Assembly (NCBI GenBank): GCA_951406725.2
Contig: OX597824.1
Coordinates: forward strand, 12,338,001-12,402,000
Reading direction: 5' to 3'
Origin: Octopus vulgaris
Lineage: Eukaryota
Length of the DNA stretch: 64,000 bases
A program made the position numbers and the translations under genes. How positions within the stretch are numbered: position 1 is the stretch's first letter; each line of letters begins with the position of its first letter. Shown piece after piece: positions 1-64,000 of this stretch. The notes under the pieces are model-generated. The model was given only the letters and a program-made list of their open reading frames with translations, was not told the DNA's origin and made no database searches.

Positions 1-670
1 GTGTCATTTGCTTGTAAAACGAGTAATCTCTTCTCTATCAGTTTCAGGGAGGTAGGCACATGTTTCTTAAAGGGACGGTATAGAGTATTTTCTTACTTTA
101 CGATTGAAATGTAGGTTGGAAGCAGTCATCTTCACAGAAGTCCATGGCAAAGGGTAAAACTTACGGATAATCGATTTATTAAATCGATTATTTATCTATT
201 TTTACTATTCTCTCTGACTTTGATTTGAAGGTTAAATTCTTGAGTTTCATTATATTTTGCTGTTTCTTGGGAGAATCATTACGCCAATAACAACGCTCAC
301 AGGTTCAATTCTCATTTTTATTGTTTGCTATTTCGTTAAATATCTAACCAACTAATTAATCAATCGTTTGTTTAATGTTTTAGTTATACAATCAGTTGAT
401 TAGTCAAAGTTCTTTCGGCGCCATTCGCGACCTTTTCAGTGTGTTAGTGACTTCCCCTGTCACTCCAAGGTCTGGTCTGAGTCTGTCTGAAAATTGGTCT
501 TATGCCTGTATATATGCATGCTTGTGTGTGTGTGAAATCTCGCAAACCAAATGCAAAATCTCATTATATTGTTTTAGCCAATTCACAATTATTATATCAT
601 TATTCACTATTTAGCCAATTCACTATCAAATCTTGTCTCGGATACATTATTATTGTTGTTGTTGTTGTTG

Positions 671-702
<32 letters not shown>

Positions 703-869
703 TTTTCCTTCTTTCTTCAAATTTTCTTCCGTTTCTCGCCGTGTGTTTCCCGTACACCTAGGGTAGAGAAGCTCATTGTACGCATTCACAGATTGCACAC
801 GCAAATTCCCAGGTAAAATATGTATTTAAAAAATTTATAAACAAATAAATTCATGAATGGATGTTGTTT

Positions 870-1345
870 TCACTGCGATAATGCTCTTCTCAGTACATGA
901 GCCGTTCCAGTTAACACGATTTTTTGTACTTCCTGTAGGGATGGTAAGCCCGGTATAATTTTCAAATAGGTTTCAGTACCTTTTTTTATCATTCCTAGAG
1001 ATCTTACAATCACTGTGCCAGCATGCTACATTCATTTACTGTATCAGTAACGCTTTCTTCTTTTGATTTGTATAACCTACATTGGGAACCTACTTGGTTT
1101 CTGTCCATCTTGGCTTTTATCCCATTAGTCTTTAATGCTTGATCTTGTGCAGCTCCTAACAAACTTTCTGCCTCCCTTTTCGGCTTTCCTTTCTGCAACC
1201 ATAGGTATGTCTCACTACTACTATTTGCCGAAACTATTTTTGAGAATCCACCTTGCAACACCTTCTCCTGCCAGTCAGATAATTTCTGTTCTTTTTAAAG
1301 TTCGTTTGGGTTTTTGGTTTCCCTATGTCTTGCAGTGATTCTAGC
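870..1345 (-). mobile_element. Decayed 3' fragment of an R4/Dong-like RLE non-LTR retrotransposon (zinc-knuckle region and C-terminus)
   Basis: Minus-strand peptide TYLWLQKGKPKREAESLLGAAQDQALKT...QCRLYKSKEESVTDTVNECSMLAQ, then ...LGMIKKGTETYLKIIPGLPSLQEVQKIVLTGTAHVLRRALSQ*. Typical of R4-clade ORF ends; next to (TTA)n. Confidence 0.8.
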
Positions 1346-1353
1346 AGCTTTTA

Positions 1354-1480
<127 letters not shown>

Positions 1481-1499
1481 GTTTGTCTTTTGCTTTCAG

Positions 1500-1768
1500 G
1501 AACATACATCACGTCCATATACGCACGACATAGTGATCTCATATCAAGATAAACAATACACGATCTTGCAGGTGGGGCCCCAGTTAGTATTTTCTTCAGG
1601 TCAAGTAGCCCATCAAAAAGGTCTCTGAATAAGGGTTGTTTAAGGATGTTGAACGAAGCACGTATGTTTCCAGAAGTAAATTATTCAAACTCCAAAGAAT
1701 TCCTCTCAACACATGACTATGATGCTCCCTCGCTACATCTGTTCGTAACCAGAGATGCATATATTGTT
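1500..1768. mobile_element. Non-coding interspersed repeat associated with (TTA)n; same family as 52322-52490
   Basis: Shares 'cgaca(ta/tg)gtgatctcatatcaagataaacaa' with 52448-52480. Both copies follow (TTA)n arrays. Confidence 0.6.
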
Positions 1769-1920
1769 CTTTGCCTCTTTAAACATTTTGGGACTGTCTT
1801 TATGTATGTAGCCTGGTAACTGTAACTGAGAGATAAAACGCTGAATGCATTTTAGTGCTAGCTTTATTCTTCCATTTTAAATAATGTACATAATTCCTCA
1901 TCTCAAAAACATAAAATAGC

Positions 1921-2320
<400 letters not shown>

Positions 2321-2457
2321 ATGTTGCTTATCAATCACTACTCCGAGTTTGATAGACACGCTCGCACGCACCAGCCTAATTTTGTAGACGTTCGTTTGCC
2401 TAAATAGATCAGGCACGTGCTCAGACGTCTGAAAGCTATTAACTGCTAAAGTGCAAC

Positions 2458-2491
<34 letters not shown>

Positions 2492-2493
2492 TA

Positions 2494-2556
<63 letters not shown>

Positions 2557-2890
2557 ACACATTTTTTTTTGCTGAATTTTTTGTTGTTGTCACGATGCCA
2601 TAATCAATTGAAGACAGTTTTATCTTAAATGCTACTCGAGAAAAGTTGATGGACGAAAATAAAATAAGAATAAAGAAAAATTCCCATTAGCATTAGAGCA
2701 AGTTAAATCATTCTCTCTGTGACTCTCTCACGTTTTCCTTTCTCTCTCTCTCTCTCTCTCTATGTATGTACATGAAAATCGGCAGAAAGCTAGATGTGTT
2801 CGACCAAAGATGCGTGAGAAGAATTCTGAGAACGTACTGCCAAGACCATGTAACCAATGAAGACAGTTTAAGGGGATCTAATACAAGACC

Positions 2891-3109
2891 TGACATAATG
2901 GCTGATCGTTAGCAAGGAAAGACACACAAATAAGAAAGAAGAAAGCAAAGGACCACTGATGAGGTCACAGAAGTGTGACGAAAGAACTCTGGCCGAAATA
3001 CGATTAATGCAAAAAATAAAATAAAGCTGAAGCAAATTAACACCAAATATATAGTGCGTGTGTTTTTATTGGCTAAACTGGCAACATGACCATCCCCAAA
3101 TACAACAAC
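2891..3109 (+). mobile_element. 219-bp hammerhead-containing mini-element with an 11-bp target-site duplication
   Basis: AATACAAGACC at 2880-2890 and 3110-3120 flanks the insert. Confidence 0.8.
2951..2994 (+). ncRNA. Type I hammerhead ribozyme motif (minimal stem III)
   Basis: gaCCA-CTGATGA-G-GTCACA gaag TGTGAC-GAAA-G aa C-TC-TGGcc: intact core, 6-bp stem II, CUC cleavage triplet. Confidence 0.75.
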
Positions 3110-3429
3110 AATACAAGACCATTTAGCGAAATCATCACAGAAGGAAGCTTAAAGCTAGCAGGTCATATAGTTCGGCTAGCAGGTCATATAGTTCGGCTAG
3201 CAGGTCATATAGTTCGGCTATCAGAACAACACCATTCTAAGGCAATTTTCAAATGGATACCAGTGGAGGGAAAAATAAGAGAGAAAGACCGGAAACTACA
3301 TGACACAGGACATTTATAAACGACACGGGAGACGATAATAACACGTGGTTCGATGTAGAGAAAACCGCTGCTAATAGAAAATTTTCCGGGTTCATAGGAT
3401 TATGCTCAAGGTGGCTTCGTCATTCATAC

Positions 3430-3990
3430 GTGCCATCCATGCTACATTCACCCATCTTTTTTTAAAACATTCGCTAGACAAAACTTGCCTCTCTACTCTC
3501 ACTTTCCTTTTCGAGCGATACTTGAAGAAGTTGACGAGAGATTGACCAGAGAGGAAAGTGTTTGTCTCCAATCCTTTCAGACGCCGTCGACCAGATACAT
3601 TCTTTCGCCATAGCCACAAGGATGATGAAAATAGCTCTTCCTTCTCGTTTGATTAAATATAATGAGCTGAATGTTCCCACTGCTCCATTGTACGTTGTCA
3701 GGTCACTTGAAAAATTTGTGTTGAGTACAACTGTGTAATGTTCTCAGATGTGAGAGCGTAAAGTGTCGTATCACCTGCATATGTGGTAATAAAGGATCTT
3801 ATTACTTTGTGAGGTAAATCATTAATAAATAAACTGTAAGTGCATAGGTCCCAGTACAGATCCTGACTGTACTTTTGAAATAATGCCTACATTTATTCCA
3901 GAAGACTTAATATTGATTTTCTTTATACACTTCCTTAGATATTGACCATGGAGCAGATTTTCCTGTTAACATCTTACCACGACAATTTTT
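3430..3990 (-). mobile_element. Highly decayed CR1/L2-like LINE reverse-transcriptase fragment
   Basis: Minus strand gives QSGSVLGP (PQGSVLGP-like) and YAGDTT (YADD-like), with frameshifts and stops. Confidence 0.55.
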
Positions 3991-4149
3991 TAATCCCATT
4001 TTCTGGTTAGTTATTTTTAGATAGTTCTTCTATAATTTCTTCCCCCTTTTTACAACTGCGTCATCTAATCCTTAATTTTATATTTGTTAACTTCCTCGAA
4101 GTGGGGAAACGAGTCTTTTGTTTCTTGTTCCATGATTTGTATTAATGAG

Positions 4150-4408
4150 TAAAGTAAAGTACTGTTTCGAGTCATAGGAGTCACAAGGCTGGATACCCGG
4201 TTTCCATGGTGACTGAGATCACAACAATACCCGCTTGGATAGGATGCCAGTCCGTCGCAGGGTTACTCATCTACAGCTGAGTCGACAGAAACAACGTGAA
4301 AGGAAGCGTGTTTCAGAAGAATACAACGCACTTCCCGGCTCGGTAATCGAAACCCCGATCTTGCAATCATGAGTGCAACACCCTAACCACTAGGCCACAC
4401 GCCATCAC
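4150..4408 (-). mobile_element. tRNA-derived SINE (family related to 24569-24780)
   Basis: tRNA-like head 'gtggcctagtggttagggtgttgcactcatgattgcaagatcggggtttcgattacc' on the minus strand, short tandem tail. Confidence 0.75.
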
Positions 4409-4477
4409 GTTATTTGTATTAGTTTACTTTTATTCTTTACCGTATATCTTTGTAGTCCGTCAGTAGTTGTTTTATAA

Positions 4478-4606
4478 CAAGAAGAAGAAGAAGAAAAAGC
4501 AGGAGATGAAGAAGGAAGAAGAAGAAGAAGAAGAAGAAGAAGAAGAAGAAGAAGAAGAAGAAGAAGAAGAACAACAACAACAACAGCAACAACAACAACA
4601 ACAACA
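4478..4606. repeat. (GAA)n/(CAA)n microsatellite
   Basis: Read directly from the sequence. Confidence 0.9.
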
Positions 4607-4911
4607 GTTTCTGTATGTTGTCATTGAAGGCAATTATGTTCAATTTCATTCATTCACAAATACGATTACGCGAAACGTTAAGAGGCATGAGGTGGTGCAT
4701 ACAGAATGTGAAAGTTGAAGACAGAGATATGAGAAAAGAAAGTAGGCGGGTTTGGGACGTTACACAAACAAAACACAAAGAATTTATATACAAATAAGGA
4801 ACTATGAATAGCTATAAAAAACACACACACACACACATATATTAAAAAAGAATTACAGAAAAACTTAAGGTTACTCATTCAGACACGAGAGAGAACTCAC
4901 TGTTTATTTTT

Positions 4912-5317
4912 TATCTTTTACTTGTTCCAGTCATTAGACTGCGGCCATGCTGGGGCACCACCTTGAAGAACTTTTAGTCGAATGAATCGACTCCAGTGCT
5001 AATTTTATTTTTAAAGTCTGGTATTTACTCTATCGGACTCTTTTTGCCGAACCGCTAAGTTACGGGATGTAAATACGCCAACACCGGTTGTCAAGCGGCA
5101 GTGGGAGGACTTAATATCCTTTCTACTAAAGGCACAAAGCCTGAAATTTTGGAGTCGATTACATCGACTCCAGTGTTTCACTGGTACTTAACTTATTGAC
5201 CCCGAAAAGATGAAAGGCAAAGTCGACCTCGGCGGAAATTGAACTCAGAACGTAAGGGCGGATGAAATGAAAGCATTTTGCCCGGCATGATAACGATTCT
5301 GCAAGTTCACCGCCTTC
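4912..5317 (-). mobile_element. Two adjacent SINE pieces: 3' half of a CORE-like SINE (4912-5105) and a Nin/Deu-domain-like SINE (5115-5317)
   Basis: Match to other in-window copies, e.g. 'ccgccgaggtcgactttgcctttcatc' and 'ccagcatggccgcagtc'. Confidence 0.75.
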
Positions 5318-5680
5318 TTTGACTTAGTCGAGACATTACAAGTGCGAAGTGACCTACAGGGTCACATAAAAATTAAGAATAGATAGATTTTCATATTCAA
5401 AATCTCCGGCCATTATTACGAACATTAATCTACTGGATTAGGACTGACCTGGCGCTTAACAACAACAGTAATAACAAACAACAGAATAACTATGTATACA
5501 TCTACTCTGCAGTGATCCATGAAAAGTTTCGAATCCCAAACCTCAAAGTAATATTGGTTAATATTTCATTATTAATCCAGTTTCATTTATTTATATCATT
5601 AGAAGCATGGTCTTAAGAGACACAACAGTTATAACTAAAAAGACTTGTTAGTCTGCCTCATGGTCTCGGTGGATAAAATA

Positions 5681-6245
5681 TTGGGTTGTCCGGAAAGTTC
5701 GTGCCGATTTTTAAAGGAAAGAAAAGGTCAATAAATACTTGCCATTACATTTTTAATCAACCAAATACGAACCAGTTTGTTGCACAATGCGTCTCCATCT
5801 TTCCTTTAACTTGAAAATTCCCTCTTCCCAGAATTGAGGTGGTTTCATGGCAAAGAATTCATCAAGGTATCTTTTTACGTCATCCAAGGAATTGAAATTT
5901 TTACCATTAAGACTATTCTGCAGAGACCTGAATAAGTGGAAATCCAAAGGAGCAATATCTGGTGAATAGGGAAGGTGGGGTAACACATCCTAGCCAAGCT
6001 GCAGCAATTTTTGTCTGGTTCCCAAAGCACCAAGTGCCGAAAATGAACTTTCTTATCTTCCATTTTAAAGGGTTACAGAATTAATACAGGTTATAGGAAC
6101 ATAAACCTTCTTCCACGAAAAGATAGCTTAAACTGTGCTCTAAATGGAGGTGTAGTCAAATCCTATTTTATGGACTTAACTATGTTCTAAAATAAGTCGG
6201 AAGGTAAGCTACTATAAATCGGCACGAACTTTCCGGACAACCCAA
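5681..6245 (-). mobile_element. Internally deleted mariner element (565 bp) with intact TIRs and TA TSDs
   Basis: TA|TTGGGTTGTCCGGAAAGTTCGTGCCGATTT ... AAATCGGCACGAACTTTCCGGACAACCCAA|TA. Transposase N-terminus MEDKKVHFRHL is joined to C-terminus LPHLPYSPDIAPLDFHLFRSLQNSLNG. Confidence 0.93.
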
Positions 6246-7015
6246 TAGAAAAGGCGTTGTCCCGAATTGATGACGAGACGCACTGGAACAGCCACTCCGA
6301 CTCGCCGAGTTCGCATTGCGAATAGCCATCGCTTTAGGTAGGGATATCGTCCGGGGCAGGGATGCCGTCCGGCGGCCTCCATTGCTACAGTCTCGACCAC
6401 TCGTTAATGACCTATTAATATAAAAAAAAAACAACCTAATTCTCCCGTGATGATTTGGGAACATTAGCTTGTTACAGTTAGCTTGACTACCAGTGCGTGA
6501 CGAAGTATAGATATTTAGATTGATAAAGGACTTCCCACAGCCACGGCCAGATGTCTCCCTTTTAATTAACTGCGTAAATAGTTGTCTATATTTGTTGTAC
6601 ACACACTTGCATACACTCACACGTACACACATTCGCACAAAAACACACTTTGATGAATAGTTCTTTAAGTAATTGTTCTGAACAGATAAATAAATCAATG
6701 AATACTCTCATAAAAGCACGAGTACAAGGTCAAGGATATCATCTTTCTCCTCTGACAAAGCCATAAAAAAGTAGGACATATAAGTAAAATTTTACTGCAT
6801 GGCCTGACACAGTGTCAATACATTTCTGCTGAACATACCACAGGCCCAGAGAAAGGCATTTTCAAAACTTGTCCGCGAGTGTCGAATTGCTGTTCACTTA
6901 TACTGGGATTCAAAAATGCTTTTTTATGCGGCAAAACATTCCCCGAAATAAATTGAAATGAGAAAATTGTTCAAAGTTTGCCATTGGTGTGCTCGAAGCT
7001 CTATTCAAGACTTAT

Positions 7016-7426
7016 ACCTATTTTTTTTACTACCCACAAGGGGCAAAACACAGAAGGGACAAACAAGGACAGACAAACGGATTAAGTCGATTATATCGAC
7101 CCCAGTGCGTAACTGGTATTTATTTAATCGACCACGAAAGGATGAAAGGCAAAGTCGACCTCGGCGGAATTTGAACTCAGAATGTAGCGGCAGACGAAAT
7201 ACCTATTTTTTTACTACCCACAAGGGGCTAAACACAGAAGGGACAAATAAGGACAGACAAACGGATTAAGTCGATTATATCGACCCCAGTGCGTAACTGG
7301 TACTTAATTTATCAACCCCAAAAGGATGAAAGGCAAAGTTGACCTCGGCGGAATTTGAACTCAGAACGTAGCGGCAGACGAAATACCGATAAGCATTTCA
7401 CCCGGCGTGCTTAATGTTTCTGCCAG
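7016..7426 (-). mobile_element. Tandem dimer of the Nin/Deu-domain-like SINE
   Basis: Two consecutive ~190-220 bp units containing 'gaggtcgactttgcctttcatcctttcg...aagtaccagttacgcactgggg'. Confidence 0.85.
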
Positions 7427-8004
7427 AGAATGAGAGAATGAGAGAAATATTGAAACGAAAAGGATGTCACGTAAGTTAGCGTCGAATCAGATGCGCCAAA
7501 TAGGCAGCGCCAAAACGTTTCATACACGTGCGATAAATAAGTGGTTTGCTTGATCGAACAACTGGAATGCTCATGTCCTAACCGAAAGGGAATCTATTTT
7601 TTCTGCATAGAAAAAAAAATCTGGTTCAAGCGAGATTTCAGTCTCTTGAATGAAATCCCGAAATCTTTTGTCACAAACCAGTGGTTTTATATTGTCATAT
7701 AATATATATATATATATACAATGCTAGATTCGTTCTGATATGATCATAGAAATGTGACAGTATAAATTTAAGTCTTTATGTCAGTTCCATTTAGTGCGAT
7801 CATCTTTTGAAAGCTGGGATAATGATTGATGAGCTCAATTTCAGCCTAAGCAGACAATCAATCAAATGATTGATGTGAAAATGTGAAAATTCAAAGATAT
7901 ATAAGTATGCAATAATATTTATGTGAATCTCTTTCTTTCTCTTTGTTTCTCTCTCTGTCATACACACAAGCGCGTGAACACACACACACACGCATACACA
8001 CATA

Positions 8005-9085
8005 CAGGGTGCGTAAGGTATTTGAGGCCATACCTTTTTGGGGTCATTGTTGCATTTTTTGCTAACTCTGTCTAATCTTTGGTTCAGAAAATAATAATGG
8101 CAAACCCTCAGCTTACTCAAGAAACGAAGAGGCATGCTGTTATTGTGGTTATAAAGGCTGAGCATAGCGATTTAGAAAAATCTCGAATTTTAAAAGTTGC
8201 TAGATTTTTCGTCTATAAAGTTTGTAAGGAGTTGAAAATGGAAATGTATCAACAGTATTAAAGCATAAAAAGAATTCTAAACGCTAGGAAATCATCAGAA
8301 CACTTGAATTTATCCAGCAAGTTCAACAGACCGTTGATTACAATCTCAGAAAGTCCATGAGGTCAATTGAAAATGATCTCCATGTGTCAGAAGGAACAGT
8401 CAGAAATGTCCACGAAGAAATCAGATATAAATCTTATATGATGAGGAAAGGTCAATTTGTTAGAAAAAGTAAAAGCAAATCACTACATCAGATCTAAAAG
8501 GTTCTTAAACAAACTGAAAAATCCAGTAGAAGAAGATTTGATTTGGTTTTTCTCAAACGAGAAAAACTTGGACTAAGGTCAAAAAGTTAACAGAAGAAAC
8601 GACAGATGGTTATGAGCAGACCTTTCTGAAGTTCCAGGTGTTATGCATACAAAATTTCCTGCAACTGTCATGGTTTTAGGGGTTGTCAGCAATGAAGAAC
8701 ATGTGATGCCTCCTTACTTCTTTCCACAAGGCCTTAGAGTTAACTCTGCCGCCTACATTGAGGTCCTGGAAACAATTGCTAAGCCCTGGATAGAGAGTGT
8801 ATGCAATGGAAGGCCATATGTGTTTCAGTAAGACTCTTCACTATCACACATGGCTCTAGTAACGCAGGAATGGATGGTTGAAAAGTTCCATGATCACATA
8901 ACCCCTAACATTTGGCCTCCTAATTCCCCAAATCTCAATCCATTGGACTATTTCATGTGGGGCATTGTTGAGAGACAGAGGTTAATGAACACGCCCATAA
9001 CACAAAAAATTCTTTGGAAGCCGCCATAGTCAGAGTAATGTCCAGAATGAGCCAGGACCACTTGATTCAAGCATTCAAATGATTT
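8005..9085 (+). mobile_element. Decayed Tc1/mariner-superfamily (maT/DD37D-like) transposon; pseudogenised transposase
   Basis: TA|CAGGGTG terminus. MANPQLTQETKRHAVIV.., FFSNEK, HTKFPATVMVLGVVSNE, RPYVFQ*DS..SH, WPPNSPNLNPLDYFMWG. Confidence 0.88.
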
Positions 9086-9088
9086 AAA

Positions 9089-9345
9089 GCTAAGTTACGG
9101 GGACGCAAAAACACCAACATCGATTGTCAAGCGATGGTGGGGGTACAAACACAGAGACAGACAGACAGACACACATACACGATGGGATTCTTTCAGTTTC
9201 CGATCTACCAAATCCACTCCCAAGGCTTTGGTTGGCACGTGGCTATAGTACAAGGCACTCGCCCAAAGTGTCCCGCAGTGAGACTGAACCCGGAACCATG
9301 TGGTTGGGAAGCAAGCTACTTGCCACACAGCCACTCCTGCGCCTA
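9089..9345 (-). mobile_element. CORE-like tRNA-derived SINE
   Basis: Head 'ggcgcaggagtggctgtgtggcaagtagcttgcttcccaaccacatggttccgggttcagtc' and CORE-like 'cactttgggcgagtgcc'. Confidence 0.85.
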
Positions 9346-10129
9346 AACTGCATACAACTATGTAAGCTTATAAGTGCTACATCCATTTGGACATGCAGCA
9401 TGTTGTATCCGTTCGTTGATTTTTGGTTTGTATTTTACTATTATTATTTTTCGTAGAATTATATTTTTAAATCTGTAGCTGATGATTTTTCATTTGTGCC
9501 AATTTTCCTATGATCCTTTACGATATACAGAAAAGGGTTCAAACAACACGCTATTATCACCATTATAAATATATAGTAGTGGCGGCCTGCGCAGTGATGA
9601 GCCATGTTCCATGCGGCCTTCTAGAAAAAGGCTATCCACGCATTTTTTATAACTTGTAAAGGCAGATGATTCAGGCCACGGAGTACTAACAGTGTCTTTA
9701 TCAATAATCACAACTCAGTTACACGACGCAGTTACTATGTTAACTCAACCATCAGTCTTCTCGTTAGTCAAGTAGTTTAGTATACAACACATCAAATGAG
9801 GTTAACGGTCTGACGACAAAATGTAACCTTACAAATCAATAATATGATCAATGCATATCCAGAAGATATCATGTTTTATACTGTCCTGGTTGTGTTTTTT
9901 TTTCAAGGTTACTGTGATACAGTAAGCACAAGATCAAAGCTATTCCGTTTTTTATTTAATTACAGTGTCCCCTTTCTAAGATTACATTATTCAATGCTTC
10001 TATATATTTTTTATCGGTAGCGTGTGATTTGAAGATTTAGCTTCTATTTCAAGCAAGTCAAGCAACCACATAAAGTTCTCCTCATATTACTACAGCTTTA
10101 GTGTCGTAAACATAAATAATGATTTCTGC

Positions 10130-10757
10130 TCTAGGAACAAGGCGAACAGCTTTGAAGGTGTGGTGGTGGTGGTGGTGGTGGTAGTAGTTAGTCAATTACA
10201 TCGATCCAGTATTTGACTAGTACTTCACTTTATCGACGCCGATAAAACGCAAGTACAAAGTTGATCTTCGCCGGATTTGAACTCAGAACGTAAAGAGTTA
10301 GAAGAAAGACCGCAAGACATTTTTTTTTCTGATGCTCTAATGATTCTACTCGCTCGCCATTTTGTGTCTAAAACATGGATCGCAGACATGGCTGTGTTCT
10401 TAAGAAGCTCACCTTCCAACCACCTGATTTCATGTTCAATCCCACTCTGCAGCATCATGGGTAAGTGTTTTCTACTATAGCCCCCGGCTGATTATTGTCT
10501 TGTGAGTAAATATAGTAGATGGAAACTGTGTGGAAGCCCGTCGTATATATACACACGATTTACAGGAAACTAAAAGACCAACACTGTCTAGGAACAATCT
10601 AATACAAACATAAACACAGGCAGTATCCATCTACCAAATTCATTCACGAAAGCTTTGGTCAATTTGCGTCTATAGTGGAAGACACTTGTCCAAGATGTCT
10701 CGCAGTGGGATTGAAACCGAAATCACCTACCTAGCTCCTTTACTACACAGCCACTCT
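10130..10757. mobile_element. Cluster of degenerate SINE fragments (Nin-like on minus; CORE-like on plus and minus)
   Basis: Partial matches to in-window SINE copies. Confidence 0.6.
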
Positions 10758-10801
10758 GCTATTTTGAGTGTGTCGACAAAAAGGAACAGCTGTCGGATCA
10801 T

Positions 10802-11235
10802 AAGGATCATAAGAAGGACTTCATAACAAAACCGTCTATACACCTCATATGCCCTACCAAATCTGACCTGGGAAATATAAGTAAGAACATTCTGGATAAA
10901 GTAATACCAATAGTCAAGGAGAAATTAAACGCCAACCTATGGTCCTGAACAGGTGAAGTCATAACATGGTCTCATATCTTGAGCAACAAAAACTTTTCTT
11001 CATTCCTAGAATTTGGTGTAAATAATTACTACTCATCTATTTCCCTTAAACTACTAAATAAAGCGCTCCTTCAAACTAGAAATTAACATAACACTTAACG
11101 CCCGAAAAACGCTCATTTTTTTCGAGGACCAGCTCCGGTGCCAGGCCAACCTCTATAACACCAAGAATAACTATAGAACTTACTACGGGATCATCCGACT
11201 CTGCCCAGGTAACGGGTCTCGTTGGACTATTCTTA
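10802..11235 (+). pseudogene. Penelope-like element reverse-transcriptase fragment (stops and frameshifts)
   Basis: KDHKKDFITKPSIHLICPTKSDLGNISKNILDKV..LWS*TGEVITW..SSFLEFGVNNYYSSISLKLLNKAL..LNARKTLIF..TTGSSDSAQVTGLVGL, resembling recalled PLE RT motifs (KDHK..F..KP..RLI.P.KS; FD...FYPSI; MGS.D.AE..ELVGL). Confidence 0.8.
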
Positions 11236-11299
11236 ATCAGCTCTGAACATATTTCTCTAATAACTCTACTAATTCTTTCTATTGAAGCTATTTTAACTC

Positions 11300-11347
11300 G
11301 TCTCTGATGGTGGGATATTATTTATTTCCCTGAAACAGCTGTAAGAC
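11300..11347 (+). ncRNA. Type I hammerhead motif in the pLTR region of the PLE; core A9>G, probably inactive
   Basis: GTCT-CTGATGG-t-GGGA..TCCC-t-GAAA-CAGCTG-TA-AGAC, with palindromic stem III ACAGCTGT. Confidence 0.7.
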
Positions 11348-11955
11348 CACTTTTCTATTTATAAATGTCCTAGGAATATCAAATTGCATTGACCTTGTTA
11401 TATTATATATATACATACATAATACACACACATACATATTGATAATACTAAAACTCTAGGGATGTTTATGTGTAACTGAAATGTCTCAGAAATAGTATAC
11501 TTAATCTTATTGTTTTTACATATTTATTTTCATATTTACCTTCGGCAGTGCAGTACAAATTTTTGTGAAATTTGAACCTCTATTTAAACGATTAAACACA
11601 ATTTTTGTTATTTCTTGATGTAAAAAATACATGGCTTCCATGACGTCAACACATACAGAATACACACAAATATAATGAATGTAATGGCCTGTCTATTAAC
11701 ACAGACACACGTTCGCTGTCTGTGACATATACCCACACATTGTCTTCTCGCTCTCTAAGAAAAACAAAACCGTTGACTTTTTGACGAACACAGTATTTTA
11801 ATCATTTAGAAATATTTTTAACTGAATGTTATTTCATTATCCAGAGTTCGTTAATTTCCATAAAAGTATTTTATTTATTTACTTTTGTTTTAAAGTGAAA
11901 AAGAGGAGAAAGTAAAAGATGTATGTACGTGTATACGAAATGGACGTGTGTGCGT

Positions 11956-12002
<47 letters not shown>

Positions 12003-12554
12003 GAAGAGAGAAAGAGAGAGGAAGAGAGAAAGAGAGACAGGAAGAGAGAAAGAGAGAGACAGAGTGAGTGAAAAGATGTGTTGTCATGTATACGTACATA
12101 CATCAATACATATGCGTACATCTTTTTTATAAGTGTGCATGTGTGTGTGTGCATGTGTATGTGTGTGTCTGAGAGAGTGAGAGAGAGATAGAGAGAGTGT
12201 GTGTGTATGTGTGTGAGTGACTCAACGTGTGTGTTCTCATGTATGTGTAAGTGGCACTCTCTCTCTCTCTCACGTACACACGCACGTCTATTTCATATAC
12301 ACGTTTATACACCATTCACTTCTATCTTGCACTTTAAAAAACAAAAGTAACAGGTGATTTTCAGGATGAAAATTGTTCAAAACAAGAAAAAAAAAAAAGA
12401 AAGAAAAAAAGATTCTACTCATGTAAATTGATTACTTGTTTGAATGTTTGAATAGTTCCAATTAAATAAGCCCAGAAGTTAGGTCAAATATATATACATG
12501 CAGAAGTACCGTGAATTTCCATTCTACTAGATGCCAAACAGTTCCGCGAATATA

Positions 12555-12636
<82 letters not shown>

Positions 12637-12637
12637 G

Positions 12638-12679
<42 letters not shown>

Positions 12680-12683
<4 letters not shown>

Positions 12684-12885
12684 ATCCAAACATGAAAACA
12701 CAAAGAGAAAACACAACAACGCGAGGACGTGGAACAAATATAGTATTATTGGACGCTCAGGAAAGAAGGAAAGAAGGAGGATTTAACTTTTCGAACGGAG
12801 CTCTTCGTCAGAAACATAGGAAAAGGAAAGATCCAAAGAAGGGAAAACGGAGCAAAAAAATCGCCAACGGTACACACGCGGTCAC

Positions 12886-12887
<2 letters not shown>
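12680..12887 (-). mobile_element. ~208-bp hammerhead-containing mini-element embedded in (TA)n
   Basis: Unique island with pure (TA)n on both sides; contains a hammerhead core. Confidence 0.7.
12781..12815 (-). ncRNA. Minimal type I hammerhead motif
   Basis: Minus strand: GTTT-CTGACGA-A-GAGC tcc GTTC-GAAA-AG-TT-AAAT. Stem III is reduced and one mismatch from the palindrome AACGTT. Confidence 0.6.
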
Positions 12888-12955
<68 letters not shown>

Positions 12956-13104
12956 CCACTTATTCGGTAGCCATGATGAAACTCGGAGTTTCATCATGGC
13001 TACAGAATAATTGTCACATATTACATTTACAGAGAAATTCCTCTATTTGCATAATATCGAAGTCTCTTTCATTCTTTTGTTGTCTTGCCATTTTTATCAA
13101 TATA

Positions 13105-13543
13105 TATATATATATATTTATGTGTGTGTGTGTGAGTGTGTGTGTGTGTTTGTCACCTCACCATCGACTGACACCCGATTTTACTGTATTTGTGTCACCG
13201 TAATTTAGCGGTTCGGCAAAGGAGCCCAAAAGACTAAGTACTAAGCTTATAAAAAAAGAAACCCTGGGGTTGATTTCTTTGACTAAAAGCCTTTAGAGCG
13301 GTGCTCCAGCTGGCTGCAGTCAAATGACTGAAACAGGCAAAAAAATAAATAAATAGAAGAATACCTAGGCGTGGCTGTGTGGTAAGAAGCTTGCTTCCCA
13401 ACCACATGGTTCCAGGTTCAGTCCTTTTGTGTGGCACCTAGGGCAAGTGCCCTCTACTATAGCCGTTGACTGACTAAAGCTTTGAGAATGGATTTGGTAG
13501 ACGGAAACTGAAAGAATCCTGTCGTATATATATATATGTATAT

Positions 13544-13621
<78 letters not shown>

Positions 13622-14006
13622 TTGTGTGTTTGTGACTGTGTTTGTCCCCACACAATCACTTGACAACCGATGTTGGTGTGTTTATGTCCCCGTAACTTAT
13701 CGGTTCAGCAAAAGAGACCGATAGAATAAGTGCCAGGCTTACAAAGAATAAATGCTGGGATCGATTTCTTCAACTAAAAGGCGGTGTTCCAGCATGGCCA
13801 CTGCCAAAATGACTGAAATAGGTAAAAGTAAGTAAAAGAACATACAGGTGCAGGAGTGGCTGTGTGGGAAGAGGCTTGCTTCCCAACCACATGGTTCTGA
13901 GTTCAGTCCCACTACGTGGCACCTTGGGCAAGTATCTTCTATAGCCTCAGGCCTTCCAAAGCCTTGTGAGCGGGTTTGGTAGATGGAAACTGAAAAAAGC
14001 TCGTCC

Positions 14007-14038
<32 letters not shown>

Positions 14039-14270
14039 AGAGAGAGAGAGTGAGTGTTTGTGGGAATGTTTGCGTGTCTGTGTTTGTCCCCCCACTATCT
14101 CTTGGCAATCGATGCTAGTGTGTTCACGTCCTCCGTAACTTAGTGGTTCGGCAAAAGAGAACGATAGAATAAGTTTCAGGCTTACAAAGAATAAGTCTTG
14201 AGGGTTGATATGTTTGACAAAAAGGCGGTGCTCCAGCATGGCTACTGTCAAAAATGACTGAAACACGTAA
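13105..14270 (+). mobile_element. Three consecutive CORE-like SINE copies (3' half 13105-13345; full 13367-13838 and 13846-14270) with internal TA/CA microsatellites
   Basis: Repeated head, 'gtggcacct(a/t)gggcaagt' core and 'ccagcatggc..aaatgactgaaa' tail. Confidence 0.85.
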
Positions 14271-14444
14271 AAAAAAAAATGAGAATATATATATATATAT
14301 ATGCATGCAAACACTATTTGGATCCGTGGAAATTCCGCAAGCAATATGATTTCTCATCTGTATAAAATCACTATAAAAATAGAGAATGAATAGTGAAAAC
14401 TCACACGGGAAGGAAAGGAAAGAACAATTCTATTATCGCTTCCC

Positions 14445-14458
14445 CCGCCGCCATCTCT

Positions 14459-14490
<32 letters not shown>

Positions 14491-14830
14491 CAACAACAAG
14501 CAAATAAATAATAGCCGTCATTCAACATCATTAACTAACAACATCCACTCCACCCGTAAACAAACAGACGTTACCATCGCCATTTCTGCCATTGCCATGA
14601 CAAGTAAACATCATCGTCACCACCATCACCACCATCACCACCATCACCACCATTACTACCATCTCTGTCGTCGTCAAGATCATCGCCATCATAACCACCG
14701 CTACCATCATCACCGTCGTCACCATCATTACCATCGCTATCGTCATCACCATCGCCGCTGCCGCCGCCGCTGTCACCACCACCACCACCACCACCATGAC
14801 AACGATCAACACAGCCATTTATCGTCATCG
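14445..14830. repeat. Degenerate (CAC/CAT/CAA)n trinucleotide repeat
   Basis: Read directly; source of the spurious poly-His ORF. Confidence 0.85.
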
Positions 14831-15019
14831 TTTGTTTTTCTTTAACTTCCTTTCATTTTTCTTCTAGATCTCTTTGTTTTTCTGTACTTCTTTTTCTTTG
14901 ATATTTTCTCTCTATTTACCAAAAGCACAGACATGACTATACGTTTAGGAAATTTGCTTTTGCAGGCACGAGATTTCGGGTTCAGTCCCACTGCCCGACA
15001 CTTTGGCCAAGTGTCTTCG

Positions 15020-16000
15020 ATTGGGTTTGCCAAAAAATTCATTCTGTTTTTGTCGACACTAAACATCAAGCACTCTAATAAGTAGCTAACTTCAGTTTGT
15101 CCCTTGAGCATGCACGCTCGTTAAATACATCACATTTCAGCGTAGTTTGATGCGAACTTGCGGCAAGAGAGGGAACTTTTCTGTTTGGCCACCACTTTTC
15201 AATTTCTTCAATTTTTGTCCCAATTGATTTCATATTTGGTGTATTGATGTAGTTTTGTAAAGTAATCATTGGCATGGAATTCATTTTTACCATAAACCAA
15301 TAAAGAGTTAATCACTTTTGAAGTTTGCAAATGTTGGGAAATTTTAGCCAATCGAAAGCAACAAGCCAAGCTGTTGCCAAGTTGCTTATCACGTGTTTTT
15401 TTTTATCGCTTATTAAATGCTTAAAACACATGCAGTATGAAATGATCATGAAATGTGCTAGAAATAGCAGCTAAATAGGCCTTAGATCACGCACGAAATT
15501 TTTTTGCATAATCGTATGAATTCCCAAAAAATAAAAAAAAGTTATGAGGGGTTACAAGGCGTATGTACTGCAAAATTCTGCCAATATTTCAGTTGACAAC
15601 ACATGCTGTCACGCACAAAATGACAGGTTCCAAATCTTACTTTTCGACTGGGTAAGAATGATCAAGCTTTAAACCTCTGCAACTTGTTTTTAACAACTTT
15701 TCTGGAAAAAGTGAATTACTCCCTGAGATTCATCATGGAAAATTACATCAACACACCAAATTTTCAAATTTTCACTAAGCTTTAAAATTTCCCCGTGTGC
15801 AGCAAAACGGAAAGGATCCCAGGGCAGGGTTATATTTTCTGTACTTGGGACCACCCTGAAAATAGAAACCAAAACGAACATTATCGACACTTCATGCTTT
15901 TTTTTTACTTTAAAAAAGCAAGGAAGCCGCAGAAACCTGCAGGAAGATATGCGCAGAGGATACTATTTAGGAATGAGTGTGACGGGTTTGGTTTTCACGA
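15020..16000. mobile_element. Degenerate mariner-like and other DNA-transposon fragments
   Basis: TIR-like 'ttgggtttgccaaaaaattcattctgtttt' at 15020; mariner N-terminus-like QNEHYRHFMLF-YFKK near 15870. Confidence 0.45.
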
Positions 16001-16181
16001 TTTGCATTGTCTACAGGTCAAATACTATGCAGTTGTTGTGTTGAAATATGATATAGGCCACTAAATCTCATGGTGAACTTAAATCTTTAATATTTGTTCA
16101 TTTGTACTTGCCTGAGTGAGTGACTTATATAAAATTTCAACACAATATCTAGAATAGTATTTGACTTGAAGACAATGCAAA

Positions 16182-16490
16182 CGTTTTTGTTGTTTATTGT
16201 TTGTTCCTTCTCGAGCCACGCCTGGCTCATAAGGGCCGGTTTCCCGTATAGGTTCCCCACCTGGACGGGACGCCGGTCCGTCGCAGGTGAGCTGCTAGAT
16301 GCAGGAGAGGAAAGAGTGAGAGAAAATTGTGGCGAAAGAGTCAGCAGAAGTTCGCCATTATCTTCTGCCGGAGCCGCGTGGAGCTTAGGTGTTTCGCTCA
16401 TAAACGCACACATTGCCCGGTCTGAGATTCGAACCCACGATCCTTCGACCGCGTGTCCGCTGCTCTAACCACTAGGCCATGTGCCTCCAC
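16182..16490 (-). mobile_element. tRNA-derived SINE, 'gtggaggc' head family, tail type 3
   Basis: Head on the minus strand; tail 'ggctcgagaaggaacaaac'; flanking repeat acaatgcaaa. Confidence 0.85.
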
Positions 16491-16711
16491 AATGCAAATG
16501 TTTTCGTGTATGAGGACCCAATTACAAACACTAATGTTTTCATGACTCACCCTTCCTCAATTTCGGTCATCTTCTGTCCCTTTTGCTATCAAATGCTTCC
16601 CCTCCTCTATTCCTTCCCCTTATCCTTTCCTTCCTTCTCTCCGCTTTAGTCCTTCTTTTCCAAATCACCACTTCTCTTCTCCTTTCCTCTTTTTCTCCCA
16701 ATTAAGCGTAA

Positions 16712-17040
16712 AGATCCCCTTCGGTCATGAATGACCATGGGATTGCACCTAGAAAGTTACCCTCCTAGACACAAGTCCGGGCAAGGTTGTTTATGGAAGT
16801 CCAGCAGTCGCCCATGCATACCAGCCTCCCCTCTCCACGCCACCAGTGTTATCCAATGAAAAGGCAAAGGGGCCGATACAGCTTGGCACCTGTGACGTCG
16901 CAACTCATTTCTACAGCTGAGTGAACTGGAGCAACGTGAAATAAAGTGCCTTGCTCGAGAACACAACACGTAGCCCGGTCCGAGATTCGAGCTCACAACC
17001 TCACGATCGTAAGCTCGACGCTCTAACCACTGAGCCATCA
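16712..17040 (-). mobile_element. tRNA-derived SINE with RTE-UTR-like body (same family as 19748-20097 and 24088-24422)
   Basis: Head 'ggctcagtggttagagcgtcgagcttacgatcgtgaggttgtgag', body 'ggtgccaagctgtatcgg..cgtggagaggggagg', stem-loop tail. Confidence 0.85.
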
Positions 17041-17528
17041 TATACTTATTCTTATTGTCCCTTTTCGGTCCCCTCCTCATGCCTCTATCATTGAGTTTTC
17101 TACCTGGTCATAACCAGAAATGACTCTGACGAAAAGAGCATTAATTTTCTAGGTCGCTCAATTTTTCTCCATCGATTTTTCTAGGTAGCTTAATCTTCCT
17201 CTATCGATCAATGAGAAGATTGAATAAACTTATCAATAACGAACCTATTAATGATTACGGGAAACAATTTTAAATCAAATTTACTACAATAAAGAAAAAT
17301 ATATAACGGCCATTATTTATGCCTTGCCTTGTATATAAAAACCAGTATAATTGGAACACAGCAATGGATTTACAATAGAGAATGGTGGTGAACTTTAACC
17401 TCGACCCTGGTACAAGAATACACGGAGCTCTTTGCTAATCTAAACAATATTGGTAGCCTGGTGAACTAACACAGAACTTATAAAGTATTTTGCCGGGACG
17501 GACTGATAATCCCTCACTAATAACTCTG

Positions 17529-17637
<109 letters not shown>

Positions 17638-17804
17638 ACATACATATTATTGTTCAGTTTTATTTCAAGATTTCTTACCAATAGAGAAAGACCCAGTTTC
17701 TAACCTAGAGCCAAGGCTCCTTCATTGGAATTTCAACATCAGCAGGGTATCTTTGTATGTATGTATGTATGCATGTATGAATGTATGTATGTAGGTATGT
17801 ATGT

Positions 17805-18135
17805 ATCTATGGACTCAAGAGTCATCTTCGTAGTCATAAAACGAGACAGATGAGTGACAACCTGGCCACTGGTGGTGGTGTAACACACCATACTAATCAT
17901 ATCTGTCGGGCATGTGGAAGAGAGTGTAATTCGGCAGGAGGACTTAAACGACATGCAAAGGTACATGAAGCCCAGTTACAACTACAGCTGGCCATTACCG
18001 GGAAAGGTTTTAGTTGCCAATTTTGTACAAGACATTGTAGATCTTTAGCTGGGCTAAAAAGTCACATTCGATCAAAGCACCAGTAACAGTTAAGCTTCGT
18101 GCAATGGCCATACTCAATAACGACGGGGCAGCCAT
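17805..18135 (+). mobile_element. 3' end of an RTE-type LINE encoding C2H2 zinc fingers, with stem-loop 3' UTR and (TATG)n tail
   Basis: HICRACGRECNSAGGLKRHAKVH..FSCQFCTRHCRSLAGLKSHIRSKHQ*, then 'gcaatggccatactcaataacgacggggcagcca' and (TATG)n. Confidence 0.75.
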
Positions 18136-18295
18136 AATGTATGTATGTATGTATGTATGTATGTATGTATGTATGTATGTATGTATGTATGTATGTATGT
18201 ATGTATGTATGTATGTATGTATGTGTTCAGATTTGTATGTTTTTGTTTTATATATATATTCTGATGCATATAGTTGCATATACAGACATGCTCAT

Positions 18296-19020
18296 ATATA
18301 TTTAAATGATAAACTTCTGGAAAGTTTTACAGATTTTTACAGTTCCAGTGATGGATTGGATCTGTAGTCTTCGCATTAGCTTTCTCCTTTCTGGTTTTGA
18401 GAAGCCTAATTTCTCAAGATTGGTATTTAGGCAGTGTGTTTCATATCCCAGGGCTCCAATAATTACAAGTATAAACCTGAACTCAATAGTTCAGCGTAGA
18501 TATTCTCGTTTTCACTGATCTTTTAAGTTAACATCCGCTGGGCAGCTAATTTCTACAACTGTACACAGTTTCTCTTCTCTATCCCAAATCATTATATCAG
18601 GTCTGTTGTGCTTACATTTTATTGAGGTCTTCACTGGGACATTCCAACAGTACTCTTTTTATTATAAGTGGCTATGGCTTCTACTACACTGTGGATCCTT
18701 ATTTCTTTGTCCTCGGAGTTATCCTTCTGACAGATTTCATTATAGAGTGTTCTAGCTACAACATCATGTCTGATCGGTAGATAACACCATGATGACATTT
18801 TCGGACAACTGTTTATGATGTGGGTGATATCTTCGGTGTTTTTCCTGCATCTCTATCCCTTTTGTGCATTAGGTATTTGGTTGATATTTCCTGTTCTTGA
18901 ATTTCTAACATATACCCTTCAAAGTGGGAAGTAATAATCCGGCTATTGGTCCATGATAAACTGCTTTGATGATCAATGTTACTATAATTTTGGAGCTTTG
19001 TACTAACGTCACCATGCATA
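18296..19020 (-). mobile_element. Decayed R4-like RLE non-LTR retrotransposon C-terminus (CCHC and PD-(D/E)xK endonuclease region)
   Basis: IQEQEISTKYL..DITH..SCPKMS..RHDVVARTLYNEI..KHNRPDIMIWDREEKLCTVVEISCPADVN..IIGALG. Confidence 0.85.
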
Positions 19021-19702
19021 GATTTCTGCTCATATATGTTCATCCTTATGTGTGTATGTATGTATGTATGTATGTATGTATGTATGTATGTATGTATGTA
19101 TGTATGTATGTATGTATGTATGTATGTATGCATGTATGTATGTATGTATGTATGTATGTATGTATGTATGTATGTATGTATGTATGTATGTATGTATGCT
19201 ATATTTTGTTAGTAAAACCGATCTCCCCGTTGGACGTCTTGCATTCCTTCAGCTTGTGGTGAGTGTGATGGTGGGGTGGGGTATTCTGTATAAGCTGGGT
19301 GTGTCTTCGGAATTGATACACAGTTACTCGAATCTGCTAAAAACAGCAGCGACTTCACCACCACCACCACCGCACGTGCAAATCCTCCCCTGCCGTCTTA
19401 TGAAAAGGAAGGACACATAGGATGATGCTGTTCTAGATATTGTAGGACTCAAAAAACAAGAAGCAACAACAAAACGAAACGAAGATGATGGGATGGCAAT
19501 GACATACGTGTTTTTGATCCCAGTCTACTGCATCAGGACTGACCTAGGGCTAAACAGCAACAACACCAACAACGATAGCAACAACAACTACTATTGTGTT
19601 TTTGTTTTCCTGTCCAATTGTTTTATGTCGTATGATTCGCTGTTGTTGTAGTGACTATATGCTACATATATGCGGACGAACATTGATATTCCGGCCCCAA
19701 AC

Positions 19703-19747
<45 letters not shown>

Positions 19748-19749
<2 letters not shown>

Positions 19750-20097
19750 ACTCGACTCCGTCGGTCACGAATGGCTATGGGTGCGCCTAGGAGGTTCCCC
19801 TCCGGGGTACAAGTTTGGGCGGAAAGTCGCCTCACCGACGAACGCACAACCTAGAGTTGATTTTGTGGAAGACCAGAAGTCGCCCATGCATACCAGCCTC
19901 TCCTCTCCACACCACTGATGCTATCCAAAGGAAAGGCGAAGGGGCCGATAGAGCTTGGGACCAGTGACGTCGCAACTCATTTCTACTGCAACGTGAAATA
20001 AAGCGTCTTGCTCAAGAACACAACACGCAGCCCGGTCTCGGAATCGAACTCACAACCTCACGATCGTAAGCTCGACGCTCTAACTACTGCGCCTTCA
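19748..20097 (-). mobile_element. SINE, variant of the 16712-17040 family with a longer body
   Basis: Shared 'gtcgcccatgcataccagcctc' body and tRNA-like head. Confidence 0.75.
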
Positions 20098-20155
20098 TAT
20101 ATATATATATATATATATATATCTACACACTTATATATACACACACACGCACGCG

Positions 20156-20217
<62 letters not shown>

Positions 20218-20779
20218 GTTTGTTTACGTCTCCATAACATAGTAGTCAGGTAAGTGACCGATAGAATGAGTAATCAGATTTAAAAATATAACCGAGATCG
20301 ATTTGGTCGACTAAAACCTTCAAGGTTGTGCACCGGCTTGGCCGCAGTCCAAATAATTAAAAGAAGTAAAAGATAAAAGATAAAACAATAAAGCCTTAAA
20401 TATGTACATTTAAAAATGTTTTTTTTTTTTCAAGCGTAATAAATATATCTAACGAGGACAGTGTCATTTGACACGTTATTTTAGCGACTGCACCGCATTT
20501 TTTGAATTGGCAAAGAAAAAGAAAATGGCGCTTGTAACTATCAGGAGCAATATTGTGTAGCTTCTATTGTACTCGACCAAACAATAGCATCCTTGTTAAA
20601 TTCTTAAACAATTACGTATTTTACTTTAGAAAACATTATTAAATATACACAGAAGTATTAGCGTTTCTTTTAGTCTGTATTGTATTCTGGTTACTTTAAA
20701 ATTTACAGCCCTAGATGAAGGCTCGACGATGTATGGACATGTGGAAAATGGAAAGAAAGCCCGGCATTTCGGTCATACA

Positions 20780-21010
20780 ATGCAGCAGTTGGCTTCATTA
20801 CTATTATAACTTTCACATTTCCAGTTTGCAGACGTGCCTGATGCGAGTTATTTTGTCTTTTAATATTCCCGTTTTCGTAATAGATGTATTGTTCATCGAG
20901 TCAATGCATGTTGTGTTTATTTTAGGATATTTTTGCCAAATAACGAATTCATATATTCAATTTCCCGGATGGAATTGTTTATACAAAATTCTTTGTGCAC
21001 AATTTGCATT
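20780..21010 (-). mobile_element. Possible heavily decayed PLE GIY-YIG endonuclease fragment
   Basis: Minus-strand remnants SKCKLC..KNIL..DEQYI..ENG..H resemble the CxxC..EQYIGET pattern; frames are broken. Confidence 0.3.
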
Positions 21011-21538
21011 TACTGCGTGATGTGTTTGTCTTCGTATTTGTTTCTGTATTGTTGCATAATTTTGTTATTGTAACTAGTGTTGTTAAACCAAAGTTTGTTT
21101 TATCCTGTTACGTTGGCACGAACAGAGAAAAGAAGGATCAATAAACCTAATAGAATAAATATTATTAAAGTTGATTATTTTTCCAATATTCCCTATTTAT
21201 CGATGGAGAGAAGATGTTTCTCTGAAATGCTTTCAATGTTAACGAAATTATCGTCACCCCTTAGTAGCACGTTTTGTAACTTCCGGTTGGTTCTGTTTGT
21301 TTACGTCCGGTCGAGCACAGCCTCAAACAAATAGGACAATCAAGATGTTTGCAATACACTGTGTTGTGGTACTGAACGTTAACGCTTCATTCTGTTCGCT
21401 GCGAAAAGATTCTTCGCTGATATGTCATATCTGGGTTGAAGAAAAGTAGTCAACTTAACTTGTATGTATGTATGTATGTATGTATGTATGTATGTATGTA
21501 TGTATGTATGTATGTATGTATGTATGTATGTATGTTAT

Positions 21539-22091
21539 GTCAGGTCACTTTCGAGTGCTACTGGTAACATGTAACCCAGTACAACCTGTTGCATGGTCGG
21601 GTCGTCGGGGACTAAACCGGCAACCCCACCAAGCTTGCTTGGTGAGGAGGGTGTTTATTGGACACCCTGCGGGATGAAAAACAAAACCCGTCAAAGGGCG
21701 GAGGAACTCTTTAGAGTCAACAGCCATCCAATAAATGCCTTAAGGCTGTATCATGCGTGGGGACATAGAAATAATCGGACTGAATACCCGATCGCACGGT
21801 TAAACCACTGGAAGTGAAGGACTCCTAGCCTTTGTTAGGGCATCCTTCTAGGAGAAGGCAACTCAGGTAACTGGGATAACTCCGACATAAAACCTGCGGC
21901 TCAGTGGTTACCGATGATGTTGACTTGTTCTTCTTTTCGGATTATGGCTACTGTTGCTTAGTGAGTGGGATTGACTCAGTGCACAGCCTTTCCTCACTTT
22001 AAAATAAGTCTTCTTGCACAGGCATTGCACGATAACAACATTGATTAAGCTTCGTGCAATGGCCATACTCGATAACGAGGGGGCAGCCACC
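21539..22091 (+). mobile_element. Non-autonomous RTE-related element (~550 bp: 5'UTR-like leader plus RTE 3' tail) within (TATG)n
   Basis: Copies at 46911-47463 and 59729-60279. 3' end nearly identical to the LINE end at 18090-18135. Contains the 'ctaggagaaggcaactc' RTE-leader-like motif. Confidence 0.8.
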
Positions 22092-22469
22092 ATGTATGTA
22101 TGTATGTATGTATGTATGTATGTATGTATGTATGTATGTATGTATGTATGTATGTATGCATGTATGTATGTATGCATGTATGTATGTATGTATGCATGTA
22201 TGTATGTATGTATGTATGCATGTATGTATGCATGTATGTATGTATGTATGCATGTATGCATGTATGTATGTATGCATGTATGCATGTATGTATGTATGTA
22301 TGTATGCATGCATGCATCTATGTATGTATGTATGTATGTATGTATGTATGTATGTATGTATGTATGTATGTATGTATATGTGTGTGACTAAATTTGAAAC
22401 CACGTGATTGCAAAGGGCGCTTCTTAGCCACATATCCACGCCTGTTCCTGCGTATTACTCTTTTTGATA

Positions 22470-23660
22470 GTAGTACATTTTTTCTTTCACGGTTTTGCCG
22501 GCAAGTTCATCTATCCTCTTTCAGAAATCGAGAGCATCTTGGGTATTTTCTCTTCCACTTCTGTGTTTGAACATATGGTTGATGCATTCGTTTTTGCTGT
22601 TGGTTTTTAGCAGATTCTGTCGTGGTAGTAGTATTAAACAGCAGTCAAAGGCTTCTACTATTGATTTTAAGCATCATTCACAGTCTTTCCCATTGGGCTG
22701 CCTCGGTCGATCTTAAACAGTTTTCCTGTTCCTATCTTCTGAGAGAGTCAGCCGATATCGTAAAACTGGGAAAACTTCCAATTAGTGTTGGGAATCTTGC
22801 GGGGATTTAATATTAATGGAGCTGACTTTTTTTTTTCCTGTGGTCCAATCAAGTATTTCAAGAGTTGATACGATACTAGTAGTGGGATTGCAAATGCATT
22901 CTGGGATATTGTCTTCTTGTAAGAAAGAAGCAACGAATTTTTAAAACATACGCTTTGTTGATAAATATAATTTTGATTGCAGCATTTTTGCGTTATTCAT
23001 TTTGGGCAACATTATGTTGATTGTAGCACTCATTGTGCAGAACAGCAGAAGTAGAGAGAAAGAGAGAAAAGGGGAGAAAGAGAGAGTGAGGGAAGAATGA
23101 AAAAGAAAGAGAGAGAGAATGGAGGAGAGTGTAAGGAGAGAGAGAAGGAGGGAGGGAGATAGATTATTGATGTGAATACTTTCCGTCTAGTAAGTAATTT
23201 TTCCACATGCACCTATTAACAATGTATATTTGCTTTGGCTAAATTTCATCACGAGATCAGCCGAAAACATTACGAAATCCAGTTATTTCTCAGTATTATA
23301 GATATTTTGCTGTGTAAATACTTAGATCTCCAAGAACGAAATCATGGGTTACATTGGTGTAGGTCCTAGTACGCAACCACCGGCATTCGTAAGAGAAATT
23401 ACATTAGGCTTAGTGCCAAATTAAACAGACACACATGGAGATTCTTTCCTTGGAATATTCCGTTCAAAAGCTTTCTATATAAAAAGAGGCAATCGGTGTG
23501 TTTCCAGTTGCAAGATGTAGATGGTTGACAACATCAGTGAGCTTTTCACTGGTTGCTCTTAGGGCAGGGGCTATGTTTGCTAAACGTTGCCAGAAGTGGG
23601 GAATAAAGTCAAACGCTTTTATGTAATCAAGCCACACTGTCATAAGGTTTCTCTGGTGTT
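22470..23660 (-). mobile_element. Decayed R4/R2-group RT fragments
   Basis: HQRNLMTVWLDYIKAFDFIPHFW (W.DY.KAFD..PH motif) near 23590-23660; downstream remnants are frameshifted. Confidence 0.6.
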
Positions 23661-23839
23661 TTCTCTTTCACTTTAACCAACACAATTTAAGTTATTCAGC
23701 ATATCTCAACATTAATGTAATTCAAGCTTGCTACTCAGCGAAGAGTTTGTGTTACACTAATATATAATGCGTAAAAACAAACAATAGACCTATAGTTTTC
23801 TGTTAAGACGTTTTTTAAAATATATATTCTTATTGAAAA

Positions 23840-24780
23840 GGCGGCGAGCTGGCAGAAACGTTAGCACGCCAGGAGAAATGCGTAGCCGTATTTCGTCTGT
23901 CTGAACGTTCTGAGTTCAAATTCCGCCGAGGTCGACTTTGCCTTTCATCCTTTCGGGGGTCAATTAAATAAGTACCAGTTACGCACTGGGGTTGATATAA
24001 TCGACTTAATCCGTTTGTCTGTCCTTGTTTGTTCTCTCTGTGTTTAGCCCCTTGTGGGTAGTAAAGAAATATATATATTCTTAGTTAGTGAAGGCGCATG
24101 GCTCAGTGGTTAGAGCATCGAGCTTACGATTGTGAGGTTGTGAGTTCGGTTTCCAGACTGGGCTGCGTGTTGTGTTCTTGAGCAAGACACTTTATTTCCC
24201 GTTGCTCCAGTTCACTCAGCTGTAGAAATGAGTTGTGATGTCACTGGTGCCAAGCTGTATCAGCCTTTGCCTTTCCCTTGGATAACATCAGTGGTTTAGA
24301 AGGGGAGGCTGGTATGCATGGGTGACTGCTGGTCTTCCAGAAACAAACTTACCCGGACTTGTACCTCGGAAGGTAACTTTCTTGGTGCAATCCCATGGTC
24401 ATTCATGACCGAAGGGGGTCTCCACCCAGTCTTAGCTAAATGATTTGTCTGTACAACACCAACATCTATTAAATCTTCACCTAGGACTATTCATTTTTGT
24501 ATCTTCCCTATACTCACAGAGCTTATGATGTATATTTAACTGCTGATATGTTGGTGCAGTATTTCTACAGTGGAAACGCGTGGCTTAGTGTTTAAGGTGT
24601 TGGACACATAATCGTAAGATTGTGGTTTCGATTTCTGGACCGGGTGACGCATTGTGTCCTTGAGCAAAACACTTCGTTTCACTTTGCCCCAGTTACTCAG
24701 CTGGCAAAAGTGAGTAATCCTACGACGGACCGGCGTCCCGTCCAGGTGGGTAATATATGTGCAATGACACCAGGAAACAG
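23840..24780 (+). mobile_element. Three SINEs in series: Nin-like (23840-24072), RTE-body type (24088-24422), 4150-type (24569-24780)
   Basis: Heads and bodies match other in-window copies. Confidence 0.85.
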
Positions 24781-25256
24781 CGTACATAGATCAGAACTGG
24801 GTGCCTAGACTCGTGAGGACCCCATGTAAACCACTGCACTAAACCCTATAGTATTATTTATTAACAGCAGCCACAGAATATATAGATCAGAATTGAGCAC
24901 ATAGATATGTGAAGCACCCAGGCACTGGAACCAATAGTATTTACTTATTGACAGCAAGCCAGAGCATACGTTGATCAAAATTGGGTTCCCAGATCCGAGA
25001 GGCAAAGTCTCTCGGCAACTACCCATTGTGCTGATAACTTGAGGCGGCACTGGTCATGATGGGAAATGGTATAAACCCGTCTTTTCATTCTAGATATTAA
25101 TTTGGTTTCAAATTTTGGCACAAGGCCAAAAAGTTCTGGTGAGCGGGTGTAGTTAGTCGATTACATCAATCCCAGTACTTAACTGGTTTATCGACCTCGA
25201 AAGGATATAAGGCAAAGTCGACCTGGGCGGAATTTGAACTCAGTACGTAAAAACGG

Positions 25257-25592
25257 GTGGAGGCACATGGTCTAGTGGTTAGAATATAGCGGACTCACGG
25301 TTGAGGGAGCGCGTGTTCGAATCTCAGACCGGGCGTTGTGTGTGTTTATGAGCCAAACACCTAAGCTCCACGCGGCTCCGGCAGAAGGTAATGGCGAACT
25401 TCTGCTGACTCTTTCGCCACAACTTTCTCTCACTCTTTCCTTCTGCATCTTGCAGTTCACCTGCGACGGACCGGCGTCCCATCCTGGTGGGGAACCTATA
25501 TGCCAAGGAAACCGGGAAACCGGCCCTTATGGCTCGAGAAGGAACAAACAACAACATGGCTCGAGAAGGAACAAACAACAACAACAACAACG
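25257..25592 (+). mobile_element. 'gtggaggc' SINE, tail type 3, nested in an older Nin-like SINE; 11-bp TSD and duplicated tail
   Basis: CGTAAAAACGG at 25246-25256 and 25593-25603; 'atggctcgagaaggaacaaacaacaac' occurs twice. Confidence 0.88.
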
Positions 25593-25964
25593 CGTAAAAA
25601 CGGACGAAATGCCACCAAACCTTTTTCCCTGTGCGGTGACAATTTTTCCAGCTCACTGCCTTCATTCCAGATACAAATTCAAAAAGACTTTTTAAGGCGG
25701 CGAGCTGGCAGAAACGTTAGCACGCCGGACAGAATGCTTAGTAGCAGTTCATCCGTCTTTACGTTCGGAGTTCAAATTTCGCCGAGATTAACTTCGCCTT
25801 TCATCCTTTCGCGGTTGATAAAATAAATGCCAGTTGAGCAATGGGCTCGATGTAATCAACTCGCTCCATCCGCTTAACTTGTTTGTATTGTGCCAAAATT
25901 TGAAATCAATTTTAAAAGACTTTTACGAGAAGTGGCTCCTTTTATTGAGATACTATTTCATTTC

Positions 25965-26347
25965 GGAGGCGCAATGGCCCAGTGGTTAGGGCAGCGGACT
26001 CGCGGTCGTAGGATCGCGGTTTCGATTCCCAGACCGGGCGTTGTGAGTGTTTATTGAGCGAAAACACCTAAAGCTCCACGAGGCTCCTGCAGGGGATGGT
26101 GGTGATCCCTGCTGTACTCTTTCAACACAACTTTCTCTCACTCTTACTTCCTGTTTCTGTTGTACCTGTATTTGAAAGGGACGGCCTTGTCACTCTCTGT
26201 GTCACGCTGAATATCCCCGAGAACTACGTTAAGGGTACACATGTCTGTGGAGTGCTCCGCCACTTACACGTTAATTTCACGAGCAGGCTGTTCCGTTGAT
26301 CGGATCAACCGGAACCCTCGTCGTCGTAACCGATGGAGTGCTTCCAC
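25965..26347 (+). mobile_element. 'gtggaggc' SINE, tail type 1
   Basis: Near-identical to 45503-45890. Confidence 0.9.
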
Positions 26348-26741
26348 ACATTGAATAATTTTATTATCATGCACATGGGAGTTACCTCGTATGAATTCTT
26401 TCAAAGTGGTAGGAAATGTATACTGAAAGAACCGACTGTCAAATATTTGTTATCATACGATATTATATAATTTCTCCAAATCTCCTCGGAAACGGTCTGC
26501 TGTCTGTAGATAATTTAGAGAATCTTGAAAAATTCTCCCCAAACTGTAATTTTAGATTGTTTTAAATTGTGTAATTTTTTACTATATCGCTGCTTGTTAT
26601 GTACATTATATCATTTTAATGATGGTGGTGATGAAGATGGCGCCAATGAAGTTGGCGACGTATTTGCATTTTTGCTTATATTTTGTGTCATTTTTTATCA
26701 TCAAAGCGAATAAGCACACATTTTGCCTCTTCAATTATCTA

Positions 26742-27104
26742 TCTATATATATAAAGCTGAAGTTGTCTGTGTATGGCAGGTTTGGTAGCCTTCAACTAAC
26801 ACTATCTCCTCCGAGACCCTGCAGCGCAAGTTGATCAAAATTGAGAGTATGATAGAAGAAGGCTTGTTAAATCGGACCATGTTAAGACCAAATATTATTT
26901 ACATCAAAAAGGTGTTTTTTCTATGAAAATCCCTATTTTTTACGATTTTTTGACTGCTGTGTCGCCATTTTTCGGTGCATTTCAACCAGAAAAATGTTCA
27001 CTTAAAGAGAATAACAAGCTACATAATGCAAAATTTTTACATTTCAGAAATTCCAATTGTAAAGGGTCGAAACAAATCTGAGCAACGCCGGGCGATATTG
27101 CTAG
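26742..27104 (+). mobile_element. Non-autonomous Helitron
   Basis: a|TCTATATATATAAAGCTGAAG 5' end; 3' hairpin-like 'ctgagcaacgccggg' then CTAG|t; A-T insertion site, no TSD. Confidence 0.8.
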
Positions 27105-27267
27105 TAATAGTATAAAGCTTAAAGAATATTTAAAGATGTCTTTTTTTCCATTCACCTTAATGTTAAGTGAGCGGCCGACTTTGATAGCAGAACAAGGGAT
27201 CTTTTTAATTTTTATTTTGTGATCCAAACGCAACACTATCAAGTTGGCTGTTATTGCTGCTGTTGCT

Positions 27268-27643
27268 GTTGTGCGAATCGGTCTTCGTCCCAGAGCTCGC
27301 AAGATGGGAGAAGTCTGAAACGTGGTCCTTTGCTATTCGTAAGACCCGCAGAAGAGAAAGCAGGTCAACCCCCGACACCGAGAGCATCGACGGATGGATG
27401 AATGCGCATCCAGGCTCAGCGGTTGCATAGGAAGTCGGGGACAAGAAACAGGAAGAAAGAGTGAGAGAGAAAGTTGGGGCGAAAGAGTACAACAGGGGGT
27501 CGCCATCACCCCCTGCCATATCCTCGTGGAGCTTTAGGTGTTTTCGCTCAATAAACACACACAACGCCCGGTCTGGGAATCGAAACCGTGATCCTCCGAC
27601 CGCGAGTCCGCTGCCCTAACCATTGGGCCATTGCTTCTCCACT
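27268..27643 (-). mobile_element. 'gtggaggc' SINE, tail type 2
   Basis: Inverted relative of 27878-28250. Confidence 0.88.
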
Positions 27644-27877
27644 GTTGTTGCTGCTGTTTAACCCCAGGTCAATCCTGATTAAGCAGGCCTACTAGCGTTA
27701 CGCCTAAGAAATTTTTTGTGGTAATGTTGGTGTCTATAGTAACCTTAAGTCCTACGCATAACGCACATATTATCTCAGATGGATGAATAATGCACTTATG
27801 CGGAAGCGTATGAAGTTACACGTAGATCCACGCCAGACACAAAAACGATACACCTAAGCCAATACACCACAAGCAAA

Positions 27878-28250
27878 GTGGAGGCGCAATGGCCCAGTGG
27901 TTAGGGCAGCGGACTCGCGGTCGGAGGATCGCGGTTTCGATTCCCGGACCGGGCGTTGTGTGTATTTATTGAGCGAAAACACCTAAAGCTCCACGAGGCT
28001 CCGGCAGGGGGAGGGGTGACCCCTGTTGTACTCTTTCGCCCCAACTCTCTCTCACCCTTTCTTCCTGTTTCTTGTCCCCGACTTCCTACGCAACCGCTGA
28101 GCCTGGATGCGCATTCATCCAACCATCGATGCTTTCTCTTCTGCGGGTCTTACGAATAGCAAAGGACCACGTTTCGGACTTCTCCTACTACAGACAATCC
28201 TGAGGCGCGATCTTGCGAGCTCTGGGACGAAGACCGCTTCGCTCCACAAA
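27878..28250 (+). mobile_element. 'gtggaggc' SINE, tail type 2
   Basis: tRNA-like head, 'cttgcgagctctgggacgaagaccg' tail, then (CAAA)n. Confidence 0.88.
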
Positions 28251-28814
28251 CAAACAAACAAACAAACACCGCAAGCAAACAAAAGTCAACATATGCTATA
28301 TGAACATACACAACTCATCCTAGTTATCATAATTTTCTCGAATAGGGTAAAACCAAATCCATACATGAAGTTACACGGTTCATGTAGAAGCTATAGCTTA
28401 ATCCCATTAGGAAATCCAATGACATTACGCGAGCCAATACGGACCATTCTAGATGTTATAGATAACTTTTTCCTGGTAAACCGAAGTCCTTTTTCACCAA
28501 GCACTGTGTAACATACTACACTTATGTTATTCTACAAGGTGTATTTTGTATTATTAGGGTGCTCTCAGTTGGTTAATCAATATATCGGTTGATCGATTGA
28601 AAGTGATCTATAGTTGGGTTAATAATTCTCCTGATAGTCGATATAATTGTTGTTTTGTTTAGTGGAGTCGATGCATAATTAATTGGGCAATACTGCAGGA
28701 TCGGAGGTTTTAAAAAGAAGTCTAAAGATTTATCTCTTCTTGTTATTTCAGTTGATCTAAGCTTCTCTCTCCACTTCTCACACATATTTTATATTGTTCG
28801 GAGATATGAGGACC

Positions 28815-28859
28815 GTCATGTACACGTGTTTCTGCCTCAATAACCGTCATCAGCACAAC
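28815..28859 (-). ncRNA. Type I hammerhead motif (left arm of inverted pair)
   Basis: Minus strand: GTTGTG-CTGATGA-cggttattgaggca-GAAA-CACGTG-TA-CATGAC. Palindromic stem III ACACGTGT, GUA triplet, weak stem II. Confidence 0.75.
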
Positions 28860-29031
28860 AGTTGCCTGATCTTATCTCCGGCAGCCAAGGGACTTAGGCT
28901 GATACAAAAGAAAAAAAAAAGCAAAACAAAAAAACTGTAGAATTCCTGCTCCTTTTTTGTATATGGCCTAGGTAATTTGTAGTATTTCAGTTTAAGTTTA
29001 TCTTGACTACTTAAGATAAGATCGGGCAGTT

Positions 29032-29076
29032 GTCGTGCTGATGACGGCTATTGAGGCAGAAACATGCGCACACGAC
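29032..29076 (+). ncRNA. Type I hammerhead motif (right arm of inverted pair; cleavage-site U mutated)
   Basis: GTCGTG-CTGATGA-cggctattgaggca-GAAA-CATGCG-CA-CACGAC, with a perfect 6-bp stem I. Confidence 0.7.
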
Positions 29077-29384
29077 TGTCCTCATACATCCATAAACCTG
29101 TTCTGTTCCATAACACACACGCACCCGTGTGCCCGCGCGTATGTGTGTGAGAATGTGTGTGTGTGTGTGTTTACGAAAAACATACAAGCCGTGACCACAC
29201 CTCTTTTTTTTAAAAAGATAGTAGGGTTGTATAGTGTGTAGGTCATGTGTTGGTGCAATTCTATCTCCTAACAACAACTACCAGTCCACCACTACCATCA
29301 CCACAGCTACAACTACCCCTTCATCACGACAACGACGACGACAACCACCACCACCACCACTACCACCATCACCATCACCACCAC

Positions 29385-30979
29385 TACCTATTTCTTTATT
29401 ACCCACAAGGGGGTAAACACAGAGGGGACAAACAAGGACAGACATAGGTATTAAGTCGATTACATCGACCCCAGTGCGTAACTGGTACTTAATTTATCGA
29501 CCCCGAAAGGATGAAAGGCAAAGTCGACCTCGGCGGAATTTGAACTCAGAACGTAACGGCAGACGAAATACCGCTAAGCATTTCGCCCGGCGTGCTAACG
29601 TTTCTGTTAGCATCACCACCACTACCACCACCACAATGACCACAACGACGACGATGACCACCACCACCACCACCACCAATTGCTAATCTATAGTGTGTTC
29701 ACAACGTTACCCGCTATCCTTTCTAGCCGAAGGTTTTACTCTCAATAAATGTTTTAAAAATTCATTATTCATCATTCATAGATGGCGAACAATTTCACTC
29801 CATTTACATTTATATGTATTTCACATTCTCCTCATCCCTCCTAAAACATGGGCCCTTTATGCCGATTCAATAACAATTGTCCATTATCATTGTAATATAC
29901 ATACATACATACATACATACAAAATATGACGACCAGCACTTTATGCTGTATACCGCAATATTGAAATCAATAACTCTAGATACGTTATTTAAAAGTGCAA
30001 CGCTAAACGAAACTGCGTTGTAAGGAGTTTTACAAAACATCGTCTAGATATAAAGGCAATCTCGATCAATAAAACTGACACAGTGTTATTTGAGACCAAT
30101 ATTTCAGATATTAGAAGGCATCGAGCTGGTAAAATCGTTACCGCGTCCGGCAAAATGTTTAGCGGCATTTCGTTCGTCTTTACTTTCTGTGTTCAAATTC
30201 CGCCGAGATCGACTTTGTTTTTTTCACCCTTTTAGGGTTGATAAAATAAGTACTAGTTGAGCACTGGGGGGTCGAGGTAATCGACTTACTTCCCCCATTC
30301 GTAACTGATGGCCTTGTACCAAAATATGAAACCAACCAAAATATGAAACCACTATTTATCTCAGATAATTGAAATCGGTGAGTGGCAAAATCGTTAGTAC
30401 ATCGGACAAAAAGCTTAGCGGTATTTCGTCAGCCGCTACGTTCTGAGTTCAAATTCCGCCGAGGTCGACTTTGTCTTTGCATCCTTTCGGGGTCGATAAA
30501 TCAAGTCCCAGTTACGCACTGGGGTCGATGTAATCGACTTAATACCTATGTCTGTCCTTGTTTGCTCTCTTTACGTTTAGCCCTTTGTGGGTAATAAAGA
30601 AATAGGTATTTCGTCTGCCGCTACGTTCTGAGTTCAAATTCCGCCGAGGTCGACTTTGCCTTTCATCCTTTCGGGGTCGATTAAATAATAACCAGTTACG
30701 CACTGGTGTCGATGTAATCGACTTAATCCGTTTGTCTGTCCTTGTGTGTCTTCTCTATTTTTTAGCCCCTTGTGGGCAATAACGAAATAAGATACTTAAT
30801 GGGGGGATCTCTTGTTTTGAATTGTATGACTGAAGCCTTCAAAATCATAAACGTGTCAGTACCCCGTGCCGAATTCTTCATGTTTATGGTTTGGACCTTT
30901 CGTTCTATGTACACATCCACTAACTTCTCAGCGATCTGATCCTTCTTAAAATTTTCTTTCTGTGTTACATTTTTTCCAA

Positions 30980-31037
<58 letters not shown>

Positions 31038-32665
31038 TGGAGAGAGATCTGTATCGGTTTTTATTTCACGTTCCTCCTCAAATTCATTAACTGCTTCTAA
31101 TGATGTTGTTTTCGGGCTCGTAAACTTGGGCATGATAAGTCACAGGTTTCTTTTCTCTGCTATTGATGTGCTTCGATGTTACAGTACTTTCACAATAGAT
31201 ACTTTTACTTTTCGAGCCCTCAAACCACTTTTCTAGCTTACCTATTTCTTTATTACCCACAAGGGGCTAAACACAGAGGGGACAAACAAGGACAGACATA
31301 GGTATTAAGTCGATTACATCGACCCCAGTGCGTAACTGGTACTTAATTAATCGACACCGAAAGGATGAAAGGAAAAGTCGACCTCGGCGGAATTTGAGCT
31401 CAGAACGTAACGGCAGAGGAAATACGGCTACGCAATTCGTCCGACGTGCTAACGTTTCTGCCAGCTCGCCGCCTTCTTTTCTAGCTTACCTATTAACTGT
31501 TTCTGGTGTTACGTGAATTTATCGACAATATTGCACATTATACCAATAATAATCCGCGAGACAGTTTTCCGAAGAAACAGTTTCATTTTTCCAGTTGTGA
31601 GCCCAGTCCGGCTTCAGGAGTTTATCCTTGTCTTTATTATGTAGCTCCAACTCCTTGTGGCTGGCCAGTAATATTATTGCTGACACATACTGAAAGAGAT
31701 TTATAATCTCATATGTGGTTTCTGATACAACAGACATTAGATAAGCAATAGTTGTTAGCACCTCAACATTAGATAATTTCCTGCAATTTCACTTACTACT
31801 TCCAGTTCCAATTTAGAAGGCTCTTTTTTGTGTATATGTTTTAAATTGTCTGTCTTTTAGATTAATGCATTAAACCTGCTGCAGTACATCTTCCCACACC
31901 ACTTTTAGAGAATTAAAACAATTTCTATATTCCTCTGTTTATTCGAGGAAGCTATCAATTGACCGCTTTTGTTGTCTAGCAGTTTAACTATTTATTTCTT
32001 TGTATCTATACTTTGCAGTTTCCACTGATGGTATTATTGTTAAGGCGGCGAGCTGGCAGAGACGTTAGCACGCCGGGCGAAATGAGTAGCAGTATTTCGT
32101 CTGCCGTTACGTTCTGAGTTCAAATTCCGCCGAGGTCGACTTTGCCTTTCATCCTTTGGGTCGATAAATTAAGTACCAGTTACGCACTGGGGTCGATGTA
32201 ATCGACTTAATCCGTTTGTCTGTCCTTGTTTGTCCCCTCTGTGTTTAGTCCCTTGTGGGTAATAAAAAAGTTTTTAAGGCGGCGAGCTGGCAGAAACGTT
32301 AGCACGCCGGGCGAAATGCGTAGCCGTATTTCGTCTGCCGTTACGTTCTGACTTCAAATTCCGCCGAGGTCGACTTTGCCTTTCATCCTTTCGGGGTCGT
32401 TTAAATAAGTACCAGTTACGCACTAGGGTCGATGTAATCGACTTAATCCGTTTGTCTATCCTTGTTTCTCCACTCTATGTTTAGCCCCTTGTGGGTGGTA
32501 AAGAAATAGGTATTTTCGTCTATCTTTACGTTCTGAATTCAAATTCCGCCGAGGTCGACTTTGCCTTTCATCTTTTCAGGGACGATAAATTAAGTACTAG
32601 TTGCGTACTGGGGTTGATCTGATCGACTGGCCCCTCCCCCATTGTGCCTAGAATAGAAAAGAATA
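29385..32665. mobile_element. Dense cluster of Nin/Deu-like SINEs: 29385-29611(-), 30115-30350(+), 30375-30792(+, dimer), 31240-31475(-), 32043-32268(+), 32277-32665(+, dimer)
   Basis: Repeated 'ggcggcgagctggcaga..ttcaaattccgccgaggtcgactttgcctttcatcc'. Confidence 0.88.
31500..32030 (-). mobile_element. Very decayed R4-like LINE C-terminal remnant
   Basis: Minus-strand remnants such as TTIAYLMS and a KPD-like segment resemble the zinc-knuckle/RLE region seen at 18296-19020. Confidence 0.35.
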
Positions 32666-32844
32666 TTAAATAGGCAAAGTTATTTAAATTTTCCTATAAA
32701 TTTTTGCTTCCCATAGAAACTGGGAAACCGGGCCCATGAGCCTGGCTAGGCTTTAAAAAGGGCGCATTTATTTTATTTATTTTATGTATGTATGTATGCA
32801 TGTCGACTTCGGAAGGGCTGTCGAAATGTTTGTATGTATATGTG

Positions 32845-32948
<104 letters not shown>

Positions 32949-33073
32949 TAATAATAATAATAATAAAAGCGATTAAATTAGAACATAGTCATGTATATAA
33001 TGAAACGTGTAAAGGAAAGCTGTTACCTATATACATACACACCTAGATGTATGAATGTTTGTATGTATATGTG

Positions 33074-33115
<42 letters not shown>

Positions 33116-33117
33116 CA

Positions 33118-33158
<41 letters not shown>

Positions 33159-33789
33159 ATAAAATCAATAATGTTTCTCAAAAGTGATTGATCATGAGTT
33201 GTTTTAGAGAATATCGATGTTGATCATTTGTAAAATCCAGGTATTTAGGATATAAAAAAACGTTTTCGTGCCAAATGTCAACGTCTTATCTCGTTTGTGT
33301 CTCTATTTGTCTTTCCGCAGTTTTCTGTGTGTTTATGTATGTACATACACAAACAAACACACACACTCGCGCAGACATGCACACATACGTAGACAGACAC
33401 ACACACACACAGACACACAAACACATACACGCACAAGTACACACATATCCTTAGAAGGTTGTTATGACTATTCAGAGAGTGGCTATTGGCTTCGCACATA
33501 TAAGACTGTTAGCTGTATAAGCAATTCGCCGGACCCGTTGGCCGGGGATACATCACCTCTCTACAACTGGAGGAAGGAAAACGTCTTGGTCAGTTAATTT
33601 GTAAAGCATTCCTGAAACGAAAACCTGCTGTCTGACAATAGCTTGTTTTTTGGTGGGGGTTTGGAGCTATTCCCCCTTAGATTAGTTCCAGTTGCATCTA
33701 AAATGAGTCAGCGTACTAGTCGGCGAGCGGGGAATTCCATGCTTGCAACATACATTTCCTCTGATGAGAGCATCGACTAAACAACTCTT

Positions 33790-34685
33790 TAGATCTTTAT
33801 TATCGTATAAGAGCAACATTACTTTACGATTGACCAATGATGGGCGCATTTTCTGCAAATTTTTGAGCAATACTTCCAACTAACAACAATACGTTTCTGC
33901 ATTAACTATTTCGTTTTGGTTTAAAACTTCACGATAGACAATATCCTTCATACCCCACAAAACACAGAGCATATCTGTTTTTCGAGTGTTGTCATGGTTT
34001 GGGGATGGACTCCACTTTTTCATTGGGAGCTGACCATTGTCGTTTCCGCTGGATATGATTATAGAGAGCTCACTTTTCATTACTTGTGATAACTCTACCC
34101 AGGAGAGGTTCGGTTGCAAGTCTACTCTTCTGTGACGAGTAGAGAGTAACATTTGTTATTGGGAAGCAGTGAAATGACACCGGGCCCACCGACCTAGTGT
34201 AGACTCTTTTCTGATTTCACGAACGCGTTTTATGATCGAAGTGTATCTAGAATCGAACTGCTTTGCTAATTCTTGTGCAGTTTGTTTTGGATTTTCGTCG
34301 ACCACGGTTTTCAGAAGCTCAGTATGTAGAGAACTTGGTCGTCCCAATCGAGAGGAATGTGTGAAAGAAAAATTTTCTGAATAAAACTGGCCGAACCGTC
34401 GTTAGTATATATAGACAATTACAGTTTCATTTGCATAGACAGAACGAATACTTCTTGTCGTTTACACTTCTGAAGAGGTTCCTTTGAATTCACGCAGGAT
34501 TCAATATCTGATAGACGTCTGGTCTAAAATCATTTTAAAAGAGTAAAATCAATACGGATTTAATCACTGCGGTATAAAGTAAATTGTAAAGAAAGGAAAA
34601 AAATATTATAACGTAAAAACGAATGCTTATTTTACTGTAACTGATCATGCTAAAAATGCGACAGGAGTTCCTTTCCGACCTAATA
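33790..34685 (-). mobile_element. Decayed mariner transposon
   Basis: GRPSSL..KTVVDENPKQTAQELA; MLCVLWGMKDIVYREVLNQNEIVNAETYC; RPSLVNRKVMLLLYDN; TIR-like 'ttccgacctaata' at ~34675. Confidence 0.8.
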
Positions 34686-34687
34686 TG

Positions 34688-34721
<34 letters not shown>

Positions 34722-35814
34722 TCTTCGTATATCTCATGCAGCGTGCTTGTACTGTGTGGGGTGAATGACGATGTAGTTATGGGGGATGTACTCAAGTACA
34801 CACTAATAGCAAAAGACAAGTGGTCGGATAGATGTATAGGCAATCATGGATGCGTACACGATAAAATAAAATATATGTTAGCTGGAAGTGTTGTTCCCTG
34901 TATAATCTTTATTGTTTATCCTGTGAAGTCGTACGAGCTACAATGCGTCGTCAGACAGACTGAATTCCGTATTCGTCGATAAGTTGGGATTTGAGAACGT
35001 GAGCCTACATTATTTTATTGTTAGAAGAGATTACTAAATGGTAGTTTATAAAGCAAATTTCTCTAATATCCCTAAATGCCGGTTAATCCACCCCACCAAA
35101 ACCGAATTTGGCTTAGATAACCAGTATATTATGGATTATTCTATGCTTGGAATAAGAGACGTGATTTTTCTCCAATTTGGGAACACCAGTAGGACTGTAA
35201 AACAATAGTTTAGCGATATTAACGACAAACAGCATTGCAAATTTACGCATTTTGATATTAAAGACTTCTCTTCGTCAATAACCCAATAACTAAACCTCAT
35301 CTCAAAGCTTTCGTTCTCGTCAACAGCATCATACAAATCAATGAATCTTATATTAATATATTTATTCGCAAATGGCGGCTCCTTTTGGTTTTCGATAACT
35401 TGTCCTGGCTAAAAAGTAAATAGACGAATTGTTCTGATAGTTTAACAGGATCATACGATGGGGTGGAATTATGCGAAATCATTAGAATCTATATCTATTG
35501 CGTAAAAGATATTTTTTCTTCGTTGGGGGTCTGTAGAATAACGATGGTCTTTTAAATTCACTCAGTTTGAACGATGACGAATTAGACTTAAAAAGTCATC
35601 ATAAAATTATTTAAGTGAGAGAGGTTTACGAACTACAGTCGAAGTTTGTCTTAGTATAGCCACAGGACTAAATTATGCTGACATGGAAGTGTGGTTAAGA
35701 AGACCACTCTGCAACCACGTGGTTTCAGGTTCAGTTCCATCGCATAGCATTATTGGCAACTGTCCAGTATCTTGTGAGTAAGTATGGTAGACGTAAATTG
35801 TGTTGAAGCCTGTC

Positions 35815-35855
<41 letters not shown>

Positions 35856-36325
35856 TATAGAGAGAGAGAGAGAGATATAGATATATAGACGTATGTATGT
35901 ATGTATGTATGTATGTATGTATGTATGTATGTATGTATGTATGTATGTATGTATGTATGTCCTTATTATGCTAGGGCGAAGCTACCGTCATTAATAAGTC
36001 TCATTATTATAATCAACAATTTCGTAATAGGTGTCTACAGATATAATACGATATACAACCCACTTGAATGTTCTCCGAGAAATTAATAAAAGTAACAAGT
36101 AAAATATTAACGAGCAACAGTCGTCCGTCCAAATGAAATACAAATGTTTTCCTTTTCACATAATCATGTGTTGTTATTTGATACATCTGAATTAGCCGCA
36201 TATCTCTAATTCAGTTAACTTACGAAATATGATATTAATTTCGAAAGCGTATACGTAACATAGTGTGTTAAATACATGATTGCCATAAAGATAGTGCCAA
36301 ACGATTTAATTATTTACATAAAAGA

Positions 36326-37423
36326 CGAGCTATTTTGACCCGTGCTTCGCTCGGGTTTTGGTGGTGGTGGCGGCGAGCTGGCAGAAACGTTAAGCACGCC
36401 GGGCGAAATGCTTTCTGGTATTTCGTCCGCCGCTGCGTTCTGAGTTCAAATTCCGCCGAGGTCGACTTTGCCTTACATCCTTTCGGGGTCGATAAATAAA
36501 GTACCAGTTACGCACTGGAGTCGATATAATCGACTTAATCCGTGTGTCTGTCCTTGTTAGTCTCCTCAGTGTTTAGCCCCTTGCGGGTAGTAAAGAAAGA
36601 GGTGGTGTTGTTTTGTGCGTGTTGTCTCCTTTTTCCCTTTCTTCTTTTGTTCGTCTTCTTTGCCTGGTTCTTTTTATTGCCCTCTTCTTTACCCCGCTTT
36701 CCAAAATCCCCCGAATTTTTACACCCACAATTAAAGATAACCGCCTCTATCCCCTGCAGCAACACGAAAAGCCACCGTTATTCAAACAGCGCAACCTGTC
36801 TATCCCATAAAACTCAATTTTCCCCCATATTCCTCACCATGGCAACCAAACGGTAGCCCCGAGCGACTTGCAACCCTCCTCACACCATTGCCCACCCCAT
36901 TTAACCCACACCCCACCCAGTGTAAATTTTGGCGCCAATCCGACCCCATCTACCTCCCCTTAAACTGTTCCCATCCCCAAATGAGACAAATAGGTATAGG
37001 AGCACTCCGTCGGTTGCGACGATGAGGGTCCCAGCTGATACGATCAACGGAACAGCTTGCTCGTGATATTAACGTGCAAGTGGCTGAGCACTCCACAGAC
37101 ACGTGTACCCTTAACGTAGTTCTCGAGGAGATTCAGCGTGATACAGAGTGTGACAAGGCTGGCCCTTTGAAATACAGGTACAAGAGAAACAGGAAGAAAG
37201 AGTGAGAGAAAGTTGTGGTGAAAGGGTACAGCAGGGTTCACCACCATCCCCTGCCGGAGCCTCGTGGAGTTTAGGTGTTTTCGCTCAATAAACACTCACA
37301 ACGCCCGGTCTAGGAATCGAAACCGCGATCCCGCTGCCCTAACCACTGGGCCATTGCGCCTCCACGAGACAAATAACCAAGAAATCAAACAACCTTTTCG
37401 CATTTCAGCTTTATAGATATTGA
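36326..37423 (-). mobile_element. Non-autonomous Helitron carrying two nested SINEs (36370-36600 Nin-like; 36993-37365 tail type 1 with TSD GAGACAAATA)
   Basis: Minus-strand 5' end 'TCAATATCTATAAAGCTGAA' resembles the 26742 element; 3' hairpin cccgagc-gaa-gcacggg then CTCG (CTAG-like). Confidence 0.65.
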
Positions 37424-37693
37424 TAATTTTAAAGAAAAAATTCAGGAGTGTTCTATTACACTAAATATTTATATATTAAGAATAATTCTGAACCATTCAA
37501 AACTATTTTTTAACCTGGGCAACACCGAGTATTCTTTAATGAGTGTGTGTATGTGCATGTACGTGTGCATGTGTGTGTGCGTGCGTGCGTTAGTGCGTAC
37601 GTGTATGCGTGTGTACGTGTGTGTGTGTGCACAACCTTAATGGTTTATGTTAAAGCGAACATACATACATACATACATACAAATATACATACG

Positions 37694-37776
<83 letters not shown>

Positions 37777-38150
37777 GTATGTATATACGTATGCGTGTAT
37801 ATACTCATATATACGCGATCTCACTAATACACACACACACACATGTTTTACCAGACTTAATTATAAGTCAAAGAGTTTGAACATTTGCATGTTTACTCTG
37901 TCTCTAAAAGACAGTTACACGACACACGCTGACAGGTGTCAGTCGATGAGCATAAAACACGAGCTTCAGCAGATGCTAAGATCAACCAGGTTGTCATCAG
38001 TGACCGAAACATTTATTTCATTATATATATATACTTGTGGTCTGGACTTCTCAACATATAAATTGGTGTAAGTAAGTCTTCTTTTTATGATATCTAGTTT
38101 ATAAGCCATTTTCAGTACTGATAAAAATCTTCTCATAAACTTTTAACAGA

Positions 38151-38314
38151 TAGGCGTAGGAGTGGCTGTGTGGTAAGTAACTTGCTTATAAACCACATGG
38201 TTCCGAGTTCAGTCCCACTGCGTGGCACCTTGGGCAAGTGTCTTCTACTATAGCCTCAGCCCACCAAAGCCTAGTGAGTGGATTTGGTAGACAGAAACTG
38301 AAAGAAAGCCGTCG

Positions 38315-38355
<41 letters not shown>

Positions 38356-38602
38356 GCGTGTGTGTGTGTGTGTGTCTGTGTATACGTTTGTGTGTCTGAG
38401 ATTGTCCCCCCCCCCAACATCACTTGACAACCAATGCTGGTGTGTTTACGTACCCGTAACTTAGCGGTTCGGCAAAAGAGACGGATAGAATAATTACTAG
38501 GCTTCCAAAGAATAAGTCCTGGGGGTCGATTTGCTCGACTAAAGGCAGTGCTCCAGCATGGCCACAGTCAAATGACTGAAACAAGTAAAAGAGTAAAGAG
38601 TA
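38151..38602 (+). mobile_element. Full-length CORE-like SINE
   Basis: Head, core, internal TA/TG tract and 'gtaaaagagtaa' tail. Confidence 0.9.
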
Positions 38603-39193
38603 GTTATTAATTCAGCAGATGGTGTCCCTAAACCGTCGACGACATTTTCACGCAAGATATTTCAGTGATGATTGCCGATAGCACAACGCGCGGTAGCTCA
38701 GCGCACCAAAGGCAGTTCAACCCGCATATATCAGATGTTGTTACACATCGCTGGTCACAATGCGCTTTTGCACTGATTTAGCCTTCAAATGACGCTAGGC
38801 CAACATCCTCCATCTCCACATACGATCGAAGGGGGCTAGAGCGATGACGTGTTTTGCTCAAGAACACCACTCGCCGCCCAGTCAAAGAATCGAACCTACG
38901 ATCTAGCGATTGTGAGTGCAACAGCCTAACCACTAGACCACATGCCTTCACATACGCGCGTCTTTCTATATATGCATATATATGCATGTATGTGTGCATG
39001 TATATGTGTATATAATCATGTGTATATATGTATGTGCGTGTGTGTATATTTATATACATATATATCTCTTTTACTCTTTTACTTGTTTCAATCATTTGAC
39101 TGTGACCATGCTGGAGCACCGCCTTTATATATATATATGTACGTACATACATATAAAACACACTTGACAATTGTGAAAAATGACTGTCACTAC

Positions 39194-39235
39194 ATAAACC
39201 TGATGATTGCGTAGCTCATGAAAGTACTAGTTTAT
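39194..39235 (+). ncRNA. Minimal type I hammerhead motif inside a ~190-bp island between microsatellites
   Basis: ATAAAC-CTGATGA-t-TGcG tag CtCA-t-GAAA-GTAC-TA-GTTTAT. Perfect 6-bp stem I, palindromic stem III AGTACT. Confidence 0.78.
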
Positions 39236-39343
39236 TTCAATATTGTAAAATTGTAAAAAATGTAAATGATAAAACGTGAAAATCAGACTAGGTTGGAATT
39301 TCATTGATTAATATAATTTTTATACACAACCATAAAACTCAGA

Positions 39344-39344
<1 letters not shown>

Positions 39345-39415
<71 letters not shown>

Positions 39416-39474
39416 CTCTCTCTCTCTGTCTATCTATCTGTCTATCTGTCTGTCTATCTATCTATCTATCTATT

Positions 39475-39511
<37 letters not shown>

Positions 39512-39571
39512 CTATCTGTCTGTCTATCTGTCTGTCTATCTGTCTGTCTATCTATCTACCTACCTACCTAC

Positions 39572-39620
<49 letters not shown>

Positions 39621-39658
39621 ATCTATCTATATATCTACCTACCTATCTATCTACCTAC

Positions 39659-39715
<57 letters not shown>

Positions 39716-39725
39716 GATCTATCTG
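39345..39725. repeat. (TATC)n-based compound microsatellite
   Basis: Read directly from the sequence. Confidence 0.95.
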
Positions 39726-39807
39726 TGTATCTGTGAGTATGTATATATTTGTATATACTTACACGTATATGTGTATGTGCGCGTGCGTGTGTGTTTGCAC
39801 ATGATGG

Positions 39808-39838
<31 letters not shown>

Positions 39839-39844
39839 TATATT

Positions 39845-39878
<34 letters not shown>

Positions 39879-40099
39879 ACATTGTTCATGAACAAAATCT
39901 GGTTAAATGCAAATGTACTGGCTGTATGCCAGAAAGGAGTTCCACATTTTTCAAAGTGCAAAATACGAACACTCTATTATTATCATTGCTATCGTAAGCT
40001 AAAAGTGTTTCACCACCGAATGTCACATGTAACGCTTAGAGAAAAATATTTTAGATTCCCATTATTTCGCTGAGGAAATGATGATTATGATGCTATTTC

Positions 40100-40400
40100 C
40101 GTTCGCTCAAAGAGTATCCGGCGATGAGAAGTTCTCCAAGTGGTAGCATTTGGGGCCCAAATTGCACTCTTCTTTCCATCTCGGTCAAGACTTCCTGCGC
40201 AGTCCTTCGTTTCGTCCTAACCGGCTTGCTTCTCTTTCTCCTTCAACTGTCCACTCGACCGTTGCTCTTGTCGGTCTCTCCAAAGGTAAGAGCAATACAT
40301 GGTCAAACAGCTTCTGCCACCTAGCTATGATGGTGTCTTGCAGTTTACTTAGGTCAGTTCTTCTCGTGATTTCAACGTTGGTTATTTGGTCACTCTAGGT
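40100..40400 (-). mobile_element. Decayed RTE-like LINE 3' fragment
   Basis: EITRRTDLSKLQDTIIARWQKLFDHVLLLPLERPTRATVEW resembles the RTE ...GHVLR.P..R.....W motif. Confidence 0.55.
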
Positions 40401-41447
40401 TCAATGTCACACTGTGACATTGAATAATTCGTTGTAATGAAACATGTTTAGGAAGTAGAATAATTACTTCGTTTGGCAAAGAGACTTGTGTCTCTTGGAA
40501 TGGTCTTTCTTAGACATCGTTAAATGCACCAACCCTGTCACGAATATTTGAAAGTATCTTCCTCATTATCAATACTGCTGACTACAACACATTGTTAAAC
40601 TGGATGACACTTTCTGATAATTTTCTATTAATATGGATAAAACTTATGAAATTATTTACTGTACAACGCCTTGACTTATTTCACTTCTATCGTTTCCATA
40701 TAAATGACTGCAAAATCAATTTTATAAACGTACTTTCGCTCTTTCTCTAATAAAACTCTTTCCATTGGGAAAATTTATTTAGCTTTAATTTCGCAAGAGT
40801 TTGCAGCAAAATAGAAAGTAAAAATGTTTATCACTTGAAAAAAGTTGAACTAGTGTCGTGAAACACGGTTAATGAAATGACTCTTAATTGAAGAATAAAA
40901 GAAATTTGAGGGTCATTCACAATTTAAGACTTCTTCAAGGTGTGAACACTGTCGTCAATGAAATGAAGTTCTTCCGTTTTGAAAGGATTCTGAAGAAAAT
41001 AGATAAGATTAAATAATACTTTGAGCTGAAATGCATTAAAAAAAAGAAGTGTCGACTTTGCCTTTCACTATTTCGGGATCGATAAAATAAGTACCAGATT
41101 TAATCGACTGGATCCTACCCTCAAAATTCCAGACCCTGTATCAACAGTAGAAAGTATTGTTTTAGACTGCTTTGTTAAGGATGTCATTCCCAACAGAATT
41201 ATACATTCATAGGCGTAGGCATAGCTGTGTGGTTTAAGACTCTCGCCTTGCAACCAGGAAGTTTCGGGTTCATTTCCGCTGCACGGTACTGTTGGTAAGT
41301 GTTTTCTTTTATAGCTCCGGGCCGACTATAATGCCTTATGAGTTAGTTTGGTAGACGAAAACTGTGCAAGACAGTTGTGTGTGTGTGTGTGCCTTTGTGT
41401 ATGTGTCTTTCACTCCACCCTGCCATCTCTTGACAACCACTACTGAG

Positions 41448-41922
41448 TGGAGGCACAATGGCCCAGTGGATAGGGCAGCGGCCTCGCGGTCGTAAGAACG
41501 CGGTTTCGATTCTTAGACAGGGTATTGTGAGTGTTTATTGAGCAAAAACACCTAAGCTCCACGAGGCTCCGGCGGGGTGGGTGATGAAACCCGCTGTACT
41601 CTTTCACCACAACTTTCACTCACTCTTTCTTCCTACTTCTGTCACAAAACAGAGGAACCATGGGGTGGTAAACTTTCAGACCCTAGTCTAGATTGCGAAT
41701 CCTCTATACCCCAGTATGGTTTAGCTCTCCACCCGTTAAAAGGCACCGTTTACGGAATGAGGATAACAACGTAGCTTTCGCGCCCGTACAACCGCCAGTC
41801 TATCGCGTGTGGTAGGTGGATCTTCAAGTTGCCACACGCATTCTTAGTAGCTTAGAGTAGGCTCGAATTAGAGATTATTCTTTGTGGCTAATGGCGTGAG
41901 TCCTGATTCGAAGAAGAAGAAG
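41448..41922 (+). mobile_element. 'gtggaggc' SINE, tail type 4 with (GAA)n end, nested in a CORE-like SINE; 12-bp TSD
   Basis: ACCACTACTGAG at 41436-41447 and 41923-41934. Confidence 0.85.
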
Positions 41923-42720
41923 ACCACTACTGAGGTATTTGTGTCCCCGTAATTTAGGCAAAAGAGACAGTTAGAATAATTACCTGTTTATAAAAAAAAA
42001 CAAAACAAAAAAAAGCAAACAAAAAAACAAAACAAACATAAGTACTGGGCTCTATTTGTTCGAATAGACCCTTCAAGATGATGTCCCAACATTGCCGCAA
42101 TCCATTAACTGAAACAAATAAAATATTTGCGATTTACTACATTCAGTACGGTAGACTACGCACTAAATATAAAATATATTACTGTTTAACATAGTCAAGT
42201 ATCACAACTATATCAGATGTTTACGATGAGAATTATCCCAAGCATACGAATAATTATAAATTTATGGTCTTCTGTATTAGATTAGTATTTATAAACTTTT
42301 TCTAATGTATGTATTTAAATCAGTTAATTATTGTTATTCATATTCTTGGACTGAAATCTTCTCATAATCGGTGAATTTAAGAGCCATATTTGTTGAATAG
42401 AATATCTGGTGTGACGATGAAATAATTTATAATCGTAATGTGATACGGGGCGAAGTAGACTTGTTAATGCGTTCTCGTAAGAATATACAAATAGCATGAT
42501 TTTTAGGGATAAGACGGAAGCCGGTGTGTGCTATAATCTATAATACGGATACCCGGGAGACGAGGTCAGATTGTCGTCAAGGAGATGATTTTCTATCCTA
42601 GATATGTATTTGCGCGCGCGCATGTGTGTGTGCGCGTGCACATGTCTATATATACACAGGGTCGAATTCGAATGTTATTTTAATCCAAGATAAGTACTCT
42701 GATATATATATAAGAATATA

Positions 42721-43060
42721 TACACAGGGGTTGGACAAAATAATGGAAATACCTTAAAATTTCAAACAAATTTATTTTAATATGGGATAGGACCACCTTT
42801 GGCAGTAATTACAGCTTGAATTCTATGAGGTATGGTCTCGTACAAAGTTTGAATTGTTTCCAAAAAACAATTTTTGTCCATTCTTAAGCTAAAACATTCT
42901 CCAGTTTTTGTAGTGATGATGGTGGAGGATATCGACCCCTAACTTGTTTTTTCTAAAATACACCATAAATGTTAAAAAAATATTGAGATCTGGGGACTGT
43001 GGTGGCCAGATAAGATGTTCAACTTCACTAGAATGTTCCTCGTGTCATTCAGTAACAAAA
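42721..43060 (-). mobile_element. Tc1 transposon 3' fragment (duplicate at ~55929-56270)
   Basis: WPPQSPDLN..HLWCILEK..ETIQTLYETIPHRIQAVITAKGGPIPY*; terminus 'tacacaggggttggacaaaa'. Confidence 0.85.
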
Positions 43061-44121
43061 CGGTGTTTCGGATCAGACGGCTTACATAAGTTGGAATTTC
43101 TCCGTTTTGATGGGGATTTTTTCCAATAATGTTTTTCACCAAAGTTTTCAGAATGATAGGAGACATCTTTTCACGAAAAAAAAAAAAGAAAAAAAGACTA
43201 ATATTGAAAATTTGTTTTTTTTTTTCAGTCCGAAACGATTTTGGCCACTTTTTTTTTACTACGCACTTAAACCCGCGAAAGAAACACTTTTGGTTAATAA
43301 AAAAGATAGTTAATAATTTCAGAGGAAGTGCTTAAATGGTACTTATTTAATCGACCCCGAAAGAATGGAAGGCAAAGTCGACCTCGGCAGAATTTGAACT
43401 CAGAACGTAGCGGCAGACGAAATGCCGCTAAGCATTTCGCCCGGCGTGCTAACGATTCTGCCAGCTCGCCGCCTTAATTCTGCCTTTGTTTGAAATGTTG
43501 GCACAAGGTCTAACCGTTTTAAGAGGAGGTGTCAGTAAGCTACTTCAACCTCAATGATTGACTAGTAATTTATCTTATCGACCCGGAAAGGATGAAAGAT
43601 AAAGTTGATCTCAGTGGAATTTGAACACAGAACGTAAAGAATCAGAAAAAAAACCCAAAAAACAAACTGCTGAGCATTTTGTCCAGTTCTGCCAGTTCGT
43701 AGCATTAGCCGCGTGCTGATATATGGCACAGATACAGAGATGCTTACAAAAGCCCTGCAAATTCTTTAAGGACATTATGTAAACGATTACCACTTGCAAA
43801 ACTCAGCACGCCGTAGAGTAAAAATAAAACACATGCCGAACTTTGTGGCAATCTACCTTCAGTTATAACCACATTGCGCCAATGAAAATAAACGTTTTTT
43901 ATAAGTTACTATTGGAGATGCAATGACGAGGTAACACATTAACTGTTGCTATAGAAACTAACTCGTGGCAAGAGATCGAGAGGGACTGACTTTTCGTACA
44001 TTGCCCAACTGTTACAACATACTACGATTAAACTGGAGACTCTGCTTGCTGCCACTAAGTAGCGTGTCTACAGAAGATCACTTGGTAGAAACTGTCTGAG
44101 CTTTTGAGTTTTTCTGATGGG

Positions 44122-44195
<74 letters not shown>

Positions 44196-44229
44196 ACACA
44201 CATACACACACACACACACACACATACAC

Positions 44230-44260
<31 letters not shown>

Positions 44261-44647
44261 TCATATAGCTATGATATAGACATATATATGCGTGTATAAA
44301 TGAGTGTGTGTGCGTGTGCGTTAACATATTTACATACATATATATGCATACACACACACACACACACACACACAAATACACACGCACACATATATATATA
44401 CATATATACAACGGGCTTCGTTCAGTTTCCATCTACCAAATCCACTCACGAGGCTTTGGTCGGCCCGAGGCTATTGTAGAAAGCACTTGCTTAAGGTGCC
44501 ACGCAGTGGGACTGAACCCGGAACCATGTGGCTGGTAAGCAAGCTACTTACCACACAGCTACTCATACGCCTACATACATGTATGTATATATGTATATAT
44601 ATATATTACACAATCGCACATACGTATAAACATGCATGTGCGCGCGC

Positions 44648-44692
<45 letters not shown>

Positions 44693-44714
44693 ATATAACA
44701 CTTAGACACGTTAC

Positions 44715-45064
44715 GTGGGAGCACCCGTTCACACACCAACACGTCTATCAGTGGTTACAGCATTTGCATTAACAGAATGCCTTCCAATGCATGTGTTCTA
44801 CAAAAACAGACCTCTCTGGAAAACCACCATCCATGAGGGAACGGCGACTTTCGATTCGAAAAGGTCTGCAGAGCTGGAGGAGAAAAGACGACGACGGAAG
44901 GAGCGCCAACAACAACCACGTGCGACTCTCCCTTCCGGCACTAGATGTCCGCACTGCGACCGATCTTTTCAAGCAAGAATTGGTCTTATCGGTCACCTAC
45001 GGACTCAGCAGTAAATTTGCGCGAAGACCATCATCCTCGACCTTGAGGGATTGCCATCATCATC
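44715..45064 (+). mobile_element. RTE LINE 3' end with a single C2H2 finger and (CAT)n tail (duplicate at ~57915-58269)
   Basis: RPLWKTTIHEG..EKRRRRKERQ..CPHCDRSFQARIGLIGHLRTQQ*, then 'atcctcgaccttgagggattgccatcatcatc'. Confidence 0.85.
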
Positions 45065-45502
45065 TGCAAAACGTAGACTGTCTTTCATACAGGCAAGCAA
45101 GTTAGCTATTGTTGTAATCGTCTTCTGATCTCTAAATGACTCATGAAATATAAATTTTCGTTTTACTTTTGTTAAGCTGCGACCCATCATCCTTGACCTA
45201 AATTCACCGACAAAGAAGTTTTATATATTTAATATTTTCATACCTGAATAAACTCAGGTTTCTGTTCACAACGTTTACGCTTTTGTTACCCACCCATGTT
45301 GTTATTCGCTTGGCAGAATCTTTAGAGTCGCACAAACTCCTTGAGGTGTTTATCATGCTTCTTTGCGCTCTGAATTCAAATCTCATCAGGCTTATCTTTG
45401 TCTTTCATCTTTTCTTACTGGCCAGGTAATTGCAATAAATCTAATCAACTCTCCTTCCCCTCCCCAATTCCTCGCTTTGTACCCTCTGTTACATGTTTCA
45501 GT

Positions 45503-45890
45503 GTGGAGGCGCAATGGCCCAGTGGTTAGGGCAGCGGACTCGCGGTCGTAGGATCGCGGTTTCGATTCCCAGACCGGGCGTTGTGAGTGTTTATTGAGCG
45601 AAAACACCTAAAAAGTTCCACGAGGCTCCGGCAGGGGATGGTGGTGATCCCTGCTGTACTCTTTCACCACAACTTTCTCTCACTCTTACTTCCTGTTTCT
45701 GTTGTACCTGTATTTCAAAGGGCCGGCCTTGTCACTCTCTGTGTCACGCTGAATATCCCCGAGAACTACGTTAAGGGTACACGTGTCTGTGGAGTGCTCA
45801 GCCACTTACACGTTAATTCCACGAGCAGGCTGTTCCGTTGATTCGGATCAACCGGAACCCTCGTCGTCGCAACCGACGGAGTGCTTCCAC
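45503..45890 (+). mobile_element. 'gtggaggc' SINE, tail type 1, 13-bp TSD (duplicate at ~58708-59093)
   Basis: TACATGTTTCAGT at 45490-45502 and 45891-45903. Confidence 0.92.
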
Positions 45891-46106
45891 TACATGTTTC
45901 AGTCATTCGACAGCGGCAGTGCTGGGGCACCACCTTGAAGGGTTTGGTCGGGTAGGTCGATCCCTTCGTACTTATTCTACTGGCTTCTGTTGCCGAACCT
46001 ATATATTACAAAGGTGTAAACAAACACACACTGGTTGTAAAACTGTGGCAGAAGGTGGAGGAAACAAGAATGAATACGAAGACACACATACGTGCGCGTG
46101 AACACA

Positions 46107-46149
<43 letters not shown>

Positions 46150-46151
<2 letters not shown>

Positions 46152-46541
46152 TCTTTTACTCTTTTACTCTTTACTCTTTTACTTGTTTCAGTCATTTGAC
46201 TGCGGCCATGCTGGAGCACCGCCTTTAGTCGAGCATATCGACCCCGGGACTTATTCTTTGTAAGCCCAGTACTTATTCTATCGGTCTCTTTTTTGCCGAA
46301 CCGCTAGGTGACGGGGACGTAAACACACCAGCATAAAGGGGGACAAACACACACATACACATATATACATATATATACATATATACGACAGGGTTCTTTC
46401 AGTTTCCGTCTACCAAATCCACTCACAAGGCATTGGTCGGCCACGGGGCTATAGCAGAAGACACTTGCCCAAGATGCCACGCAGTGGGACTGAACCCGGA
46501 ACCATGTGGCTAGTTAGCAAGCTACTTACCACACAGCCACA

Positions 46542-46543
<2 letters not shown>
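46150..46543 (-). mobile_element. CORE-like SINE in (TA)n, present only in duplication copy 1
   Basis: Absent from the equivalent position (59313-59480) of copy 2. Confidence 0.88.
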
Positions 46544-46613
<70 letters not shown>

Positions 46614-46812
46614 TACACACACACATGTATACAACAAATTTCAACACAGTTTCCATCTGCCAAATTCACTCACAAAGCAAATGTATTCTGCCACAGCCTA
46701 AGGTCAACCTGGGGCTATAGTAGCCCGATCTGTGTGTCTGTATGTGTGTATACATACATTTGTATACACAGACACATATATATGTATATATACATATACA
46801 TACATACATACA

Positions 46813-46846
<34 letters not shown>

Positions 46847-46850
46847 CATA

Positions 46851-46884
<34 letters not shown>

Positions 46885-46910
46885 CATACATACATACATA
46901 CATACATACA

Positions 46911-47463
46911 TGGTGGCTGCCCCCTCGTTATCGAGTATGGCCAATGCACGAAGCTTAATCAATGTTGTTATCGTGCAATGCCTGTGCAAGAAGATACTTT
47001 TTAAGTGAGGAAAGGCTGTGCACTGAGTCAATCCCACTCACTAAGCAAAAGCAGCCATAAACCGAAAAGAAGAACAAGTCAACATCATCGGTAACCACTG
47101 AGCCGCAGGTTTTATGTCGGAGTTATCCCAGTTACCTGAGTTACCTTCTCCTAGAAGGATGCCCTGACAAAGGCTAGGAGTCCTTCACTCCCAATGGTTT
47201 AACTGCGCGATCGGGTATTCAATCCGATTATTTCTATGTCCCCACGCATGATACAGCTTTAAGACATTTATTGGATGGTCGTTGACTCTCAAGAGTTCCT
47301 CCGCCCTTTGACGGGTTTTGTTTTTCATCCCACAGGGTGACCAATAAACACCCTCCTCACCAAGCGAACTTGGTGGGGTTGCCGGTTTAGTCGCCGACGA
47401 CCCGACCATGCAACAGGTAGTACTGGGTTACATGTTACCAGTAGCACTCGAAAGTGACCTGAC
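46911..47463 (-). mobile_element. Non-autonomous RTE-related element (copy of 21539-22091; duplicate at 59729-60279)
   Basis: Reverse complement aligns end to end; flanked by (CATA)n. Confidence 0.85.
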
Positions 47464-47491
47464 ATACATACATACATACATACATACAAAT

Positions 47492-47569
<78 letters not shown>

Positions 47570-47832
47570 TATAGGCGTAGGAGTGGCTACGTGGTAAGTA
47601 GCTTGCTTACCAACCGCATGGTTCCAGGTTTAGTCCCACTTCGTGACACCTTGGGCAAGTGTCTTCTACTATAATCTCGGGCCGACAAAATCCTTGTGAG
47701 TGGATTTGGTAGACGGAAACTGAAAGAAGCACTAGGCTTCCAAAGAATAAGTTTGCTCGACTAAAGGCGGTGCGCTAGCATGGTCACAGTCAAATGACTG
47801 AGACAGGTAAAAGAGTAAAAGTAGTATATATA

Positions 47833-48117
<285 letters not shown>

Positions 48118-48124
48118 GTATATA

Positions 48125-49403
48125 TGAGACTTTTATAGGAGAGGCAGTTATAAGTGTCCTAGATTATTGTAATTTTAGTATATCATTACAAAGCATACAA
48201 TAAGCTGTTCGTCCAGTTTTTGCTATTTTCGACTGAAGAGACAGCTGCAACAGCACTTTGAACACGCCCAGCTAAATACTGCGTACCACAGCCGATCAGT
48301 TTGCCGAATGCAATCGAGACGTTTGTGAACTCGCTACGCAATCAAGTGTGGTGTTTTGAAATGGGTAAAAACGCTACAGAAACTAACGAAATTCTCCAGG
48401 CTGCTTACGGATTAACCTCGTCGATAGCACAAGAGGTTCAAAGACGGTGGGAAGCACTCCGTCGGTTACGACGACGAGGGTTCCGGTTGATCCGATCAAC
48501 GGAACAGCCTGCTCGTGAAATTAACGTGTAAGTGGCTGAGCACTCCACAGACACGTGTACCCTTAACGTAGTTCTCGGGGATATTCAGCGTGACACAGAG
48601 AGTGACAAGGCCGGCCCTTTGAAATATAGGTACAACAGAAACAGGAAGTAAGGGTGAGAGAAAGTTGTGGTGAAAGAGTACAGCAGGGATCACCACCATC
48701 CCCTGCCGGAGCCTCGTGGAGCTTTAGGTGATTTCGCTCAATAAACACTCACAACGCCCGGTCTGAGAATCGAAACCGCGATCCTACGACCGCGAGTCCG
48801 CTGCCCTAACCACTGGGCTATTCCGCCTCCACTAAAAGACGGTAAAGAGCGGGTGATGGACAATGAGATGTGTGGGAGGCGAAGGAGGGAGGCCAGAACA
48901 TCAGAGCTGGTTGAGAAAATTCTCAATTTCCTTGATGAGAACCGTCGTGTGTCTATAAAGGCAATAATCATACAGTGTGGAGTTGGTGAGGCAACTGTAC
49001 ACAAAATTATTCACGAAGATCTGAACTTTTGCAGAATTTGTGCGAAGGTTGTTTCCATGGTGCTCAGTGACAATCATCCTGGTAACCAACAGGGGTGGGC
49101 ATCAAAAATATCTCTCACTCTCCCTACTGTCCAGATCTTGACCCCCGTGACTATTGGTTGTTCCCCAAGGTGAAGAAGAAACTAGAGGCAGTCGTTTTGA
49201 CGGCGAATGAGGCTGTGATAAAGGGTCCTGGACACCTTCACCTTGAAGGACTTTTATGGGGGCCTTCATGAAGTGGCTGAAGCACTACAACAAATACATT
49301 GATGTCAGAGACCCCCTACTTTGACGGAGATTAGAATTTTGTACTTCTTTCAAATTAATAAATGTCTCTTGTGAAAAATATTTGAAAATTTCTGGAATTC
49401 CCC
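48125..49403 (+). mobile_element. Internally deleted mariner relic interrupted by a SINE (48449-48832, minus, TSD AAAGACGGT); duplicate at ~60990-62272
   Basis: MGKNATETNEILQAAYG..HKRFKDG | ..ENRRVSIKAII..GVGEATVHKIIHEDLNFCRICAK..HSPYCPDLDPRDYWLFPKVKKKL. Confidence 0.85.
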
Positions 49404-49434
49404 ATGTATGTATGTATGTATGCATGCGCGTGCT

Positions 49435-49481
<47 letters not shown>

Positions 49482-51058
49482 TTTGTGTGTGTGTGTTTGT
49501 GTGTGAGGCAGTGCGAGATAGAAGGTAAAAAAATAATGCATTACAAAATAAATCGGATTGAGGGGAAAAAGAAAGAACAAAAGCCCCCTCTATAACCACA
49601 ATCTTATACCCCCCCCACACACAACATATATATGATACATTATCGTACATCCGGTACTTATATATCAGAAATGATAATAAGGTATGATGACCCACAGACA
49701 AAGAAAAAAATGCAAATATATAATGTAAAGTTCAACAGCATTGAACGTAAGCCATTGGTATACTCGTGTAGGCTTAAGCTTAGGCTTACATGAATGCATG
49801 TGTCTCTGTCGGTTTCAATTTACTAGTTATTGACTTATAACTCGTGTTAGTATGAAAGTGGCTGAATTGGATACACAAACACGCATATACTTAATGTAAT
49901 CCTTCGGGAGTATCAATGTAACCCGCTACGTAACAAAACTAGCCCTTAGAATCAGAATCACAGATATAGTTCATTCGATGGATTTTCCATGTAATTTTCA
50001 TCCAATTTCATTCTAGGGTTTGGATCCATCTCAGATCATGCTAAATGACACATCTCCAATTTAGGAGCAAATTCCTTAACTCGACGTCAGTGCCTCCGCT
50101 CAACTAAACTATAATGAATGAAAGCTGCTTATTGATTTGATTGAAACCTTTACAAAAAGAAAGCAACTTTTAAAGGCTTGGCTGTCTGGAAAAGATTTTA
50201 GATATTTTTATCAAAATGGGGTTTTGTGGTTTCTTTCATCATTGAATACTTCAAGTAGTGCTTCAATTACAAATTTTATTCAATGCGACATTTCAATTTA
50301 CTGTGTAATAGTTTAACACTTGTTCATACTTCTGAAGATATAAAAGTTGTCTAAATATTTGCAACCGCTATCTTACATATTCAGAGTTAAAATGACCGAG
50401 TCATTTAGAGACAAAATAAGCGTAATAATAGTTTCAAATTTTGGTACAAGGTGAGTAAATTTTAATGGGAGGAGGTAATTTAATTAAATCGACTACCACA
50501 CCCAAATGACACTTATTTTATCATCACTGAAAAGATGAAAGGCAAAGTCAACCGCGGTGGTATTTGAATTCAGAAAATAAAAAGCTGGAAGAAAAGGTGA
50601 AAATAAGTATAATAATCGCTGACATAATGCAGTGGCTTTGGCTTGCTGCGAACTACCGATCTTTCTATCCACTTGGCTATTCACTCTTTCCCACGGGTAA
50701 CTAGGGGTTAAAAATATATTTTAAAAAGTTATACTTAAAATATTGTTTGAAATTCTTTTTGAAAAAGAAATAAAATGAGATAAACGCTAAAGTAGACTTT
50801 CATTAGACAACAATATAAGAAAACCAGATTTTACACATGCCAATTCAGTAATAAAGAAGATTTTGAAGTGACAAAAATATTTATTCTTTTCAGATTGAAG
50901 AAAAGAACTGTTCATTCGTAAAATACGATAAGTCTGAGTGAGTCGTGAGATGTTAGTTCAAAGGTTTCATGCAAGACAGGTCTAAATGTCAGAACACACC
51001 CCACCTCACAATAAATAAACTTATTCTATAAAAATTACAACCTGTTCTCTCCCTCGTC

Positions 51059-51093
<35 letters not shown>

Positions 51094-51187
51094 GCTTTAC
51101 CTTTGCAGGCCGTCATAACTTTACCAGAACATTTGGTTCTATGATTCTTTCGACATCTTGTCATTGTGGTTAAATTCTAAGTAATTC

Positions 51188-51240
<53 letters not shown>

Positions 51241-51244
51241 AATT

Positions 51245-51852
51245 ATTCTATACAGTGCAAAGGTGCACCACAACTTGTCAAAAGAGCTTATAAAGCATCT
51301 GCAGTAATATATAAATGTCTGGAAAGTGAACAGTGTATGAGTTAGAAACATGCTTGCGTGTGTATGGAGGAGAGAAAATCAGGTGTAGTGTTGGCGAATC
51401 TCAGGAAGCATAGAAGTTTTGAAGGATGCAGTGCTTTGACAACTAACAACTGATGCCAGCAGTTTGTTCCATGCTTCAGCAACTCTTAGCGTGAAAAATG
51501 TTTCCGAAAGTCATGAGAGTTGTGCTGTTTTTCTGACTTTGTAAACATGTCCACGGGTGTTAGACAGGTAGAGTTTGAAAAGGTGCTCAGAGTTATTGTT
51601 TGTACGATGGTTAATAATTTTATGGCTGTCTGCCAAGTCAGCTGCCAGACGTCGGAGTTTCAATGTGTCCATGCCCAGGGAAGTAAGGCGTTCAGAATAT
51701 GGCAAATGCCTGATGGAGGGTATTCTCTTGGTTGCACGTCGCTGAACGGTTTCCAGAACGATTAATATCTTGGGCAAGATAGGGGTTCCAGACTGGTGAT
51801 GCAAATTCCAGGTGAGGCCGCACCATAGCTATATAAAGCCTCAGGTAGATAG
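51245..51852 (-). mobile_element. CR1-like LINE 3' fragment with (TTA)n tail
   Basis: LYIAMVRPHLEFASPVWNP..VQRRATKRIPSIRHLPYSERLTSLGMDTLKLRR..SNTRGHVYK. Confidence 0.88.
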
Positions 51853-52071
51853 CCAATTTGTTTTCTTTCACTTGTTTCAGTCATTGGCTGCAGCCATGCA
51901 GAGGTACCGTCATTAAGAGATTTCAGACGAATAAACCAACCCCAGTACTTATTTATACAAAAATCTTGTACTTATTCTATCGGTCTCTTTTGAACTGCTA
52001 GGTTACGAGTATGTAAACAGACTAGCACTGATTGTTAAGCTGTTGTGGGACAAACACAAACAGAAACAGAA

Positions 52072-52125
<54 letters not shown>

Positions 52126-53289
52126 ACACACACACACACACACACACACACACTTACACACACACACACACACTTCTTACTTTTTGTCGAAAGTACTTGC
52201 ATCGTGAAAGAAACGGAATTATTTCAGCTGAGGCTGATCTAGTTACCAATTCCTATCCTTCAAACCCACGAAATTTGTGATTTTTGCTAATGTCATAAAT
52301 TATTATTATTATTATTATTATTGGAGTGGGAGAGCAGTGCATGCCATCAAAGTTACACTGGGGTAAAATATACGAAGCCCGGTATACCCATCATGACTAC
52401 CCGTCTGATAAGGGTACACTAGGCACATGCATCACAAGCATATGTGCGCGACATGGTGATCTCATATCAAGATAAACAACGCATGACCTGCGGGGTCCAT
52501 CTAAATGACTGGCCCCCTCCACCAAAATTTCGGGCCTTGTGCCTAGAATAGAAAAGAACAGTGGACAGGACAGTATCACGTTAGTAAGGAGACTACACAA
52601 CAGCTTTGGTTGTTACTATGGAAACAGGCACCAATATCTCGGTGACTTTCGATTGGCTAAAATTACATAAAATTCGCCAACTTTAAAAGCAGTCAACGTT
52701 TTATTTATTAATTTACGGCAAAAAGGAATTTCATATCCATACAAAACTACATTAATACACCAAATCTGAAATGAATTGGAACAAAATTGAAGGAAAATCA
52801 AACAGAAAAAAATCCGGTAGCGCTAGTAGTAGTAGTAATAGTGTTGGTGTGGTGGTGGTGATGGTGGTGATGGTGGGGTAGAGTAGTAGCTGAAGCTGCT
52901 ACAAGGATATGAAATGTCATCGCCACCAAAATACTTTGACACTAACTGCTACCACTGACGAAATAACGCCACACAAAAAATATTTGCAAACATTTGATGG
53001 TTTGATGTTGTTTTAGTCGTTTCTCCTCGTTGTCGATGCTGTTGCTGTTGTTGTTACCGTTGTTGTTGCTTTTGTTGTTGTTGTTGTTGTTGTTGTCGAC
53101 GTTGTTGACATGATGTGCCTTTGAACATTTGCACTTTCATGCGGCAAGGTTCAACTTTGTCACTCCAGTAATTAGAGACGATCCCATATATATTCATTCA
53201 CGCATACACCGGCAAATACGCTTGCATAGACGCTCACACACACATAAACACACACCACACACAGCACACACACAGCATACACACATGTA

Positions 53290-53329
53290 TATATATATAT
53301 ACATATATATATATAAATACATATATATA

Positions 53330-53366
<37 letters not shown>

Positions 53367-53434
53367 GTATATATATATGTATGTATGTATCTATCTATAT
53401 ATATATATATATGCATATATACATATATAAATAC

Positions 53435-53480
<46 letters not shown>

Positions 53481-53546
53481 GTATATATATATGTATGTAT
53501 GTATCTATCTATATATATATATATGCATATATACATATATAAATAC

Positions 53547-53577
<31 letters not shown>

Positions 53578-53678
53578 TGCATACATACATATATATACAT
53601 ATATATATATATGTATATATATATGTATGTATGTATCTATCTATATATATATATATGCATATATACATATATAAATAC

Positions 53679-53734
<56 letters not shown>

Positions 53735-53840
53735 ATCTATATATATATATATATGCATATATACATATATAAATACATATATATATATGTATATATATAT
53801 ATATATGCATACATACATATATATACATATATAAATACAT
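53290..53840. repeat. Higher-order repeat of a TA-derived compound unit (~100-130 bp, about 4-5 copies)
   Basis: 'gtatgtatgtatctatct..atgcatatatacatatataaatac' recurs near 53378, 53491, 53623 and 53720. Confidence 0.8.
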
Positions 53841-53842
53841 AC

Positions 53843-53902
<60 letters not shown>

Positions 53903-54029
53903 GCAACAATGCATCAGCTTATCTATTAAGCTACATGGAAACTTTATATTCATATATATATACACACACACATATATATCATATACATATAGAGAGTTAT
54001 ACACACATAGACGCACTCACACACGCCCG

Positions 54030-54078
<49 letters not shown>

Positions 54079-54183
54079 TGGCAAACTCTGACATTTCATG
54101 TGTCATTCAGGTTAGAAACAAATTACCATCTGTAGATCATTCCCGTGAGCTAGTGAATGAGTGTGTGTGTGTTTGTGTGTGTG

Positions 54184-54214
<31 letters not shown>

Positions 54215-54339
54215 TGGCTATTGTATATCATGCACATATCTAAGTGCTCTGAGTGTGTTTGCGTATGTGTACTGTTTAAGTATGTATGTCAATGGTATGA
54301 GTGAGTGGTATTAAGTGAGAGCGTCAGAGAGACCGAGAG

Positions 54340-54382
<43 letters not shown>

Positions 54383-54393
54383 CAGATAGATAA

Positions 54394-54431
<38 letters not shown>

Positions 54432-54487
54432 GGGTAGGTAGATATATATATATATATATATATATATAGATAGATAGGTAGATAGGT

Positions 54488-54520
<33 letters not shown>

Positions 54521-54537
54521 TAGATAGATAGATAGGT

Positions 54538-54587
<50 letters not shown>

Positions 54588-54779
54588 TGGTAGGACTTCC
54601 TCGTTAAGATATGGAGCTATGGAGCAGCTGAACGCATTATTTTATGCTATCTCCCTGTTGCTAAAGGTTAAGACCATCTGCATTTGGGAGGTCATTTATC
54701 AAACATTGTTACGAGGCAGTCCGATGCTTTAATCCGGTGTTTTACAATTTCAGTGTTAGTTATGTAGACTCAAAATGTA

Positions 54780-54829
<50 letters not shown>

Positions 54830-55638
54830 GTTGATGTCATAAGGGTTTTTATAAACTTTGAGAGAATGTGAATTAATTCTTCTTTTCTGGATTGCTGGAT
54901 CTCGTAACAAATAAAGGTATGAATAATAGTATATAAATAATAGGTTTAATAAGCTCATTGGGACTGAAACTCACACCTGACAAAGAAAACTGACAACGAA
55001 CCAACGCTGAACAGACGCAACAAGGAAAAACAAAGGGAAAAAAAGAAAGGAAGAAAGAAAGAAAGACCAACAATTGAACCAATAAATTTTGAATGTGCAA
55101 TTTACAAAAAAAAAATGTTTTTTTTTGTTTTTTTTTTGTTTGTACTGTGTGCACAGAGAATAGAAAAAAATTCTTTTCTTTTCTTTGTTTTTACCAACCT
55201 TCGTCGCGTTTTAATCGAGAAAAAAATTTCTTCTCTTTTTTTTTTTCGTGCGTGAGTGCAGATGAAGAAACAAACTGTTGAAAGTGACTGGAAAACAGGT
55301 TGGTTGTGTTTCAGACTTGGCAGAAAAACTGGATTTTTTTTTTTTTTTTTTTTGTTGAGTGTTCTCTGGAACTTCGGGGTCACCACTGTAAGGAAATGTG
55401 AATATCTTCTCCTGACCTTTGGGGGTGCGAGAAGCAATCACTTTCCGTTGCTTTTATATCCAGACTCTATCAGTCAAAGAAACACAAAACGCAGACGTAA
55501 AAAATAGATATACTTTATTGTTTTATGGTGAGAGATCAGTGGTATATCTGATATCCTTGGTTCTGGGCGCGCAAGGCTGAAAGTTAATCGATTGTAATAT
55601 TTACAATGTTCAGCCGCTAAAAACAGAACGGGTTAAAG

Positions 55639-55665
55639 ATGGCCGCGGAATATGAAGACGATGTT
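55639..55665 (+). other. Candidate translation start (MAAEYEDDV...) cut off by the assembly gap
   Basis: aagATGGCCGC context, in-frame upstream TAA, ~800 bp of non-repeat sequence upstream. Only 9 codons are visible. Confidence 0.25.
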
Positions 55666-55765
55666 NNNNNNNNNNNNNNNNNNNNNNNNNNNNNNNNNNN
55701 NNNNNNNNNNNNNNNNNNNNNNNNNNNNNNNNNNNNNNNNNNNNNNNNNNNNNNNNNNNNNNNNN
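55666..55765. other. Assembly gap (100 N)
   Basis: Read directly from the sequence. Confidence 0.99.
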
Positions 55766-57315
55766 GAGACGAGGTCAGATTGTCGTCAAGGAGATGATTT
55801 TCTATCCTAGATATGTATTTGCGCGCGCGCATGTGTGTGTGCGCGTGCACATGTCTATATATACACAGGGTCGAATTCGAATGTTATTTTAATCCAAGAT
55901 AAGTACTCTGATATATATATAAGAATATATACACAGGGGTTGGACAAAATAATGGAAATACCTTAAAATTTCAAACAAATTTATTTTAATATGGGATAGG
56001 ACCACCTTTGGCAGTAATTACAGCTTGAATTCTATGAGGTATGGTCTCGTACAAAGTTTGAATTGTTTCCAAAAAACAATTTTTGTCCATTCTTAAGCTA
56101 AAACATTCTCCAGTTTTTGTAGTGATGATGGTGGAGGATATCGACCCCTAACTTGTTTTTTCTAAAATACACCATAAATGTTAAAAAAATATTGAGATCT
56201 GGGGACTGTGGTGGCCAGATAAGATGTTCAACTTCACTAGAATGTTCCTCGTGTCATTCAGTAACAAAACGGTGTTTCGGATCAGACGGCTTACATAAGT
56301 TGGAATTTCTCCGTTTTGATGGGGATTTTTTCCAATAATGTTTTTCACCAAAGTTTTCAGAATGATAGGAGACATCTTTTCACGAAAAAAAAAAAGAAAA
56401 AAAGACTAATATTGAAAATTTGTTTTTTTTTTTCAGTCCGAAACGATTTTGGCCACTTTTTTTTTACTACGCACTTAAACCCGCGAAAGAAACACTTTTG
56501 GTTAATAAAAAAGATAGTTAATAATTTCAGAGGAAGTGCTTAAATGGTACTTATTTAATCGACCCCGAAAGAATGGAAGGCAAAGTCGACCTCGGCAGAA
56601 TTTGAACTCAGAACGTAGCGGCAGACGAAATGCCGCTAAGCATTTCGCCCGGCGTGCTAACGATTCTGCCAGCTCGCCGCCTTAATTCTGCCTTTGTTTG
56701 AAATGTTGGCACAAGGTCTAGAGGTGTCAGTAAGCTACTTCAACCTCAATGATTGACTAGTAATTTATCTTATCGACCCGGAAAGGATGAAAGATAAAGT
56801 TGATCTCAGTGGAATTTGAACACAGAACGTAAAGAATCAGAAAAAAAAACAAAAAAACAAACTGCTGAGCATTTTGTCCAGTTCTGCCAGTTCGTAGCAT
56901 TAGCCGCGTGCTGATATATGGCACAGATACAGAGATGCTTACAAAAGCCCTGCAAATTCTTTAGGACATTATGTAAACGATTACCACTTGCAAAACTCAG
57001 CACGCCGTAGAGTAAAAATAAAACACATGCCGAACTTTGTGGCAATCTACCTTCAGTTATAACCACATTGCGCCAATGAAAATAAACGTTTTTTATAAGT
57101 TACTATTGGAGATGCAATGACGAGGTAACACATTAACTGTTGCTATAGAAACTAACTCGTGGCAAGAGATCGAGAGGGACTGACTTTTCGTACATTGCCC
57201 AACTGTTACAACATACTACGATTAAACTGGAGACTCTGCTTGCTGCCACTAAGTAGCGTGTCTACAGAAGATCACTTGGTAGAAACTGTCTGAGCTTTTG
57301 AGTTTTTCTGATGGG

Positions 57316-57417
<102 letters not shown>

Positions 57418-57843
57418 ATACACACACACACAAACACACACACAAACACACACACATCATATAGCTATGATATAGACATATATATGCGTGTATAAATGAG
57501 TGTGTGTGCGTGTGCGTTAACATATTTACATACATATATATGCATACACACACACACACACACACACACAAATACACACGCACACATATATATATACATA
57601 TATACAACGGGCTTCGTTCAGTTTCCATCTACCAAATCCACTCACGAGGCTTTGGTCGGCCCGAGGCTATTGTAGAAAGCACTTGCTTAAGGTGCCACGC
57701 AGTGGGACTGAACCCGGAACCATGTGGCTGGTAAGCAAGCTACTTACCACACAGCTACTCATACGCCTACATACATGTATGTATATATGTATATATATAT
57801 ATTACACAATCGCACATACGTATAAACATGCATGTGCGCGCGC

Positions 57844-57896
<53 letters not shown>

Positions 57897-59328
57897 ATAT
57901 AACACTTAGACACGTTACGTGGGAGCACCCGTTCACACACCAACACGTCTATCAGTGGTTACAGCATTTGCATTAACAGAATGCCTTCCAATGCATGTGT
58001 TCTACAAAAACAGACCACTCTGGAAAAACCACCATCCATGAGGGAACGGCGACTTTCGATTCGAAAAGGTCTGCAGAGCTGGAGGAGAAAAGACGACGAC
58101 GGAAGGAGCGCCAACAACAACCACGTGCGACTCTCCCTTCCGGCACTAGATGTCCGCACTGCGACCGATCTTTTCAAGCAAGAATTGGTCTTATCGGTCA
58201 CCTACGGACTCAGCAGTAAATTTGCGCGAAGACCATCATCCTCGACCTTGAGGGATTGCCATCATCATCTACAAAACGTAGACTGTCTTTCATACAGGCA
58301 AGCAAGTTAGCTATTGTTGTAATCGTCTTCTGATCTCTAAATGACTCATGAAATATAAATTTTCGTTTTACTTTTGTTAAGCTGCGACCCATCATCCTTG
58401 ACCTAAATTCACCGACAAAGAAGTTTTATATATTTAATATTTTCATACCTGAATAAACTCAGGTTTCTGTTCACAACGTTTACGCTTTTGTTACCCACCC
58501 ATGTTGTTATTCGCTTGGCAGAATCTTTAGAGTCGCACAAACTCCTTGAGGTGTTTATCATGCTTCTTTGCGCTCTGAATTCAAATCTCATCAAGCTTAT
58601 CTTTGTCTTTCATCTTTTCTTACTGGCCAGGTAATTGCAATAAATCTAATCAACTCTCCTTCCCCTCCCCAATTCCTCGCTTTGTACCCTCTGTTACATG
58701 TTTCAGTGTGGAGGCGTAATGGCCCAGTGGTTAGGGCAGCGGACTCGCGGTCGTAGGATCGCGGTTTCGATTCCCAGACCGGGCGTTGTGAGTGTTTATT
58801 GAGCGAAAACATCTAAAGCTCCACGAGGCTCCGGCAGGGGATGGTGGTGATCCTTGCTGTACTCTTTCACCACAACTTTCTCTCACTCTTACTTCCTGTT
58901 TCTGTTGTACCTGTATTTCAAAGGGCCGGCCTTGTCACTCTCTGTGTCACGCTGAGTATCCCCGAGAACTACGTTAAGGGTACACGTGTCTGTGGAGTGC
59001 TCAGCCACTTACACGTTAATTTCACGAGCAGGCTGTTCCGTTGATTCGGATCAACCGGAACCCTCATCGTCGTAACCGACGGAGTGCTTCCACCACATGT
59101 TTCAGTCATTCGACAGCGGCAGTGCTGGGGCACCACCTTGAAGGGTTTGGTTGGGTAGGTCGATCCCTTCGTACTTATTCTACTGGCTTCTGTTGCCGAA
59201 CCTATATATTACAAAGGTGTAAACAAACACACACTGGTTGTAAAACTGTGGCAGAAGGTGGAGGAAACAAGAATGAATATGAAGACACACATACGTGCGC
59301 GTGAACACACGCATATATATATATATAT

Positions 59329-59463
59329 GTAGGTCCCGGGTTGAGTCGGGGTTAACCAAAGTAAATAAGGTACTCAATACATAGCAGAGTAAATTAATTT
59401 ATTTTACAGAAGGAGCTTCTACAGGACTAGAACTGTTTCATTCAAAAGAAATCATCAGGAAGC
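59329..59463 (-). mobile_element. 135-bp hammerhead-containing mini-element in (TA)n, present only in duplication copy 2
   Basis: Unique island between TA tracts, not present at 46110-46610. Confidence 0.8.
59415..59463 (-). ncRNA. Type I hammerhead ribozyme motif, core intact
   Basis: Minus strand: GCTTC-CTGATGA-t-TTC tttt GAA-t-GAAA-CAG ttctagtc CTG-TA-GAAGC; GUA cleavage triplet. Confidence 0.85.
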
Positions 59464-60330
59464 ATATATATATATATATATAGACATACACACACACACA
59501 TGTATACAACAAATTTCAACACAGTTTCCATCTGCCAAATTCACTCACAAAGCAAATGTATTCTGCCACAGCCTAAGGTCAACCTGGGGCTATAGTAGCC
59601 CGATCTGTGTGTCTGTATGTGTGTATACATACATTTGTATACACAGACACATATATATGTATATATACATATACATACATACATACATACATACATACAT
59701 ACATACATACATACATACATACATACATGGTGGCTGCCCCCTCGTTATCGAGTATGGCCAATGCACGAAGCTTAATCAATGTTGTTATCGTGCAATGCCT
59801 GTGCAAGAAGATACTTTTTAAGTGAGGAAAGGCTGTGCACTGAGTCAATCCCACTCACTAAGCAAAAGCAGCCATAATCCGAAAAGAAGAACAAGTCAAC
59901 ATCATCGGTAACCACTGAGCCGCAGTTTTATGTCGGAGTTATCCCAGTTACCTGAGTTACCTTCTCCTAGAAGGATGCCCTGACAAAGGCTAGGAGTCCT
60001 TCACTCCCAATGGTTTAACTGCGCGATCGGGTATTCAATCCGATTATTTCTATGTCCCCACGCATGATACAGCTTTAAGACATTTATTGGATGGTCGTTG
60101 ACTCTCAAGAGTTCCTCCGCCCTTTGACGGGTTTTGTTTTTCATCCCACAGGGTGACCAATAAACACCCTCCTCACCAAGCGAACTTGGTGGGGTTGCCG
60201 GTTTAGTCGCCGACGACCCGACCATGCAACAGGTAGTACTGGGTTACATGTTACCAGTAGCACTCGAAAGTGACCTGACATACATACATACATACATACA
60301 TACATACATACAACACACACACACACACAC

Positions 60331-60378
<48 letters not shown>

Positions 60379-60640
60379 TATAGGCGTAGGAGTGGCTACG
60401 TGGTAAGTAGCTTGCTTACCAACCGCATGGTTCCAGGTTTAGTCCCACTTCGTGACACCTTGGGCAAGTGTCTTCTACTATAATCTCGGGCCGACAAAAT
60501 CCTTGTGAGTGGATTTGGTAGACGGAAACTGAAAGAAGCACTAGGCTTCCAAAGAATAAGTTTGCTCGACTAAAGGCGGTGCGCTAGCATGGTCACAGTC
60601 AAATGACTGAAACAGGTAAAAGAGTAAAAGAGTATATATA

Positions 60641-60985
<345 letters not shown>

Positions 60986-62311
60986 GAGACTTTGAGACTT
61001 TTATAGGAGAGGCAGTTATAAGTGTCCTAGATTATTGTAATTTTAGTATATCATTACAAAGCATACAATAAGCTGTTCGTCCAGTTTTTGCTATTTTCGA
61101 CTGAAGAGACAGCTGCAACAACACTTTGAACACGCCCAGCTAAATACTGCGTACCACAGCCGATCAGTTTGCCGAATGCAATCGAGACGTTTGTGAACTC
61201 GCTACGCAATCAAGTGTGGTGTTTTGAAATGGGTAAAAACGCTACAGAAACTAACGAAATTCTCCAGGCTGCTTACGGATTAACCTCGTCGATAGCACAA
61301 GAGGTTCAAAGACGGTGGGAAGCACTCCGTCGGTTACGACGACGAGGGTTCCGGTTGATCCGATCAACGGAACAGCCTGCTCGTGAAATTAACGTGTAAG
61401 TGGCTGAGCACTCCACAGACACGTGTACCCTTAACGTAGTTCTCGGGGATATTCAGCGTGACACAGAGAATGACAAGGCCGGCCCTTTGAAATATAGGTA
61501 CAACAGAAACAGGAAGTAAGGGTGAGAGAAAGTTGTGGTGAAAGAGTACAGCAGGGATCACCACCATCCCCTGCCGGAGCCTCGTGGAGCTTTAGGTGAT
61601 TTCGCTCAATAAACACTCACAACGCCCGGTCTGAGAATCGAAACCGCGATCCTACGACCGCGAGTCCGCTGCCCTAACCACTGGGCTATTCCGCCTCCAC
61701 TAAAAGACGGTAAAGAGCGGGTGATGGACAATGAGATGTGTGGGAGGCGAAGGAGGGAGGCCAGAACATCAGAGCTGGTTGAGAAAATTCTCAATTTCCT
61801 TGATGAGAACCGTCGTGTGTCTATAAAGGCAATAATCATACAGTGTGGAGTTGGTGAGGCAACTGTACACAGAATTATTCACGAAGATCTGAACTTTTGC
61901 AGGATTTTTGCGAAGGTTGTTTCCATGGTGCTCAGTGACAATCATCCTGGTAACCAACAGGGGTGGGCATCAAAAATATCTCTCACTCTCCCTACTGTCC
62001 AGATCTTGACCCCCGTGACTATTGGTTGTTCCCCAAGGTGAAGAAGAAACTAGAGGCAGTCGTTTTGACGGCGAATGAGGCTGTGATAAAGGGTCCTGGA
62101 CACCTTCACCTTGAAGGACTTTTATGGGGGCCTTCATGAAGTGGCTGAAGCACTACAACAAATACATTGATGTCAGAGACCCCCTACTTTGACGGAGATT
62201 AGAATTTTGTACTTCTTTCAAATTAATAAATGTCTCTTGTGAAAAATATCTGAAAATTTCTGGAATTCCCCATGTATGTATGTATGTATGCATGCGCGTG
62301 CTTGTGTGTGT

Positions 62312-62351
<40 letters not shown>

Positions 62352-64000
62352 ATTTGTGTGTGTGTGTTTGTGTGTGAGGCAGTGCGAGATAGAAGGTAAA
62401 AAAATAATGCATTACAAAATAAATCGGATTGAGGGGAAAAAGAAAGAACAAAAGCCCCCTCTATAACCACAATCTTATACCCCCCCCACACACACAACAT
62501 ATATATGATACATTATCGTACATCCGGTACTTATATATCAGAAATGATAATAAGGTATGATGACCCACAGACAAAGAAAAAAATGCAAATATATAATGTA
62601 AAGTTCAACAGCATTGAACGTAAGCCATTGGTATACTCGTGTAGGCTTAAGCTTAGGCTTACATGAATGCATGTGTCTCTGTCGGTTTCAATTTACTAGT
62701 TATTGACTTATAACTCGTGTTAGTATGAAAGTGGCTGAATTGGATACACAAACACGCATATACTTAATGTAATCCTTAGGGAGTATCAATGTAACCCGCT
62801 ACGTAACAAAACTAGCCCTTAGAATCAGAATCACAGATATAGTTCATTCGATGGATTTTCCATGTAATTTTCATCCAATTTCATTCTAGGGTTTGGATCC
62901 ATCTCAGATCATGCTAAATGACACATCTCCAATTTAGGAGCAAATTCCTTAACTCGACGTCAGTGCCTCCGCTCAACTAAACTATAATGAATGAAAGCTG
63001 CTTATTGATTTGATTGAAACCTTTACAAAAAGAAAGCAACTTTTAAAGGCTTGGCTGTCTGGAAAAGATTTTAGATATTTTTATCAAAATGGGGTTTTGT
63101 GGTTTCTTTTATCATTGAATACTTCAAGTAGTGCTTCAATTACAAATTTTATTCAATGCGACATTTCAATTTACTGTGTGATAGTTTAACACTTGTTCAT
63201 ACTTCTGAAGATATAAAAGTTGTCTAAATATTTGCAACCGCTATCTTACATATTCAGAGTTAAAATGACCGAGTCATTTAGAGACAAAATAAGCGTAATA
63301 ATAGTTTCAAATTTTGGTACAAGGTGAGTAAATTTTAATGGGAGGAGGTAATTTAATTAAATCGACTACCACACCCAAATGACACTTATTTTATCATCAC
63401 TGAAAAGATGAAAGGCAAAGTCAACCGCGGTGGTATTTGAATTCAGAAAATAAAAAGCTGGAAGAAAAGGTGAAAATAAGTATAATAATCGCTGACATAA
63501 TGCAGTGGCTTTGGCTTGCTGCGAACTACCGATCTTTCTATCCACTTGGCTATTCACTCTTTCCCACGGGTAACTAGGGGTTAAAAATATATTTAAAAAA
63601 GTTATACTTAAAATATTGTTCGAAATTCTTTTTGAAAAAGAAATAAAATGAGATTAACGTTAAAGTAGACTTTCATTAGACAACAATATAAGAAAACCAG
63701 ATTTTACACATGCCAATTCAGTAATAAAGAAGATTTTGAAGTGACAAAAATATTTATTCTTTTCAGATTGAAGAAAAGAACTGTTCATTCGTAAAATACG
63801 ATTAGTCTGAGTAAGTCGTGAGGAGATGTTAGTTCAAAGGTTTCATGCAAGACAGGTCTAAATGTCAGAACACACCTCACCTCACAATAAATAAACTTAT
63901 TCTATAAAAATTACAACCTGTTCTCTCCCTCGTCCCGTGTGTGTGTGTGTGTGTGCTTTACCTTTGCAGGCCGTCATAACTTTACCAGAACATTTGGTTC

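Follow-up and report, generated by a model that had tools for sequence, protein, structure and literature searches.

The island and its hammerhead motif

The DNA analysed here (the window) is a 64,000-nucleotide stretch of the Octopus vulgaris contig OX597824.1 in which one segment is present twice. At one site the second copy of this segment carries a 135-bp island between two short (TA)n tracts, and at the same site in the first copy the (TA)n tracts enclose a tRNA-type SINE. The features referred to below are as follows (window coordinates, with the strand where there is one):

42557–51139, plus strand: copy 1 of the duplicated segment, given over the stretch that copy 2 covers in the window
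46110–46150: (TA)n tract to the left of the SINE in copy 1
46151–46543, minus strand: tRNA-type SINE with a (GAGTAAAA)n-like tail, at the island's site in copy 1 and with many relatives in the window
46544–46609: (TA)n tract to the right of the SINE in copy 1
55666–55765: assembly gap of 100 N; copy 2 starts at the very next base
55766–64000, plus strand: copy 2 of the segment, differing from copy 1 by 0.58% when the insert is left out
59095–59139, minus strand: older SINE remnant, 3' part, 84% identical to the young SINE
59313–59328: (TA)n tract at the island's 3' junction
59329–59463, minus strand: the island, a 135-bp hammerhead-bearing repeat copy, probably the 3' end of a Penelope-like element (PLE)
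59329–59360, minus strand: the island's 3'-terminal segment, possibly an optional tail of PLE type (parts of PMC8557442) or an edge effect
59415–59463, minus strand: type I hammerhead (helix I of 5 bp, CUGAUGA, helix II, GAAA, helix III, GUA)
59421–59436, minus strand: helix III (ACAG/CUGU, 4 bp, plus an 8-nt loop), predicted to pair between two molecules
59464–59482: (TA)n tract at the island's 5' junction
59486–59554, minus strand: older SINE remnant, 5' part of the same old copy, 75% identical to the young SINE

The flanks common to both loci end in ...GTGAACACACGC on the left and begin with AGACATACACAC on the right. A sequence-only reading had described the island as a 135-bp element lying between (TA)n tracts where the duplicate locus holds an unrelated SINE, and both statements hold: the sole likeness between the two inserts, 14 of 16 letters between an end of the island and the B-box region of the SINE, has an E value of 3.3 and is attributed to chance. 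Within the window the island has no second copy, the best other match in a BLAST-type self comparison being 23 nt long (E 0.27).

On the minus strand, helix I pairs GCUUC (59463–59459) with GAAGC (59419–59415) over 5 bp, and the core blocks between them are CUGAUGA (59458–59452), a 12-nt helix II region (59451–59440) and GAAA (59439–59436). The CUGANGA, GAAA and NUH core, the three helices and the open end at helix I of a type I hammerhead are present, and the GUA triplet predicts cleavage after position 59420, 91 nt from the far end of the island; an AATAAA word (59398–59403, minus strand) lies 17 nt downstream of this predicted site. Helix II has 3 bp (UUC/GAA with a UUUU loop) and is closed by U·U instead of the canonical G10.1-C11.1. 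The complete minus-strand hammerhead that had been proposed therefore stands in its 5-bp stem I, CUGAUGA, GAAA and GUA elements, but not at the base of helix II. The G10.1-C11.1 pair is highly conserved but has known exceptions, among them a natural hammerhead variant with U·U at this position (PMC7229834, in part).

The core and its helices are beyond chance expectation. With a strict descriptor that demands at least 5 Watson-Crick bp in helix I, 3 in helix II and 3 in helix III beyond A15.1-U16.1 (thresholds set post hoc, when the motif had already been seen), the island site is the sole match in the window, and none of 200 shuffled windows contains one. Under a relaxed descriptor the window has three sites, where shuffled windows average 0.125 each and 25 of the 200 had any; a core pattern stripped of helices is not significant, as 9 of 100 shuffles reach the 17 matches observed. 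Rfam returned no match at gathering score across the 64 kb, and so no hammerhead family; at E ≤ 10 it gave 14 weak matches around the island, none of them a hammerhead, which we regard as chance.

How well would such a hammerhead cleave? Helix II with its U·U is worth about −0.1 kcal/mol, and mispairing of its UUC with the GAAA core is possible. When the hammerhead is folded alone, the active monomer has a predicted ensemble probability of 0.05, and in the 135-nt context the predicted pair probabilities of the helices are 0.16–0.29. Helix III, on the other hand, is a centred near-palindrome with 12 of 16 positions self-complementary around a central CUAG, and the predicted active dimer has −21.4 kcal/mol versus −5.7 per active monomer (about −12 for two monomers). 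Since the predicted dimer is more stable than two monomers and helix II is weak, monomer activity of the island's hammerhead is doubtful, and these folding models lead us to expect weak monomer cleavage, contrary to the suggestion that stem III could fold as an active monomer. By itself the palindrome of helix III is suggestive but short of significance, since equally good dimers form in 105 of 840 permutations of the loop. Of the axolotl hammerhead with a U·U base, 22% was reported to be cleaved within an hour in monomeric form, the dimer performing much better (PMC7229834, in part). Over its full 135 nt the RNA shows no strong self-pairing (z −0.30), with 72 of 200 shuffled sequences folding just as well.

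Abundance and age of the repeat family

Contigs of four public runs (X1, X2, X3 and X9) were placed on positions 59140–59620, where they numbered 5,827, 1,631, 3,030 and 127, respectively, counts that include contigs lying on the SINE remnants. X9 is only guessed to be RNA and its 127 contigs are not taken as transcription; none of the runs with island words is listed as an RNA run. Over 59361–59445 the summed contig depth is 238,209–788,747 in X2, compared with 6.7 on the unique flank, and 595,115–1,193,841 in X3, compared with 57.3. Summed contig depth is not copy number, and X1 has no coverage of the unique flank (76% of the run was read), so ratios were taken from X2 and X3; after division by 31 for contig overlap they are about 1,100–3,800 and 340–670, respectively. 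Contigs stack up on the island to a far greater depth than on the unique flank, which makes the island a member of an abundant repeat family. In X1 the summed depth over the 3'-terminal segment (59329–59360) is much below that of the next bin.

Eleven 31-mers sampled from the island are present in part in 23 of 24 listed runs, and half or more of them in three runs, where 7–8 of the 11 occur exactly (a share of 0.73 in X1 and 0.64 in X2 and X3); these three runs come from two studies under three organism labels, and one of them may be the source. Small word shares in the 20 runs without placed contigs are left out of account. Word shares of 0.64–0.73 correspond to about 1–1.4% divergence from variants elsewhere, a rough value that is biased low by recurrent changes. 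The family is varied, with 2–8 differences from the island in 48–81 letters among the longest contig pieces. X2 and X3 contain the unique flank and 7 of the 11 island words, but contigs drop rare variants, so these word counts are uninformative on polymorphism. In fourteen X2 records the element gives way at 59397 to a TA repeat, a junction that the island copy does not have, and this means that other family copies abut TA too, with a different end; the island's own junctions fall in zones that were skipped as repeats during contig placement (59301–59339 and 59455–59508). With so little divergence the island copy is likely recent, and two parts of the idea of a lately mobile ribozyme family are supported, its spread through the genome (contig depth) and the apparently small divergence of this copy (7–8 of 11 31-mers exact).

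A probable Penelope-like 3' end or a possible retrozyme

What kind of element is the island? We put at roughly 55% the probability that a Penelope-like retroelement inserted into (TA)n on what is likely one haplotype and left the island there as its 3' end (pseudo-LTR), cut short on the 5' side. A PLE endonuclease would have nicked the TA tract, and the PLE reverse transcriptase would have started copying at the RNA's 3' end and halted 135 nt later, where helix I has its 5' edge. The hammerhead would do its work in the parent transcript by cleaving tandem precursor RNAs, probably with two molecules joined as a dimer by their near-palindromic helices III; the island, a solo copy, would be carried along and would cleave little or not at all. 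On the other haplotype a SINE likely entered this same tract, which is an internal microsatellite belonging to an older SINE.

PLEs are reported to carry hammerheads close to the 3' end, to be often truncated at the 5' end, to leave dispersed single motifs and to be biased towards (TA)n (consulted parts of PMC4209133, PMC8557442 and bioRxiv 10.64898/2026.07.22.740005); (TA)n is the preferred target of several PLE clades (PMC8557442, in part). The island has a hammerhead near an element end (cleavage site 91 nt from it), (TA)n flanks, and relatives that also lie at TA. It further shares with the hammerheads of EN+ PLE pseudo-LTRs (PMC4209133 and PMC8557442, in part) the type I topology, a 5-bp helix I, perhaps a helix III/loop 3 palindromic enough to suit dimers, and dispersal as a single copy of an abundant family with the motif about 90 nt from one end. 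Table 1 of PMC13282606 (consulted in part) gives 31 Penelope-like families and 336 recently active insertions for O. vulgaris. A further point in favour is that the window has a second hammerhead-bearing insert between TA tracts (12680–12887), with a fold more typical of PLE minimal hammerheads. The 'hotspot' character of the TA tract is unremarkable, as such tracts are a preferred PLE target and other TA tracts in the window flank SINE or hammerhead-bearing inserts.

Several observations do not fit this reading as well. The long helix II, the extra nucleotide after A9 and the G10.1-C11.1 pair that mark metazoan PLE minimal hammerheads (PMC4209133, in part) are missing from the island, whose helix II has 3 bp with U·U and which has nothing extra after A9. 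Random truncation would hit the edge of helix I exactly only by coincidence, and the depth has no peak at the 3' end, unlike what simple 5' truncation would give (edge effects may contribute). Within the window, the island has no link to an RT or GIY-YIG ORF, which counts against the PLE case. The octopus Naiad PLEs (Naiad_Obim and Naiad_Ovul, File S1 of PMC8557442, in part) share the host genus and the (TA)n insertion preference with the island; unlike the island they are described there as lacking canonical hammerheads and as old remnants in cephalopods. Four 12-mers of the island were not found in the consulted part of the Naiad/Chlamys/Hydra consensus supplement of PMC8557442. Prokaryote genomes gave no match to an island 20-mer, and a gapped 20-letter pattern that occurs at ≥119 metagenome and six viral loci was set aside as chance, as BLAST against the island reached at best 35 nt (E 0.005).

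The main rival, which we consider possible though unlikely, is that a non-autonomous, non-LTR retrozyme gave rise to the island as a monomer, whole or permuted, that was processed by its hammerheads from tandem arrays, possibly circular, and inserted solo by borrowed PLE enzymes. In favour of this, the island starts exactly at helix I, and the U·U that closes helix II and the more stable helix III match axolotl HHR_Amex2 (PMC7229834, in part). Metazoan non-LTR retrozymes are, like the island, short non-coding units of low G+C with a type I hammerhead, and in the consulted parts of bioRxiv 10.64898/2026.07.22.740005 solo monomers are common, family lengths run from 51 to 972 bp, and the elements are derived from PLE ends; the abundance of the family (contig depth) also fits. 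Against this, the island is not in tandem at its locus, no head-to-tail joint occurs among the matches listed (both island ends lie in skipped zones), the z of −0.30 for the 135-nt RNA is unlike the highly self-paired retrozyme circles, and 135 nt is shorter than the 170–400 nt given for invertebrates (the last two comparisons being with parts of PMC7229834). The island's fold in fact mixes PLE and retrozyme hammerhead traits, and its helix III (4 bp with an 8-nt loop) is longer than in either PLE minimal hammerheads or HHR_Amex2, as far as the consulted parts of these sources describe them.

An extended version of the retrozyme idea strikes us as improbable: a complete, still-mobile octopus retrozyme of 135 bp that targets TA as a solo unit, with fixed ends, an unusually long helix III that switches between monomer and dimer cleavage, thousands of copies and polymorphism between haplotypes. 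If this were so, cephalopods would have their first described ribozyme element, and with it a tractable system in which to study what hammerheads contribute to PLE-type mobilisation.

Whichever of these origins applies, the island is real but of an expected kind, a further PLE/retrozyme hammerhead repeat, both kinds having been described in other animals; many animal genomes contain thousands of hammerheads in PLE ends and retrozymes, and so another copy is to be expected. Our literature search found no description of an octopus or cephalopod hammerhead family and no paper containing any of four words from the window, and Repbase, Dfam and the supplements of PMC4209133 and PMC7229834 may list this one. 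The role of the hammerhead in PLE transposition is still called an open question in PMC8557442 (in part), and a family both young and abundant would offer a chance to test it.

The two loci, their SINEs and other TA-flanked inserts

Outside the inserts, copies 1 and 2 differ in 46 of 7,984 columns (19 of 3,536 plus 27 of 4,448), or 0.58%. A copy that starts at the first base after a 100-N gap is the usual sign of an unpurged haplotig. This near-identity and the start of copy 2 at the gap make it likely that the two loci are two haplotypes, as had been surmised, the second of them unpurged, and that the assembly contains the 8.2-kb repeat directly after the gap as a false duplication. Two alleles that carry different inserts in a single TA tract would serve as a usable marker of recent activity. 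The alternative, that the loci are a real recent tandem segmental duplication or that the assembler misplaced the island across TA repeats, so that there is no allelic polymorphism, seems to us rather doubtful. Divergence of 0.58% fits a young duplication as well as haplotypes, and both TA junctions fall in the zones skipped as repeats during contig placement; but copy 2 begins on the very first base after the 100-N gap, and the TA tracts of the island are only 16 and 19 bp long, short enough for reads to span.

The remnants of the older SINE bracket the TA tract, so both inserts sit in an internal microsatellite of that SINE. In copy 1 (45891–46679) the young SINE is nested in the same orientation in an older SINE of the same family, whose counterpart in copy 2 is 59095–59554. 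The copy 1 SINE insert is 393 bp long, its head has A- and B-box-like words (by eye), and the TA tracts around it are longer than those around the island; no tRNA gene was called in the 64-kb window. This insert, described from the sequence alone as CORE-like, may be OR2 of O. vulgaris. OR2 is listed as a CORE-SINE (PMC5804259, in part).

The least probable account, which could be combined with either origin, has an ancestral allele that held the SINE and the island in a row with (TA)n between them; recombination or slippage involving the TA tracts would then have removed a different one from each haplotype, with the same outcome as two independent insertions. The same microsatellite borders each insert at both ends, so an exact loss would be scarless and no target-site duplication can be read, but this account needs two separate deletions, and the small divergence of the island from its family fits a young insertion.

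Two more hammerheads and other features near TA tracts were seen in the window. A 208-bp insert between (TA)n tracts (12680–12887, minus strand) contains a second hammerhead with its core at 12811, about 105 nt from the 3' end; its fold is the minimal PLE type, in which A9 is followed by one additional A and a G-C pair closes helix II, though helix III is altered. At its 3' end it is similar to a 10-nt word found 22 nt before the 3' end of the island, and as the sequences are otherwise unrelated it belongs to a second family. A third, decayed hammerhead-like motif (39194–39236, plus strand) has a 6-bp helix I, a damaged helix II with a U·U base and a palindromic helix III; an A+T-rich tract follows it, and it is 71% identical to the island core over 35 nt (E 0.18). 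A near-perfect 43-bp inverted repeat (12963–13005) directly follows a long TA tract. Another SINE-derived insert between TA tracts is present in both copies of the duplicated segment (47570–47835 and 60379–60643), and the length of the adjoining TA tract differs between them.

We noticed neither an intact gene nor an ORF of a PLE in the window. Decayed fragments at 8616–9026, 48745–49268, 51514–51880 and 44706–45011 read by eye like mariner transposase and LINE 3' ends, which is what we presume them to be. A SINE-derived open frame (32278–32481) has one database relative (the only candidate), a predicted Octopus vulgaris protein with 87% identity.
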